Shown one piece after another: positions 1-64,000 of a DNA stretch of 64,000 bases (positions are counted from its first letter, which is position 1; every line of letters starts with the position of its first letter). The notes beneath the pieces were generated by a model that saw nothing but the letters and a program-made list of their open reading frames with translations, was not told the origin of the DNA and made no database searches. Source of the stretch: Candidatus Latescibacterota bacterium (GTDB lineage: Bacteria; Latescibacterota; UBA2968; SICM01); contig CBDCJO010000001.1 in NCBI GenBank assembly GCA_965217865.1, forward strand, positions 352,001 through 416,000, in the 5' to 3' direction. The position numbers and the translations under genes were made by a program.

Positions 1-604
1 TCTCCGCCCGGTACTGATTGAAAAGCAGATCCACCTCGACCCTCTGATCGCCCGGGAGGGAATCCAGCTCGTATGGCATCTGCTGGCTGAGCATGAGATT
101 CATCTTCTCCTTCTGAACCCTGAGAAGAGAATCGATCTTGCCGAACTCCATCGGCCTTTTCAGAGTCGGGTAATCGAGCAGGGGTGGCGTGTCCTTCACA
201 CCTCCGATGATGATCTTCGCCCGCTCAAGGGCATAACGAACCTTCATCTTTCCCATGTCATGGCGGATAGCCGGATCACGATTCCTTCTGAAGGCAATCT
301 GAAAGGCCTCGAGAGATTTCTTCAGATATAATAGACTATCGGCCTTCGCTTCCTTGGGAATCGAGTTGAATGCCAGCTCACACGCATTTCCGAGCCATAC
401 GTAATAGGGAACCGTGAAGGTACTCGCCTGATCAATGGCTTGCTTGAACAGATCAACCGCGGCCAGATAGTCCCCGCTCTGATAGGCTTCGCGCCCCTTT
501 TGAAAGGATTCGAAAGCCAGGTCGTCCGATTTCTCGACCGCAAAAGCAGATCCGGACGACCAGAGAAGAACCGTTGTCAGCATGATGGCCTGGAAAATTT
601 TCAT
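1..604 (-). CDS. Secreted TPR-like helical protein (3' end runs off the window; missing from the ORF track)
   Basis: Manual translation from ATG at 604 gives MKIFQAIMLTTVLLWSSGSAFA (signal peptide), then FQKGREAYQSGDYLAAVDLFKQAI...YYVWLGNAC (TPR-like). The frame is open to the window edge. Confidence 0.75.
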   Translation of the reverse strand, partial: MKIFQAIMLTTVLLWSSGSAFAVEKSDDLAFESFQKGREAYQSGDYLAAVDLFKQAIDQASTFTVPYYVWLGNACELAFNSIPKEAKADSLLYLKKSLEAFQIAFRRNRDPAIRHDMGKMKVRYALERAKIIIGGVKDTPPLLDYPTLKRPMEFGKIDSLLRVQKEKMNLMLSQQMPYELDSLPGDQRVEVDLLFNQYRAE

Positions 605-672
605 AAGTGCGCGACTCATAGGGTGCCAATCCTTTGCAATTTCCATTTTGTACTTTCCACCCCAACCCTCGT

Positions 673-792
673 CCTTCGACTCCGTTCCGCAAAAAACGCG
701 GAACGGAGTTTATCCTGAGCTTGTCGAAGGGCTCAGGAGGTATTCATTGTGTTTTAGGATCTCCTATCTATCGCGGGCTTCGCTTCGATCAG
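673..792. repeat. REP/MITE-like family A copy
   Basis: CCTTCGACTCCG-TTCCGCAAAAAACGCGGAAC hairpin, then CCTGAGCTTGTCGAAGG, then ...TATCGCGGGCTTCGC. Homologous to 11779 and 50445. Confidence 0.8.
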
Positions 793-847
793 CGGTGATC
801 TGTCGTTAAATTTTGCAATTTCCATTTTACATTTTTCATTTCCATGC

Positions 848-2446
848 TCACCTGAGCACCCGAGCCAGCATCCGAATTCCCCGAAGGGCTTCATCTTCGA
901 TAAGAAGTTTCCGCTCCAGGTCCGACTTCAAATAGATCCGGATGTCCTCCAGCCTGCCTGATGTGTAAGTGATCACGAATACCACACCGTCCTGGAAACT
1001 GATTCGCCCGCTTCCGGCCTCTGCGTTGATAATGGCCCCTTCGAACGAAAGGGACCGAGGATGGCGCAGGCTCGACAGGACCCTCTCGATCCTGATGAGC
1101 CGGGGCAGCTCCCCGGCCAAACTTCGGGAGGCCTGAAAATCCGAAAACTTGATTCGACCCGCCGAACGGTACTCTCCCGCGGAAAACGGTTCTGTCGTCA
1201 CGGGGGCGTGCGATGAAGCGGGGAGTTTAATCGGACCGGGAGTCCCGATCGCCTTTCGGCCTTGTGTCAAATAGCCCCTGGGAACCACCTGGACATCGGG
1301 TCGATCCCCGAAATAATTCGAAAGCCCGGAGCCGGATCCACGTTGAGGGCCGGCGATCTGGGGAACCTCCCGTCTTCCGATCGAAGGCCGGTCGATGTCC
1401 AGTTCCCTGGGCACATCCGGGACCTCGAAAAGCTCGGCCATCTGTTGTGACGGAAGCTCGATTTCGCGGGGTTCCTCCTCCGGTTCCTCTTCGATAAGGG
1501 GTTTCGCTTCTTCTGGCTCAGGACCACCGGGGGGCTCCTCCTCCTTCAGGGCTTCTTCGCTGAAGTTGAAAATCCCCTGGACGCTGAGCATGCTGAACTC
1601 GATCGAATTCGAGACGGCCTCGAGGGCCCGGTATGCAGCGGGAGGCTGGAAGGCGATGACCAGTGCGATTCCGACAGCGACAATTCCGGCGAAAACATGA
1701 ATCAGCCCGGACGCAACGGTATTCCAGAGTGAGCTGAGGGTCCTTCCAATGAGCCCCAAACCGGTCCCGGCTGCCGCAGCCCGCCGGATGTATTCAGACT
1801 TTCCTGGCTCAGAATCGGGCGCGGAACTTTCAGGATTCGCCGCTTCCCAGATCTCATCGATCCGTCGGGCGATCTCCTCCGACCCCGTCTCTCCGGCCAA
1901 ATCCTTCCAGCAATCCGCGAAGATACCCGATGCGGGGACGGCCCCCGCCTCCCGGCACACCAACCCGTAGGCGATTTCGATTTCAACGCGTCGTTCGGGA
2001 AAACGTTCCCAGAGTTTCAGGATGCCGGCCCGATTCAACCGCCGGAACCGGAGGATGGCCTCGTGCAGGATGTGACCCCGGTACCAAAGCTGAACGACCT
2101 CTTGCGAGGGCACGGGGGCGTGGCCTCCGGACGATGGGAATGACTTCCCGAGGAGTTCCCACGAGATCCTTTCATCAAGCGGGGAATCCGCTTCATCCCC
2201 CGGCATTGGATATTCGTTAGCCCGGAGCTGTTCGATCAGATGTTCAAGTGCGTTGTGATAGTCTTCCGCGAATGCCTCTTGGGACGGATAAGCCAGAGAC
2301 TGGTAAGCGTCGGCGGGCCGATCGCAACCCGCAACAGCGGAGAAGACCGCGAAAAGGTCGGATCGCTGGCTTTCCATTCGGGCCACGGTGCGCTGGATGA
2401 TCTCCAGGCAGCTCAGGGTGAAGAGATAATTTTTCATGCCGTCCAC
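848..2446 (-). CDS. Single-pass membrane protein, TonB/TolA-like, with a large N-terminal cytoplasmic domain (candidate anti-sigma factor)
   Basis: Hydrophobic segment ASGLIHVFAGIVAVGIALVIAF with an S-x3-H motif after ~240 aa, followed by an EEEPPGGPEPEEAKPLIEEEPEEEP linker. Lies directly downstream of the ECF sigma gene. Confidence 0.55.
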   Translation of the reverse strand: MDGMKNYLFTLSCLEIIQRTVARMESQRSDLFAVFSAVAGCDRPADAYQSLAYPSQEAFAEDYHNALEHLIEQLRANEYPMPGDEADSPLDERISWELLGKSFPSSGGHAPVPSQEVVQLWYRGHILHEAILRFRRLNRAGILKLWERFPERRVEIEIAYGLVCREAGAVPASGIFADCWKDLAGETGSEEIARRIDEIWEAANPESSAPDSEPGKSEYIRRAAAAGTGLGLIGRTLSSLWNTVASGLIHVFAGIVAVGIALVIAFQPPAAYRALEAVSNSIEFSMLSVQGIFNFSEEALKEEEPPGGPEPEEAKPLIEEEPEEEPREIELPSQQMAELFEVPDVPRELDIDRPSIGRREVPQIAGPQRGSGSGLSNYFGDRPDVQVVPRGYLTQGRKAIGTPGPIKLPASSHAPVTTEPFSAGEYRSAGRIKFSDFQASRSLAGELPRLIRIERVLSSLRHPRSLSFEGAIINAEAGSGRISFQDGVVFVITYTSGRLEDIRIYLKSDLERKLLIEDEALRGIRMLARVLR

Positions 2447-2476
2447 CTTTATGAATCACTTTATTTGATACGTGGC

Positions 2477-3142
2477 CTAAAGCTCGATTTCAATCTCAAG
2501 CTCGTGTTCCCGGATATAACGAACGGATGCCTGGAAAACCATTTCTCCGAGGGTGTTCGGATCGTATTGATCGGCGAGATAACCCAGTTTTTTCTTCAGT
2601 TTGCCCAAGGCGGTTCGGAATCGATAATTTAGACGGGGCGGGGACCATCCCTTCTCCTCCGCGATCCTATTTTGCCGCTCCCCCTGCAAGAGGACCTTGA
2701 AAAGGATGACCACATCCTCTTCGTCGAGCTGTTCCAGGACGATGAAGACATAGTCCTGCCCCCTGTCCCGCTCCCCCCGGCTTGTCTCCTGTGATGCCAC
2801 GGTCCGCGGATCTGTAATCAGGTCCGCCGTCTCGAGGGGTTGTTCCCTGACCCTCCGAAGGTGGTCCAGGCAGGCATTATAAGACATACGGCTGAGGAAA
2901 GCCGACCAGTTCAGGATATCGTTGAATTGAGGGCTTCGGCAGATCCGGATAAAGTCGACCAGTTTATTGTGAAAAAGGTCTTCCTTGATCATCGGGTCGA
3001 TCGGAAAAGTTCTCATCGTATACACAATAAATTCTCTCAGGTTCGCGTATTCTTGAGCAAGGAGTTCCCGGTTGCCTCGGTGAATCTCTTCTGCGATGGA
3101 TCTCAACCCGTCGTCGGAAATCGGCATCACGGGGCTCCGCAT
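2477..3142 (-). CDS. ECF-type sigma-70 factor
   Basis: Region 2-like KEDLFHNKLV...WSAFLSRMSYNACLDHLRR. Region 4-like LEQLDEEDVVIL...QNRIAEEKGWSPPRLNYRFRTALGKLKK. Confidence 0.8.
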   Translation of the reverse strand: MRSPVMPISDDGLRSIAEEIHRGNRELLAQEYANLREFIVYTMRTFPIDPMIKEDLFHNKLVDFIRICRSPQFNDILNWSAFLSRMSYNACLDHLRRVREQPLETADLITDPRTVASQETSRGERDRGQDYVFIVLEQLDEEDVVILFKVLLQGERQNRIAEEKGWSPPRLNYRFRTALGKLKKKLGYLADQYDPNTLGEMVFQASVRYIREHELEIEIEL

Positions 3143-3324
3143 CCGTCAAAATCTCATTGAATATTAAATATCGGAGAATTGAATATTTGAAAACCTCAGG
3201 ACTTTCTTGTGGGGATACGGATCTCTTCAATCTTCAATCTTCAATTCCCACTGGCCACTGCCACCTGCTACTGCCACTGCTTCTGCTTTTCCTGTTTCAC
3301 GTCTCACGTCTGACGTTTCACGGC

Positions 3325-3864
3325 TTACTGCCTTTTTGACTGGCTCTCGAGCCCCCACTGAACGGTCTTGAATCCCATGCGGTTGAGGGCATCATAGACC
3401 CCCACCGTGTAAGTCACGGTTGCATCCCGTTCGAAGTAGAGCCGGACAAGGATGTCCTCGGCGAGGAATCCTCGCTGACCAATTACGTTCTCCAATCCTA
3501 TTTGAGTGGCCTCAAAAACCGCCCGTTCGATGCCGGCCTGGTCGATATCGGGCGTCCTCTTGAACACATAATGCTCGTCGGTGACCACCCCGCCTTTGTC
3601 GAATTCAACGAACTCCTTTCCGACCACGATCTTGATGAAACGTTCGTCCCGGGGGTCCGGCGCCTTGTCCTCTTCGTCGGGCGCCTTCACAAAGTTGAGC
3701 TTTTGTGCGTGGACGAATCGATCGTGCAAATTAGCAAGGTGGATCTGCCAGACATTCTGGACGATGAAGAAGGTAAGCAGCAGAAAGAGGACATCGATAA
3801 ATCCTTCTCCCGCCTCAAAGACTCCCCCAGTGGTGCGTTTCCGACGACGGATCATCAGCGACAC
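3325..3864 (-). CDS. ExbD/TolR family protein
   Basis: Basic N-terminus, TM FIDVLFLLLTFFIV with the conserved Asp, C-terminal ...VGVYDALNRMGFKTV. Confidence 0.85.
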   Translation of the reverse strand: MSLMIRRRKRTTGGVFEAGEGFIDVLFLLLTFFIVQNVWQIHLANLHDRFVHAQKLNFVKAPDEEDKAPDPRDERFIKIVVGKEFVEFDKGGVVTDEHYVFKRTPDIDQAGIERAVFEATQIGLENVIGQRGFLAEDILVRLYFERDATVTYTVGVYDALNRMGFKTVQWGLESQSKRQ

Positions 3865-3869
3865 CTCGC

Positions 3870-5153
3870 TTAGCTTCGCTTTTCGCTGCTGGCCGCCGTT
3901 AGATGGATCTCCTCGGCGTTGTTCACAGGAGCATCAAAGTGCTGGACAATATCGATCATCACTGTCCGGTCCTGAATGGCCCTGCTCTTGATCTTTCGGA
4001 CCAGAAGAATGGACAGGACCCGCCCTATGAAACCGATGGCCGTCGTGACCAGGGCAAAGTTGATGTAGTGTGCCATCTTGAGTTGCGTTTGAGCCGGTCC
4101 TTCCCCGATCTTCATCGTGTCTTCCAGGACGGTAAAGGCATTGATCATCCCCAGAACTGTACCCAGCAGACCAAGCGAAAGAGCCAGGAGTCCGACCATC
4201 CCGAAAGTCTCCGACAACCGATCCTCAATCTCATCGAAGAGCATGTAGACCTTGTCGGTGCAGTACTCGATAAGTCGCGTCGAATCAGAGGCCGTATCCG
4301 GTCCGATCGAGGAGAGGATCTTATTAAGCTCTGTGTCCTCCTTGAAGGCATATCCCTTGCCTTCGGGAGAGAACCGCCCCCCCCAAAAAACTTCCATCTT
4401 GTGTCGGCGGATCGCCTCCACGTCCTGCTCGGAGAAAAATCGTTCCAGAGAAAGCTCCCCACCCCCCATAGCGTGTGCAAATCGGAAGATCATCCAGAAC
4501 GGCAGGGCGATGAGGACCAGAATCAGTGCGGTGGAAAAGGGGCCGCTGAATTCCGAAAAGTACCGGCCGATGACTTCACCGAGATCGATGCCCCGTACCA
4601 CAGTAGGAACCGCATTGTCAGCCCCGAACGAGATCATCAAACCGTCGATACGGTAATCCAAGAGCTGCGTGTTTGGCGGAATGGAGACATCTTGAGGGCT
4701 GCGGTCGAAGTCGATCTCGTACCGGCGGCCCCCCATCTGGAAGGAAAGATCGTCGATCACCACACTGTGACTGGCGTTCCGGGTCCGAATCACCAGGCTG
4801 TCGATTCCGGTTCCAACGACATGGACCTGTTCCTCTTGAATCCCGGAATAATAGGTCGAATCCCGACCCGCAATATGAACGATTACCGCAATGGGGAGAA
4901 AGCGGTCGACATTCCTGAAGCTGATGTTGTCCACCGGTATCTTCCGGTCGGGGTTGGCGGCATCCCGGAAAGTGATCGTTAGGGCTTTCCAGAAAGTCCC
5001 CCCCTGGAGGACCTGTCCGCCCTGGAGTCCGGTGAGGTAATCGTCGAGCCAAACCGAAGCCCAGAGGCCGCCATAGATGATGGCGAAGATCAACACAAGA
5101 TACTTGACGAATTGACTTAGTTCCTTGTTTTTAAACAAATTGAAATCCATCAC
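3870..5153 (-). CDS. MotA/TolQ/ExbB proton-channel family protein with N-terminal TM and periplasmic extension
   Basis: ALSLGLLGTVLGMINAF and INFALVTTAIG motifs. Adjacent to the exbD-like gene. Confidence 0.85.
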   Translation of the reverse strand: MMDFNLFKNKELSQFVKYLVLIFAIIYGGLWASVWLDDYLTGLQGGQVLQGGTFWKALTITFRDAANPDRKIPVDNISFRNVDRFLPIAVIVHIAGRDSTYYSGIQEEQVHVVGTGIDSLVIRTRNASHSVVIDDLSFQMGGRRYEIDFDRSPQDVSIPPNTQLLDYRIDGLMISFGADNAVPTVVRGIDLGEVIGRYFSEFSGPFSTALILVLIALPFWMIFRFAHAMGGGELSLERFFSEQDVEAIRRHKMEVFWGGRFSPEGKGYAFKEDTELNKILSSIGPDTASDSTRLIEYCTDKVYMLFDEIEDRLSETFGMVGLLALSLGLLGTVLGMINAFTVLEDTMKIGEGPAQTQLKMAHYINFALVTTAIGFIGRVLSILLVRKIKSRAIQDRTVMIDIVQHFDAPVNNAEEIHLTAASSEKRS

Positions 5154-5292
5154 TCCTCCTTGGCCCGATACGCAAGCAGACAGACACCCATCTATAACCT
5201 TCTTTCAAAATATATGACGTGTAAAAAGCGGAAAAATTAAAAAGAAACTAGAAGACAGAAGACAGAATAAAAACGTGAAGTGTAGAATTTCC

Positions 5293-5579
5293 GGCTCTCC
5301 CAGGAATATAGCGGACCCCTGTCTTCGCGATTGACACCCGGGCCTTTGAGCTAATCGAGACGCCGAGACTAAAGTCAGGGCCTTCTTTCAGCGCCAACGG
5401 CGCGTTGTCCTTTAACCCAGGCGAGCCGCCCTGGGTCGTGCGAAACAATAGCATCGTGCGGCCTGAAAGGCCGCGATAATTGTACATCACAATGCCCCAA
5501 TCCCTGTCCCGCATCCTGATTCATCTAGGTGTGGGATTGATCCGGATCGCGGACCGTTGGCCCGCTAATGCGTCGCCTC
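5293..5579 (+). mobile_element. Non-autonomous IS200/RAYT-tnpA-derived element, copy 1
   Basis: REP hairpins precede ATG 5492, which encodes MPQSLSRILIHL joined to GTG TGG GAT TGA (VWD*). Homologous to 11398 and 15429. Confidence 0.7.
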
Positions 5580-5686
5580 TCTGGCCTCCGACCTCTTGCC
5601 ATTGGCCCCTGCCTTTGCCTTTCCTGCCACTGCTACTACTTTTCCCATCTCACGTTTCCCGATCCCTGACCTCTGGCCATGGCTTC

Positions 5687-6517
5687 TCATTTCCCTACCC
5701 AATGCCGATAGAGCGGTTTGACGTCCTCAGGCAGGGAATCGTAAACGCTTTTAGGCACAGTTGGCACACGGTTTTCTTTCATGTTCGCCTCTTCGACCAT
5801 GCGTTGCCTGTCTGCGGAATCGGGTTTCATGGGATCCAGGTTCAGCCACCACGGGGCAAAGCGGATTGCCATGGCCACCCGGGTTCGGTCTGACCTATTT
5901 GGCGCCGCCGCGTGCCACATCCGGCTGTCGAAGATCATGACACTTCCCGCTGGGCCCGTTACCTGCAACTCGGTCGGATAGGGATCAATGGGATTGATGC
6001 CCATCCCTCCGGTAGGATTGTTGTTCGAACGGTGGCTCCCCGGAACAATGATCGTCCCTCCGTTTTCTTCCGTGAAATCCGACAACATCCAGATCGTCGT
6101 CAGGTGTATGACAGCATCCGGATACGGGGCGGGAATGTGTCCCGCATTGTGCTGGTTGAACGGCCAGTCGGCGTGTAAGCCGGTTCGCTGGCTGCCGCGA
6201 TCATTCACCATTCCGCTTGTCATCGAAATTCGGAAGTACGGACCGAAGGTCCGCTCCGCGATCCCCATCAGCCGGGGGTCGGTCAGATAAGGGGAAAATG
6301 ATTGATCGAAGTTGATCAAACCCGGCCGGTTGGCGATCCCTTTGGAGGAACCCGGCATTGCGTTTCGGACGACAGTCTCCTTGACGCTTTCCCGGACCGC
6401 TCCAACCTTGTCCCGGGGAATGACCTCATCCAGCACGTACCACCCATCGACATACAGATGAAGCGCCAATTCTTTCAGATCGTCTGATTGCAAACCAAAC
6501 CTCCTGCTCCAACGCAA
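5687..6517 (-). CDS. Phytanoyl-CoA dioxygenase (PhyH) family Fe/2OG oxygenase
   Basis: LHADWP (HxD), ENGGTIIVPGSH, GSVMIFDSRMWHAAAPNRS...R. The start may be TTG near 6493. Confidence 0.9.
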   Translation of the reverse strand: MRWSRRFGLQSDDLKELALHLYVDGWYVLDEVIPRDKVGAVRESVKETVVRNAMPGSSKGIANRPGLINFDQSFSPYLTDPRLMGIAERTFGPYFRISMTSGMVNDRGSQRTGLHADWPFNQHNAGHIPAPYPDAVIHLTTIWMLSDFTEENGGTIIVPGSHRSNNNPTGGMGINPIDPYPTELQVTGPAGSVMIFDSRMWHAAAPNRSDRTRVAMAIRFAPWWLNLDPMKPDSADRQRMVEEANMKENRVPTVPKSVYDSLPEDVKPLYRHWVGK

Positions 6518-6571
6518 GGCCTTCCGCCTTCACGCCTTCCGTTTCTCGTTCCCGCCTCCCTCTCACCCTGT

Positions 6572-6943
6572 TTATCCTGCCCGCCACACCCCCCAGGCCA
6601 GCAAAGCCCATCCGCCAAGAAAGGCGGCACCCCCGAATGGGGTTATGGCGCCCAGCCATCGGATCCCGCTGAGACCGAGGGCGTACAGGCTTCCGGAAAA
6701 CAACACGGTCCCGACCACGAACAACCAGCCCGCCGTAACCACTGCCGTTCCGCCATAGCGGGAGGCCGCCCATCCGGTCGCCAGCAAAGCCAGTGCGTGA
6801 TACATCTGGTAACGCACGCCCACCTCAAACGCATCCAGCATCTCCGGTGTGATCCTTTCCCGAAGACCGTGGGCCCCAAAAGCCCCGGCCGCGATTCCGA
6901 TAAAGGCTGAAACGGCACCGATACAAAAAAACAGGCGGTCCAC
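6572..6943 (-). CDS. DUF423 (YgdD/TMEM256) membrane protein
   Basis: GAFGAHGL, YQMYHALAL, FSGSLY, LGAITPFGG. GTG start at 6943 preferred over the ORF-track start at 7033. Confidence 0.9.
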   Translation of the reverse strand: MDRLFFCIGAVSAFIGIAAGAFGAHGLRERITPEMLDAFEVGVRYQMYHALALLATGWAASRYGGTAVVTAGWLFVVGTVLFSGSLYALGLSGIRWLGAITPFGGAAFLGGWALLAWGVWRAG

Positions 6944-7302
6944 AAATCCCCCATCAACGACTTTAATTTGGATCCTGGAATCTGGCCACTTGGAACTGAC
7001 CCTGGAACCATATTTTCCGCGATAATCTACCACATCCCCTGGGGGTTGTCAAGGACCCGGGATATCCCCGAGGGCGATGAAATCGCTTGACTTAACCGTA
7101 TCCATGTTCGATCTTTTGGCGACATTCGCCTCTCCCTGGAACCTTTGTAAAAACAGCCATGAAACACCCGACGTGGACACGGGTTCCCGGAGCTGATTTA
7201 ATGTATCGCGACACAAAAAATCGGGACCCTCACACCTTCCTCCGGTCCCCCCATTTTTGGTGTTCCTGAAGAAAATATCCCTTAGCCGTATCCTGTTCAT
7301 CA

Positions 7303-9183
7303 ATGACCCTGGTTCATCTTGACAAAATATCCCGATATTTCGGTGCGAACGAAGTGCTCGTGGACCTCTCCTGGCAGGTGGAGGAGGGGAATCGCGTCGG
7401 CTTGATCGGTCCCAACGGTTGCGGAAAAACCACGCTGGTTCGCATCATAGCGGGTGAACTCGAACCGGATCGGGGAATGGTCCATCGAAAAAAGGAAATC
7501 TCCGTGGGCTACTTATCTCAGGAGGCAGAGGTGGTTCCCGGCGATACCGTTCACCAGTCCGCGATGTCCGCCTTTCGAGAACTCATCTCCCTTCGCGAAG
7601 AACTGAAGGAAATTGAGGGAAGGATATCCGGAGGAGATCATCAAGAGTTCACCCTCGCCCGGTATGGTCAGTTGAGAGACGTTTACGAGAAACGGGGAGG
7701 CTATACCTTCGACCGAGAGGCGAAGGCCGCCCTTTACGGTCTTGGATTCGGTTCGAACGACATGGACCGGCCCGCTGAAAACCTGAGCGGGGGCCAGAAG
7801 AGTCGCCTTTCCCTCGCCAGGCAATTGGTGCGTAAACCCGACCTCCTTCTTCTCGACGAACCCACGAACCACCTGGATCTTCAGGCGGTCGAATGGCTTG
7901 AAGATTTCCTGTCGGACTATTCAGGCGGAGTGATTATCATCTCCCACGACAGGTATTTCCTGGACAGATCCGTCTCGCAGATCGTGGAGCTCGAGCGAAA
8001 AAGACTGGTCCCCTACACGGGCAATTATACCGCTTATGTCAGGGAAAAGCAGAATCGCCTCGAACGACAAAGGAAACGCTATGATGAACAGCAGGCATTC
8101 GTCAAACGGACGGAGGCGTTTATTCGGAAGAATATCGCAGGCCAGAAAACCAGGCAAGCCCAGAGCCGCAGGAAATTCCTGGAGAGACTCAAGCGTGTGG
8201 ACCGACCCATCCGGGGAGGCAAAGGTGTGCGGGTCGACTTCGCTGACCCTGATCGTTCGAGCGACCAGGTTCTCAACATCGAAAGCGTGTCCAAATCGTA
8301 TAACGGTCAAGTCCTCTTCAAGGACCTGACCTTTTCCATCCTTCGTGGGGATCGGGTAGGTATTGTGGGTCCAAACGGAGTTGGAAAAACCACCCTGTTG
8401 AAGATACTGGCAGGCGATATCCCTGCGGACCAAGGGGAGATCCGATATGGACGTAGAGTCGACATCCAGTATTACGATCAGGAATCCGAGGGATTAAACA
8501 GGGACAACACGATCCTTGACGAAATCCGATCCGTAAAACCCCTTGAGAAAGACGGCGACCTACGAGGCTTCCTCGGCCGTTTCCTCTTCTCGGAAGACCA
8601 GGTAGACCAGCAGGTGGGATCCCTGAGCGGGGGGGAGGGAAGCCGCCTCGCCCTTGCCAAGCTGATCCTCTCCCGGCCGAACCTTCTCCTCCTCGACGAG
8701 CCCACAAACCATCTCGACATCCCTTCCCGAACCACCGTGGAGGAAGCCCTCCAAAATTTTGAAGGCACGGTGATCGTCGTGTCTCACGACCGCTATTTCC
8801 TCAACCTGATCGCCCGATCTATCCTCTACCTGGATGGGGATTCCTGGAAATTCTACCGGGGAAACTACGACGACATGAAAGATCGAGCCGATCGGGACCC
8901 CTCCAGGGATTCCGCGGGAGGGGAACGAAAGAACCGCTATAAACAGCGACGCCTAGCCCTGAGGGAACGGGAGCGAAGTCTCCGCCGATTCGCTCAGATC
9001 GAAGAGGAGATCGTCTCCCTGGAGGATCAGATCCTTGAGCTGAATGAGGAAATGGGCCAACCCGAAGTCGCGATCGACTGGGGGCAGCTCGGAGTCTTGA
9101 GTCGGAAAAAAGAAGATCTCCGGGCGGACATGGATCGGCTTTATGAGGAGTGGTCGGAATTGGAAACAGAAAGAGTGGAATAG
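7303..9183 (+). CDS. ABC-F family ATPase (Uup/YheS-like)
   Basis: Two NBDs (GPNGCGKTT and GPNGVGKTT, LSGG, LLDEPTNHLD), linker, C-terminal coiled coil, no TM. Confidence 0.95.
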   Translation: MTLVHLDKISRYFGANEVLVDLSWQVEEGNRVGLIGPNGCGKTTLVRIIAGELEPDRGMVHRKKEISVGYLSQEAEVVPGDTVHQSAMSAFRELISLREELKEIEGRISGGDHQEFTLARYGQLRDVYEKRGGYTFDREAKAALYGLGFGSNDMDRPAENLSGGQKSRLSLARQLVRKPDLLLLDEPTNHLDLQAVEWLEDFLSDYSGGVIIISHDRYFLDRSVSQIVELERKRLVPYTGNYTAYVREKQNRLERQRKRYDEQQAFVKRTEAFIRKNIAGQKTRQAQSRRKFLERLKRVDRPIRGGKGVRVDFADPDRSSDQVLNIESVSKSYNGQVLFKDLTFSILRGDRVGIVGPNGVGKTTLLKILAGDIPADQGEIRYGRRVDIQYYDQESEGLNRDNTILDEIRSVKPLEKDGDLRGFLGRFLFSEDQVDQQVGSLSGGEGSRLALAKLILSRPNLLLLDEPTNHLDIPSRTTVEEALQNFEGTVIVVSHDRYFLNLIARSILYLDGDSWKFYRGNYDDMKDRADRDPSRDSAGGERKNRYKQRRLALRERERSLRRFAQIEEEIVSLEDQILELNEEMGQPEVAIDWGQLGVLSRKKEDLRADMDRLYEEWSELETERVE

Positions 9184-9327
9184 GAATCGTAAGGAGTAAC
9201 TTGGATGGAATCCAAGATGGCGCACTTACCCGCGTTGGGCCACAAGCTAAGAATTGGTTTAAGGTGATTAAACATCCTGACTGGTTCCGTTTGCCGTTTC
9301 ACGTTTGACCTTTTTTTCACAACACTC

Positions 9328-10077
9328 ATGCCCGAAACCGCCCGAATCCTGGTCGTTGACGACCTTCCGCTGAACATCGAATTCCTTGAGGAATCCCTGA
9401 CGGCGCATGGTTTTGAGGTCTTTTCGGCCTCGGACGGAGAAGAGGCCCTCAAGCGGATCGTCGAGGTTGAGCCGGACCTCCTCTTGCTGGACCTCTCCAT
9501 GCCAAAACTTGATGGAATCGGCGTCCTGAAGGTCATCCGCGGAGATGAAGAGTTTCGGGACCTCCCCGTCATCCTCCTGACCGCTCGCCGGGAGAAGGAG
9601 AACAAGGTTGAGGGTCTGGATGCCGGTGCGGATGATTATATTACAAAGCCCTTCTACATCGATGAGGTTGTCGCCCGCATCCGCTCCCTCCTACGGATGA
9701 AGCATATCCAGGCTGAGATTGTCGAGAAGGAGAAACATCTGGCCCAGGTCGAGACCCTGCAACAGGCCCTCGGCACCCTGTCGCATCATATCAACAACGC
9801 CAATCAAGCGATACTCTGCGCAGCTCAGCTCAGCGAACTCGCGAAGGATGACGGCAGGCGAGCCGCGAATCTCATCTCGATCTGCCTCCATCAGACGACA
9901 CGGACCAAGGCCGTTCTCGACTGCCTCGATAAGATGGTGGAACACATGGCCCTCAAGACCATCGGCTATGCTGGCGAAGCGGGAAGAATCCTTGACATCG
10001 AAGAGGAATTGAAGCAGCGGCTGAAAGAACTGGATGAGGGGAAGGAGTCAGGGGATGGGGATGTTCGTGATTCGTGA
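9328..10077 (+). CDS. Response regulator receiver plus HisKA(DHp)-like domain, without ATPase domain
   Basis: ILVVDD...DLSMPKLDG...GADDYITKPF, then TLSHHINN. Confidence 0.8.
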   Translation: MPETARILVVDDLPLNIEFLEESLTAHGFEVFSASDGEEALKRIVEVEPDLLLLDLSMPKLDGIGVLKVIRGDEEFRDLPVILLTARREKENKVEGLDAGADDYITKPFYIDEVVARIRSLLRMKHIQAEIVEKEKHLAQVETLQQALGTLSHHINNANQAILCAAQLSELAKDDGRRAANLISICLHQTTRTKAVLDCLDKMVEHMALKTIGYAGEAGRILDIEEELKQRLKELDEGKESGDGDVRDS

Positions 10078-10180
10078 TTCGTGATTCGTGATTCGTGATT
10101 CGTGATTCGTGATTCGTGATTCGTGATTCGTGATTCGTGATTCGTGATTCGTGATTCGTGATTCGTGATTCGTGATTCGT
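10064..10180. repeat. Perfect heptamer microsatellite (TTCGTGA)x16.7
   Basis: Read directly: 16 full units plus TTCGT. Confidence 0.97.
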
Positions 10181-10305
10181 TAAAAATCGATGCGAATTAC
10201 CGAATGAATTGTCAAGGGGTCTTTTTGGTTTTCCGAGTCACGGGTCACGATCCACGATCCCCGGGTTTTCCGATCCCCGAATCACGATCCACGATCCCCG
10301 GCCTT

Positions 10306-11319
10306 TCACACCAGATTGGGATTGTGCTCTCCCCACGCCTCCACCGGTGGAAGAATCCCGTCCTCGATCGTGGCGTCCCGAAGGGCCACCACGTGCCCGT
10401 ATGACACTTCAAGGGCTTTCATGTCCTCTTCATCCCCTTCGGGGGACAAGGGGGATACCCCTTCTTTCGATATCTTGGTCGGCATCGCCATCATAATGTT
10501 CCGGAACGGATCCGAATTCACATAGGTTCCGCATGGCCATTCATAACCAGGCTCTCCAAGAACGGCCCTCAGCATCTCGATACTCTGCTGAGCCGGGGAC
10601 TGGAATGAGGACCGCCCCCGCAACGAGATAATCCGGGCCCCGCCTCCCCGAACCACCTCCTGTACCTTCGCCCACTCTTCTCCATTCATGCCGATCCCGC
10701 CGACGGTCTGCCCTCCCAGGATATCGGTCAGCGCACGTCCATCAACCGCGATACCCTTCTTGAAGACCGCCATCTGTTCCCCGTGCCCGCCATAGGTTTT
10801 GCAACCCGTCACCTTATTCTGGCGGACTCGGAAGTGCTGGGCAAGGGCGGTTTGAAGCCGGGTGCTGTCCAGAGCGGCCAGGGTGCTCACCCGGCCGGCT
10901 GGAAGGCCTGAATAAACAAGCGCCGCCAAACCCGTAATGTCGGCCGGGTTGAAGATCACGACAACGAACTTGCAGTCCGGGGTCAGACGTTTGATGTCTA
11001 AACCGAGCTGTTTGGCGATCTCCGCATTTCCGCGGCGGAGGTCCTCGCGCGTCATACCCTCCTTCCGAGGGGCTCCGCCTGAAGATATGATATAGGCCGT
11101 ATCCTTTAAGGCCTCATCGATATCTGTTGTCCAGGCGACCTCTGCCTCGGGGAAGGCGCAATGGTAGATCTCCTCGGCCGTACCCTCCAGGAATTTTTCA
11201 ACAGGATCGTACATCGCGATTCGGTTCGCCGTCTTCGTGGCGAGAAGAGTCTGTACGATGTTGGACCCGATGGCCCCGGCCGCACCCAGGACGGCAACCT
11301 TTTCGTTGGTCAGATACAT
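10306..11319 (-). CDS. mdh: Malate dehydrogenase
   Basis: GAAGAIGS, PRKEGMTREDL, NPAD, LDSTR, GGHGE. Confidence 0.9.
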   Translation of the reverse strand: MYLTNEKVAVLGAAGAIGSNIVQTLLATKTANRIAMYDPVEKFLEGTAEEIYHCAFPEAEVAWTTDIDEALKDTAYIISSGGAPRKEGMTREDLRRGNAEIAKQLGLDIKRLTPDCKFVVVIFNPADITGLAALVYSGLPAGRVSTLAALDSTRLQTALAQHFRVRQNKVTGCKTYGGHGEQMAVFKKGIAVDGRALTDILGGQTVGGIGMNGEEWAKVQEVVRGGGARIISLRGRSSFQSPAQQSIEMLRAVLGEPGYEWPCGTYVNSDPFRNIMMAMPTKISKEGVSPLSPEGDEEDMKALEVSYGHVVALRDATIEDGILPPVEAWGEHNPNLV

Positions 11320-11397
11320 GGTGTTTCCTCCGTTAAAAAAGATAAAAAATCAGTTTGACGATCCTTGAATCCGATTCGCTTCCCTTCTACAATTTTT

Positions 11398-11703
11398 GGC
11401 TCTCCGTGGAATAGTGGACCCTGTCTTCGCGATTGACACCCGGCCTTCGAGCCAACGAGAAGCCGAGACTAAAGTCAGGGCTCTTCTTTCAGCGCCAACG
11501 GCGCGTTGTCCCTCAACCCAGGGCAACGCCCTGGGTCCTTGGAAAGCAATAGCTTGGTGCGGCCTGAAGGGTCGCGATAATTTCACACCCCCCATCCCCG
11601 GCACACATCCTGATTCATCTACTGTTCAGCACAAAACCCGGATCGCGGACCGTTGGGCTGGGCCAAGGAATCACGGGCCGTTGGCCCGCTGATGAGTCGC
11701 CTC
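11398..11703 (+). mobile_element. Non-autonomous tnpA-derived element, copy 2
   Basis: Same left arm (ACCCAGGGCAACGCCCTGGGT). Retains CACATCCTGATTCATCTACTGTTCAGCACAAAA = HILIHLLFSTK. Confidence 0.7.
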
Positions 11704-11778
11704 ACGCTTTTCCCCGTCTAACGTCTCACATCTCACGAGCTTCACGGTTTTTTTTCCCTGACCCCTGACACCTCCCGT

Positions 11779-11862
11779 CCTTCGACTGCGTTCCGCAAAA
11801 AACGCGGAACTCCGCTCAGGAAGTATTCATTAAGTGTTTATGATTTGCTAAACTATCGCGGC
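11779..11862. repeat. REP/MITE-like family A copy
   Basis: CCTTCGACTGCGTTCCGCAAAAAACGCGGAACTCCGCTCAGG...TATCGCGG. Confidence 0.8.
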
Positions 11863-11905
11863 CATTGCTATGCCCAGCTCCGGTCTGCCCTAAACTTTGC
11901 AATTT

Positions 11906-14900
11906 TCATTTTTCATTTTCCATTTTCTCCTCACCCCTAACCTTGACTTGATCCCTGAACCCTTGATTCCCGACCACTCGCGTCTGATATGTCTCCAGAT
12001 AATATCGATGCCCTTCGTCATCCGGGTAAGCATCGCCCTGTCCAAACGGGTAAGAAGACATCCCGTGGTAAGGCATAGGGTCCACCGACTGCGAATGGGC
12101 GGTGTTGATGTCTCCGTCCTTAACCCAACCGTCGCTGTAAAACACGAAATCTCGGCTCCAACCATCGGGTGGGGGTGGAACCCCATCGAAAACAAGGGCG
12201 ACTTCATCTCCGGCGTTCATCACCACGTATTGGTCATCTGCCGAAAGGAGCAGTGGGGTAACATCTCCGTATTGTGTGTACATCCCTTCCAGATCTCGCC
12301 AGGTCGACCCTCGTTTTACCACATCGTAATCGAACAGGTGGGGTCCATTTTCAGACTCTCGGAACAACCGGGAGAAACCTCGATAACGGAGATTCGCCAC
12401 CGACGGTTTCAGCGATGTGATCATCGTTCTGGTTTCAGGTTCATCTACGCTGAAGAAGACGTGGTCCCAGTAGATCTGCATGTTCGTCGAGATCCGAACC
12501 CGATGGTCCCCGCAGAGGAATTTTCCGGAGAGGTCCAGGATGCAGGTTTTCCGTTTGCCGTTCGGGAACCCGGCAAAGGGGATGACGGGTTGCCAGACCC
12601 CGTTTCGGTCCGGGACCTCCAGGGTCGGCGGCTGGCCCCGAAGCCCGTCCCCTCTTTGCGACAGCGCAAAGTTGAGACTCGTGTCTGTCGGAAAGATCCA
12701 TCCGTTCAGAAAGAGGACCACTCTGGCGCCATCGGGGAAATCTCCCAGGTCGAGGGTCAGGCTATGCGGCTGGACGATGCCTTGATACGGCGTTGGAACC
12801 AGGCCGTCAACGAATCGGCCGTCCCTGACCCTCAGGCTGTCGAGAATGTCTTGCCCCTGATCGTCAATCGCCGAAACCGGAAGCCTTGGATTTTGCACGG
12901 TATGGAGTCGGAATGACGGAAAAGGCGGGGGCACGAACCGCTCATCCACATAGATATCGGCCTCCTCTGGATGGTCCACGACAAGCAGCTTGGCTTCATC
13001 CAGGTAGATCGTCTCCCACAGTTCCTCCGTGACGCGAAGAGTTAACTTCCCGTCTTTCTCACGGAGCTGATCCCCGCGAATCTTCACATAATCCTTGCCG
13101 GAATCCGAAAAGGCATGCCGTCCGTCGTCCATCAGCATCCCGAGCGGACTCCGCCAGAGGAGATCGGTTACAAACCGATACCGCTTGCCATCCCAGGCGT
13201 ACAGGAACGGACAGGAACCCTTGAGCGATTGTTTCTCAATGATCCGTGTGTTGATCTCTGGCGCGATCCGGTTCTGAGGGACCCCGTTGGTCCAAACCAC
13301 CCTGAGGACCTCTGCCCGGGTCCTCCCCCCGAGGCCGAAATGGGTGACAGGTCCCGCCACGACCTTCATCTGATAGAGTTTCCCTGATTTCAGCTCCATT
13401 TTAACCCCGATCCCGGCGATATTATTCTTGGAGCTTCCCACCTTTAAGCCAACGAGTTTCACCGTCAACCAGCCATTCGCATTTCCCCCGTCGTTCCGGA
13501 GAAGACGTATCTTATCTCCGTGCGTGATCAGGAGATCGAGGTCCCCATCCGCATCGGAATCCATCGGGGATGGCCGTTGGTTGGATTGGAGGCCGGGGGG
13601 GAGGATTCCCGGGACAATCCCGAATCCATCCCCTTGGTTCCTGAACAGATGGAGACCGTTGGATAGGCCTGAAGCGACCAGATCAACCCAACCATCATTG
13701 TCGTAATCCAGAAACCGCGCGTCCGCCACCGGAGATCCGGGAATCAGCGCTTCCGATTTTCGATAAATCCCATCCCCCTGATTACGATAGATCTGGGAGG
13801 ATCCGCTAACGCCTGTGAAGACATCCAGAAATCCGTCGTTGTCATAGTCCGCCGTATCCAGCAACGGAGGAGAGCCGGGTTCTTTTCCACTTTCGGAAAT
13901 CGATTCAAATCCCACGGAGATTCGCGAAAGGCGGCCCTGCCGAAGATTCGTGTAGGTGGATACCCCTTCCTTCCCGACGAACATTAGATCTGTGTCTCCA
14001 TCCTCGTCAAAATCTCCGAAAGCTACGTCAGTTGCATCAAAGGTACCTTCCAGACCTGCTTTTTTTCCGACATCCAGGAAAGTCTCATCTCCATTGTTTC
14101 TCAGCAACACGACGAAACGGCCTTCATCCGGGACGGCCTTGATGAGGATCAGGTCCAGGTCTCCGTCGTGGTCGTAGTCCACGAACAGAGACTTCCGGTT
14201 ATTCCCAAGAAGACGGGATGACAGGATCCCATCACCGGATATATCCACAAACATGCCGTTGTCGTTTCTTGCGAACACGCCCTGACCCTGAGGGCTCCAG
14301 ACCAAAAGGTCCGAATCCCCGTCGTTATCATAGTCCGCCATCGATGCGCTCTCGAAATCCCCCCGGAACCCCAGACCTCTTTGATCGGTCACATCAACGA
14401 ACTTCCCCCTCTCATTAACCAGAAGGACATTCCCGGGCCCCCCGCCCGCCCGGCGACACACATAGACGTCGAGGGCGCCGTCATCGTCGAGGTCCCCAAG
14501 CGCGAATCCGCGAGCGTCCTGGCCCAGGCCAACCGCCTGGGTTGCATCCCTGAAAGCGATCGGAATCGGGGACTCATGATACTCCCCCAACCGCGCTTCA
14601 AGCTGAGCGCTGAATCGTTCCAACGGAAGGCCGGTCGCACCCTGCACCAGTTCCGAAATCGCGGACCGGTAGCGGAAACCTCCCTTCTGAACGTTTTCGA
14701 ACACGATCATCTGCAAGAGGGCCTCATCCGGCTTTCCCTGTGACATGACTTCCAGGCCCTTCTCCAGATAAGGCACCGCAGCATCGGGGATTCCCCAAAG
14801 ATCTTTTCGAATGCCTTCATAGACTTTCCGGGCTTCCGGGACATTTTTCCTTCGGAGGAGGATCTCTCCGAGCTTCAACCGGACTACGATATTCGCCGGA

Positions 14901-15424
14901 AGCCGTGTGAAAAGTCCCCGAAGTTGATCCTCCGCATCGCCAAGACTTTCCGGAGTCCGCCGCGAACGGAGATTATAGGTGGCGAATTTGTAGCGGGAAT
15001 AGTCATCCCCAGGATCGAGCCGGATTGCCTCCCGGATTTCCCGAACAAAATCCTCTTCCCGATGTTGCCATAGATAAACCTCCGCCAACAACGAACGCAC
15101 CTGGGCGTTCCCCGGGCCCTGCACTATGGCCTTTTTTAACCACGCTTCCGCATCCCCCAGTTGCTGCATCCGAAGATAGACGAGACCCGAGTTGGCATAC
15201 CCGAGGGGTTCATCCGGTGCGAGTTCCGCAACCTCTTTGAACGCTTCCAATGCCTGATCATTCTGATTCTGCTCGAGATGTGCCAGTCCAAGATTTCGCT
15301 GGATCAGAAGGTCGGATAAGCCCGAACCAAGAACCGGTTCCGGGGTGACAACCAATAAGAATAACAACAACGATTTTGAAACCGGATTGATGATTCCAAG
15401 AAAATTGCAATTTTGGTTCTTCAA
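11906..15424 (-). CDS. TPR + FG-GAP repeat + ASPIC/UnbV (CRTAC1-like) secreted protein
   Basis: N-terminal TPRs, multiple DxDxDGDxD motifs, THFGLG..VVWTNG, GSCPFLYAWDG. Confidence 0.9.
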   Translation of the reverse strand: MKNQNCNFLGIINPVSKSLLLFLLVVTPEPVLGSGLSDLLIQRNLGLAHLEQNQNDQALEAFKEVAELAPDEPLGYANSGLVYLRMQQLGDAEAWLKKAIVQGPGNAQVRSLLAEVYLWQHREEDFVREIREAIRLDPGDDYSRYKFATYNLRSRRTPESLGDAEDQLRGLFTRLPANIVVRLKLGEILLRRKNVPEARKVYEGIRKDLWGIPDAAVPYLEKGLEVMSQGKPDEALLQMIVFENVQKGGFRYRSAISELVQGATGLPLERFSAQLEARLGEYHESPIPIAFRDATQAVGLGQDARGFALGDLDDDGALDVYVCRRAGGGPGNVLLVNERGKFVDVTDQRGLGFRGDFESASMADYDNDGDSDLLVWSPQGQGVFARNDNGMFVDISGDGILSSRLLGNNRKSLFVDYDHDGDLDLILIKAVPDEGRFVVLLRNNGDETFLDVGKKAGLEGTFDATDVAFGDFDEDGDTDLMFVGKEGVSTYTNLRQGRLSRISVGFESISESGKEPGSPPLLDTADYDNDGFLDVFTGVSGSSQIYRNQGDGIYRKSEALIPGSPVADARFLDYDNDGWVDLVASGLSNGLHLFRNQGDGFGIVPGILPPGLQSNQRPSPMDSDADGDLDLLITHGDKIRLLRNDGGNANGWLTVKLVGLKVGSSKNNIAGIGVKMELKSGKLYQMKVVAGPVTHFGLGGRTRAEVLRVVWTNGVPQNRIAPEINTRIIEKQSLKGSCPFLYAWDGKRYRFVTDLLWRSPLGMLMDDGRHAFSDSGKDYVKIRGDQLREKDGKLTLRVTEELWETIYLDEAKLLVVDHPEEADIYVDERFVPPPFPSFRLHTVQNPRLPVSAIDDQGQDILDSLRVRDGRFVDGLVPTPYQGIVQPHSLTLDLGDFPDGARVVLFLNGWIFPTDTSLNFALSQRGDGLRGQPPTLEVPDRNGVWQPVIPFAGFPNGKRKTCILDLSGKFLCGDHRVRISTNMQIYWDHVFFSVDEPETRTMITSLKPSVANLRYRGFSRLFRESENGPHLFDYDVVKRGSTWRDLEGMYTQYGDVTPLLLSADDQYVVMNAGDEVALVFDGVPPPPDGWSRDFVFYSDGWVKDGDINTAHSQSVDPMPYHGMSSYPFGQGDAYPDDEGHRYYLETYQTRVVGNQGFRDQVKVRGEEKMENEK

Positions 15425-15428
15425 TTAT

Positions 15429-15678
15429 GGCTCTCCATGGAATATAGTGGACCCTGTTCTTCCCGATTGACACCCCGGGCCTTCGAGCTAATCGAGAAGT
15501 CGAGACTATAGTCAGGGCCTTCTTTCAGCGCCAACGGCGCGTTGTTCCTCAACCCAGGGCAGCGCCCTGGGTCGTGAGATTTCACATCCCCCAATCCCTG
15601 TCCCGTATCCTGATTCATCTACGGTATATGTGGAATTGATCCGGATCGCGGACCGTTGGACCGCTGATGCGTTGCCTC
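15429..15678 (+). mobile_element. Non-autonomous tnpA-derived element, copy 3
   Basis: Encodes PQSLSRILIHL fused in frame to RYMWN* (15622-15639). Confidence 0.7.
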
Positions 15679-15965
15679 ACAGAACCTCGCTTTCACCAAC
15701 GGAAGTTCTTCAATTTTCAATTTCCTTTCATAAAAAAACTCCGGACCTCCGGTCCTGAGCCACCCTGGAATCCAGGGGATATTTTATAGGTTTTCCCGTA
15801 CCAAGTCAACTTTTTTAGTTACGGGGATACGCATAGCCCAGGCCCGTTGCACATATGGCAGGACCCTTAAAAACCCTTGAAGAGCCCCCCTTTTTATCTT
15901 AGATTGTCTTCATTCCTAAGGGAATTAAGGCATTCGAACACAGTCCCTCCAGATCTCCGAATCCT

Positions 15966-16946
15966 ATGTCCGGTTCATTGATGTATAAAAAGATTCGGGA
16001 CGGCTCGGAGATGTCCATGCCCGATAACCGTCCCAGAATCGCAGTAGTCGGGTCCATCAATCGAGACACGATTCGTACCCCGGATGGATTGACCACTGAG
16101 AGTTATGGGGGGCTCCTATACAGCATCCTGTCGCTGCACGAAATTCTTGACGGCCAAGTCGAAATTTTTCCCGTTTGCAAAGTGGGATTGGATGTAAAGG
16201 AAATTGTCTCCGACCTCCTTGGAAGTTGCCGCTCCGTTCACTTTGACGGCGTCCAATTCGTTCATGGAAAAAATAACCACTGCTTCCTCGATTATGACGA
16301 AAAGGGACGAAAGCAGGAAACCCTGAAGGATGTGGTCCCTCCCCTTACATTAGACAATCTCTCCCCCTTCCTCTCTTGTGATGCCGTCTGTTTCAATTTT
16401 ATCACGGGGTGGGAGATGACCCTGGAGACCTGCCAACTTGCCCGTGCATCGACAGGGTCCCCCATCCTGATGGACCTCCACAGCCTGACCCTCGGAATCG
16501 ATCCGAACGGTCTCCGGTTCTGGCGCAAACCTCCCGATTGGGAGGCATGGGTGGCCTGCGGAGATGTTATTCAGATGAACCGGGAAGAGGCGACCCTTAT
16601 CTGGGGAAAGGACATATTACTGGAAGGTGAGTTGCGGAGGTTCGGAAATCACGTGTTGGAGAATGGTACAACGGCATTGATCATTACCCTCGGGGATGGA
16701 GGATCCAGAGCGGTCTTCAGGACCGAAAACGGTACCATCGAATCCATCGGGACCGAGGCGCCCCTCCCCGAACCCTCCATTGACGAAACGGGATGCGGGG
16801 ATGTATTTCTTATGGGATTCACCGCAGCATATATCCGTTCCCTTGACGTCCGGCGGGCTTCAAACCTGGCCAACCGGGCAGCAGCTGCAAATTGTTGCCT
16901 GAGGGGAATCGAAGAGATCGGCAGGTTAAGGGAGTATCTCTGTTGA
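15966..16946 (+). CDS. PfkB family carbohydrate kinase
   Basis: VVGSINRD, QMNREEA, ITLGDGG, DETGCGDVF. Confidence 0.88.
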   Translation: MSGSLMYKKIRDGSEMSMPDNRPRIAVVGSINRDTIRTPDGLTTESYGGLLYSILSLHEILDGQVEIFPVCKVGLDVKEIVSDLLGSCRSVHFDGVQFVHGKNNHCFLDYDEKGRKQETLKDVVPPLTLDNLSPFLSCDAVCFNFITGWEMTLETCQLARASTGSPILMDLHSLTLGIDPNGLRFWRKPPDWEAWVACGDVIQMNREEATLIWGKDILLEGELRRFGNHVLENGTTALIITLGDGGSRAVFRTENGTIESIGTEAPLPEPSIDETGCGDVFLMGFTAAYIRSLDVRRASNLANRAAAANCCLRGIEEIGRLREYLC

Positions 16947-17959
16947 GCGCAACCCAATCCTTACGTATTCACCCTCTATTCATTTTTTCATTTTGCGTAC
17001 TACACCTCGCGTGTGCTCTACTTTTCGTTCCTCCGGCATTTTCGTGGCCCGTGGAAGGATGGGAGCAGATCGAGACCGATCACACCGCTTTGCGTTTTCG
17101 AGGACCGGATCAAACCTTCGCTGAGAATCTGACCTTTTATTTACAGAGCGGTTATCGCCACGTTCACAGGAAACTTGGCCTTGGGGAAGATATCCGGACC
17201 ATCGTCTATCTGGCGCCATCCGCAAGGCTCTTCGAGGCGCTCACTTCCGGGGCCGTCCCGGACTGGGGGGTTGGATGCGCTTTTCCGGAACATCGGGTCA
17301 TCGTCCTTCGAAAAGTTGAAGGCACCCCAGGGGCTCTCAGGGAGACCATTTACCACGAAATTTCCCACATCCTCCTTAACAACTCTGCCGGCGATCTACC
17401 GATCCCCCGTTGGTTCGACGAGGGAATGGCGATGTGGAACGCTTCCGAATGGCGATGGGGCCAGTCCTACGAGATGTCGGCGGCAGCCGTCTGGGGGAAT
17501 CTTCTTCCCCTTCGGGAAATCGATAATGTATTGGCCTTTGCTTCCCCGAAGGCGAAGCTTGCTTACGCCGAGAGCTTCTCCGCAGTCTCATTCCTCATGA
17601 GGCAGGAAGGCCCCGATATCGCCTCGCGTCTTCTTACGGATCTGAGGTCCGGATATTCGTTCGAAGAGGCCTTTGCCCGACAGACCGGAGCCACAACTGA
17701 AGAATTTGAGGAACGATGGAGAAAAGAAGCGGAGAAGAGGTTCGGTCTTGCGGCTCTCTTGTCTGAGTCTATCAATTTCTGGTTAGGCGTCACCATGCTT
17801 TTCCTGCTGGCCTATGTCGCAACAAAGTTGCGAAACCGTCGCAAAATCCGGCAGTGGGAGGCCGATGAAGCCGGGCCCTCGCGACCTGCCCTCCAGATTC
17901 ATCACGGAAGGCCTGAGAAGGCCCCCGACAAAGGAGACAGACCTTGGTCATCGGAGTAA
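16892..17959 (+). CDS. Peptidase MA-like (gluzincin) domain membrane-anchored protein
   Basis: HEISH...WFDEGMA, signal-like segment and C-terminal TM. The true start is probably a little downstream. Confidence 0.8.
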   Translation: MLPEGNRRDRQVKGVSLLSATQSLRIHPLFIFSFCVLHLACALLFVPPAFSWPVEGWEQIETDHTALRFRGPDQTFAENLTFYLQSGYRHVHRKLGLGEDIRTIVYLAPSARLFEALTSGAVPDWGVGCAFPEHRVIVLRKVEGTPGALRETIYHEISHILLNNSAGDLPIPRWFDEGMAMWNASEWRWGQSYEMSAAAVWGNLLPLREIDNVLAFASPKAKLAYAESFSAVSFLMRQEGPDIASRLLTDLRSGYSFEEAFARQTGATTEEFEERWRKEAEKRFGLAALLSESINFWLGVTMLFLLAYVATKLRNRRKIRQWEADEAGPSRPALQIHHGRPEKAPDKGDRPWSSE

Positions 17960-18537
17960 CCGGGGGGCTCGGATCGGGAAAAAGTTCGGTCTGTCGCCGA
18001 TTCGAGGCCGAGGGTGCCATCGTTATTGAGGCAGATCAGACCGGACGGGAGGTGGTCGAAGAACCGGATGTCCTCCGTAAACTCATCGCTGCATTCGGAC
18101 CGGACCTGACCGATGGTGACGGTAATTTGAACCGGCGTCTCCTGGGGGAAAGGGCATTTTCGAACGCAGAATCGAATGAGCGACTGAACGATATCGTTTG
18201 GCCGCCCCTTGTCCGAAAGCTCCGCGCCGATGCGGCTTCCGCGCTTCACGAACATCCCGACAGGCCTGTGGTTGTGGATGCAGCCCTCCTCCTCGAATGG
18301 GGAGATGTGAGCTGGCTCGATGCGCTTGTGGTTGTGACCGCGGAGAGAAGTGTTCGAAAAGACCGAATGATTAGCAGGATGGGCCTTTCCGAACAGGAGG
18401 TGGAAGACCGAATGAAAGCCCAGATGCCCGAGGAGGATAAGGTTCGAAAAGCGGACTACGTCATCGTCAACGACGGATCCCTTGAGGCTTTGGCAACCCG
18501 GGCAACGGAAGTCTGGAAATCACTGATGGCGAAGTGA
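17944..18537 (+). CDS. coaE: Dephospho-CoA kinase
   Basis: IGVTGGLGSGKS, VVDAALLLE, ADYVIVNDGS. Confidence 0.95.
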   Translation: MVIGVTGGLGSGKSSVCRRFEAEGAIVIEADQTGREVVEEPDVLRKLIAAFGPDLTDGDGNLNRRLLGERAFSNAESNERLNDIVWPPLVRKLRADAASALHEHPDRPVVVDAALLLEWGDVSWLDALVVVTAERSVRKDRMISRMGLSEQEVEDRMKAQMPEEDKVRKADYVIVNDGSLEALATRATEVWKSLMAK

Positions 18538-18585
18538 GAAAATCGACAGGCCCTTTCCCTCTCAGCCTAATTCCCTTCCGAACTC

Positions 18586-19713
18586 ATGGACAATACGCCT
18601 CCTCAAAACCTCAGAAAGACGCCGATCTGCGATTCCCATCTTGCCCTGGGCGCCCGGATGGTGTCATTTGGCGGCTGGTGGATGCCCCTGCAATTTAAGG
18701 GAATCGTCGAGGAAAACCTGGCCGTTCGATCGGGCGCAGGCCTGTTCGACATCTCCCACATGGGTCAACTTGGGATTTACGGTTCAAACGCGACGGCTTT
18801 CCTGGATCATCTGCTCCCGAACCATATCGACCCCTTGAGGCCGGGTCAGATCCTCTACTCACCGATGTGCAAAGAATCGGGCGGGATCATAGACGACCTC
18901 TTGGTCTTTAGGAGGGACGAGACGGATTACCTCCTTGTGGTCAATGCCGGCCGGAAGGATGTGGACCTGGACTGGATTCAGACCCATGCCAAATCATACG
19001 GTGAAGTCACGGCCGTGGACCTTTCCGATTCCTATGCGATGGTTGCCCTCCAGGGTCCCGGGGCCGAGCGGATCCTGAATCCCCATACCGGGGTCGATTT
19101 ACAGGTAATACCCTATTATCAATTTGAGGTCGGACGTTTGGGGGAGGTCGAAACCATTATCTCCCGGACCGGGTACTCGGGTGAGGACGGTTTTGAAATC
19201 ATCTGTCCCTGGGAGGATGGGCCGACGGTATGGAATCGCCTCCTTCAGGGGCCCGAAGAGTTGCGGGTTGTACCGACCGGCCTCGGATCCCGTGACACGC
19301 TTCGCCTGGAAGCAGCATACCCCCTGTATGGGAACGACATCAGTGAAACGACGACCCCTCTCGAAGCGAGGCTGGGGTGGACGGTAAAATTCGATAAGCC
19401 CGAGAAGTTCATCGGAAGGGGTGCCCTCATCCGGCAAAAAGAAGAAGGGATACCCCGAAGGCTGGTCGGACTGCGGATGTGCGGGCGGGGGATACCCAGA
19501 CACGATCAGCGCATCCTGAACCACGGGGGGGAATCGGTCGGAAGGATCACAAGCGGAACCTACTCCCCCACGCTAAAAAAGGGCATCGCCCTGGGCTACG
19601 CAGCCCGGGGATTCAACAAGGTTGGAACCCGGCTGGAAGTAGAGGTCCGAAGCCGGAGGGAGCCCGTTGAGCTTGTCAAGCTTCCGTTTTTGGAAACACA
19701 CGTCAAAAAGTGA
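18586..19713 (+). CDS. gcvT: Glycine cleavage aminomethyltransferase T
   Basis: GLFDISHMG, RTGYSGEDGFE, RDTLRLEA. Confidence 0.97.
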   Translation: MDNTPPQNLRKTPICDSHLALGARMVSFGGWWMPLQFKGIVEENLAVRSGAGLFDISHMGQLGIYGSNATAFLDHLLPNHIDPLRPGQILYSPMCKESGGIIDDLLVFRRDETDYLLVVNAGRKDVDLDWIQTHAKSYGEVTAVDLSDSYAMVALQGPGAERILNPHTGVDLQVIPYYQFEVGRLGEVETIISRTGYSGEDGFEIICPWEDGPTVWNRLLQGPEELRVVPTGLGSRDTLRLEAAYPLYGNDISETTTPLEARLGWTVKFDKPEKFIGRGALIRQKEEGIPRRLVGLRMCGRGIPRHDQRILNHGGESVGRITSGTYSPTLKKGIALGYAARGFNKVGTRLEVEVRSRREPVELVKLPFLETHVKK

Positions 19714-19756
19714 AAGAATGTCACGCGTGTGACATTCTCTACGCCCAACGAACCAG

Positions 19757-21097
19757 ATGAACTACACACCGCACACAAAAAAAGAGATTGAAAGGATATC
19801 CCGGACGCTCGGGATCAAATCTCCCGGAGATCTTTTCAACGTCATCCCGAAATCGCTCCGGGTCGACAGGCTCGAACTGCCTCCGGCCTTGACGGAGATG
19901 GAGGCGGTCTCCTTCATGGACACCGTCTGTTCCGAGTTGCGTTCTAAGTCTCCGGCGCTCTCTTTTGTGGGGGGGGGAGCCTACGACCATTTTGTCCCAT
20001 CCGTGGTCCAAGAGGTAATCGGGAGAGGAGAGTTCTACACCGCCTACACCCCCTATCAACCGGAGGTTAGCCAGGGCACGCTCCAGGTGATCTTCGAGTT
20101 CCAAACGATGATCTGCGAGCTTACCGGAATGGATGTTGCCAATGCCTCCATGTACGATGGGGCCTCTGCCCTGGCCGAAGCCGTCCTGATGGCCGTTCGC
20201 CTGAACAACGGTCGCCGTGTCCTGCTCCCCCAAAGCCTCCACCCCTTCCACAGGAGAGTCGTGGAGACCTACACAAGGGGTATCGAACTGGAGATCGATG
20301 ACATCCCCTGTTCGGCTTCCGGAACCGTGGATCTGGATCGGATGACCTCCTCCCTCGGGGACGACGTCGCCGCGGTCGTGGTGCAGAATCCGAATTTCTT
20401 CGGTCTGCTGGAGCCCATAGATCGGATCGGGGGGATGCTGAAAGATCGGACCACCGCTTTCATCGCCTCTGTGAATCCGATCTCCCTGGGGCTATTCCGG
20501 CCCCCGGGTGATTTCGGTGCGGATATCGTGGTTGGGGAAGGTCAGCCTCTCGGGATCCCGTTGAGCTTTGGGGGCCCCTATCTCGGCTTTTTTGCCACCC
20601 GGGAGGAGCATATGCGGAAGATGCCGGGCAGAGTGGCCGGAGAGACGGTTGACCATAAGGGACGTCGGGGGTTTGTCTTGACCCTTCAGACCCGCGAACA
20701 GCATATCCGGAGGGAGAAGGCGACCTCGAACATCTGTACCAACCAGGCCCTTTGTGCGACCGCTGCCACGGTCTACCTTGCGTCGCTGGGGCCCCAGGGA
20801 CTGAAGGAGGTGGGACGCTTGAACTGGGCGAATAGCCACCGCCTGGCCGTTGCGCTTCGGGGCCTCCCCGGAGTGGACCAGGAGTTTTCAGGCCCCTTCT
20901 TCAACGAGTTCGTAGTCACCACGCCTCAGGCGCCGCACGTCGTCCTGGAGCGATTGCGAACTCAAGGGATCGAGGGCGGGATCGACCTGAGTGCGTTCTA
21001 TCCGGGAATGGATCGTTCTATCCTGGTCTGTACAACGGAGACCAAATCCAATGAAGATATCGAGGAAGCCGTGAAGGCCTGGAGGGAAGCCCTGTGA
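19757..21097 (+). CDS. gcvPA: Glycine dehydrogenase subunit 1
   Basis: YTPYQPEVSQG, ANASMYDG, TREQHIRREKATSNICTN. Confidence 0.97.
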   Translation: MNYTPHTKKEIERISRTLGIKSPGDLFNVIPKSLRVDRLELPPALTEMEAVSFMDTVCSELRSKSPALSFVGGGAYDHFVPSVVQEVIGRGEFYTAYTPYQPEVSQGTLQVIFEFQTMICELTGMDVANASMYDGASALAEAVLMAVRLNNGRRVLLPQSLHPFHRRVVETYTRGIELEIDDIPCSASGTVDLDRMTSSLGDDVAAVVVQNPNFFGLLEPIDRIGGMLKDRTTAFIASVNPISLGLFRPPGDFGADIVVGEGQPLGIPLSFGGPYLGFFATREEHMRKMPGRVAGETVDHKGRRGFVLTLQTREQHIRREKATSNICTNQALCATAATVYLASLGPQGLKEVGRLNWANSHRLAVALRGLPGVDQEFSGPFFNEFVVTTPQAPHVVLERLRTQGIEGGIDLSAFYPGMDRSILVCTTETKSNEDIEEAVKAWREAL

Positions 21098-22584
21098 TGC
21101 CCGGCCAAGAAACCGGGGCGCCGAAAGATGATCCCGGAGGAAAATCCAGGCTGATATTCGAGAAAGGCGCGTCCGGGCGGCGAAGTGTGTCCTTCCCCCA
21201 GGTGGACGACTTGGTTGAGGATATCCCCCCTGACCTGAGTCGGGAGACCCCACCCGGCCTGCCTGAGGTGTCGGAGCTGGAACTGATTCGCCACTATCTC
21301 CTTTTATCCGAGAAAAACTTCAGCATCGACACGGTGTTTTATCCCCTCGGGTCCTGTACCATGAAATACAACCCTAAAGTCCACGAGCGGATTGCCCGGA
21401 TGTCCGAGTTGGCGGGCCTTCATCCACTCACCTCCGAAGAACACGCCCAGCCCATGCTAAGGATCCTGTCCCACATGGCCGAGATCCTGAAAGAAGTGAC
21501 CGGAATGGACGGGATCACATTCCAGCCCTTCGCCGGGGCCCACGGAGAGTTCGTAGGCATTTCCATCATCGCCGCGTACTACAAGGACCGTAAAGACGAA
21601 AAGCGGATCGTCCTGATTCCGGAGTCCGCACACGGAACCAATCCCGCCACGGCCGCCATGTGCGGCTACACCGTGCAGACTCTGAAGACAGATCCGAGGG
21701 GAATGGTGGACCTGTCCGACCTTAAGTCCAGGATGAACGACGAAGTGGCCGCCATCATGCTCACAAATCCGAATACCTTCGGAATCTTCGAAGAAGAGAT
21801 CCGGGAGATCGCGGACATCGTCCACGAAGGAGGCGGACTGCTTTACTACGACGGCGCAAACCTGAACGCCCTCCTGGGACACTGCCGGCCCGGCGACATG
21901 GGGTTCGATGTTGTCCACCTGAACCTGCACAAGACCTTCACCACCCCGCACGGGGGAGGGGGTCCCGGGGCAGGTCCCCTCGGCGTGAAGGAACACCTCC
22001 TCCCCTATCTCCCCGTGCCGCTGATCGAAAAGAAAGGAGATCGTTTCCATCTGGAATACGATCGCCCCCTTTCGATCGGGAAAATAAGCTCTTTCTACGG
22101 AAACATCGGAATGATCCTTCGGGCATACGTCTACGCGCGGATGCTCGGTGAGGAAGGGATGCGAAGGACCGCGGAGATGGCCGTCCTCAACGCCAATTAC
22201 ATCCACCAACGGCTGGTGGAACACTACGAACAGAAGTACCGGACACAGCCCATGCACGAAACCGTACTATCCGCCTCGAAGCAGAAAAGGGAATACGGAA
22301 TATCCGCCCTGGATATCTGCAAACGCCTGATCGATTACGGAATCCACCCACCCACCGTATACTTTCCCCTCCCGAACGTCGTCCCCGAGGCCTTGTTGAT
22401 CGAGCCCACCGAGACGGAGAACCTGGAGCAATTGGACGTGTTCATCGATGCGATGGTCCGAATCGGTCAGGAGGCGAAAGAATCGCCTGCCCTTTTACAC
22501 GAAGCCCCGCATCACACACCCGTAGGCAGACTGGATGAAGTCCGGGCCGCCCGGAAGCCGGTGTTGAGGTGGAAGCGGAGTTGA
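21094..22584 (+). CDS. gcvPB: Glycine dehydrogenase subunit 2
   Basis: PLGSCTMKYNP, HLNLHKTFTTPHGGGGPG, IEPTETE. Confidence 0.97.
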   Translation: MMPGQETGAPKDDPGGKSRLIFEKGASGRRSVSFPQVDDLVEDIPPDLSRETPPGLPEVSELELIRHYLLLSEKNFSIDTVFYPLGSCTMKYNPKVHERIARMSELAGLHPLTSEEHAQPMLRILSHMAEILKEVTGMDGITFQPFAGAHGEFVGISIIAAYYKDRKDEKRIVLIPESAHGTNPATAAMCGYTVQTLKTDPRGMVDLSDLKSRMNDEVAAIMLTNPNTFGIFEEEIREIADIVHEGGGLLYYDGANLNALLGHCRPGDMGFDVVHLNLHKTFTTPHGGGGPGAGPLGVKEHLLPYLPVPLIEKKGDRFHLEYDRPLSIGKISSFYGNIGMILRAYVYARMLGEEGMRRTAEMAVLNANYIHQRLVEHYEQKYRTQPMHETVLSASKQKREYGISALDICKRLIDYGIHPPTVYFPLPNVVPEALLIEPTETENLEQLDVFIDAMVRIGQEAKESPALLHEAPHHTPVGRLDEVRAARKPVLRWKRS

Positions 22585-22751
22585 GCGGTATGTTCGTGCT
22601 CATTGTTTAAAAAATGTCATCCACGATTCTATCATTGATCCTGCAATACTTTAGTGCTTGATAGGGCTTGATATTGACTTTTGTTGGCATAATCTTTACT
22701 ATGATTCTTAATCTGAGCTTCCCCCAAGATGAAAAATATAGCCAACTGGAG

Positions 22752-23211
22752 TTAGAGTCTTACAGTATGACTTCTACGCAAGATGCGTACATCTTTTTGG
22801 TTGCGGCCTGAGTGAAACGAAGCCCGCGAATAGGGGTGAAGTCCCCTCCTTGGAGGGGATTAAGGGGTGGGTCTCAAGCCCGGCTCCCCTCCCGGGAGGG
22901 GATTAAGGGGTGGGTCTGAGGCGGAGTGAGGGAACATCGCAGATTACCGATTAGTTTATTTCGAATTGAAATCCCCAACCGCCTTTCCGAATCACGAACC
23001 ACGATCCATGGTTTTTCGGAAGTCACGCCGGGGCACCCCTCCCAGGGAGGGGTTTTGGTGAGCGTTGCTTGGAATACGCCATGAAAATGAAAGTCCCCTC
23101 CTTGGAGGGGATTAAGGGGTGGGTCTGATTTAGAGTCTTACAGTATGACTTCTACGCAAGGTGCGTACATCTTTTTGGTTGCAGACTCAGTAAAGCGAAG
23201 CCCGCGATAGG
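22752..23211. repeat. Composite REP cluster: two ~82-bp direct repeats (22752-22834, 23130-23211) enclosing four CCCCTCC-n-GGAGGGG hairpins
   Basis: TTAGAGTCTTACAGTATGACTTCTACGCAAG... occurs twice. CCCCTCCyyGGAGGGGATTAAGGGGTGGGTCT occurs three times, plus one partial inverted copy. Confidence 0.9.
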
Positions 23212-23217
23212 CCTGTC

Positions 23218-23577
23218 ATGAACGATAACAATACGACCATCTCCGAGCTCAAATCCCGGATGGCCGAATTTGTCCGGGAACGGGACTGGGAGCAGTTTCA
23301 CTCACCGAAAAACCTGGCGATGTCCATCTCCATCGAAGCCGCAGAGCTGATGGAGCGTTTTCAATGGCTCACACCGGAACAATCCTTAAACCTGACATCG
23401 GACCAGAAAGCGGGGATCCGGGAGGAACTCGCCGACGTGATCATCTACTCGCTCTATCTGTGCAACGGCCTTTCGATCGACCTGACCCGGGCCATCCTGG
23501 AAAAGACCGAACGTAACGCGAAGCGATATCCGGCCGAAACCGTCCGGGGGCGGTCAGATCACTCGCCTGAGGATTAA
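23218..23577 (+). CDS. MazG-like nucleotide pyrophosphohydrolase
   Basis: ERDWEQFHSPKNLAMSISIEAAEL, EELADV. Confidence 0.9.
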   Translation: MNDNNTTISELKSRMAEFVRERDWEQFHSPKNLAMSISIEAAELMERFQWLTPEQSLNLTSDQKAGIREELADVIIYSLYLCNGLSIDLTRAILEKTERNAKRYPAETVRGRSDHSPED

Positions 23578-23791
23578 CTGCGAAATGGGGGGTTGTGGAA
23601 AGCGGAATGGGTAGATTGTGGGAATCGGGGATTTGAAAACCGAAAAACACAGAGAATCCACAACCTGGTCAGAAGGCGGGAATTACATGTTTATTATGAG
23701 GGTGAACGTGGGGTTACTCTGGTAGAGATTTGGAAATACCGTTTGGGTCAAAGCGGATCGGGCATAAACTCGTCGATGTGCCCCGGCGTCC

Positions 23792-24313
23792 TTACTCGAT
23801 CACCCCGCACGCCAGACGCTTCCCCGCATTTCCGGTCGGCTGAGAGGTCAGATCGTCCTCTCCGGAGTGGATGATGATCCCGCGCCCGACAATCGATTTC
23901 TCCCCGCTCAGGCTGATGACTTTATCCACCCGGTCATAGTTCGCGGTTCCGGTAGCATCGGCCATCAGATTGCCAAGGTCGCCGACGTGCCGTTCAGAGG
24001 CCTCGTTATCGGGTGAACCGTGCGGGGATCCGTCCGGATTGAAGTGTCCGCCCGCTGAGGTGCCATCCGGAGCACTGCAATCGCCCTTTACATGTATGTG
24101 GAAACCGTGGGCTCCGGGGGTGAGTCCTTCGATTTCAGCGACGATGCGGACACCTCCCGCCACCTCGGAGAAGGTAACCTGGCCGGTCGTGGAATTTCCC
24201 TCGATGGGTCCGATCTTGGCCGCGGCTTTGAGTCCGATCTTCTCGGGTGGACTCCCGCATCCGATCAAGAGGGCACCCGCGATCAACGAAATAACGAGGC
24301 TGCATCTTTTCAT
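23792..24313 (-). CDS. sodC: Cu/Zn superoxide dismutase, lipoprotein
   Basis: LLIGC lipobox, HGFHIH, GGHFNP, HVGDLGN, GNAGKRLACGVI. Confidence 0.95.
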   Translation of the reverse strand: MKRCSLVISLIAGALLIGCGSPPEKIGLKAAAKIGPIEGNSTTGQVTFSEVAGGVRIVAEIEGLTPGAHGFHIHVKGDCSAPDGTSAGGHFNPDGSPHGSPDNEASERHVGDLGNLMADATGTANYDRVDKVISLSGEKSIVGRGIIIHSGEDDLTSQPTGNAGKRLACGVIE

Positions 24314-24471
24314 TACGGACCTCCGATGGACTACTGTCCTTTTTTGTCAAAAGTCTTCCAATTTTGCGCCACCTATTTAACCAAAACCTCCATCTCGAGT
24401 CAAGGACTAATTCCCGACTCTTCCCTCGTGATACTTTTAAGTGGGCCCGTCTTTCTTTCTCTTGAATCGTA

Positions 24472-24840
24472 ATGGTCGATCGATCAAATCCGACACTACG
24501 CGTCGTACTCCTCCCCCGCGATACGAACGCCCACGGCACCATCTTCGGGGGGGTGATTCTGAGCCATCTCGACATCGCCGGGGCGATCGAAGCCCGGAAA
24601 CAGGCCAGCAATAGGATCGTGACGGTGGCGATGCACGAAGTGGAATTTCACGCCCCGGTCTTCGTGGGAGACGTCGTCAGTTATTACAGCCGAACCAAAC
24701 GGGTCGGCAGAACATCCATCACGGTGAAGGTCGAAGTCGAGGCTGAACGGGCGGATGGGGGCGGATATGTGAAGGTGACAGAGGCGGAGATCGTTTACGT
24801 GGCCGTGGATGATGAGGGAAAGCCCGTGCCAATAGGATAA
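24472..24840 (+). CDS. Acyl-CoA thioesterase (YciA-like hotdog fold)
   Basis: [25 protein letters not shown]. Confidence 0.92.
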
Positions 24841-24881
24841 TATTGCGATCGGTTTTCAAGGTTTTGTGGATTGTTTCGAAA

Positions 24882-24978
24882 GCCTGAGCTTGTCGAAGCC
24901 CCGGCCCTGAGCGGAACGAAGGGGAGATCTCGGTTTTAAAGGCTTACAGCTACGCAAGGTGCGGACATTTTTTTGGTT
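24882..24978. repeat. REP family A/B fragments
   Basis: CCTGAGCTTGTCGAAG, CCTGAGCGGAACGAAGG, CTACGCAAGGTGCGGACATTTTTTTGGTT. Confidence 0.7.
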
Positions 24979-25004
24979 TCATTGCATTTTCCAATTTGCA
25001 TTTT

Positions 25005-26792
25005 TCATTTTTCATTTTCCATTTCCATACCCTCGATATGGCTTAGGAATTTTTCCGCCGATATGAAGCCTGTAAGCCGCTTGTGGGAGAGTTCCTTTCC
25101 ATCCCTATCGAAGAAGACGATGGTAGGGAGGCCCACGATCCGGTACTTTTTCTGAATGGCACGTGTCCCTTCAGAGTCATTCGTAAAGTCGAGCTTGATG
25201 CTGATGAAGCCTTTGAGCCGCTCACGGACTTCCGGATGGCTGTAAGTCTCCCGGTCCAGTTCCACACAGGCCGCGCACCAGTCCGCATAAAAGTCGATCA
25301 TCGCGGGTTTCCCCTCGCGATGGGCTTTCTCAAATCCCTCCTTCTCATCCAGGACCCAATCCGGACCTGCCTCCAACGCCGTCACGGTAAACGCCCCGGC
25401 AACGACATAGAGCCCAACCGCACAAAGCCCTACCCCGATGCCTTTCCGAAGGCGGACACCCTTAGATGATCCGTGGAATGACTTGTGAACCGCTCCCAGG
25501 ATTAGACCCAGAACGATCAACCCCCCCGCTGCAGCAAAGGTCCCGGCCGAACGGTCCAGGAAGGACTTCAACCACGGGGCAATATCTTTAAAAAAGAACA
25601 GCGCTGCGGCCAGCATCATGATCCCGAGCAGACTCTTGACACCCTCCATCCAGGTCCCCGACCTCGGCAGCGAGGACAAAGCACTGGAAAACGTCCCGAT
25701 GACGATGAAGAGGACACCCAGTCCCAGGGCGAATGAGAACAGAAGCCAGAACCCCAGTATCATATCCTGGGTGGTGGCCACATAAGTCAGGACGCCCGCA
25801 AGGACCGGTCCCGTACAGGGCGCCGCGATGATCCCCCCCACGAGCCCCATTCCAAAAGCCCCCACATACCCATGGCCGCCCACAGCCGTCAACTGTTCCT
25901 GCAGGACGGACGGAAGCCGGACCTCGAATGCCCCGAGCATCGACACCCCGAAGGCCGCCAGGATCGCAACCACCCCACCGACCACCCATGGATTTGTCAG
26001 AACCTGGCCGAATACGGCTCCGGTCGAGGCCGCGCTCAATCCCAGGATCGAATAGGTCGAGGCGATGCCCAACACGTATATGCACGACAGGAACAGGCTC
26101 TCCCATCTGCTTTTGACCTTCCGAGCCCCGAAGATGCTGATCGTGATCGGGATCAGGGGGTAAACACAAGGCGTCAGGCTTGTCAAAAGGCCTCCTATGA
26201 ACGCCAGGAGCACCGCCCAGAACCATCCCTTTCCCAGCAGCCCCTCTCCCTCCCTGCTGAAATCCTCGAGTTGCGCGATCGTGAGGGCTCCCGGCTCCCC
26301 GCGATCAGTCGCTTCGACGACCGTCAGGGCGAGTTCCAGAGTCTTCGTGGTCGGAAAGTAGCAGAGTGTCGGGGAACAGCCTTGGTACCTGATATTCGCC
26401 TTGACAGGGATCCTTCCAGGGCGGGCTTGCGGCACGGTCACTGTCGAAACAAACGTAAAGGACGGAGCCCCTGTGAAAGCATCCACCTCCTTCCCCGTGA
26501 TCGGATCGACCTTCAGGGAAGAAGCCGGAAATGCCGCCTCGCTGATGAGGAGATCCGATTCGGCCTCGAAGCTGATCGACGTCTGATCCCGATACACCAG
26601 GTGATCCTCGGGTAGGCTGAGCATCAACCGGATCTCCGTGCGGGACCCTCGGGAGGCCGTATCCGGAACGACCTGTCCCGACCACCTGAACAGCGTCTCC
26701 GGGTCAGGTACCGCACCCTGCCCCCACGACAACGAGGATAACGCCAGGGTAAGCCCTATCAGGATCGGAATAACACGGTTATGTTTATTCAT
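25005..26792 (-). CDS. dsbD: Protein-disulfide reductase DsbD
   Basis: YQGCSPTLCY, LTPCVYP, APCTGP, ADWCAAC. Start at MNKHNR chosen (ORF track extends to 26924). Confidence 0.93.
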   Translation of the reverse strand: MNKHNRVIPILIGLTLALSSLSWGQGAVPDPETLFRWSGQVVPDTASRGSRTEIRLMLSLPEDHLVYRDQTSISFEAESDLLISEAAFPASSLKVDPITGKEVDAFTGAPSFTFVSTVTVPQARPGRIPVKANIRYQGCSPTLCYFPTTKTLELALTVVEATDRGEPGALTIAQLEDFSREGEGLLGKGWFWAVLLAFIGGLLTSLTPCVYPLIPITISIFGARKVKSRWESLFLSCIYVLGIASTYSILGLSAASTGAVFGQVLTNPWVVGGVVAILAAFGVSMLGAFEVRLPSVLQEQLTAVGGHGYVGAFGMGLVGGIIAAPCTGPVLAGVLTYVATTQDMILGFWLLFSFALGLGVLFIVIGTFSSALSSLPRSGTWMEGVKSLLGIMMLAAALFFFKDIAPWLKSFLDRSAGTFAAAGGLIVLGLILGAVHKSFHGSSKGVRLRKGIGVGLCAVGLYVVAGAFTVTALEAGPDWVLDEKEGFEKAHREGKPAMIDFYADWCAACVELDRETYSHPEVRERLKGFISIKLDFTNDSEGTRAIQKKYRIVGLPTIVFFDRDGKELSHKRLTGFISAEKFLSHIEGMEMENEK

Positions 26793-27176
26793 AATTCTAA
26801 ACCTTGTGTATTGCGAAAGACGTTTCATTGCACTTTCTTGATCATATCCCTTATCCGGGAGGGCCCGCGGTCTCGCGGGCCGTAATCGGTTAACAGATGC
26901 TGATAACGCTTCCCGCCTAATCAAATTCGTTCACCATTAAAAATCATTCAGTTTGCCATAAACCGCCAAACCCTTGAAACCATTGGAATCAGGAAATCCT
27001 TGACCTTAATGGCCGGAATGTTAGCGGACGCCGAGGCCGGCGTCCCTCCCGTCTCATCGCCTTTCCTTCCCTGACAACCTGTTTTGACTCCTCCGACCTT
27101 AGACACCCCACCTCCTGCCTCTGCCTTTCCTGCTACTGCTACTGCCTTTCCCCCTCACTTTTGCACTTTCCATTTT

Positions 27177-28467
27177 TCATTTTTCATTTCCATGATTTCC
27201 ATGTCCTAATTTATCCGCCTGCTCCGCCACCTTGCGGTAGGCCTCCGCGTGTTCAGCGATGATATCGGGTCGATACTTCTTGAACCACGGGATACCGTAG
27301 ACCCGTTCCTGAATCGATTCCGTGACCGGAAGGCTTCCGGGGCCCTCCCTGACATCCCGATCCGTGTGCGCGATGCGCGTCGGCTTTCCGTGTCCATAGA
27401 TGTCCGCTTCGTTCAGAACCGGATGGAGATGGAGGGGGGGGGTTCGCCCCCGGACTGCAGATCCCTCCCTCGGCGCGCACCGCCTCCGCGAACTTCTGGA
27501 GTCCCAACCCGCCTAACTCGTCTGCACAATAAATCCCGTGGGGGAGATACCACCCTCCCATCTTACTGCTCGAGGACTTGGCAGGCCGGTGCGCCCGGAT
27601 CCCGGGAACCCCTTCAAGGAAGTCCCAGAAGGCGTTCATCGCTTTCCGGATGACCTCCAACCGTTCACCATAGTGCCTGAGCTGTACACGCCCCACAGCG
27701 GACGACATCTGGTGCATCCTGTACTTCGTGCCCCCCAGCGGTAATCCGATCAGGGGCACCAGCTCGGGAAGGTCGATTTCTGTTTCAGTTCGTTGATAAT
27801 GTCCGAATGCCGTCGCCCTCTGGTGGATCTCCCGATCATTCGTGATCAGCATCCCCCCTTCCCCGACGGCCAAAGCCTTACCGGACATGCAGGACATGGC
27901 GCCTGCGTGGCCGATGGTACCCAGGATTCGTCCTTTGTAGAGGCCCCCGTGAGCGTGGGAGACATCCTCGATCACCTTGAGTCCGCGATCACCCGCAATC
28001 TTAACGATAGGATCCATATCGGCCGGGTAACCGTAGGAGTGCACCACCACGATCGCCTTGGTCCGTTTCGTAACCCGCTCTTCCAGGTCTTTCGGATCGA
28101 TGCACATCGTGTCCGCCTCCACATCCGCAAACACAATCGTCGCCCCGAGGGACATCGCAGGAAGGACGGATGCCCAGAAAGTGAGGCTTGGAGCGATGAT
28201 CTCGTCCCCAACGCCTACCCCGCAGCCGAACATGGCAGCGTGTAGGGCCGCCGTGCCCGTGTTGTGAGCGAGGGCATATTCGACACCGTGCCAGCTGGCG
28301 AATTCCGTTTCAAATTGTGCGGTCACATCTCTTTCGGACATCTTGCCCGCACGGAGAACCTCCAGCACGGCCCGTTCATCCTCCTCCGTGATGATCGGCC
28401 AGGTGAAAACGTCGCCTTTAGGTTTTCTGACCGCCTTGGGGCCCCCGAACAGGGCAAGTCTCTCCAT
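27177..28467 (-). CDS. DegT/DnrJ/EryC1/StrS aminotransferase with a +1 frameshift in a G9 run at 27434-27442
   Basis: IEDVSHAHG, SGKALAVGEGG. Removing one G restores PLHLHPVLNEADIYGHGKPTRIA...YRKVAEQADKLGHGNHGNEK*. Confidence 0.85.
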
Positions 28468-28829
28468 AGATCTTCCTTGTGATCCCCTACTCTAAACCTC
28501 CGATATCACCCTGAAAGGCCGGGGAATCACGATATCCACAGATCCCTGCGACGGATTTCAGTTTTGAATAATTTGGATAACGTTACATGGCCATAAAGCT
28601 AAATCAGGGAAGCAGATTCTGTCAAACGAATTCTTGTTGACTGCACATCCCACGTTGTGCATATTGTCCCTGGATTCAAGGAGATTACACGCCTGGGACA
28701 TCGCCCAAACCATCCCGCAGGCTCAAAACTGTAACTTTTTTCCTCGATAACAGTTCCATCCTCTATTGAAGTTCCTGGGGCCCCTGCTCCAGGACTGTCA
28801 ATTACCGTTAACCCCAAGGAGGGAACATC

Positions 28830-29834
28830 ATGCCTCAGGTCCTCGGTATTTTCACCACAGGACTATTATGGGTCTCCCTTTTCGCCCTTTTCTCTCACGG
28901 GACGGAAGCCCAGGATCAGCAGACCCCCATCGGTGAAAAATGGTGGCCTTCCCGATGGGGACCGAATGACGAGGCCGGGGCCTCCAACTGGATCACTCCG
29001 GCCAAAGTCCTGGAGGCGGCAAGACTGATCAAGACCGGCAAAATCTATGACATCGGTCGGATTTATGAAACCGGGATGCCTTTATTCGGGACCCGGCGAT
29101 ACACGTTCCGGATCCCGGGCACACCCACGGGCGGACCCTTTGGTACTAACCAATTGATCTATCACGACGAGTTTCTGGCCACTGAGATCGGGCAGGTCGG
29201 AACCCAGTTTGACGGACTGGGGCATATCGGGGTTCAGGTGGGGGAATCCGGGGACATGGATTGGATGGTTTACTACAACGGCTTCACCGAAACCCAGATG
29301 GCCGATTCCACAGGGCTGAAGAAACTTGGGATCGAAAAGTTGAAACCCATCTTTACGAGGGGCGTACTGATCGACGTGGCCGGTTATAAAGGAAGGATGC
29401 TGGAAATGGGGGAAGAGATCACCGTGGAGGACGTGCGGTCAACCCTCCACCACCAGGGGATATTTGGGGAATTCAAACCGGGGGACGCGATCTTTTTCAA
29501 CACGGGCTGGGGAAGCCTCTGGATGAAGGATAACGACCGGTTCAACAGCGGCACCCCGGGGATCGGGATGGCTGTCGCCAGGTGGATCATATCGATACAG
29601 GCCAGCGTGGTCGGTGCGGATACCTGGCCCGTTGAAGTCATGCCGAGTCCCGACCCCGATGCCTTCGCCCCGGTACACTGTGAACTGATCACGAAGCACG
29701 GGATCTTCCTTCACGAGAACCTGGATTTCACAGAGCTCATCAAGGACGGAGTCTTCGAATTCGTTTACGTGATGACCCCCCTCCGAATTAAGGGAGCAAC
29801 CGGTTCCCCTGGCAGGCCGATAGCGATCCGGTAA
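28830..29834 (+). CDS. Cyclase (kynurenine formamidase-like) family secreted protein
   Basis: Signal peptide, SRWGPNDEAG, QVGTQFDGLGH, HENL, GATGSPGRPIA. Confidence 0.9.
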   Translation: MPQVLGIFTTGLLWVSLFALFSHGTEAQDQQTPIGEKWWPSRWGPNDEAGASNWITPAKVLEAARLIKTGKIYDIGRIYETGMPLFGTRRYTFRIPGTPTGGPFGTNQLIYHDEFLATEIGQVGTQFDGLGHIGVQVGESGDMDWMVYYNGFTETQMADSTGLKKLGIEKLKPIFTRGVLIDVAGYKGRMLEMGEEITVEDVRSTLHHQGIFGEFKPGDAIFFNTGWGSLWMKDNDRFNSGTPGIGMAVARWIISIQASVVGADTWPVEVMPSPDPDAFAPVHCELITKHGIFLHENLDFTELIKDGVFEFVYVMTPLRIKGATGSPGRPIAIR

Positions 29835-29932
29835 GGCAATCACTTCGAGTCCCCTATGAACCCATCAGATCCGGATCGATCCATCTCTCCCTAAATCCGG
29901 AGTATTCTCCAATCATCTCATAGAGCATTGCG

Positions 29933-31513
29933 ATGCGTGCCGAGCTCAGGGACAGCCTGGAGTTTTTATACCGGGACTCCCAGGTTGGAAAGAGGCAACG
30001 ACCCCACGTGACGCTGGACGTGGCACGTGGCGGTACCATCAGCCTGCATATATTGTTGAACGGAACCGTCCCAGGCCGAACGCTCCGGACGCTGCTCCGC
30101 TGGAGGGGGCGTGTCCTGGACCAGGGGACCTGGTTCAGGCTTGTGGATGTACCTGTCGAGGCAAACACCGGTCTACGCGGATTCATCGAGAAGAAAGGCG
30201 AACCGAATCCATATGTCACAAGGCGAGCCCCATTCCGTGTATACGATGCTATGGAGCCGGTGGGATCTGTCATAAAGGTTTCAGGGGAGACAACCGCACT
30301 TCGGTTTCACCTGCCGATCCCGAAAGATGCGCGGGTCGGCCCCCGGGAATACACCCTCGAGGTTAAATCCGGTCTCGACCTGTTCACCTTTCCGTTCACG
30401 GTGAATATCTTCAAATCCATCATTCCCGCAACCGGTCGAAAAAGCTTTCCGAACACCAACTGGTATTCCCTGAGTCTTATGGCACAACGTCACGGCCTGA
30501 GACTCTGGAGCGCTCCCCACTGGCGGATGATTCGGAGATACGCTGACCTGCTCGTTAAGGCACGTCAGAATATGTTTATCTGTTCCCTGGGGGATATCAT
30601 CCGGGTCAGAGGGAAGATCCCGGTCTTGAATCATGAGCGTCTCCGCCGGATCGTAAAGACCTTCACGGATGCCGGAATGTACTACATCGAAGGGGGTCAC
30701 TTCGCCTCCCGCACAGGCGGTAAATGGCCGGCTACGACCTTCGACATCCATTATCCCGAGGTCCTTGCCACTTCCGCCCAGGGAAACGCCGCCCTCGCCC
30801 ACACGGCCGGCCAGTTGATGGACGAGATCGTTCGCAACGGATGGCGGGATCGATGGATACAGCACGTTGCCGATGAACCTTCAGAAGCCTGTGCCTCCAA
30901 TTTCAGGATCCTCGTCGGCATGGTCCGGAAATACATGCCCGGGATCCCCCTCCTCGACGCCACCCAGGACACCGGGCTTGTCGGGTCGGTGGACATCTGG
31001 TGCCCCCTGAATCGAGAATATCAGAAACACCGCAAAGAGTTCCACGCTCAGCGAACCGTGGGAGACCGGGTCTGGTTCTACACATGTTGCGGCCCTGGCG
31101 GACCGTGGCTCAATCGGCTGATGGATCAGGAGCTCCTGCGTCCCGCACTCTTCGGTTGGGGAGCCGCATTGTTCAACCTGGATGGCTTTCTCCACTGGGG
31201 CCTGAACCGCTATCGGCCGCATCAGAATCCGTTTGAGCAGAATGTGGTGGGACACTCGCACGGTAATTTCCTTCCCGCCGGCGACACGCACATCGTCTAT
31301 CCCGGAAAAGGCCGCCCCTGGTCAAGCCTCCGGTTTGAGGCGCAGAGAGAGGGTTTCGAAGATTACGAACTGCTCCGCGTGCTTCAGCGCCGGGCCCCGC
31401 GAACAGCGAGATCCGTCATTCGAAAGGCCATTCGCGGTTTCGATCGATACACCAAAAACGTTAAAACATTCCGCGCCGCGAGAAGTGCGGTTCTGCAGGC
31501 CCTGGAATCCTGA
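29933..31513 (+). CDS. DUF4091 / GH123-like glycoside hydrolase domain protein
   Basis: HVADEP, WFYTCC, GFLHWG, AGDTHIVYPG, SSLRFEAQREGFEDYE. Confidence 0.8.
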   Translation: MRAELRDSLEFLYRDSQVGKRQRPHVTLDVARGGTISLHILLNGTVPGRTLRTLLRWRGRVLDQGTWFRLVDVPVEANTGLRGFIEKKGEPNPYVTRRAPFRVYDAMEPVGSVIKVSGETTALRFHLPIPKDARVGPREYTLEVKSGLDLFTFPFTVNIFKSIIPATGRKSFPNTNWYSLSLMAQRHGLRLWSAPHWRMIRRYADLLVKARQNMFICSLGDIIRVRGKIPVLNHERLRRIVKTFTDAGMYYIEGGHFASRTGGKWPATTFDIHYPEVLATSAQGNAALAHTAGQLMDEIVRNGWRDRWIQHVADEPSEACASNFRILVGMVRKYMPGIPLLDATQDTGLVGSVDIWCPLNREYQKHRKEFHAQRTVGDRVWFYTCCGPGGPWLNRLMDQELLRPALFGWGAALFNLDGFLHWGLNRYRPHQNPFEQNVVGHSHGNFLPAGDTHIVYPGKGRPWSSLRFEAQREGFEDYELLRVLQRRAPRTARSVIRKAIRGFDRYTKNVKTFRAARSAVLQALES

Positions 31514-31581
31514 CGAACCATCTTCCGGACGGAACTAACGGATCAACTTTTTCTGATCTGTGATTGATTGGGAGGCATCAC

Positions 31582-32667
31582 GTGACTGGGCTCCAAATCG
31601 AGATCAAACACTGGATCGGCGTGATTCTCTGCGGACTCCTCCTTCACCCTTCGGTCAGGGAATTCGCCTCCGGTCCTGCCGAGCGTAAAGCCCACTCCTT
31701 CCCAACGCCTTATTTCGGAGGTCTTGCGATCTATTTGGCCTTCGCCGCAGTCGTCATCCAGAATTTCTATTTTTCGATCGAATTGAAGGGGGTCGCCCTG
31801 GGCGGCACCATCATCTTCATCGTCGGCCTCGTTGATGACATTTGGAATATCTCCGCCCGTGTGAAGCTCCTGTCCCAGGTGATCGCCGTCGGAATACTCA
31901 TCAAATACAACGTCTACATTTCGTTCCTCCCGGACACCTGGTGGGGATATGTGGGGGAGTTGCTTCTCACCGGAATCTGGGTGATCGGCATCACCAACGC
32001 CTTCAATTTTATCGACGGCCTGGATGGTCTGGCCGCGGGATCCGCAACCATAAACGCCATGTTTTTCGGCCTGGTTGCCTTGTTGACCGGCCAGAAGTTC
32101 ATGATGTTCCTCTCCGTTGCATTGATGGGAAGCTGTATGGGGTTCCTTCCTTACAACCTTCGCCGTCTCAAACCCGCGGGAATTTTTATGGGGGATGCGG
32201 GGAGCAACTTCCTCGGGTTCACCCTGGCGGGTATCGGCATCATGGGCGATTGGGGAAGAGGCGACCTGATCGATATCGTCGTCCCTGTTCTGATCCTGGG
32301 CGTCCCCATATTCGACACCACATTGACGACTGTTGTGCGTGTCTGGTCCGGACAGGTGAAAACCTTTAACCAGTGGATCGCCTTCACGGGGCGGGATCAT
32401 TTTCATCATCGTCTTGCGGATCTGGGCCTGGGTAACAGGAAATCCGTTCTGGTCATCTACACCGTTACGGCCTGGGCTGGCCTTTCCGCCCTGCTCATGA
32501 AAGATGCTTCCGGGTTTTACACGATCCTGGGAGTGATGCAATCCGGGATCATTTTCCTGTTGATTGGAGGATTCATGGTCTTCGTAAAAGGCCAATATGC
32601 CCGCCTGGCCGGGGCATTCAACGATGAAACTCTTCAAATCGGACATAAACACGCCATTCAACCATAA
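31582..32667 (+). CDS. MraY/WecA (glycosyltransferase family 4) polyprenyl-phosphate GlcNAc-1-P transferase
   Basis: PTPYFGG, GLVDD, NAFNFIDGLDGL, IFMGDAGS, HFHHRL. GTG start follows GGAGG. Confidence 0.9.
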   Translation: MTGLQIEIKHWIGVILCGLLLHPSVREFASGPAERKAHSFPTPYFGGLAIYLAFAAVVIQNFYFSIELKGVALGGTIIFIVGLVDDIWNISARVKLLSQVIAVGILIKYNVYISFLPDTWWGYVGELLLTGIWVIGITNAFNFIDGLDGLAAGSATINAMFFGLVALLTGQKFMMFLSVALMGSCMGFLPYNLRRLKPAGIFMGDAGSNFLGFTLAGIGIMGDWGRGDLIDIVVPVLILGVPIFDTTLTTVVRVWSGQVKTFNQWIAFTGRDHFHHRLADLGLGNRKSVLVIYTVTAWAGLSALLMKDASGFYTILGVMQSGIIFLLIGGFMVFVKGQYARLAGAFNDETLQIGHKHAIQP

Positions 32668-32862
32668 ATAATCCCGGTTTTATTCCTGCTTCCTGGATTT
32701 TTTCTCCATATTCCTTCCCAAATTCATTTAACTTTACAGTGGGAAATATTTGTCTTATATTTAAATGGGAATTACATATTTAACTTGACAAACGCAAGGC
32801 AATTGTTTATATTTAAAATTGTTTGTTAGAACAGAGAGTAAACAACAAAAAGGACAATTGCC

Positions 32863-33807
32863 ATGTCACAGAAAGCGCCTGGAAAGTCTCACCGCAAGGG
32901 AATTTCGATTCTCGAATTGGCCGACATGTTTCCAGATGAAGCGGCCGCGGTGATTTGGTTTGAAAAGCAGCTCTGGAATGGGGATCGTTGCTGTGGTCAT
33001 TGTGGAAGCGTCAAGACGCGCGAGGTACCCAATACCAAGCCCATGCCTTACTGGTGCACGGATTGCCGGTCTTACTTCAGCGTCAAGACTGGCACTGTCA
33101 TAGAGAAATCTCGCCTGCCACTTCGCAAGTGGGTCTTTGCGATTTACATCTGTGTCACACATCTCAAAGGTGTTTCCAGTATGAAGCTCCATCGGGATTT
33201 GAAGGTGACGCAAAAGACCGCATGGTTCATGCTCCACCGCCTACGTGAAACATGGGGGACGGATATGGCGGTAAAGTTCGAGGGTCCCGTTGAGGTTGAT
33301 GAGACCTATATCGGTGGCAGGGAAAAGAACAAGCATGCAAATAAGAAGTTGCACGCGGGGCGAGGCACAGTAGGCAAGGTTGCCGTGGCGGGTGCGAAGG
33401 ATCGTAAGACGCGAAAAGTAAGAACTCAAGTAGTTGAACACACGGACGGCGCGACCCTTCAGGGTTTTGTCCACAACAATGTGAAGGATGGCGCAACGGT
33501 CTATACGGATGATGCAACGGCCTATCAGAACATGTACGGCTTTGATCACAAATCCGTGAAGCACAGCGTTGGCGAGTTTGTAAGAAAAAAGGCTCACACG
33601 AACGGTATGGAAAGCTTTTGGGCATTGCTGAAGCGTGGCTATTATGGCACCTATCACAAAATGAGCCTCAAGCATCTGCAGCGTTACGTCAATGAATTCG
33701 CTGGACGTTGCAGTATTCGGGACGTGGATACCGTGAAGCAGATGCAATCCGTTGTTGCGGGGATGATCGGAAAACGGTTGATGTATAAGGAACTGATTCA
33801 AAGTTAG
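32863..33807 (+). CDS. IS1595 family transposase
   Basis: Zn ribbon CGHC/CTDC, QKTAWFM, VEVDETYIGG, YTDD, HTNGMESFW, HLQRYVNEF. Confidence 0.95.
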   Translation: MSQKAPGKSHRKGISILELADMFPDEAAAVIWFEKQLWNGDRCCGHCGSVKTREVPNTKPMPYWCTDCRSYFSVKTGTVIEKSRLPLRKWVFAIYICVTHLKGVSSMKLHRDLKVTQKTAWFMLHRLRETWGTDMAVKFEGPVEVDETYIGGREKNKHANKKLHAGRGTVGKVAVAGAKDRKTRKVRTQVVEHTDGATLQGFVHNNVKDGATVYTDDATAYQNMYGFDHKSVKHSVGEFVRKKAHTNGMESFWALLKRGYYGTYHKMSLKHLQRYVNEFAGRCSIRDVDTVKQMQSVVAGMIGKRLMYKELIQS

Positions 33808-33822
33808 AAGGGAGAGAAGATC

Positions 33823-34332
33823 ATGCCGTACTTGGCCGAAGCAGTCGCTAATAGTTTCCTGGATATCGCTAAGTCTTCAGGCGAAACGGTAGACGCGATG
33901 AAAATCCAGAAACTGGTGTACTTCAGTCACGGGTGGCACCTCGGATTCGATAAGGGGGCCTTGAGCGCCGAGAACGCACAGGCTTGGAGATGGGGACCGG
34001 TTTTTCCAGATCTTTACCAAGTAGTGAAAGTCTGGGGGAGTAGGCCCATCATGGGGCCCTTAGAAACTATGGATGTCGGTGAGCACAGAAGGTTACAGTG
34101 GAACACGCCGCGCGTCCCTCCCGAGGATACTTTCGCGATGGAACTCATCGAACGAGCGTGGGAGGTCTATGGTCACATGCCTGGGCTGTCGCTATCGCAA
34201 CTCACACACGAACCTGGGGGGCCTTGGGATACAATAAGGAAAAAGAATCCCTATGGCTATAACTTGGTGATTCCGAATAACATCATCAAGAAACACTTTG
34301 CACAGAAGATCTCGGCAAATGCCGGAACTTAA
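33823..34332 (+). CDS. DUF4065 / Panacea (SocA/GepA-like) antitoxin
   Basis: VANSFL, MKIQKLVYFSHGW, AWRWGPVFPDLY, LSQLTHEPGGPW. Confidence 0.88.
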   Translation: MPYLAEAVANSFLDIAKSSGETVDAMKIQKLVYFSHGWHLGFDKGALSAENAQAWRWGPVFPDLYQVVKVWGSRPIMGPLETMDVGEHRRLQWNTPRVPPEDTFAMELIERAWEVYGHMPGLSLSQLTHEPGGPWDTIRKKNPYGYNLVIPNNIIKKHFAQKISANAGT

Positions 34333-34696
34333 AGACCTTCGCACCGTCCGGACTGATAAGCTTCCAGAACCTGATCAGCAAGACGTCAGTCTGTTCGATG
34401 ACGAGAAAAAAGAACTTGATAACCAACGGCTTCGACTTTATAACCAACGACTTGAAGCCGAAATCAACGATCTCACTCAGGACCGCGATCAACGTAAAAC
34501 GTACGCAAACCGCTTATATTGGCTCATTGTCGGTTGGCTCATTGTTGTTGGCTTAATCATGCTTCTGCACGGATTAAGTCCCATCTCATTCAAACTCTCC
34601 GTCACTGTGCTCACTACTCTAATCGGCTCAACCACAATTTCGGTTCTGGGGTTGTTCGTCATCGTCGCAAATTATCTTTTTCCCAAGAGGCCTTAA
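34319..34696 (+). CDS. Small coiled-coil + 2-TM protein, candidate PanT toxin
   Basis: ATG 34319 overlaps the antitoxin stop. Two hydrophobic C-terminal segments. Confidence 0.65.
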   Translation: MPELKDLRTVRTDKLPEPDQQDVSLFDDEKKELDNQRLRLYNQRLEAEINDLTQDRDQRKTYANRLYWLIVGWLIVVGLIMLLHGLSPISFKLSVTVLTTLIGSTTISVLGLFVIVANYLFPKRP

Positions 34697-34803
34697 AATC
34701 CCCCTAACTACTTTCACGCGATTGCAGGCACCGTAAAGGAGTTGCAGGTTACTCAACGGGGCGTGAAACTGGCGCCCCCCCTTGTATGTTTGAGGAGGCG
34801 TGT

Positions 34804-34956
34804 ATGCCACGTTACGAGTTTAAAGGCGCGACACCCGAAGCGCTAGCCCGAGCCTTACGCCGACGGCCGTCGGGCCAAGTGGACAGACAAGAGAAACATT
34901 CAGCAGACCATCAGAAAGAGCAGCAGAAAGGCACTCAACGAAACAATCCTAAATGA
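34804..34956 (+). CDS. 50-aa small ORF inside the IS1595 element
   Basis: GGAGG RBS, then MPRYEFKGATPEALARALRRR...NPK*. Confidence 0.4.
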   Translation: MPRYEFKGATPEALARALRRRPSGQVDRQEKHSADHQKEQQKGTQRNNPK

Positions 34957-35046
34957 TTTCTCGACTTTTGTCAAGTTAAATATGTAATCCCCATTTAAAT
35001 CTTAATTACCTTCCTATCCTCATTCCGGTTTCTTTTCAAGGAGTTT

Positions 35047-35373
35047 TTGATGCCGTCAAAAACCGATACTTCGTTCAAAACCGGCAACATCTCGGTGACT
35101 TCGGACCCCGACCGTGAGTTCCTTATTGAAACCCATTGCTGTGTCACAGGTGCGGACGTCAAGCACAGCTTCTGCCGCTACCCGGATAGTGTCAACGGAA
35201 CCTTGATGGTTATGTCACACGAGGCCATGCTCAAAAACTCCCTGCCCGGACAGGACCTTGTCACAGCCTTCGAGAAGGTACTGGCCAAGCGGCGCGAGAC
35301 CGAAAAAAGTCCAAAGGACGAAAAAAGTAACACCCCCCCAACAGATACATTTTTTTCGCCTTTGAAATCGTGA
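35047..35373 (+). CDS. Hypothetical protein
   Basis: 108-aa ORF ending just before the DUF1844 gene. Confidence 0.5.
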   Translation: MMPSKTDTSFKTGNISVTSDPDREFLIETHCCVTGADVKHSFCRYPDSVNGTLMVMSHEAMLKNSLPGQDLVTAFEKVLAKRRETEKSPKDEKSNTPPTDTFFSPLKS

Positions 35374-35377
35374 GATA

Positions 35378-35755
35378 TTGAAGATGGATGAACCCCGATC
35401 CTTGACTGAGGAGCAACGTAACGAACTCTTATTCACCCAAATTGTCATCATGTTCCAGGGTGCTGCCATGCAGCAATTGGGCAAGGTAAAGAATCCTGTA
35501 ACCGATAAGATCGAACGAGATCTTGATCACGCCCGGAATAGCATCGATATCCTTGGCATGCTGGAAGTTAAGACCAAGGGGAATCTGACCACCCAGGAAG
35601 ATCAATTCCTTCAGCTCGTGCTTTCTGAGTTACGGTTGAATTATGTCGACGAAGTCAAAAAACCCGTAGAAACTCAGCCTGAGTCGGAGAAAGAACCGGA
35701 AGGAGAGACCGAGAAAAAGCAGGAAGAAACCCCGGAGAACGAAATAAAGGGATAG
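35378..35755 (+). CDS. DUF1844 domain protein
   Basis: AMQQLGKVKNP, ARNSIDILGMLEVKTKGNL, LRLNYV. Confidence 0.88.
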   Translation: MKMDEPRSLTEEQRNELLFTQIVIMFQGAAMQQLGKVKNPVTDKIERDLDHARNSIDILGMLEVKTKGNLTTQEDQFLQLVLSELRLNYVDEVKKPVETQPESEKEPEGETEKKQEETPENEIKG

Positions 35756-35818
35756 GCCCCTTGGGCCTTTCTCCATCTGACTTAAGAAGGTTCACCTAAT
35801 CCCATTAAAGGGTGCGGA

Positions 35819-37526
35819 ATGAAAGAGATTCGGTATTTCGACTTCTTGAAATCGATGCGGTCGAACATCTACGAGATCCACTTCAACGACCTCTCCTACA
35901 GCCCACCAAAAGTCGATTTCCGCGGGGCCATGATCATCTTGAAGCCTTATATCGGGGGCCGATTGAAGGATCAGCTCAAAGCCGTCGTCCCGATAAGCCT
36001 CTACCTCTTCCTGTTTCAGATCGTCATTCTCCGCCAGTCGATACCCAACGCAACTGTTGTGGCCTTGGGATTGGGCGGCGTAATTATTGGGTTGATGTTC
36101 TTCATGGAGGGCCTCAAGCTCGGGTTGATGCCGTTCGGTGAGGTCATCGGGTCAACCTTCCCCCTAAAATCCAAGCTCGTGACCATTCTGCTCATCGCCT
36201 TCACCATCGGTTTGGGGGCGACCTTTGCAGAGCCGGCGATCGGTGTCTTAAAGGAGGCCGGGAAAATCGTTAAAGCCGAGGATGCTCCGGTCCTGTATGC
36301 CCTGTTGAACATCTACTCGGGTCTCCTGGTGACCTGTGTGGGAATCGGCGTGGGCCTCGCGACGGTCCTGGGTATCCTCCGGTTTCTCTACAACTGGAGT
36401 CTGAAGCCGCTCATCTTCGCCTCAGTGACCCCTACCCTGCTCCTGACCGTCTATGCGTACCTTGACGAAGGCATGTCGAGCATGATCGGCCTGGCCTGGG
36501 ACTGCGGCGGGGTGACCACGGGACCGGTCACAGTCCCCCTCGTGCTCTCTCTGGGGATGGGGGTGTCTCTGGTCACGGGGAAATCCGATACCGGCATGTC
36601 CGGGTTCGGGATCGTGACGCTGGCCTCGCTTTTCCCGATTATGGCCGTCCTGAGCCTTGCGCTCTACGTGACGAGCACGCAAGATGTTCAGGCCATCGTG
36701 GCCGCTGCCGCAAAGGTCGGCGAAACCACGACGGTGGAACCCACCTTGTGGGACCATCCGGTGGTCGCCAATATCATTCTGGCCTTCCGGGCGATCCTTC
36801 CCCTCTGTGCCTTTCTCTACCTCGTTCAAAAGGTCATCCTTCGGGAAAAGATTCAGAACTTCGGGATCGTTATCTACGGCATCGGACTCTGCGTGATCGG
36901 AATGATCATGTTCAACCTGGGTCTGGCCTTCGGCCTTTCCGCGCTCGGATCCCTGGTTGGAGATATCCTTCCCGCGGCCTTTACGGAGCTGGACAAGGTG
37001 AGCGGATCCCCCCTCTATCTTTACCAAGTTGGAATCGCCATCACGGTCCTCTTCGCCTTCATCAATGGGCTATGGCGCCACGCTGGCAGAACCCGCCCTG
37101 AACGCCCTGGGCCTCACCGTCGAGAATATCACAAACGGCGCTTTCAAAAAAACCGTCCTGATGCATTCGGTGTGCGTCGGCGTCGCCTGCGGCCTGTCCA
37201 CGGGAATCCTGAAGGTGGTCTTTGATATTCCCCTCCCCTACCTCCTCATACCCCTTTATTCGATCCTCATTGTGTTGACCATTTTTTCATCCGAGAAGTA
37301 CGTCAACATCGGTTGGGACTGTGGAGGCGTTACGACGGGACCGGTCACCGTCCCCCTGGTGCTCGCCTTGGGTCTTGGGGTCGGCAACGCGGTGAATGTT
37401 GTAGAGGGATTCGGAATCATCTCCATGGCGTCCGTATGGCCAATCATTACGGTGGTTTCTGTGGGACTTTGGGTGGATCACAAGGCATCTCAGGCCGAGG
37501 ATGAATCGGCAAGGAGCGTGGCATGA
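35819..37526 (+). CDS. DUF1538 tandem-domain membrane protein (frameshift, extra A near 37064)
   Basis: Two copies each of ATxAEPA and WDCGGVTTGPVTVPLVL, spread across ORFs 35819-37225 and 37029-37526. Confidence 0.88.
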
Positions 37527-37894
37527 ATCAGAGCAAAATCATGACGGTATTGACCGACTTGAAAATGATAACGTGCATCGTACAACGAGGCGCGGGTGAG
37601 GCCATTGTCAAGGCCGCTGCGGACGCGGGCGCAACCGGCGCCACTGTGCATTTTGCCCGGGGTACGGGTGTGCGTGAAAAACTCGGGATCCTCGGAGTGG
37701 CGGTCGAACCCGAGAAAGAGGTCATCAACATCGTGGTTCCCGCGGAAAAGGCGGATGAGATCTTTGAAGTGATGTATTTTGCGGGAAAACTGAACGTTCC
37801 CGCGATGGGTTTCATCTACATGTCCTCCCTCGATAAGGCCGCAACCTATATCCCTAAAGAGGTAGCGGAAAAAATAGGTAAGGAAACAGAATAA
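37523..37894 (+). CDS. P-II family regulator
   Basis: AGATGATVHFARGTG, EPEKEVI. Coupled to the DUF1538 gene. Confidence 0.88.
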   Translation: MNQSKIMTVLTDLKMITCIVQRGAGEAIVKAAADAGATGATVHFARGTGVREKLGILGVAVEPEKEVINIVVPAEKADEIFEVMYFAGKLNVPAMGFIYMSSLDKAATYIPKEVAEKIGKETE

Positions 37895-38040
37895 CCTTTT
37901 AGCATGGGGATTTGACTTCAGCAGCATATCGATCGATTGATCGATTTTTGTGATTTAGGTCACGGACTTTTTTTATCATTTCCGTGACCACTATCACCAA
38001 ATAATAATACTTAATTTACCATTGTTATTAGTCGGGTGAG

Positions 38041-38068
38041 GTAGGGACGACGTCCGGGTCGCCCCTAC
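38041..38068. repeat. GTAG-type REP hairpin
   Basis: GTAGGGACGAC-GTCCGG-GTCGCCCCTAC. Confidence 0.6.
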
Positions 38069-38158
38069 CTTTGTTTTAGGTGACCGTTCATGACCCCACT
38101 TATCGTTTTATGAATTAAATTTCTCCTTGAATTTTTAGGTCAATTTTATGTCAGAAGT

Positions 38159-38178
38159 TATTGACAACAGTGTCAATA
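38159..38178. promoter_or_regulatory. Palindromic operator / upstream activator site
   Basis: TATTGACA-acag-TGTCAATA, ~105 bp upstream of a sigma-54 motif. Confidence 0.5.
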
Positions 38179-38282
38179 GTTGATGACAATCCTTGCCAAT
38201 TAAACGAAATCAAGAACCGTTTTGTAAACCCCGATTACCCGCATGACCTAGGAAACAATAAGTTATGACAAGCGGAGGACCA

Positions 38283-38297
38283 TGGCACGGACCTTGC
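38283..38297 (+). promoter_or_regulatory. Sigma-54 (-24/-12) promoter
   Basis: TGGCAC-GGACC-TTGC is an exact consensus, 85 bp before ATG 38383. Confidence 0.7.
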
Positions 38298-38382
38298 GAT
38301 TAGACCACTCGGCCATATACGTACAACAGACCTTGAAGGAAAAGTCGAATCAAAACGGAACCCTATTTCCGAGGGGATACAG

Positions 38383-41300
38383 ATGATTTCAACGACCCAG
38401 AGATACTTCATGACGATCCTGTTCATGAGTTGCATCTTCCTGATTTCTACGACCACTTTAGCGCAGGAAGACGTCACACTCGAAGGAGACGTGACGGACG
38501 TAGACGGTAATATAATAGAGGGTGTGGGCGTCAATGTCTTCAACGACCAGGGCCAGAGTGGATTCTCGCTTACCGACGCGGAGGGCAACTTTAGTATCAC
38601 GCTGCCCCCCGGATCTTATACCCTGGATGCAGCCCCTCCGGCAAACACCTCGTTCCTTCGGACCCGAATGGATATCACGGTTACTGACGATCCCGCTGGT
38701 ATTAACGTGATACTTAATAAAGGGTTCGTCCTGTCCGGATTAGTCCTGGGGTCTGATGAACTGGCCGTAAGTGACATAAGCATGAGCTTCTTCTTACCCC
38801 CCGAAACGTTTTTCCACGCGCAGAGCCAGGAGGACGGAAGCTATAGCGTGGTCCTCCCCGAAGAGGGACCTACGAAATCACCCTGAATCCCCCCTCGGGG
38901 ACGCCTTATCTCACCACCGTGAGGGAGGGATTTGGGATCTCAGGCATCCCGGGGAGCAGTATCGTGGAGGATCTCGGCCTGGATCGAGGTGCCGTCTTCT
39001 CAGGATTCGTCAGGGGTCCGAATGAAGAGGCCGTAAGCGACGTGAACATCCACCTATCCTCAGCGTCCGGTTTGTCCTTCGGGACGCAGAGCCTGGCGGA
39101 CGGAAGCTATCGCGTGGTGGTTCCACCGGATACCTACGACATCTTCCTCAGCCCCCCTCAGGGATCATCATACGTCAGCGCTCGAAGGGAGGGGGTTTCG
39201 ATTCAGGAAGATACCGTGGATGACCTGGGGTTGGATCTGGGGGTGACCGTGTCGGGTCGGGTGACCGACCAGGGTGGAACCCCCGTGGAAAATGCCCACG
39301 TGAATCTGTTCGGTCCGGAAGGCGGGAACAGCGGAAGCACAGACGCCGACGGCAACTACAGCGTTCTCATCAGTCCCGGTTCATATAATCTGAATGTCAA
39401 CCCCCCGGAGGGGGCCCCTCTCCTCCCGGAACAAAGAGATGAGTTCGAAGTTTTTGGCGATCTCACGATCGATATCTCCCTGCTGGAAGGCGCGACGGTT
39501 CGGGTGTGGTTCGAGGCTCGGACGGCCAGCGGGTCCAGGATGCATGGGTCTTCTTAAGCGATCCCGAGACTTTTCAAGGCAGAGGTTCCGGCACCGATGC
39601 GGATGGATTTTACAACATCCTTATTTCACCCGGGACCTATAACCTAAGGGTGGATCCGCCTGGTGAGAGCTCTCTCCTTCCGTTTAACAGAGAGGACCTC
39701 CAGGTGACGATCGGCATGCCCCCCCTCGACATTACCCTTGAAAGGGGAGCGATCCTGACCGGTTTGGTCACCGATCCCGCAGGCAACCCATTGCAGGACG
39801 TGTTTGTCAACGCGTGGAATCCGGAGACGCAGACCGGCGGGGGGTCCGGGACAGATGAAAACGGGCGATACCGGATGACCCTTCCTCCGGGGACATACGA
39901 CATAGACACCCACCTTCCTCAGGAAAGTCCCTTAATCTCGAGACGTATCGAGGCCGTACAGGTCATATCAGACCGGACCCTCGATATCAGCCTGGAGCGG
40001 GGAGCGATCCTTTCTGGTTTGGTCTCTGACCCTTCGGGAAACCCGCTCCCGGACGTTTTTATCAACGCGTGGAATCCAGAGACACAGACCGGGAACGGCA
40101 CCCGAACCGATGAAAACGGGCGATACCAGATGACCCTCGCCCCGGGGATCTACGAGTTGAACATCAATCCCTCCCAGGGAAGCCCGTTCATCTCACAACA
40201 CCTCGAGGACGTCCAGGTGACGGGCGACCGAACTCTTGATATTCGATTGGAAAGAGGGGCTATCCTTTCGGGTCTGATCACCGATCCGGGCGGCAATCCC
40301 CTTCAGGACGTGTTTGTCAACGCGTGGAATCCTGAGTTACAGATCGGCGGCGGGTCGGGGACCGATGAAAACGGGCGCTATCAGATGGCACTGCCCCCGG
40401 GGAAATACGAGATCAACCTCCACCTCGGGCAGGACAGCCCCTTCGTATCGCAAAGTATCCAGGACTATCAGCTCCTGGGAGACCAGACCCTCGACATCAG
40501 GGTGGACCAAGGAGCGATCCTCTCGGGGCGCGTCACCGATCCCAATGGAAATCCGGTCCCGGAGGTGCACGTCAACGCGTGGAATCCTGAGTTACAGATC
40601 GGCGGCGGATCGGGTACCGAGGAAGACGGGCGATACCGGATGGCACTACCCCCGGGCACTTACGAGATCAACGTCCATCTCCCGCAGGACAGCCCCTTTG
40701 TATCGAGGCCGATCGATGGCGTCCAGGTGATTAGTGACCTGACCCTCGATATCCACCTGGATCAGGGCACGATCCTCTCGGGATTGGTGACCGACCCCGC
40801 GGGCAATCCTCTGCCGGATGTCTCTGTCAACGCGTGGAATCCCGAGACGCAGACCGGCGGCGGGTCCGCAACCGATGAGAACGGGCGATACCGGATGGCC
40901 CTCCAGTCCGGAATTTACGATATCAATGTCAACCCCCCGCAGGACAGCCCCTTTGTTCCGCAGCGAATCGAATCCGTTCAGGTGACCTCGGACAGGAATC
41001 TCGATATTCAGCTGGAGCGCGGGGCGGTCCTCACAGGGCTGATCACCGATCCGTCGGGGACCCCGCTCAGTGACGTTTTTATCAATGCCTGGAACCCGGA
41101 GACACAGACAGGTGGCGGATCCGGAACGGACGAAGACGGGCGTTACCGGATGGCCTTGCTCCCGGGGATTTATGAAATCAACATCCATCTCCCCCAGGAC
41201 AGCCCCTTCGTCTCTGAAACGATCAGGGACTACCAGCTCCTGGGTGATCAAACCCTCGACATCCGAGTGCAACGAGGAGCGATTCTATCCGGTCTGGTCA

Positions 41301-43571
41301 CCGATCCGTCGGGAGCCCCGCTCCAGGACATCTTCATCAACGCCTGGAACAATGAGGCACAGACAGGCGGGGGGTCCTCAACCGATGAAAACGGACGTTA
41401 CCAGATGGCCTTGCTCCCCGGGACCTACGAGATCAACATCAACCTTCCTCAGGACAGCCCCTTCGTCTCGAAGCGAATCGAGGCCGTCCAGGTAACCATA
41501 GACCGGACCCTGGACATTCAGGTAGAGCGGGGTCTGATCCTCTCCGGAAGGGTCGTCGATCCGGAGGGCAACCCGATCCAAAACGTCTTCATCAACGCCT
41601 GGAACAACGAAACCCAGACCGGCGGGGGATCCTCAACCGATGAAAACGGGGAGTATCAGATGGCCCTCCTCCCGGGGACATACGATCTAAACGTGAATCC
41701 CCCCCGGGAGAGCGACCTGGTCTCCAGGAACATCCAGTCTTATCAGCTTTTTAGCGACCAGACCCTCGAAATCAGGCTGGATGGCGGGGTGATTCTATCA
41801 GGCCGGGTGCTCGATCCCAATGGAAATCCCGTCGGTGACGCGCACGTCAACGCCTTTAGTCCCCAAACGGGAACGGGCAACGGAGCCAACACGGATGAGG
41901 ACGGACGATACCGGATTGCATTGAACCCGGGGGTCTATGAGGTTAACGTTTCCTTGCCTCAGGAGAGCCCTTTCGTGGGCAAGCGGATCGAGTCCCTCGA
42001 GTTAACGGGCAACCGGACACTGGACATCCGGCTCCAACAGGGTCTCGTCCTGTCCGGACGGGTGATCGATCCCGACGGAAATCCGGTTCAGAACGCCCAC
42101 GTCAATGCGTGGGATCCCCTGCTCAACTCGGGAAACGGATCCAGCACTGACCAGGACGGGCATTATCGAATTCCCCTCCTGCGCGGTTCCTACGATGTGA
42201 ACGTCTTTCTTCCCCCGGAGGCCCCCTTTATCGCCCCACGCTTTGAGCGGACAAATATTTTCTCCGACACCGTACTCGATTTCATTTTGGAGCGCGGATC
42301 CTCTCTGTCGGGCACTGTATTCGGACCGGATAATCAGGGGGTCGCCGATGTGAACTTATGGGCCTCCGACCCCCGCACCGGCGAGGGAAACGGAACCCAG
42401 TCGGATGAGGATGGAACCTATACCATCATCCTGAGGGACGGCTTCTACGACCTGGACGTGAACCCAAGGCCGGAGAGTCTCCTGGTCAACAAGCGCCTGA
42501 GGGACATCGAGGTGGCGGGCGATCGGAATTTGGACATCACCCTTGAGAAAGGCGTGATCCTCTCCGTATTCGTGAATGATCCCGATGGCAACCCGGTCTC
42601 CGAGGCCTATGTAAATGCGTGGAATTCCCAGACGCAGACCGGGAGCGGAGGCCAGACGGAGGACGGCCTGTTTCGATCCGCCCTGTCTGCCGGAGTCTAT
42701 GACCTCAATATCAACCCACCCCCCGGAACGGCATTCGCCGCCCAGAATATCAACGAAGTCGAGGTTTTCTCGGATCGCGACCTGGTCGTGACCCTCGAGA
42801 GGGGTGTTGTGTTGTCCGGAACCGTCACCGATGATGCGGGCAACCCCGCATTGAACGCTCACATTAACGCCTGGAGCCCCCTCCTCAACACCGGAAACGG
42901 CGCAGGAACCGATCCCGAGGGACGTTACGAGATCGTCTTGCTTCCGGGCATCTATGAGGTGGATGTCCATCCGGACGAGAAAAGCGGCCTCACCCGGACC
43001 AACCTGAGGGACATAGAGGTACGGGAAGACCGAACCCTCGATATCGTCTTGAAATCCGGGGTTCGACTGTCCGGCCGGGTCGTGGGTCCCAGGGGCGGCG
43101 GCGTGGCCAACGTCAACGTCGATGCCCAGGACGACAACTTTCAGGATGGCGGGGAGGGCTTTGCAAACACGGACCGGGACGGGGCCTATACCATGACCAT
43201 CCCGCCCGGCGTCTACCAGCTCAACTTCCGTCCCCCCCAGGAAACGCGTTTTGTAGAGAAGCAGATCCACGGGCTCGAGGTCTTTTCGGACCTCAGCGGC
43301 CTCGAGACGGTCCTCGACGAAGGCCTCGTCCTGTCCGGCCGGGTGACCGACCCCGATGGCAATCCGGTGCGCGATGCGTGGGTGAACGTTTTCGACCCTG
43401 CAGCACAGTTCGGGAACGGGAGCAACACCGACCCCGACGGGATATACAGAATAGCCGTAAAAAGAGGCATCTACCAAGTCAACGTCAGCCCCCCCCAAAG
43501 ACCGGGGGTTGTCTCGGACCTTGTCTCCTTTGAAATTTTCGAATTCCGGGTGACCGACGATCAGACCCTAG
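38383..43571 (+). pseudogene. Giant secreted protein of ~20 carboxypeptidase-regulatory-like repeats (~85 aa each); two frameshifts (~38864, ~39500); 3' end cut by IS
   Basis: Signal peptide, then repeats of LSGxVTDPxGNP..VxVNAW..TDENGRYxMxLxPGxYxI. The gene stops at the CTAG IS junction. Confidence 0.85.
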
Positions 43572-45097
43572 CAGCCTGTTGAAAAAGTGCGTTTATGCCA
43601 AGATGACTGTTGTCTTTCCTTGTGGTTTGGTCCTATGATATATCAGGTTCAAACTGAGAAGGGAGGACGAGCAAATGGCAATGGGAAAACGAGGACGACA
43701 GAGACAGGAAAACCTGTTCATCGCATCGAACACTTTGGTGAAATCTCCGGGTCATCCGTTCTACGAGAAGCTGAATCAGGTATTGGGGGCGAACGGCTTC
43801 GACGAGTTCGTCGAGGGGCTTTGCCAGCGGTATTACGCTCCTCATATGGGTCGCAAGGGCATTCCGCCCGGGGTTTATTTTCGGATGCTTTTGATTGGGT
43901 ATTTCGAGGGACTTGATTCGGAACGTGGGATCGAATGGCGTGTATCTGACTCGCTGACGTTGCGCCGGTTTTTGGGGTATGCCCTTGACGAACAGACCCC
44001 GGATCATTCCAGCCTGTCTCGCATCCGGCATCGGCTTCCCTTGGAAGTTCACGAAGCGGTTTTCAAGTGGATCCTGAGGGTCTTGTGCAAAGCGGGTCTG
44101 GTGAAGGGGAAGACGTTGGGCGTGGATGCTACGACACTGGAGGCCAACGCCGCGATGCGCAGCATTGTACGCCGTGACACGGGTGAAGGCTACCAGGCAT
44201 TCCTTGAGAATCTGGCCAAGGCCTCGGGCATTGAAACGCCTACCCGCGAGGACTTGTCCAAGATCGATAAGAAGCGACCGAAGAAGGGATCGAACCAGGA
44301 CTGGGAGCACCCGCACGACCCGGATGCCAAGATCGCTAAGATGAAGGACGGTCGCACGCACATGGCGCACAAGGTGGAGCACGCGGTGGATCTGGACACC
44401 AATGCCATTGTGGCAGTGGCGTTGTCGGGAGCAGATGAAGGAGATACCGAGTCGTTGCCCTGGACGCTGCTCGAGGCGCAGCTCAATCTCAAGCAGGTCG
44501 CGAAGGACGAAAAAGCTGCTAAGCGTTTGCACAGACAGCGTATACGGGAGGTGGTTGCGGACAAAGGATATCATAGCAACGATGTATTGACCAGTCTGAA
44601 GCAAGGCGGCATCCGGAGTTACATTTCAGAACCGGATCGGGGACGCCGCAAGTGGAACGGCCGACGAGATGAGCAGGCCGCGGTATATGCGAATCGACGC
44701 CGGATCAAGGGAGATCGCGGCAAGGCCTTGCGCCGAAGTCGTGCAGAACGGGTGGAAAGAACCATCGCTCACACATATGATACCGGTGGCATGCGCAGGT
44801 TGCACTTGAGAGACCGCGGCAATATCCTCAAGCGTTTGCTGATCCACATCGGGGGCTGCAACCTGGCTCTGCTCATGCGCAAAGTGATGGGCGTAGGTAC
44901 TCCGAAGGCCCTCCAGGACCTGGCCAAGGCCTTGCAGCGTCTACTGCTCGTCCTACAATCACGTTTGCTGCCCTCGGTCACCTTTTTAACCTCTTATCAG
45001 CGTCTCCTGCTCAATCTCCTTACCTTGATTTATCTGACCCGCACTCCAGGCGTCTTTTCCGTTTATGTGCGTTGAAAGGTAGTTCTTCAACGGGCTG
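43572..45097 (+). mobile_element. IS5/IS1182-type insertion sequence, copy 1 (1526 bp)
   Basis: Ends CAGCCTGTTGAA / TTCAACGGGCTG, flanked by CTAG at 43568-43571 and 45098-45101. Confidence 0.92.
43675..45075 (+). CDS. DDE transposase (DUF772-type, IS5/IS1182-like)
   Basis: TPDHSSLSRIRHRL, VDATTLEANA, ADKGYHS. Confidence 0.92.
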   Translation: MAMGKRGRQRQENLFIASNTLVKSPGHPFYEKLNQVLGANGFDEFVEGLCQRYYAPHMGRKGIPPGVYFRMLLIGYFEGLDSERGIEWRVSDSLTLRRFLGYALDEQTPDHSSLSRIRHRLPLEVHEAVFKWILRVLCKAGLVKGKTLGVDATTLEANAAMRSIVRRDTGEGYQAFLENLAKASGIETPTREDLSKIDKKRPKKGSNQDWEHPHDPDAKIAKMKDGRTHMAHKVEHAVDLDTNAIVAVALSGADEGDTESLPWTLLEAQLNLKQVAKDEKAAKRLHRQRIREVVADKGYHSNDVLTSLKQGGIRSYISEPDRGRRKWNGRRDEQAAVYANRRRIKGDRGKALRRSRAERVERTIAHTYDTGGMRRLHLRDRGNILKRLLIHIGGCNLALLMRKVMGVGTPKALQDLAKALQRLLLVLQSRLLPSVTFLTSYQRLLLNLLTLIYLTRTPGVFSVYVR

Positions 45098-45838
45098 CTA
45101 GCTCAGTCTTGTCCGCTCCCGCTCCCCCAACTTGCGTTCCGAGATATCCTGGACAGTCGCGCGGATGCCTACGATCCGTCCGCTCGGGTCCAGATGTGGA
45201 TAATCCTGCATCAGGGCCGAAAGCAGGGTCCCGTCCTTTTTTCTCCAGGTGCGCTCATACGGCGTTGGGAGTTCCCCGGTTCCTTTCAGCTTGGCTCGTA
45301 TCGCCTGTGTTGAAGTCTTCTTCTCAACGATAAATTCCCACGGATACCGTCCCAGCATCTCCTCGGCGGTGTATCCAAGCATCTCCAACCCTGTTCTGTT
45401 CACCCGGGTGATGCGGCCTTCGGAGTCGATCTCGTGGTATCCCACAGGGGCCTGGTCGTACAGTTCCCGGAAACGTTTCTCGCTCTCCCGCAACGTCTCC
45501 TCAGCCCGCTGCCGGTCCGTGATGTCCTCGCCGTACAGATGAACAACCCCGACATCGGGAAGGGGGTGATAAGACCAGGAGAAGATACGACCCCTCACGG
45601 TGACCCCGGATCCCTGGAAGCTCTCTCCTTCCTCGAGAACTGCCGCCACGAGCTGCGCGTGGTTCTCCGGCAACATATCCGCTACATGCTTGATCCCAAG
45701 ACTTACCCGAAGCTGCTCTGCAGCAGGATTGATATATATCAAGCGGCCTTCGGAATCGGACTCCAAAATGGGATTGGGATTCTTCGTCGGAAAAGAAACC
45801 AGCCTAAGTTTTTCTACTTCATCCCGCTTCTGTTGCAT
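45098..45838 (-). pseudogene. PAS-PAS N-terminal part of a sensor kinase truncated by the IS
   Basis: NPNPILE..YINPAA, DITDRQRAEE, QAPVGYHEID..QDISERK. The stop lies in the CTAG at the IS end. Confidence 0.8.
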
Positions 45839-45852
45839 CTACCAGCCTCCGG

Positions 45853-45914
45853 GTTTGGGTTTAGATTTTGACACCTCTTGAGAGTTTGGGTTTAGTTTTT
45901 GACACCTTCTTGAG
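45853..45914. repeat. Two ~30-bp tandem direct repeats
   Basis: GTTTGGGTTTAGATTTTGACACCTCTTGAG / GTTTGGGTTTAGTTTTTGACACCTTCTTGAG. Confidence 0.8.
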
Positions 45915-46088
45915 GTTGCCGATTACCGCCCGTGACAACGACCCTGGCCTTTTCAACCACCGTGCCATGAACTTCGGAATGCCTGATCGCCGTTATAAAA
46001 CAGAGGGCTACGGAAGATCTGCTGCTGCTGGGATACCGGGACTGCCGCGAGGTCGATACATATCCAAACCCAATTTTCGGGTAAGACA

Positions 46089-46213
46089 GCCGAGCTGACC
46101 GTCGACCAGGCGCGTGGAGGAGTTTCTGAGCCGGGATTTCCCCCCGAACACCCAGAAGGCCTTCCAGCACGACCTGGGACGGTTTGTAAAGGCATTTTCC
46201 GGGCAGCCCAAGC
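46089..46213 (+). pseudogene. Fragment resembling a tyrosine recombinase N-terminal (SAM-like) domain
   Basis: AELTVDQA, frameshift, then VEEFLSRDFPPNTQKAFQHDLGRFVKAF (compare NTxxAYxxDLxxF). Confidence 0.45.
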
Positions 46214-46320
46214 AACTCCTTGACCTGGCACAGGTCGCTGGCGGAAGGGGTCCACGGTTCGGAATAGACATCGGAGCCTGAGCGTTCGAGGGGAGCAAGG
46301 TGGGATTAAGAAAGTTATAA
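46214..46320 (+). repeat. 107-bp repeat, copy 1 (inverted relative to 61105-61211)
   Basis: 103/107 identical by manual alignment. Confidence 0.9.
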
Positions 46321-46335
46321 ATATTATCGAGCCAG

Positions 46336-49300
46336 ATGCTATATTGTTGGTCCATGAACAACCCTGACCCCGTTCCCTGTGTAAATTATCGAGTCATCAG
46401 GATGCCAGAAAAAACAATAGGAAAAATTCAAGATTCCGGACCCACCCTCGCACGCCTATCCTTCCGAGTACCGCCTGATCGGATTTCGGAGTTCGAAGTT
46501 CTCTACGAAGAAAAGGCCGCTCCTATTCTGAAGCGGATCGGCCTTGCGGAACTATCGGAGAAGGATCGCTCATCGAAGGAGGGTATCTTCAGCCGTTTGT
46601 TCGAGATGAAAAGGCCTATTGAGGTGGCAAAAAAGCGGGAAACCCTTCAAGGAGATTCGGCGTGGGGTTCGCTGATGTGGGATTTTGGAATCGCCTTCGG
46701 AGATGCCGGTCCGGATGGGCTGATTCATTACATCCTGGAGCTCTATAAGACTCCGGCAGGTCCGGGCAGAACGGTTTCCAGGGGGCAGGAGACCGGTTTC
46801 TGGCGTACCTATGATGCGACGGATGGGCTTGGCAGCGGGTTCGTGATGTCGATGCTGCAGGATCGGGATGGGAATTTATGGTTTGCTGCCTTTGGCGGGG
46901 GCGTGAGTCGCTACGATGGACAAACCTTTACGACTTTCACAACAAACGACGGACTTGCCCATAATGAGGTGTCGGATCTTCTCCAGGATCTGGATGGAAA
47001 CATGTGGTTTGCGACCGAGGGCGGGGTGAGCCGTTTCGACGGACAATCGTTCAAGAACTTCACCACAGATGATGGATTGGCCCACAATGAGGTCTCCACG
47101 CTGCTTCAGGACAGGGACGGCATCCTTTGGTTTGGGACCGAAGGGGGCTTGAGCCGTCTCGATTCCACGTTCAACACGAGCGTGAACCCACCCTTCACAT
47201 CATTGACCGAAGAAGAAGGGCTGGCCGGCAATCAGGTGGAAGTTGTTTTCCAGGATCTGGAGGGCCACTTCTGGATCGGCACAAACAACGGATTGAGCCG
47301 ATACAACGGGAAGATCTTTTCGACTTTTACCACGAAGGAGGGGTTGGGGGACAATTGGGTGCGATCGATCGTTCGGGATCGTGCGGGCTTTCTCTGGTTC
47401 GGAACGAATAACGGCGGTGTGAGCCGATTCAACGGTCAAGAATTTACGACCTACTCGGTAAAGGATGGAATGGCCGGAAACGGGGTCATGTCGGCCTTCG
47501 AGGATCGCGATGGAATTCTCTGGTTTGGGACGTCTGATGGCGTGACTCGCTATGATCCATTGTTTGAAAAAAAGGGAGCTGGGAAAGATCAGAAAGGATC
47601 GTTTGCGAATTTTACTGAACAGGATGGGCTGGCTAATAATTGGGTCTTTTCGATCATCCAGGATAGGGAAGGCCACCTCTGGTTCGGTACATTCAGCGGT
47701 GTGAGCCGGTATGACGAGAAAACCTTTACGACAACTATAAAAAAAGACGGGTTGTCTGAAAAAAGCGTGTTTTCGATTCTGCAAGATCAGGAGGGAAAGG
47801 TCTGGTCCGGTACGGGTGGGGGTGGGATTATCCGGTATGGGCCAAAAGGCCATCTTACGACGTATACATCTGAAGACGGTCTTCCGAATGATGTGATTCT
47901 TTCCGTTTTTCAAGATCGGGACAAAAAGCTCTGGTTCAGCACGGGGGGTAATGGGGTGTGTTGCTATGATGGGAAGACCTTCGTCACGTTTACCGAAACC
48001 GATGGACTCGCGCATAACAGGGTCTGGCGGATAATTCAGGATCGCCGGGGCGATATCTGGTTTGGGACATTCGACGGGGTGAATCGATACGACGGCCATT
48101 CATTCACCACATTTACCACCACCGACGGCCTGGTCCACAACCGGGTGCGATCTGTCATCGAAGATCGGAGGGGGCGTATCTGGTTCGGGACTTTCGGTGG
48201 TGTGAGCCGGTACGATCCTCAGACAAGCTCAGGACAGGGTTCTACCCCCCGTGCACTGGGATCAGGCTCAGGTGGGAGATTTACCAATTTCACGGTAAAC
48301 GACGGACTTCCTTCAGACAGTGTCTGGTCGATGCTTGAAGATCGGGAGGGGAACCTCTGGTTCGGGACAAGTGGGGGAGGCGTCTGCCGTTATGATGGGC
48401 ATACCTTTGCCACTCTAACGAGAAATGACGGACTGGCTTCCGATCATATCTGGTCAATTCTGGAGGATCGGGAGGGGAACCTCTGGTTCGGGACGAGTGG
48501 GGGGGGGCTCAGCCGCTACGACGGCCGGGTCTTCCAAACGTTTACCGCTCAGGACGGTCTGGTCGGAAACGTGGTGCATGCGATCTTTCAGGATCAGGAG
48601 GGATTTTTTTGGTTATGCACAAACAACGGGATAACCCGTTATAGACCGCCTGAACCGTGTCCTCCCCCGGTGTTCATCGATGCGATTGTCGCCGGACGCA
48701 GGCGTGAAGGGAGAACCGAACTTGAAGTTTCAGACAGCACGGGTCTGGTTGCATTTGAGTTTCACGGGATGAGTTATAAGACACGGCCTGAGGCGATGGT
48801 CTATCGATATCGGCTGGAGGGTTTGGACTGCGCCTGGAAAAACACGCACGAAAGGCGCGTCGAGTACCAGGATCTCCCCGTTGGGACCTATCGGTTCGAG
48901 GTCGTTGGAGTAGATCGGGACTTGGCTTATTCCCACACACCCGGGAGGGTCGACCTGAAAGTTGTAAGGGATAATCGGGATAAACAGATCGATGAGCTGG
49001 AACGCCGCGTCCAGGAGCGGACCAGGGAACTCCGGGAGAAACACGCGCAGCTGGCGCAGTCGGAAAAGATGGCCTCCCTGGGAAATCTGGTGGCGGGGAT
49101 TTCTCACGAAATCAATAATCCCATCGGGGCGTTCAACAGTTCCGCAGACGTTTCACGTCGATGCATCGAGAGGATTGCCCATCTTCTGGAAGCGGGAGAA
49201 ATTGAGGTCCAGGGATCCCCCCAGTTCCAGAAGGTCCTGAAGCTGCTCGAGGAAAATAATCGGACGATTATCTCAGCGGGCGACCGGATCGCCCAGATCG

Positions 49301-49791
49301 TGAGAAGCTTGAGGAATTTCGCCCGGTTGGACGAGGCCGAGTTTCAAGAGGTGGACCTCCACGAGGGTCTTGAGAATACGCTTACGCTGCTTCAACACGA
49401 GTTCAGGGATCGGATCTCACTCGTCAAGGATTATGGCGACATCCCCCCGGTTCGGTGTTATCCCGGGGAGTTGAACCAGGTCTTTATGAATCTCCTCGTC
49501 AACGCCATTCAAGCGGTCGAAGGACACGGAACCATCCGAATTGAGACCTTTTCAGATCCGTCTTATGTCTATGTAAGGATATCCGATTCGGGAAAAGGAA
49601 TATCCGGTGAAAACCTCCCCAAGATCTTCGATCCGGGTTTCACGACGACGGGTGTCGGAGTCGGAACGGGTCTGGGACTGTCGATCAGTTACAATATCGT
49701 GAAAAAGCACATAGGGGAAATCGATGTGGAAAGCCAGGTGGGAGAGGGATCAACGTTTACCGTACGGATCCCGGTCGGGTTGGATGGATAG
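46336..49791 (+). CDS. Two-component regulator propeller + Y_Y_Y + histidine kinase
   Basis: Repeated QDRxGNLWFGT..GGVSRYDG..DGL, YRYRLEG..LPVGTYRFEV, SHEINNP, GTGLGL. Confidence 0.92.
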   Translation: MLYCWSMNNPDPVPCVNYRVIRMPEKTIGKIQDSGPTLARLSFRVPPDRISEFEVLYEEKAAPILKRIGLAELSEKDRSSKEGIFSRLFEMKRPIEVAKKRETLQGDSAWGSLMWDFGIAFGDAGPDGLIHYILELYKTPAGPGRTVSRGQETGFWRTYDATDGLGSGFVMSMLQDRDGNLWFAAFGGGVSRYDGQTFTTFTTNDGLAHNEVSDLLQDLDGNMWFATEGGVSRFDGQSFKNFTTDDGLAHNEVSTLLQDRDGILWFGTEGGLSRLDSTFNTSVNPPFTSLTEEEGLAGNQVEVVFQDLEGHFWIGTNNGLSRYNGKIFSTFTTKEGLGDNWVRSIVRDRAGFLWFGTNNGGVSRFNGQEFTTYSVKDGMAGNGVMSAFEDRDGILWFGTSDGVTRYDPLFEKKGAGKDQKGSFANFTEQDGLANNWVFSIIQDREGHLWFGTFSGVSRYDEKTFTTTIKKDGLSEKSVFSILQDQEGKVWSGTGGGGIIRYGPKGHLTTYTSEDGLPNDVILSVFQDRDKKLWFSTGGNGVCCYDGKTFVTFTETDGLAHNRVWRIIQDRRGDIWFGTFDGVNRYDGHSFTTFTTTDGLVHNRVRSVIEDRRGRIWFGTFGGVSRYDPQTSSGQGSTPRALGSGSGGRFTNFTVNDGLPSDSVWSMLEDREGNLWFGTSGGGVCRYDGHTFATLTRNDGLASDHIWSILEDREGNLWFGTSGGGLSRYDGRVFQTFTAQDGLVGNVVHAIFQDQEGFFWLCTNNGITRYRPPEPCPPPVFIDAIVAGRRREGRTELEVSDSTGLVAFEFHGMSYKTRPEAMVYRYRLEGLDCAWKNTHERRVEYQDLPVGTYRFEVVGVDRDLAYSHTPGRVDLKVVRDNRDKQIDELERRVQERTRELREKHAQLAQSEKMASLGNLVAGISHEINNPIGAFNSSADVSRRCIERIAHLLEAGEIEVQGSPQFQKVLKLLEENNRTIISAGDRIAQIVRSLRNFARLDEAEFQEVDLHEGLENTLTLLQHEFRDRISLVKDYGDIPPVRCYPGELNQVFMNLLVNAIQAVEGHGTIRIETFSDPSYVYVRISDSGKGISGENLPKIFDPGFTTTGVGVGTGLGLSISYNIVKKHIGEIDVESQVGEGSTFTVRIPVGLDG

Positions 49792-49832
49792 TCTCATATC
49801 ATCTAAAGGTGAAATTCGACCTTTATACGAAA

Positions 49833-49865
49833 AAGCCGCACCGTGCAGGTGCGGCTTGAATTTTT
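49833..49865. terminator. Probable bidirectional intrinsic terminator
   Basis: AAGCCGCACC-GTGCA-GGTGCGGCTT between convergent genes, with A/T tails. Confidence 0.65.
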
Positions 49866-49890
49866 GTCTCATCAGGTCAACAGTATTTTA

Positions 49891-50367
49891 TTATTCGGAA
49901 GTCGGCCCCGATACGTAATCCATTAAATTGGTCACCTGGGATTTCGCCTGAGCCAGTTGGGCCTTGACAACATCGCCGATGGATACGATACCCACCAGCT
50001 TCTCGTCCTTAACGACAGGCATGTGTCGAAATCGTCCTTCGGTCATCTCGTTCATGATGTGTTCGATGTCGTCTTCAGGAGCGACCGTCACGATCTTACG
50101 GGTCATGACTTCCCCGACCTTTTTATTATCAAGCTCACATTCCTCGTATACTTCCCTCATCAGATCCCGCTCGGTAATGATCCCCGAAAGTGCACCTGAG
50201 GGGTCTTTCACAAGCAAGGAACCGACCTTGTTTTCGATCAGGTTACAGAGCGCCTCTCTGAGGCTGGAATGGGGTTCGATGGTCGTTACCTGCGAACCCT
50301 TGGCGTCCAGGATTTCCTTGACCTTCATGGTCTCTCTCCTCGCGTTTTTCCGGGTATTGACGGACAA
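49891..50367 (-). CDS. CBS-pair protein
   Basis: GIITERD, RFRHMPVV..VGIVSIGDVVK. Start probably MKVKEIL. Confidence 0.92.
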   Translation of the reverse strand: MSVNTRKNARRETMKVKEILDAKGSQVTTIEPHSSLREALCNLIENKVGSLLVKDPSGALSGIITERDLMREVYEECELDNKKVGEVMTRKIVTVAPEDDIEHIMNEMTEGRFRHMPVVKDEKLVGIVSIGDVVKAQLAQAKSQVTNLMDYVSGPTSE

Positions 50368-50444
50368 TTATTGCGTATTAGTATAATAGGATAAAAAGAT
50401 CAGGTCAAGAAAAAAACTCGGGAAAGGAAAAGACAACCGGTCCC

Positions 50445-50598
50445 CCTTCGACTCCGTTCCGCAAAAAACGCGGAACTCCGCTCAGGGTGTTTTCATGATG
50501 GTTTATGGTCTCCTCTACTATCGAGGACTTCGCTTCGTCCGGACGCAACCAAATAATATCTACGATTCTTGCATAGAAATTGTAATTTAAGACTCTAA
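50445..50598. repeat. Full-length A+B composite repeat
   Basis: Family A hairpin followed by the reverse complement of the family B (22752/23130) sequence. Confidence 0.75.
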
Positions 50599-50624
50599 TT
50601 CCCCACGCCCTACCTTTACCCGTT

Positions 50625-51686
50625 TCACGGTTCTCTGATGTATATCGGATTGGCGAATGCCTTGCGGTTGTCCCGAGCGAAGCACTCGACTCGAATATAG
50701 GAACTTCCGCCTTTAAATTCATGCCTGTAAGAGCCCTTCACAACCGGCTGATGCTTTGGCCACAACTCCACCACGACTTTGCCGTCGGAGATGATACGGA
50801 GTTGTTGTATTCCGATACTGTCGACGCATTCGAAGAAGATCACGACCGTCCTCCCCCCGGGTCGCTTTATCGTGTCCCCCATAATCGAAAGCCCGGAGGT
50901 CACGTTGATGAAGGGGCCGTCCGAAGCGAAAAAATGACCCGCCCAAAGTGCGTCCAGGACGTTCTTCCTTGTGAGTCGGTTTAAAAAGACACCGTTCCAG
51001 ACATCTCCGATTGCCTGAGGAAGGTGCGCATCGCTATTGCCCATTCCCCTGACGACTTTTCCCCGGGAGAGGTGCTGATCCCAAAGTGCGAGGCTCATGT
51101 CGTCCGTGACATCGTAACAGTCGAAGATGTTGTTCGCTCCGTTGATCAATTCGATCGTAAAATCGTCCCCCAAAAGATTCAGGGCATCGATCTGTCCCCG
51201 GTTATAGCGTTTGGCAGGAAACCAGCCCGTCGGATGGGGGATGAACGGGAACCCCCCACGAGCGATGACATTTTGGTAGTCTCTGGCCAGGTCGTGCAGG
51301 GGGCGATATTTTCGGTCGAGTCCGAGGATGCCCAGATGATGGTGTTGCGTGCCGGGTTCCTGACCCCACCAGATGTTCTTATATTTTACACAATGGACCT
51401 TCTGTCGCACGGTATTGTGATCGGTTAGAAAGAAAAAATCCAATCCGGCTTTATCGACCCATGTTGCGATTTCCTCGACGGTTCCAATCCCGTCACTGTA
51501 TGTGGAATGGCTGTGACAGTCCCCACGTCGGACGGTGAAGCCGGCCAGTTTCCGAGTGTTATCGATCCGGTCACGGAACGCTTCCTTCCAGAACCCGATG
51601 ACTTTATCCGGATAGGTCAGGCGTTTTTGTGCCCGGGCTTTGAGCTTATATTGTCGGGCACGCTCGCGTGGGGTACGTATCGGCAC
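50625..51686 (-). CDS. PHP-domain (CehA/McbA-like) metallohydrolase
   Basis: GDCHSHSTYSDG, LTDHN, PHP, GNSDAH, AFANPIY. Confidence 0.88.
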   Translation of the reverse strand: MPIRTPRERARQYKLKARAQKRLTYPDKVIGFWKEAFRDRIDNTRKLAGFTVRRGDCHSHSTYSDGIGTVEEIATWVDKAGLDFFFLTDHNTVRQKVHCVKYKNIWWGQEPGTQHHHLGILGLDRKYRPLHDLARDYQNVIARGGFPFIPHPTGWFPAKRYNRGQIDALNLLGDDFTIELINGANNIFDCYDVTDDMSLALWDQHLSRGKVVRGMGNSDAHLPQAIGDVWNGVFLNRLTRKNVLDALWAGHFFASDGPFINVTSGLSIMGDTIKRPGGRTVVIFFECVDSIGIQQLRIISDGKVVVELWPKHQPVVKGSYRHEFKGGSSYIRVECFARDNRKAFANPIYIREP

Positions 51687-51896
51687 GAACCATCCTTTCA
51701 GAATTGAATCCGAATCGTGAATCCACGGCTCCCTACAGGGAATCGGTGAAGGGGAAGCCAGCCAAATGACGTGAGGTCAGGACATGAAAGATGATCGAGG
51801 AACACCGAAATTTAACAAAGGCCCGAAACAGTGTCAATATACAGTTCGGGGGGCAGAATTGACAAAAATAGCGCGATATGATAAATTTACCTCGCG

Positions 51897-52592
51897 ATGC
51901 GATATATTCTTCTATTCTCCGCGTCTCTGCTTATAGCAGGTTGCAGCATTATCGATAGGCAGGGGTCCCCTCAAGTCCAAGATCTGACGACCAGCCTTGG
52001 TGAAGAATCCACCGTGGGTCGAGGGAAACAGGTGGTTGTGACAATTTTTGCAACGGATGCAGACAACGATGAGTTGGACTTCACCTGGACAGCTATCTCA
52101 TTGAGCGATGAAACCAATGACAGCGGAAAGTTCCTTAATCCCAGGACGAGCATCCCCCCGCAGGATACTCTGATCGGGGTCTTCCAGGATACGATTTCGA
52201 TTATCTGGGAAGCTCCATCAATCCCGGATGTCTACCTCCTTCAACTTCAGATAACAGACGGCAGGAACACCTTTACGGATTCCCTGCTGGTGGAGGTCAC
52301 CCAGCGTCCTCCTTCAGCACACGCGGGTCTGGATCAGCGTATCGATTTTATGGATGGGGGATCTGTTACTCTGAACGGGACAGGGAGCACGGACCCGGAT
52401 GAAGACGACCTCATCTATAGCTGGCTGCAGATAAACGGGCCGGATGTCACGCTTGTCGGGCATGGTGCCCAACCGTTCTTTACGCCTCTTGCCGCCGGCG
52501 ACTATGTCTTTAGACTCAGGGTCTACGACACGGCCGATTCAAGTAATGTCTCATTTGTGATTGTTCGAGTAAGCGACAGGGGAGGGGGATAG
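51897..52592 (+). CDS. PKD/Ig-like domain lipoprotein
   Basis: LIAGC lipobox, AHAGLDQ..TLNGTGSTDPD..YSWLQ..YVFRLRV. Confidence 0.8.
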   Translation: MRYILLFSASLLIAGCSIIDRQGSPQVQDLTTSLGEESTVGRGKQVVVTIFATDADNDELDFTWTAISLSDETNDSGKFLNPRTSIPPQDTLIGVFQDTISIIWEAPSIPDVYLLQLQITDGRNTFTDSLLVEVTQRPPSAHAGLDQRIDFMDGGSVTLNGTGSTDPDEDDLIYSWLQINGPDVTLVGHGAQPFFTPLAAGDYVFRLRVYDTADSSNVSFVIVRVSDRGGG

Positions 52593-52604
52593 GGTATTCA
52601 TCCC

Positions 52605-53915
52605 TTATGTTTTTGGTTTCGTCCTGATTGCCAACCCCAGGAAGGTCCAGAAAAGGACGGCCACCGCCGGGATGTGTAAGGGATAACTGACCGTTACGTA
52701 GATCAGGATCGCGGAGATTGTCGAAAGAAACCCCAGACGGAGAAGCCGGTCCTCCCTCTCTTCGATACCGTGTACCCTGTGCCAGGCTTTCAGGAAGAGA
52801 TGGGCCAAGAGGGAAAGGAACAGAAGGAGGCCCGGAAGACCGATTTCGGCACCCATTTGCAGGTAATCGTTGTGGGCGTGTTTAACGTTTTCGGTTTTCA
52901 TGTCAGTATCCAGGCGGTCGAATCTCTCTGTCTTCCGAAGCATGAGATCCCGGAATTCGGGATAGGCATCGCTGAAAAAACCGGGTCCCACACCCAGGAT
53001 CGGATTCTCGGTCATCATGGATCGGGCTGATGACCAGATCAGGTAACGGTGTCCGACACTGGTGCCACCAACGACCTCCGGACGAACGATCTCTCGAGAA
53101 CTCAAAAAGCGTTCCGGTATAGAGATTGCCGACGGCACCCTGAAGGGATTCGGAACAGAATATATTATCGTGATCGCGGTGAGAATGGGCAGGGTTGTCA
53201 GTATCCATACCCGATTCTCTGAGAAGACCTTGAACAAACCGAACCGCCAGGCCCCGATCAAAACGAAGCCCCCTGTAAAGATTCCCGCCCACCACGCTCC
53301 TCGACTTCCCGACATGAGAAAACAGGTATAGATCAGTATCGTCGCTCCTTCGGTACATATTTTGTGGGGGGTCCCGAGCTTCGATAACAGCAAGGTGATT
53401 CCAAGCGGAAGAACCGCACAGAGAAAAATGCCCAGGTCGTTCGGGTTGGAAAACGTAGATACGATTCTGCCCGGAAATGGAGATTCCGGGACCCACAGAC
53501 CATAATACTCAGCGATTCCCAGGGTCGAGACCCAGGCCCCGCTAAAGACAGCCACCAGAGCAAGGGGGAAGTTGAGCCGCCCACTGCTCCCGGCTGCGAT
53601 GAAGGGCAAGATCAGGAAGGCGGTGAACAACAAGACGTTCCGGATTCCTTTCGGTAGTTCCGGAGAGGCGACGGCGGCTGCCGTGTGCCAGGCAAGAAAA
53701 CACAGGACGAAAGCCCACGTCAGACGATCCGTTCGCGAAGGTTTTGGGATACCAGGTAGGAGAAGTGCCCAGAGCAAAAGGGACAGACCCAAAAGCCAGA
53801 GGCTTTCCGCCTTCCAACCGGACGTTCGAGAGAGCAATGGGGCGATGAAGTAGAGGAAACATACCCCGGCCGCGGAGACACGGGCAAGGGGATGAGATTG
53901 GCTGAATCGGATCAT
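52605..53915 (-). CDS. O-antigen ligase family membrane protein
   Basis: STFSNPN, SGSRGAW, NPILGVGPG, HAHNDYLQ..EIG. Confidence 0.9.
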   Translation of the reverse strand: MIRFSQSHPLARVSAAGVCFLYFIAPLLSRTSGWKAESLWLLGLSLLLWALLLPGIPKPSRTDRLTWAFVLCFLAWHTAAAVASPELPKGIRNVLLFTAFLILPFIAAGSSGRLNFPLALVAVFSGAWVSTLGIAEYYGLWVPESPFPGRIVSTFSNPNDLGIFLCAVLPLGITLLLSKLGTPHKICTEGATILIYTCFLMSGSRGAWWAGIFTGGFVLIGAWRFGLFKVFSENRVWILTTLPILTAITIIYSVPNPFRVPSAISIPERFLSSREIVRPEVVGGTSVGHRYLIWSSARSMMTENPILGVGPGFFSDAYPEFRDLMLRKTERFDRLDTDMKTENVKHAHNDYLQMGAEIGLPGLLLFLSLLAHLFLKAWHRVHGIEEREDRLLRLGFLSTISAILIYVTVSYPLHIPAVAVLFWTFLGLAIRTKPKT

Positions 53916-55149
53916 GGTCGTTGTTTTAAAAAATGCGTGTTATCTGATCGTCGAGAAGGGCGCTCTGCTCCTATCCGGCCTTGTCATTCTGGTATTGGTC
54001 GGCCGATGGACCGGGATGGAGGGACTGGGAAGGTATACCTTCGTCGTAAGTCTCGCCTCTATGATGATGCCCTTGCTCGACATCGGGCTCAACAGCCGTA
54101 TCGTGAAGGGAATCGCAGGGGGGAACCCGGAATCATCTGTCTGGCGGGCATATGCGGTCAAGATCAAGCTTGCTGCGGCTCCCGTAGCAATCTGTCTGCC
54201 GATCCTTTTCGGCTTGTGGACAGGCCGGGACCCGGATGTGATTATTGGGTTGTTCATTTTCGGGATGTCCTCAGTTGCGATGAGCCTCGGCGACTTGGCC
54301 AACGCCGTCTTCAAGGGGCGGGAGCGGATGGGCTACAGCGCCTGGGTCACCTTGCTCTGGAACGGCCTTCTCCTGCTCGGATGTTGGGTCGCGCTCGTCT
54401 GGGGGTGGGGTCTGATCGGTCTGACGTCAGCGTTCCTGGTTGCGAGGACTTTCTACGCCTTCCTGGCTTCATCTCTCTCTCGCCTGATTTATCCACCCAC
54501 TGCGGCCGACCTCCACACAGGTGGCATGGCCGATCTTCTCCGTAAAGGCATCCTGAGTTTCCCCGCCTCGTATTTCCTTCTCGGCCTTCTCAACCTCAGC
54601 CTGGTTCTGGTCACTTTGTGGGGCGGCAATCGTGAGGGCGGTCAGTTTGCCCTGGGTCAAAGGCTTTTGGCGGCGATGTTCATTGTGGCCTCAGGCGGGA
54701 TCGAAGCGACCTTTCCCGCCTTATCCCGTCGCTTTTCCCGGAATTCCAATGATTTTGTGCGCCCCCTGATCCGTGCAACCGGAGCCCTGGCCATCATCAG
54801 CATCTTGTCATCCACAGTTGCATACAGCCTGGCCGAACCTGCGGTCTCCCTTTTATTCGGACCTGTTCCAGAGGCCGTATCTATCATCCGTGTGATGGTC
54901 TGGGCGGTTCCGCCCTTCGCGCTGTGCGCCTTGTTTCACTATGCGCTTGTGGCCTCCGACCGGGAACGGTCCGCCTTCCTCTGGATGAGCATCCTGACAG
55001 CGTCAGGGGCCGTCGTGAACGCCACGGGTGTGTGGCGGTGGGGAATGCTTGGGGGAGGGATCACCCTGATCGTGTGGGGAACCGTGTGCGCGATCGTCCT
55101 TGCGTCGTTATTATGGAGATCGCATCGCAGGTCGAAGACCCAGGTTTAG
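53914..55149 (+). CDS. Oligosaccharide flippase (Wzx-like)
   Basis: Polytopic protein; KNA..,LGRY..DIGL, FPALSR. Confidence 0.8.
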   Translation: MVVVLKNACYLIVEKGALLLSGLVILVLVGRWTGMEGLGRYTFVVSLASMMMPLLDIGLNSRIVKGIAGGNPESSVWRAYAVKIKLAAAPVAICLPILFGLWTGRDPDVIIGLFIFGMSSVAMSLGDLANAVFKGRERMGYSAWVTLLWNGLLLLGCWVALVWGWGLIGLTSAFLVARTFYAFLASSLSRLIYPPTAADLHTGGMADLLRKGILSFPASYFLLGLLNLSLVLVTLWGGNREGGQFALGQRLLAAMFIVASGGIEATFPALSRRFSRNSNDFVRPLIRATGALAIISILSSTVAYSLAEPAVSLLFGPVPEAVSIIRVMVWAVPPFALCALFHYALVASDRERSAFLWMSILTASGAVVNATGVWRWGMLGGGITLIVWGTVCAIVLASLLWRSHRRSKTQV

Positions 55150-55919
55150 CGCAAAAGATTCCGCAGCCGAGACCAGACACTCTGTCCATTACCCTCCGTC
55201 CTATCCGTGGTATCCCCCAGAGCCCTCATCTGATGTCTCTCCCACAGCTTCCGAATCTCGATAACGGTTGCGGCTGTCAACCCCCCGTGAGGCATCAGAC
55301 CGACGCTATCCTGGAAACGCTTGATGGCCTCTTTCACCTCCTGGGTCAGAACTCCGTCAACCTGTCCGTGGTAATATCCGAGGGACCGGAGGATCGTCTG
55401 GATCTCATACGTGTACTCCGGACCGACCGGCAGGTCCGCCGGGGGTGCTTCGGATCGGTGGATCATATCCATAGGGGGACAAAGGCCTGTGCGGATCATG
55501 ATTCCTTCATAGATACAAAAAGCCATTGAGAGGATGGCGAAAAGGGAGATCAAGGCAAAAGGGAAAGTGAGCGAGGTGTGAACGATATGGGGATCGAACA
55601 ATTTGTTCACACAGATCCCGTAAAGCAGGAGTCGAACCCCGGCAAAGATGATCGGAGCGGTATAAGGGATCATAATCGGTGTGCCGTGCCTCCGAAAACG
55701 CCAGGCCATAAATAGCGTGTAGAGATCCATCCAGAGGGCGGCGAGGTGGAGGTCCACCAGGCCCTTTATGATCCGTCCGTGCGCCTCTTCCTGGGCCCCC
55801 CACCCGATTAAGGCGGCCATCAGGAGCACCCCGATCCCGGGCCCAAAGGGTGCGACGAATCCTGTCGTAAAGGAAGGCCGCGGGGATTGCGGTTCAGGGG
55901 GGTTTTCGTAACGGTTCAT
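55146..55919 (-). CDS. Membrane protein with a C-terminal peptidoglycan-binding domain
   Basis: About 4 TMs, then IQTILRSLGYYHGQVDG..AIKRFQ...GL. Start at MNRYEN. Confidence 0.78.
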   Translation of the reverse strand: MNRYENPPEPQSPRPSFTTGFVAPFGPGIGVLLMAALIGWGAQEEAHGRIIKGLVDLHLAALWMDLYTLFMAWRFRRHGTPIMIPYTAPIIFAGVRLLLYGICVNKLFDPHIVHTSLTFPFALISLFAILSMAFCIYEGIMIRTGLCPPMDMIHRSEAPPADLPVGPEYTYEIQTILRSLGYYHGQVDGVLTQEVKEAIKRFQDSVGLMPHGGLTAATVIEIRKLWERHQMRALGDTTDRTEGNGQSVWSRLRNLLR

Positions 55920-55927
55920 GGTATTTG

Positions 55928-55956
55928 AAACGTCAAACGTCAAACGTCAAACGTCA
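55928..55956. repeat. Heptamer repeat (AAACGTC)x4
   Basis: Read directly. Confidence 0.85.
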
Positions 55957-56146
55957 AAACGGAGACGGCAGAATAAAGACGTGGCCCGAGAATCGTCAAA
56001 TCAGTCGGGCGTCGTGGGGCAAGATCGTGAATCGTGAAAAATACCAATTTAAAAAACTTGCATTATTTTATCGCGCGTTATGGCCAAAAGCAAGGGTTAA
56101 ATGGTTTAAATTCGACTCCCATTGCCCAAATTCTGAGGTATGAAAG

Positions 56147-57975
56147 GGGGACCCTTGCCGTTGCGCTGTTCGGCGATGAAGCCCTTCTGGGGACGGGCCT
56201 GGGATTTGGGGCACAGCTCCAGGCCCAACTATTGGGCGTTCTGAGTTGTTTTGTATGGTCATTCGGTGTCACCTACGTGATCCTGAGTACGCTTAACCGA
56301 TTCCTTCCTTTCCGCGTTTCTCTGGAGGAGGAGCAGATCGGGCTGAACGTCTCGGAGCACGGCGCAACCACGGATCTTCTGGATCTTTTTGTGGTGATGG
56401 ACCAGCAGTCGAAGACCGGGGATTTGAGCCTTCGGGTGCCGGTGGAGCCGTTTACCGAGGTGGGGCAGATCGCGGAACGATACAACCAGGTGATGGGCGC
56501 ACTGGAGAATGCGATCAGAAGAACAGAGGCGATCGTGAGAACGACGATGGACGGTATTGCGACATTTTCAAAGAGGTCGCTTGAGATTCTCACCTTGAAT
56601 CCCGCTGCCGAGTCGATGTTCGGCCATACCGCGGACCAGGCTTTGGGTCTGCCTGTCGCGCGGCTTTTCGAGTCGGCCCAGGGGAGATCGGAAGGATCCC
56701 CTTCCGGGTCGATCGAATCGACGATCTCTGAGCTTGCCGGGGTCGAAACGTATCACGAAATGACGGGATGCCGGGGGGACGGCTCAACTTTTCCGATGGA
56801 AGTGATGGTGACGGAGTCGAAATCGGATGAGGAGTCTTTTTGGGTCGGGACCTTTCGAGATATCACGGAGCGCAAACGCCAGGAAGAGGCGATGCGGCTG
56901 ATTGTCGAGGGAACTTCCAAATCGACGGGTGAAGATTTCTGTCGCTCTCTTGTTCGGCATCTGGGCGCGGTCCTACACGTTCGTAACGCCGGGCTTTCGG
57001 AGGTTACAGACGCCACGTGCAAACGTCTGCGTCTTGTCGCCCAGTGGAGCTCGGCCAATTGCGAGGAGGTCCACGAATACGATGTGGCCGGTACACCGTG
57101 TGAAACGGTAATCGGACAGGACTCACGTTTCTATCCTGAGGGAGTCCAGTCCCTTTTTCCTGAAGACGTTTATCTTGTCGATCAAGGCATCGAAAGTTAC
57201 TGGGCCGTTCCCCTGTATGATACCCGGAAACTTCCGCTGGGCCATCTATACGTGATGGATAACAGACCCATGGAGAAAGCGCCCTGGCGCGAATCGATCC
57301 TCAAGATCTTCGCCGCCCGCGCGGCTGCGGAATTGGAACGGATCCAGGTCGAGAAGGCGTTGAAGAATGCCAAAGAGGGCGCGGAGGGGGCCAACCGGGC
57401 CAAGAGCGTGTTTCTTGCGAACATGAGCCATGAACTTCGCACCCCCCTCAACGCCATCCTGGGCTTTTCTCAGTTGATGACCCGGAATAAGGGACTCACG
57501 GCCGAACAACATGAGAACTTGAAGGTCATCGGCCGTAGCGGTGAACACCTTTTGACCCTGATCAACGACGTGCTCGATATGTCAAAGATCGAAGCAGGGC
57601 AGATCGTGCTGAACGAGGAGGACTTCAACCTGTATCGTCTTCTGGATAACCTGGAAGAGATGCTCGGTCTCCGTGCGAAGGATAAAGGCCTTCGGTTGAT
57701 CCTGGACCTGGAACCGAGCGTGCCTCAATCTATACGAACGGATGAGAGCAAGCTTCGGCAGGTGCTGATCAACCTGGTTGGGAATGCGATCAAGTTCACC
57801 GAAGAGGGAGATGTGGCCCTGCGTGTGGGCTTTCGGAAAGCGGACTCGGACACCCGCCTGATATTTGAGGTTGAAGATTCGGGGCCGGGAATTGCAGCAG
57901 AAGAGATGAATGTCCTGTTCGACGCCTTCGTCCAGACGGCTTCGGGTCAGAAGAAGCAGGAGGGAACGGGCCTAG
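56147..57975 (+). pseudogene. Remnant of an Amt-fused PAS/GAF histidine kinase, truncated at both ends
   Basis: Amt C-terminal helices GTLAVALF..QLLG..RVSLEEEQIGLNVSEHG, then PAS, GAF and FLANMSHELRTPLN. Cut at EGTGL by the IS. Confidence 0.8.
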
Positions 57976-59501
57976 CAGCCCGTTGAAGAACTACCTTTCA
58001 ACGCACATAAACGGAAAAGACGCCTGGAGTGCGGGTCAGATAAATCAAGGTAAGGAGATTGAGCAGGAGACGCTGATAAGAGGTTAAAAAGGTGACCGAG
58101 GGCAGCAAACGTGATTGTAGGACGAGCAGTAGACGCTGCAAGGCCTTGGCCAGGTCCTGGAGGGCCTTCGGAGTACCTACGCCCATCACTTTGCGCATGA
58201 GCAGAGCCAGGTTGCAGCCCCCGATGTGGATCAGCAAACGCTTGAGGATATTGCCGCGGTCTCTCAAGTGCAACCTGCGCATGCCACCGGTATCATATGT
58301 GTGAGCGATGGTTCTTTCCACCCGTTCTGCACGACTTCGGCGCAAGGCCTTGCCGCGATCTCCCTTGATCCGGCGTCGATTCGCATATACCGCGGCCTGC
58401 TCATCTCGTCGGCCGTTCCACTTGCGGCGTCCCCGATCCGGTTCTGAAATGTAACTCCGGATGCCGCCTTGCTTCAGACTGGTCAATACATCGTTGCTAT
58501 GATATCCTTTGTCCGCAACCACCTCCCGTATACGCTGTCTGTGCAAACGTTTGGCAGCTTTTTCGTCCTTCGCGACCTGCTTGAGATTGAGCGGCGCCTC
58601 GAGCAGCGTCCAGGGCAACGACTCGGTATCTCCTTCATCTGCTCCCGACAACGCCACTGCCACAATGGCATTGGTGTCCAGATCCACCGCGTGCTCCACC
58701 TTGTGCGCCATGTGCGTGCGACCGTCCTTCATCTTAGCGATCTTGGCATCCGGGTCGTGCGGGTGCTCCCAGTCCTGGTTCGATCCCTTCTTCGGTCGCT
58801 TCTTATCGATCTTGGACAAGTCCTCGCGGGTAGGCGTTTCAATGCCCGAGGCCTTGGCCAGATTCTCAAGGAATGCCTGGTAGCCTTCACCCGTGTCACG
58901 GCGTACAATGCTGCGCATCGCGGCGTTGGCCTCCAGTGTCGTAGCATCCACGCCCAACGTCTTCCCCTTCACCAGACCCGCTTTGCACAAGACCCTCAGG
59001 ATCCACTTGAAAACCGCTTCGTGAACTTCCAAGGGAAGCCGATGCCGGATGCGAGACAGGCTGGAATGATCCGGGGTCTGTTCGTCAAGGGCATACCCCA
59101 AAAACCGGCGCAACGTCAGCGAGTCAGATACACGCCATTCGATCCCACGTTCCGAATCAAGTCCCTCGAAATACCCAATCAAAAGCATCCGAAAATAAAC
59201 CCCGGGCGGAATGCCCTTGCGACCCATATGAGGAGCGTAATACCGCTGGCAAAGCCCCTCGACGAACTCGTCGAAGCCGTTCGCCCCCAATACCTGATTC
59301 AGCTTCTCGTAGAACGGATGACCCGGAGATTTCACCAAAGTGTTCGATGCGATGAACAGGTTTTCCTGTCTCTGTCGTCCTCGTTTTCCCATTGCCATTT
59401 GCTCGTCCTCCCTTCTCAGTTTGAACCTGATATATCATAGGACCAAACCACAAGGAAAGACAACAGTCATCTTGGCATAAACGCACTTTTTCAACAGGCT
59501 G
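57976..59501 (-). mobile_element. IS5/IS1182-type insertion sequence, copy 2 (inverted)
   Basis: Same 1526 bp, with CTAG at 57972-57975 and 59502-59505. At least 3 substitutions versus copy 1. Confidence 0.92.
57998..59398 (-). CDS. DDE transposase (copy 2)
   Basis: Identical to copy 1 except LEAQL->LEAPL. Confidence 0.92.
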   Translation of the reverse strand: MAMGKRGRQRQENLFIASNTLVKSPGHPFYEKLNQVLGANGFDEFVEGLCQRYYAPHMGRKGIPPGVYFRMLLIGYFEGLDSERGIEWRVSDSLTLRRFLGYALDEQTPDHSSLSRIRHRLPLEVHEAVFKWILRVLCKAGLVKGKTLGVDATTLEANAAMRSIVRRDTGEGYQAFLENLAKASGIETPTREDLSKIDKKRPKKGSNQDWEHPHDPDAKIAKMKDGRTHMAHKVEHAVDLDTNAIVAVALSGADEGDTESLPWTLLEAPLNLKQVAKDEKAAKRLHRQRIREVVADKGYHSNDVLTSLKQGGIRSYISEPDRGRRKWNGRRDEQAAVYANRRRIKGDRGKALRRSRAERVERTIAHTYDTGGMRRLHLRDRGNILKRLLIHIGGCNLALLMRKVMGVGTPKALQDLAKALQRLLLVLQSRLLPSVTFLTSYQRLLLNLLTLIYLTRTPGVFSVYVR

Positions 59502-60998
59502 CTAGAGGTCGAGCAGTCCGGGGAGTCGATCATGATCACGGACCTGGAAGGCGTTCTTGTTTACGTCAACCCAGCATTCGAGAAAATCACGGGATACTCC
59601 CGGGAAGAAACAGTGGGCAGGAATCCCCGGTTCCTCAAGAGCGAGAAGCACGACGCGGCTTTTTACCAGGGGCTCTGGGATACGCTTGCCTGGGGGGAAT
59701 CCTGGTCGGGTCATTTTATCAACAAGCGCAAGGACGGAACCCTTTTTGAGGAGGAGGCGGTCATTTCTCCCATTCGAGACCCGGATGGACAGACCGTTAA
59801 TTATGTGGCGGTCAAACGGGACGTCACCAGGGAGGTCTCGCTTCAGGAGCAGCTTCAGCAGGCCCAGAAGATGGAGGCGGTGGGGACGCTGGCGGGAGGG
59901 GTGGCGCACGACTTCAACAATCTGTTGACCACCATTATCGGTTACGCACAGATCGCCCTGTTGGACGAAAATTTGAAAGGCCAGACGCGGAAAAACATCA
60001 CGAGGATCCCGGAACAGGGCCAGCGGGCGGCGAAGTTGATCTCCCAGCTTTTGACATTCAGCCGGCAGATGATAGTCGATCACCAGCCCATGCAGCTTCT
60101 CTACCTGGTCAAGGAGACCTCCAAGATATTGGGACGTACGATCCCCGAAAATATTTCGATCCGGACGAGGTGGACGGGCGAAGTAGCCTTGATTGAGGCC
60201 GACCCGACGCAAATGCAGCAGGTCATCCTGAACCTGTGCTTGAATGCGAGCCACGCGATGCCGAGGGGAGGGGAAATGACTCTGGGCATTGAACATGCGA
60301 CTCTGGATGCGGAATATTGTCATCAATATGCCCACGCCCGCCCCGGGAACTACGTCTGCCTCTGGGTTCAGGACACCGGGATGGGGATGACCCGCGAGTT
60401 GCAGGAACATATCTTCGAGCCCTTTTTCACCACGAAGAAGGTGGGGAAGGGAAGCGGGTTGGGCCTGTCGATGGTCTACGGTATCGTGAAGGCTCATCAA
60501 GGGTTTATCCATGTGTACAGCGAAGAGGGGGTCGGGAGCAATTTCAAGGTCTATCTTCCGGTAGCGGATAGTAGTGTGGCCCTGGCCGAGGCAGTGGATG
60601 ATCAGCCAGAGGGGGGGACGGAGACGCTTTTGCTGGTGGAGGATGAGGAGGCGGTCCGAAAGGTCGAAAATGAGATGCTGAAGACCTTCGGGTACTCGGT
60701 CCTGACGGCGGAGAACGGGGAAGAGGCGCTTAAGATCTATCGTTCGCATTCGGAAGAGATCGCCCTGGTGCTATCGGATATGGTGATGCCGAAGATGGGG
60801 GGGCGAGAACTCTACGGTGCCCTGGTCACTATCAACCCTGAGGTAAAGGTGGTTCTGATGAGCGGCCACGGAATGCGGGAGGATGTAGCCGAACTCCGTG
60901 CCATCGGGTTGAAGGAATTTGTGGATAAACCTCTGGATTTCAACAAGCTGGGGAAGGCCGTCAGGGAAGCTCTAGACGGAAAAGCAGTGGCAACTTAA
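59502..60998 (+). CDS. PAS-HisKA-HATPase-REC hybrid kinase, 5'-truncated by the IS
   Basis: The frame runs from the IS edge: LEVEQSGESIMITD.., AHDFNN, KGSGLGL, REC. Confidence 0.88.
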   Translation, partial: LEVEQSGESIMITDLEGVLVYVNPAFEKITGYSREETVGRNPRFLKSEKHDAAFYQGLWDTLAWGESWSGHFINKRKDGTLFEEEAVISPIRDPDGQTVNYVAVKRDVTREVSLQEQLQQAQKMEAVGTLAGGVAHDFNNLLTTIIGYAQIALLDENLKGQTRKNITRIPEQGQRAAKLISQLLTFSRQMIVDHQPMQLLYLVKETSKILGRTIPENISIRTRWTGEVALIEADPTQMQQVILNLCLNASHAMPRGGEMTLGIEHATLDAEYCHQYAHARPGNYVCLWVQDTGMGMTRELQEHIFEPFFTTKKVGKGSGLGLSMVYGIVKAHQGFIHVYSEEGVGSNFKVYLPVADSSVALAEAVDDQPEGGTETLLLVEDEEAVRKVENEMLKTFGYSVLTAENGEEALKIYRSHSEEIALVLSDMVMPKMGGRELYGALVTINPEVKVVLMSGHGMREDVAELRAIGLKEFVDKPLDFNKLGKAVREALDGKAVAT

Positions 60999-61104
60999 TC
61001 GTCTGAACGGGAATATTGAAATCGTAGACTAAAAAAAAGTGATCTTCATCGCAGCGGATCTTTTGACTCTCGACATCCTTGATCGTGAGGGATTGATGAT
61101 GAAA

Positions 61105-61211
61105 TTATAACTTTCTTAATCCCACCTTGTCCCCCTCGAACGCTCAGGCTCCGATGTCTATTCCGAGCCGTGGACTCCTTCCGCCAGCGACCTGTGCCAG
61201 GTCAAGGAGTT
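61105..61211 (-). repeat. 107-bp repeat, copy 2
   Basis: Reverse complement of 46214-46320. Confidence 0.9.
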
Positions 61212-61238
61212 TCTCGAAAATTCCATTTTCCATTTTCC

Positions 61239-62569
61239 CTATAGTCCATACTCCCTCATCTTCCGCCTCAACGTAGGCCTCGTGATCCCAAGGAGTTCGC
61301 ACGCCCGGCCCCGGTTTCCGCCTGTGACCTGGAGAACCCTTTCGATTTGAACCTGCTCGGCCTCCGCAAGCGTCACGGGTGAAGCTTCTTCCTTATCACT
61401 GCCTATCCGTCCGGTATCAACCGGGGTCGGCAGATCATCGCTCTCCACGATCCCTTCTCCGGCGTTGATTACGGCGCGCGTCAGGACATTATCCAGCTCC
61501 CGGACATTCCCGGGCCAGTTCCTGATCATCAATTTTTGGACAGCCCGATGAGAGATCCCATCGATCCGACGGCCCAATCCGCAGCTGATTCGACGGATGA
61601 GATGGCGGGAGAGGAACGGGATATCCTCCTGGCGATCTCTGAGAGGGGGGAGATGGATCGTGACGACACTCAGACGATAGTAGAGATCCTCCCTGAACCG
61701 TCCTTCCCGTACCATTTCTTCCAGGTCCCTGTTCGTCGCGGTCACGACCCGGACATCGGGTCGCACAGTCTCACGGCCACCCACACGTTCAAACTCTCCT
61801 CGATCGAGCGCCCGGAGCAGTTTGACCTGGAGGGAAAGCGGGGCATCACCGATCTCGTCAAGGAAAAGCGTCCCACCGTCGGCCATCTCGAACCTCCCGC
61901 GACGCCTCTCCACGGCACCGGTAAAAGCTCCTTTTTCGTGGCCGAACAGTTCTGACTCCGCAAGCGTTTCAACCACGGCCGAGCAGTTGATCGGAACGAA
62001 TGGACCCGTTCGGTTCGAATTGAGGTGGATCGCCCTGGCCGCGAGTTCTTTTCCACTGCCGCTCTCTCCCAGAAGAAGGACAGGGGGCGCTTGTAGGAGC
62101 CACCCGCCCGATGGATTTGAACACATCGAGCATCTTCTGGCTCCTTCCGAGAAAGGCATCTTCGTCCGTTTCGAGTCTATCCTGCGGTTCCTCGTATCCC
62201 GAAGACCCCGGACGTCTGATGAAACTTCGCACGGTCCTGATCAGGAACTCCGGACTGATCGGTTTTGTCAGGTAGTCCAACGCCCCTAGCCGCAAGGCTT
62301 CCATCACCGTTCCTGGATGTCGGAAATCCGGTCACCATCAGGACAGGGGCTGTCACCGACCGCTTGTTCAGCTCTCGCAGCACCGACAGCCCCGATCTGT
62401 CCGGAAGGTTTAAGTCCAACAGGATGACCCGGGGGGGAGCCTTGAGAGCGGCTCGGAGTCCCTCCGCTGCGGTCTTCGCCGCCTCCACCTGGAATCCCCC
62501 GTCCTCCAAACAGAAGCCCATGCTCTCCAGGAAATCTACGTTGTCATCGATGACAAGAACCCGGTCCAT
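61239..62569 (-). CDS. NtrC-family sigma-54-dependent response regulator (two frameshifts, ~62310 and ~62085)
   Basis: [41 protein letters not shown] and Fis-type HTH, spread over three ORFs. Confidence 0.88.
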
Positions 62570-63257
62570 TCGAAGCCTCCTGATGAGGTGCCTTAAACGA
62601 TACGGCAACCGTCGTTCCCCTGTCTATCTCGGTTTTCACCCCCACCTTACCATCATAAGCTTCCACCACGGCCTTTACGATGGCCAGGCCCATACCCGTG
62701 CCGTCTGACTTGGACGTAAAATACGGATTGAAAATGCGGGGGATCTCCGAACTCGGAATTCCACATCCGTTATCCTGAACCACGACTTCCACGCAATCGG
62801 AGGAGGAAAACCGGGTGGTAATCGAAAGAAGGCCGCCAGAAGCCATGGCTTGGAGTCCGTTAAGGCAGAGGTTAGTCAGGACGCACCGAATCTGTGATCG
62901 TCCCGGCTCTACTTTCCAAACCCGGGGATCGCAACTCACCCGGACTCGGATACCCTTCGCCTTCGCCTCCTTCCTCATCTCTCTTCCGACCTGCCGAACC
63001 ACGCTGTTCAGGTCCGTGGGTTCCGACGCGATCCGGTTTCGCCGCGTGAGGGATCTCATCTGATCCGTCAGGTCTTCCAGGTAATCGATCTGCCCGATAG
63101 CCAGCTCAACGCGGCGCTTGTCCCGTTCGGTCAATCCTTCGGCACAGGCCAGACCTTCAACGCACAGACGCAAAGAAGATAGGGGCGTACGAACTTCGTG
63201 AACCACGGATGCCGCGAAGGCCTGAATCCCGTTCGAAGAATAGGAAGTAACGAACAT
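62544..63257 (-). CDS. Sensorless histidine kinase (HisKA + HATPase)
   Basis: VHEVRTPL, NLCLNG, DNGCGI, FNPYFTSK..GTGMGL. Confidence 0.85.
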   Translation of the reverse strand: MFVTSYSSNGIQAFAASVVHEVRTPLSSLRLCVEGLACAEGLTERDKRRVELAIGQIDYLEDLTDQMRSLTRRNRIASEPTDLNSVVRQVGREMRKEAKAKGIRVRVSCDPRVWKVEPGRSQIRCVLTNLCLNGLQAMASGGLLSITTRFSSSDCVEVVVQDNGCGIPSSEIPRIFNPYFTSKSDGTGMGLAIVKAVVEAYDGKVGVKTEIDRGTTVAVSFKAPHQEASNGPGSCHR

Positions 63258-63340
63258 TCCAGAACCTCCCCGTGTTGATCAGATTTAGGGGCTCAAGGAC
63301 TCTAACAATCGCTTTCCGAAATCGGATGAATAAATTTCAA

Positions 63341-63356
63341 TGCATCATTCGTGCCA
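63341..63356 (-). promoter_or_regulatory. Possible sigma-54 promoter for the HK/RR pair
   Basis: Minus strand TGGCAC-GAATG-ATGCA (one mismatch at -12). Confidence 0.45.
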
Positions 63357-63701
63357 CTTAAGACCATTTTTTTTCCAATATTCCCTATCCCCTTTTCCTC
63401 CCGTAGAATAAACCGGTTTCAGACTCTGGAATGAATAATAGAACCATCATCCTCGCCGCCAGATTTTTTCGGGCAGGCATTTTGAGGCATCTCAAGAAAA
63501 CCTGATCTTGAAACCCTATGATGCTACAGGATCACCTGCCTTCAAAGGATACAATGTGCCCCTTTTTCTAAGGCAGTGGAACCAAAGGGTCTCGAGACCC
63601 TTCTGATCGCATCCGGGCAAAAAAAAGCCCCGACCGGTTTCGCTGCACAAAACGCGTGCAGGACACGGTCGGAGCCAACGTGAGGATCGATTTTTCAGAA
63701 A

Positions 63702-64000
63702 CTATTGGAATTTGATCGTGTTCAGGATCTCCGAATAGTCGCTCACCGGATAGTAACCCGCAATTCCGTTTCCTTGGATATTATAAGCCACCTCGCGGTT
63801 AATCACGATCGTCACGAAGAAGCGGTCTGCCCGGCTGCCAGTCTGCGCTCGAAAGAACCATTGTTCGCCAGGTTTTCCCCCGATCTGGACCTCCCGGTGA
63901 TCTGTCTCCTGATAGTCCTGTAAGTTTTCAGAGAAATCTTTCATGGCCGCGGCGCCAAGATCCGAAACCGTCGCAGTCTCATTCACGGCAAACGGACCGA
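63702..64000 (-). CDS. Hypothetical protein, PsbP/DUF1795-like C-terminus (partial)
   Basis: IGGKPGEQW..YNIQG..YSEILNTIKF. The frame is open to the window edge. Confidence 0.5.
   Translation of the reverse strand, partial: GPFAVNETATVSDLGAAAMKDFSENLQDYQETDHREVQIGGKPGEQWFFRAQTGSRADRFFVTIVINREVAYNIQGNGIAGYYPVSDYSEILNTIKFQ

Follow-up and report, generated by a model that had tools for sequence, protein, structure and literature searches.

Ton/Tol-type motors that drive transducers without a TonB head are a recent discovery, and no function has yet been assigned to them. Motor-driven transducers with vWA heads consist of a transmembrane helix (TMH), a linker, and a non-TonB head, and they are encoded beside tolQR and TPR genes (PMC12204202, Williams-Jones et al. 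2025). In Myxococcus, GltG combines cytoplasmic FHA domains with a TonB-like head and has TPR partners. Its motor contact is the subunit AglR, and its TonB-like head has been modeled as binding the TPR protein GltD (PMC3169522, PMC11761067).

Here, we describe a locus from a Candidatus Latescibacterota bacterium, found in a 64,000-nucleotide stretch of its genome that spans G000:C1:352001-416000 and that we refer to as the window. Five co-oriented open reading frames (ORFs) on the minus strand (window 1..5153) encode an ExbB-type and an ExbD-type motor subunit, an ECF-type sigma factor, a TonB-like bitopic protein that we call X, and a TPR protein. A literature search, which left subscription journals and supplements outside its range, found papers on cell-surface signaling and neighboring TonB subjects and no description of this operon.

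The locus shares with Ton/Tol systems an ExbB of the channel family with conserved Thr residues, the transmembrane Asp of ExbD, a bitopic partner whose linker is rich in proline, and S-x3-H in the window's X and in a sister subfamily. Unlike in Ton/Tol, the head of X has no TonB_C or TolA match, X carries a cytoplasmic domain of 170-245 aa, S-x3-H is lost in most members, the ExbB has an extra TMH and a periplasmic domain of ~165 aa, and no TonB-dependent receptor (TBDR), TolB, or Pal lies nearby. The vWA-headed transducers are similar in their TMH, proline-rich linker, globular non-TonB head, and tolQ/tolR-like and TPR neighbors. However, the head of X is not vWA, there is one exbD rather than a pair, SHLS is not conserved, and the locus adds a sigma-4-like cytoplasmic domain and a PEGA partner (PMC12204202). 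The Myxococcus AglRQS-GltG/GltJ system likewise lacks a TBDR and joins a motor to exported TPR proteins (GltD/E), small outer membrane barrels, and a TonB-like protein that binds other proteins through domains in the cytoplasm. GltG/J differ in having FHA, ZnR, or GYF domains and TonB-CTD-like heads; we liken the two by layout, not homology, and motility is not indicated here. As in FecI/FecR and IutY, an ECF gene lies directly upstream of a gene for a bitopic protein (in this genome only), and a membrane protein bears a sigma-like domain; in contrast to them, our locus has no FecR domain, no receptor, and no conserved sigma, and X has the region-4-like part only (PMC5411451, PMC8999054). New at the window locus are the inserted sigma gene, the sister subfamily that bears S-x3-H, and the acidic character of the putative recognition helix.

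The motor genes encode a long ExbB and an ExbD

An earlier note on this DNA had described five co-oriented genes: an ExbB with an extra transmembrane segment and a ~160-aa periplasmic domain, an ExbD keeping its transmembrane Asp, an ECF sigma gene after exbD, a 532-aa protein with one transmembrane segment bearing S-G-L-I-H and a Pro/Glu-rich linker, and a TPR protein last. All of these features held up on analysis of the ORFs and their hydropathy.

ExbB (427 aa; window 3870..5153, minus strand) is an ExbB/TolQ-type motor subunit that matches PF01618 with 45 bits (cutoff, 22.9; E 1.1e-11). Hydropathy analysis placed an extra N-terminal hydrophobic helix at residues ~12-35 and the next helix at ~199-228. 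The soluble stretch of ~165 aa between these first two helices is conserved and predicted to be periplasmic. Identity to relatives is 57-59%, and the channel-helix residues Thr332 and Thr370/371, which we take to be the counterparts of the E. coli channel threonines, are invariant in 7/7 sequences. The ExbD/TolR-type subunit (179 aa; 3325..3864, minus strand) matches PF02472 weakly, under the cutoff (E 0.06). Its transmembrane Asp24 is invariant in 6/6 aligned sequences, identity to relatives is 65-68%, and exbD adjoins exbB in 20/20 of the relatives' loci. ExbB and ExbD are likely to form a proton-driven membrane motor, for which family knowledge would predict proton coupling and a 5:2 ExbB:ExbD stoichiometry. 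The long ExbB subfamily occurs in 21/168 genomes of the phylum. The window's genome also has a separate canonical exbBD-tonB set (C2:3.905-3.907 Mb) and six TonB_C matches elsewhere.

Upstream of exbB lies a gene for a PhyH-family dioxygenase (window 5687-6517), where relatives have a cupin-like gene instead. Intergenic stretches at window 647-847, 3143-3324, and 5280-5400 consist of repeats, each stretch matching the genome from tens of times up to 190 times by blastn; they contain short tandem units, and there is a palindrome at 713-738. The stretch between exbD and the sigma gene (3143..3324) has 190 such matches and raised contig depth. Promoter prediction gave a count not above chance (4 versus 2.6 +/- 1.5).

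X has the architecture of a TonB-like protein

X (532 aa; window 848..2446, minus strand), or 529 aa counted from its likely start at 2437, matches no Pfam or NCBIfam family. Its most hydrophobic 19-residue segment is 248-266, with the His at the cytoplasmic edge. This single transmembrane helix (residues ~246-266; 1649..1711) starts with S246-G-L-I-H250, the S246-x3-H250 motif at 1697-1711, and is followed by a proline-rich, Pro/Glu-containing periplasmic linker of ~150 aa (1187..1648). The linker is predicted to be disordered (pLDDT under 50) in an AF2 model, and its Pro content across the X family is 13-20%; a single-sequence AF2 prediction with a pLDDT of 37 was set aside. The C-terminal head (851..1186) is modeled as an antiparallel beta-meander with helices and belongs to no named family. 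On the cytoplasmic side, residues 1-81 (2204..2446) form a predicted helix-turn-helix (HTH) domain, and residues 110-166 (1949..2119) form a conserved four-helix subdomain with a mean identity of 48% to 26 homologues (pLDDT 73-91).

Foldseek against the PDB gave no match with E <= 0.001, and an HMM search of PDB sequences gave nothing under E 0.79. In the ESM Atlas, residues 8-170 had no usable match and residues 236-532 had only unnamed clusters under 0.9. Neither a TonB, a TolA, nor an anti-sigma chain was among the fold matches listed for X. The phylum contains three further weak matches to the X head (E 0.003-0.009). A match to X in another genome (G056) was rejected as an unrelated protein.

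A sister subfamily carries the S-x3-H helix

Of the SHLS motif, X retains just the S and the H, with Ala at +7 and +11 from the His; in E. coli TonB, these positions are Leu and Ser. S-x3-H is absent from 19/19 homologues of X in g13, a genus of the same class. We examined 61 proteins for the motif, 6 found earlier and 55 new; of the 61, 55 have the N-terminal domain of X, which defines subfamily A. None of the 54 other subfamily-A proteins, most of them near relatives from g13, has S-x3-H near its transmembrane helix. Within subfamily A, the motif is kept only in the 90% cluster of the window's protein; lack of conservation in homologues is one of three outcomes that the earlier note had named as refuting its proposal.

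Following the TPR orthologue in another genome of the window's family (G002), we found a 306-aa protein encoded upstream of it, the head of which is homologous to that of X (probability 92%, E 5e-7). In the sister subfamily (P0027 and P0078-P0082), the same head as in X is joined to a TonB-type S-x3-H helix in 6/6 proteins, and the sigma-4-like domain is missing. P0027 and P0079-P0081 have only a short N-terminus, whereas that of P0082 is an unrelated helical domain of ~100 aa; the cytoplasmic module is therefore exchangeable. At the one locus seen (L079:650-1570; G002:C539), the sister gene encodes a proline-rich linker and lies upstream of the same TPR gene, with no adjacent exbBD. A tree of 19 head domains splits the two subfamilies at 100/99 support and places the window's X somewhere among the basal subfamily-A rows. 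Because the homologous sister subfamily has the S-x3-H helix, we regard the X family as TonB-like by descent. The motif in the window's X was either retained or reappeared by chance, and it is dispensable in just those loci that have the dedicated motor.

exbB-exbD-X-TPR-PEGA is a conserved unit

The gene order exbB-exbD-X-TPR-PEGA was found in 20/20 fetched loci, with exbD nearly always abutting X. X homologues occur in 20/21 genomes of g13 and, counting this one, in 21/168 genomes of the phylum. The phyletic patterns of the other genes are similar (of 168 genomes: ExbB, 21; X, 21; TPR, 22; PEGA, 22), the one extra genome for TPR and for PEGA coming from the window's family. The order exbB-exbD-X recurs in a different lineage, on a metagenome contig of 1.3 kb with an exbD-X gap of 4 nt. 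The conserved unit, rare and present in uncultured Latescibacterota, is exbB-exbD-X-TPR-PEGA. In one genome (G054; L036:6489-9278), X is broken into two frames and exbB and exbD are separated by an insertion, presumably a degenerate TnpB-like insertion-sequence remnant; the operon there may be decaying.

The TPR protein (565 aa in full; 5' part at window 1..646, minus strand) has a signal-peptide-like N-terminus and weak TPR matches. Past the window's left edge, its gene is followed by genes for a PEGA protein (612 aa), an Ig-domain protein (661 aa), a PorV-like protein (365 aa; weak PF19572 match), and another TPR protein. In this stretch (L001:8367-13851; G000:C1:345367-350851, minus strand), the PEGA protein has a C-terminal hydrophobic anchor and is accompanied by the Ig-repeat protein and the PorV-like barrel; the C-terminus of the Ig-repeat protein bears what we take to be a likeness to FlgD/T9SS-type sorting domains. 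In the window's family, PEGA-Ig-PorV is syntenic in G001 and Ig-PorV in G002. The PorV-like gene was found in 0/21 genomes of g13 and is therefore outside the conserved core. An ORF ~14 kb left of the window (L001:903-1403) is presumably an IS200-like transposase.

Beyond the left edge, a scan of eight downstream genes, covering 15 kb, revealed no TonB-dependent receptor. The genome's 27 PF00593 matches all fall on contig C2 and none is on C1, the window's contig; a receptor acting in trans is possible. Neither TolB nor Pal is encoded nearby.

The ECF sigma gene is intact but confined to one lineage

The sigma gene (221 aa; window 2477..3142, minus strand; 216 aa counted from the likely start at 3127) encodes a divergent, intact ECF-type factor. 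It matches TIGR02937 over residues 32-186 (E 1.5e-10) with 41 bits, just missing the cutoff of 42.9, and has a basic 4.2 helix and a C-terminal extension of ~30 aa. Its 90% cluster has 7 full-length members. Among 22 strain variants, 10 are synonymous and 12 non-synonymous, with six of the 12 in the linker (pN/pS 0.35, p 0.015). The spacer between the sigma gene and X is 30-40 nt long and unique in the genome, unlike the repeat-made spacer between exbD and the sigma gene. Single contigs from three studies span the sigma-X junction (3/4 runs examined: X2, X6, and X7), so it is no assembly artifact.

Used as a query, the sigma had no counterpart in the 21 genomes of g13, weak generic ECF matches at best in 132 genomes of the class (E 1.8e-5 or worse), and only its own 90% cluster in a 5.8-billion collection (1 of 293 scored candidates). 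We also built a profile of ECF factors, using 15 sigmas encoded in this genome, and ran it on all six frames of the window locus and of 21 related exbBD-X loci, 20 of them from the single genus g13 and one a metagenome contig (the contigs of P0004, the closest relative, and of the distant P0007 were left out). The profile matched the window's sigma (E 5e-6) and none in the 21 related loci. A conserved linkage between the sigma gene and exbBD is thus missing from the loci examined, the second of the three outcomes that the earlier note had named as refuting its proposal. Because the gene is intact under purifying selection yet absent from related loci, we conclude that it is a selected but lineage-specific insertion, probably a local addition rather than the core of a signaling system, and not a required partner of X. 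It is probably transcribed by read-through from the exbB promoter and may regulate its own locus or another one.

Extensions of 250-450 aa that lack a transmembrane segment are common among the sigmas of this genome. One ECF-like sigma of 672 aa, extended at length at its C-terminus, is encoded close to an oppositely oriented frame with two TonB_C domains (G000:C2:4549390-4553570).

The cytoplasmic end of X is predicted to resemble sigma region 4

In fold comparisons, residues 1-81 of X are predicted to resemble sigma region 4 and not an anti-sigma domain. Sigma-4 structures are the dominant class, accounting for 14 of the 50 matches listed for these residues; no anti-sigma chain is among the 50, in which residues 110-166 are barely covered. 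Local HMM and hhalign comparisons of the X N-terminus with 21 sigma-4 domains were not significant, and no HMM match to an anti-sigma domain (ASD, zf-HC2, or FecR N-terminal) was found in X. The domain is present in 55/55 subfamily-A proteins examined and retains 35-48% identity in loci without the sigma gene. With the register taken from the profile alignment, the putative recognition helix has a mean net charge of -2.2 in X (positive in 2/31 rows) versus +3.0 in sigma-4 domains (positive in 21/21). Because this helix is acidic, the domain would be a degenerate HTH for protein contact rather than promoter binding, and a protein-contact module is its most likely role.

When the sigma and X(1-205) were modeled as a complex, the score was 0.00 and the mark 0.32, evidence neither for nor against an interaction. 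A helical insert at about residues 166-245 of X, like S-x3-H, occurs in the sigma-bearing lineage. Residues 145-165 may resemble the N-terminus of Bacteroidetes FecR-type anti-sigmas. The window's sigma itself ranked near the bottom of 22 when considered as a paralogue of the X N-terminus, and we rejected that origin.

Discussion

We think it rather probable that exbB-exbD-X-TPR-PEGA encodes a non-canonical Ton/Tol-type machine in which the head of X acts on exported TPR and PEGA proteins rather than on a TonB-dependent receptor. Powered by protons, the ExbB/ExbD motor would exert a pull on X, which would span the periplasm and pass force through its head to these partners. By analogy with the GltG-GltD model, the head may bind TPR/PEGA; in the window's family, the Ig-domain protein and the PorV-like barrel would be the downstream target. 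X would engage its dedicated, divergent motor mostly without S-x3-H, and the extra helix and periplasmic domain of ExbB may have taken over the contact. The sigma-4-like domain would serve as a degenerate HTH that contacts proteins. Alternatively, X and TPR/PEGA could be co-transcribed with exbBD without being driven, the motor serving another TonB in trans and X acting as a passive envelope scaffold. Loss of S-x3-H in 54/54 other subfamily-A proteins, the six TonB_C matches elsewhere in the genome, and the X-TPR pair without adjacent exbBD in G002 are consistent with such a scaffold. We consider it quite improbable, however, since the long ExbB subfamily occurs only in genomes with a subfamily-A X, where it always adjoins X, and since a canonical exbBD is on hand for the other TonBs.

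What the cytoplasmic end of X does bears on two further readings. The earlier note had proposed that X is both a motor-engaged transducer and an anti-sigma factor. The former part is supported: X is a TonB-like, motor-associated protein that follows exbBD in 20/20 loci, has a transmembrane helix, a proline-rich linker, and a globular head, and has a sister subfamily with S-x3-H. The latter part lacks support for a conserved motor-sigma system, as the sigma is absent from 21/21 related loci in which the N-terminal domain of X is kept, and that domain resembles sigma region 4, with no anti-sigma among the 50 matches listed. That X is the anti-sigma of the adjacent ECF factor in this lineage at least, with the insert at residues ~166-245 binding the sigma, seems unlikely to us. 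The intact sigma gene under purifying selection, its adjoining X across a unique 30-40-nt spacer, the 90% clusters of sigma and X with members on contigs of five matching lengths, and the co-occurrence of the helical insert and S-x3-H in the sigma-bearing lineage all fit this proposal, although the insert-sigma correlation is that of a single lineage. An ECF gene is also often followed by its anti-sigma gene (PMC8999054).

X might instead be a membrane-tethered regulator whose sigma-4-like domain binds RNA polymerase, an anti-sigma, or DNA, with motor force or proteolysis altering its availability; the domain would then either be what is left of a sigma/anti-sigma fusion of the IutY kind or mimic a sigma in the manner of PhyR. 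The dominance of sigma-4 structures among the matches listed for residues 1-81 and the presence of the domain in every subfamily-A protein examined argue for this reading. IutY proves the existence of sigma/anti-sigma fusions (PMC5411451), and PhyR exemplifies sigma mimicry (PMC8999054). We regard the tethered regulator as conceivable but doubtful. Doubtful, too, is a combination in which X both transduces force and contains its own sigma-4 mimic. The pull of the dedicated ExbBD motor would then alter how accessible this cytoplasmic decoy is to its binding partner, be it RNA polymerase, an anti-sigma, or (in this lineage) the ECF factor encoded next to X. If this were true, proton-motive force would act on transcription through a direct coupling that needs neither a TonB-dependent receptor nor an anti-sigma of its own.

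To what is known of Ton/Tol-type motors, the operon adds a head from an unnamed family, an additional periplasmic domain in the motor, and a transducer family in which S-x3-H, supposedly essential, has mostly been lost. Comparison with the sister subfamily that bears S-x3-H is a natural way to look at the docking of transducers on their motors. The locus also illustrates that an ECF gene beside a gene for a membrane protein is insufficient to call that protein an anti-sigma. If the sigma-4-like domain of X touches the transcription machinery, it would link membrane energy to gene control in a new way.
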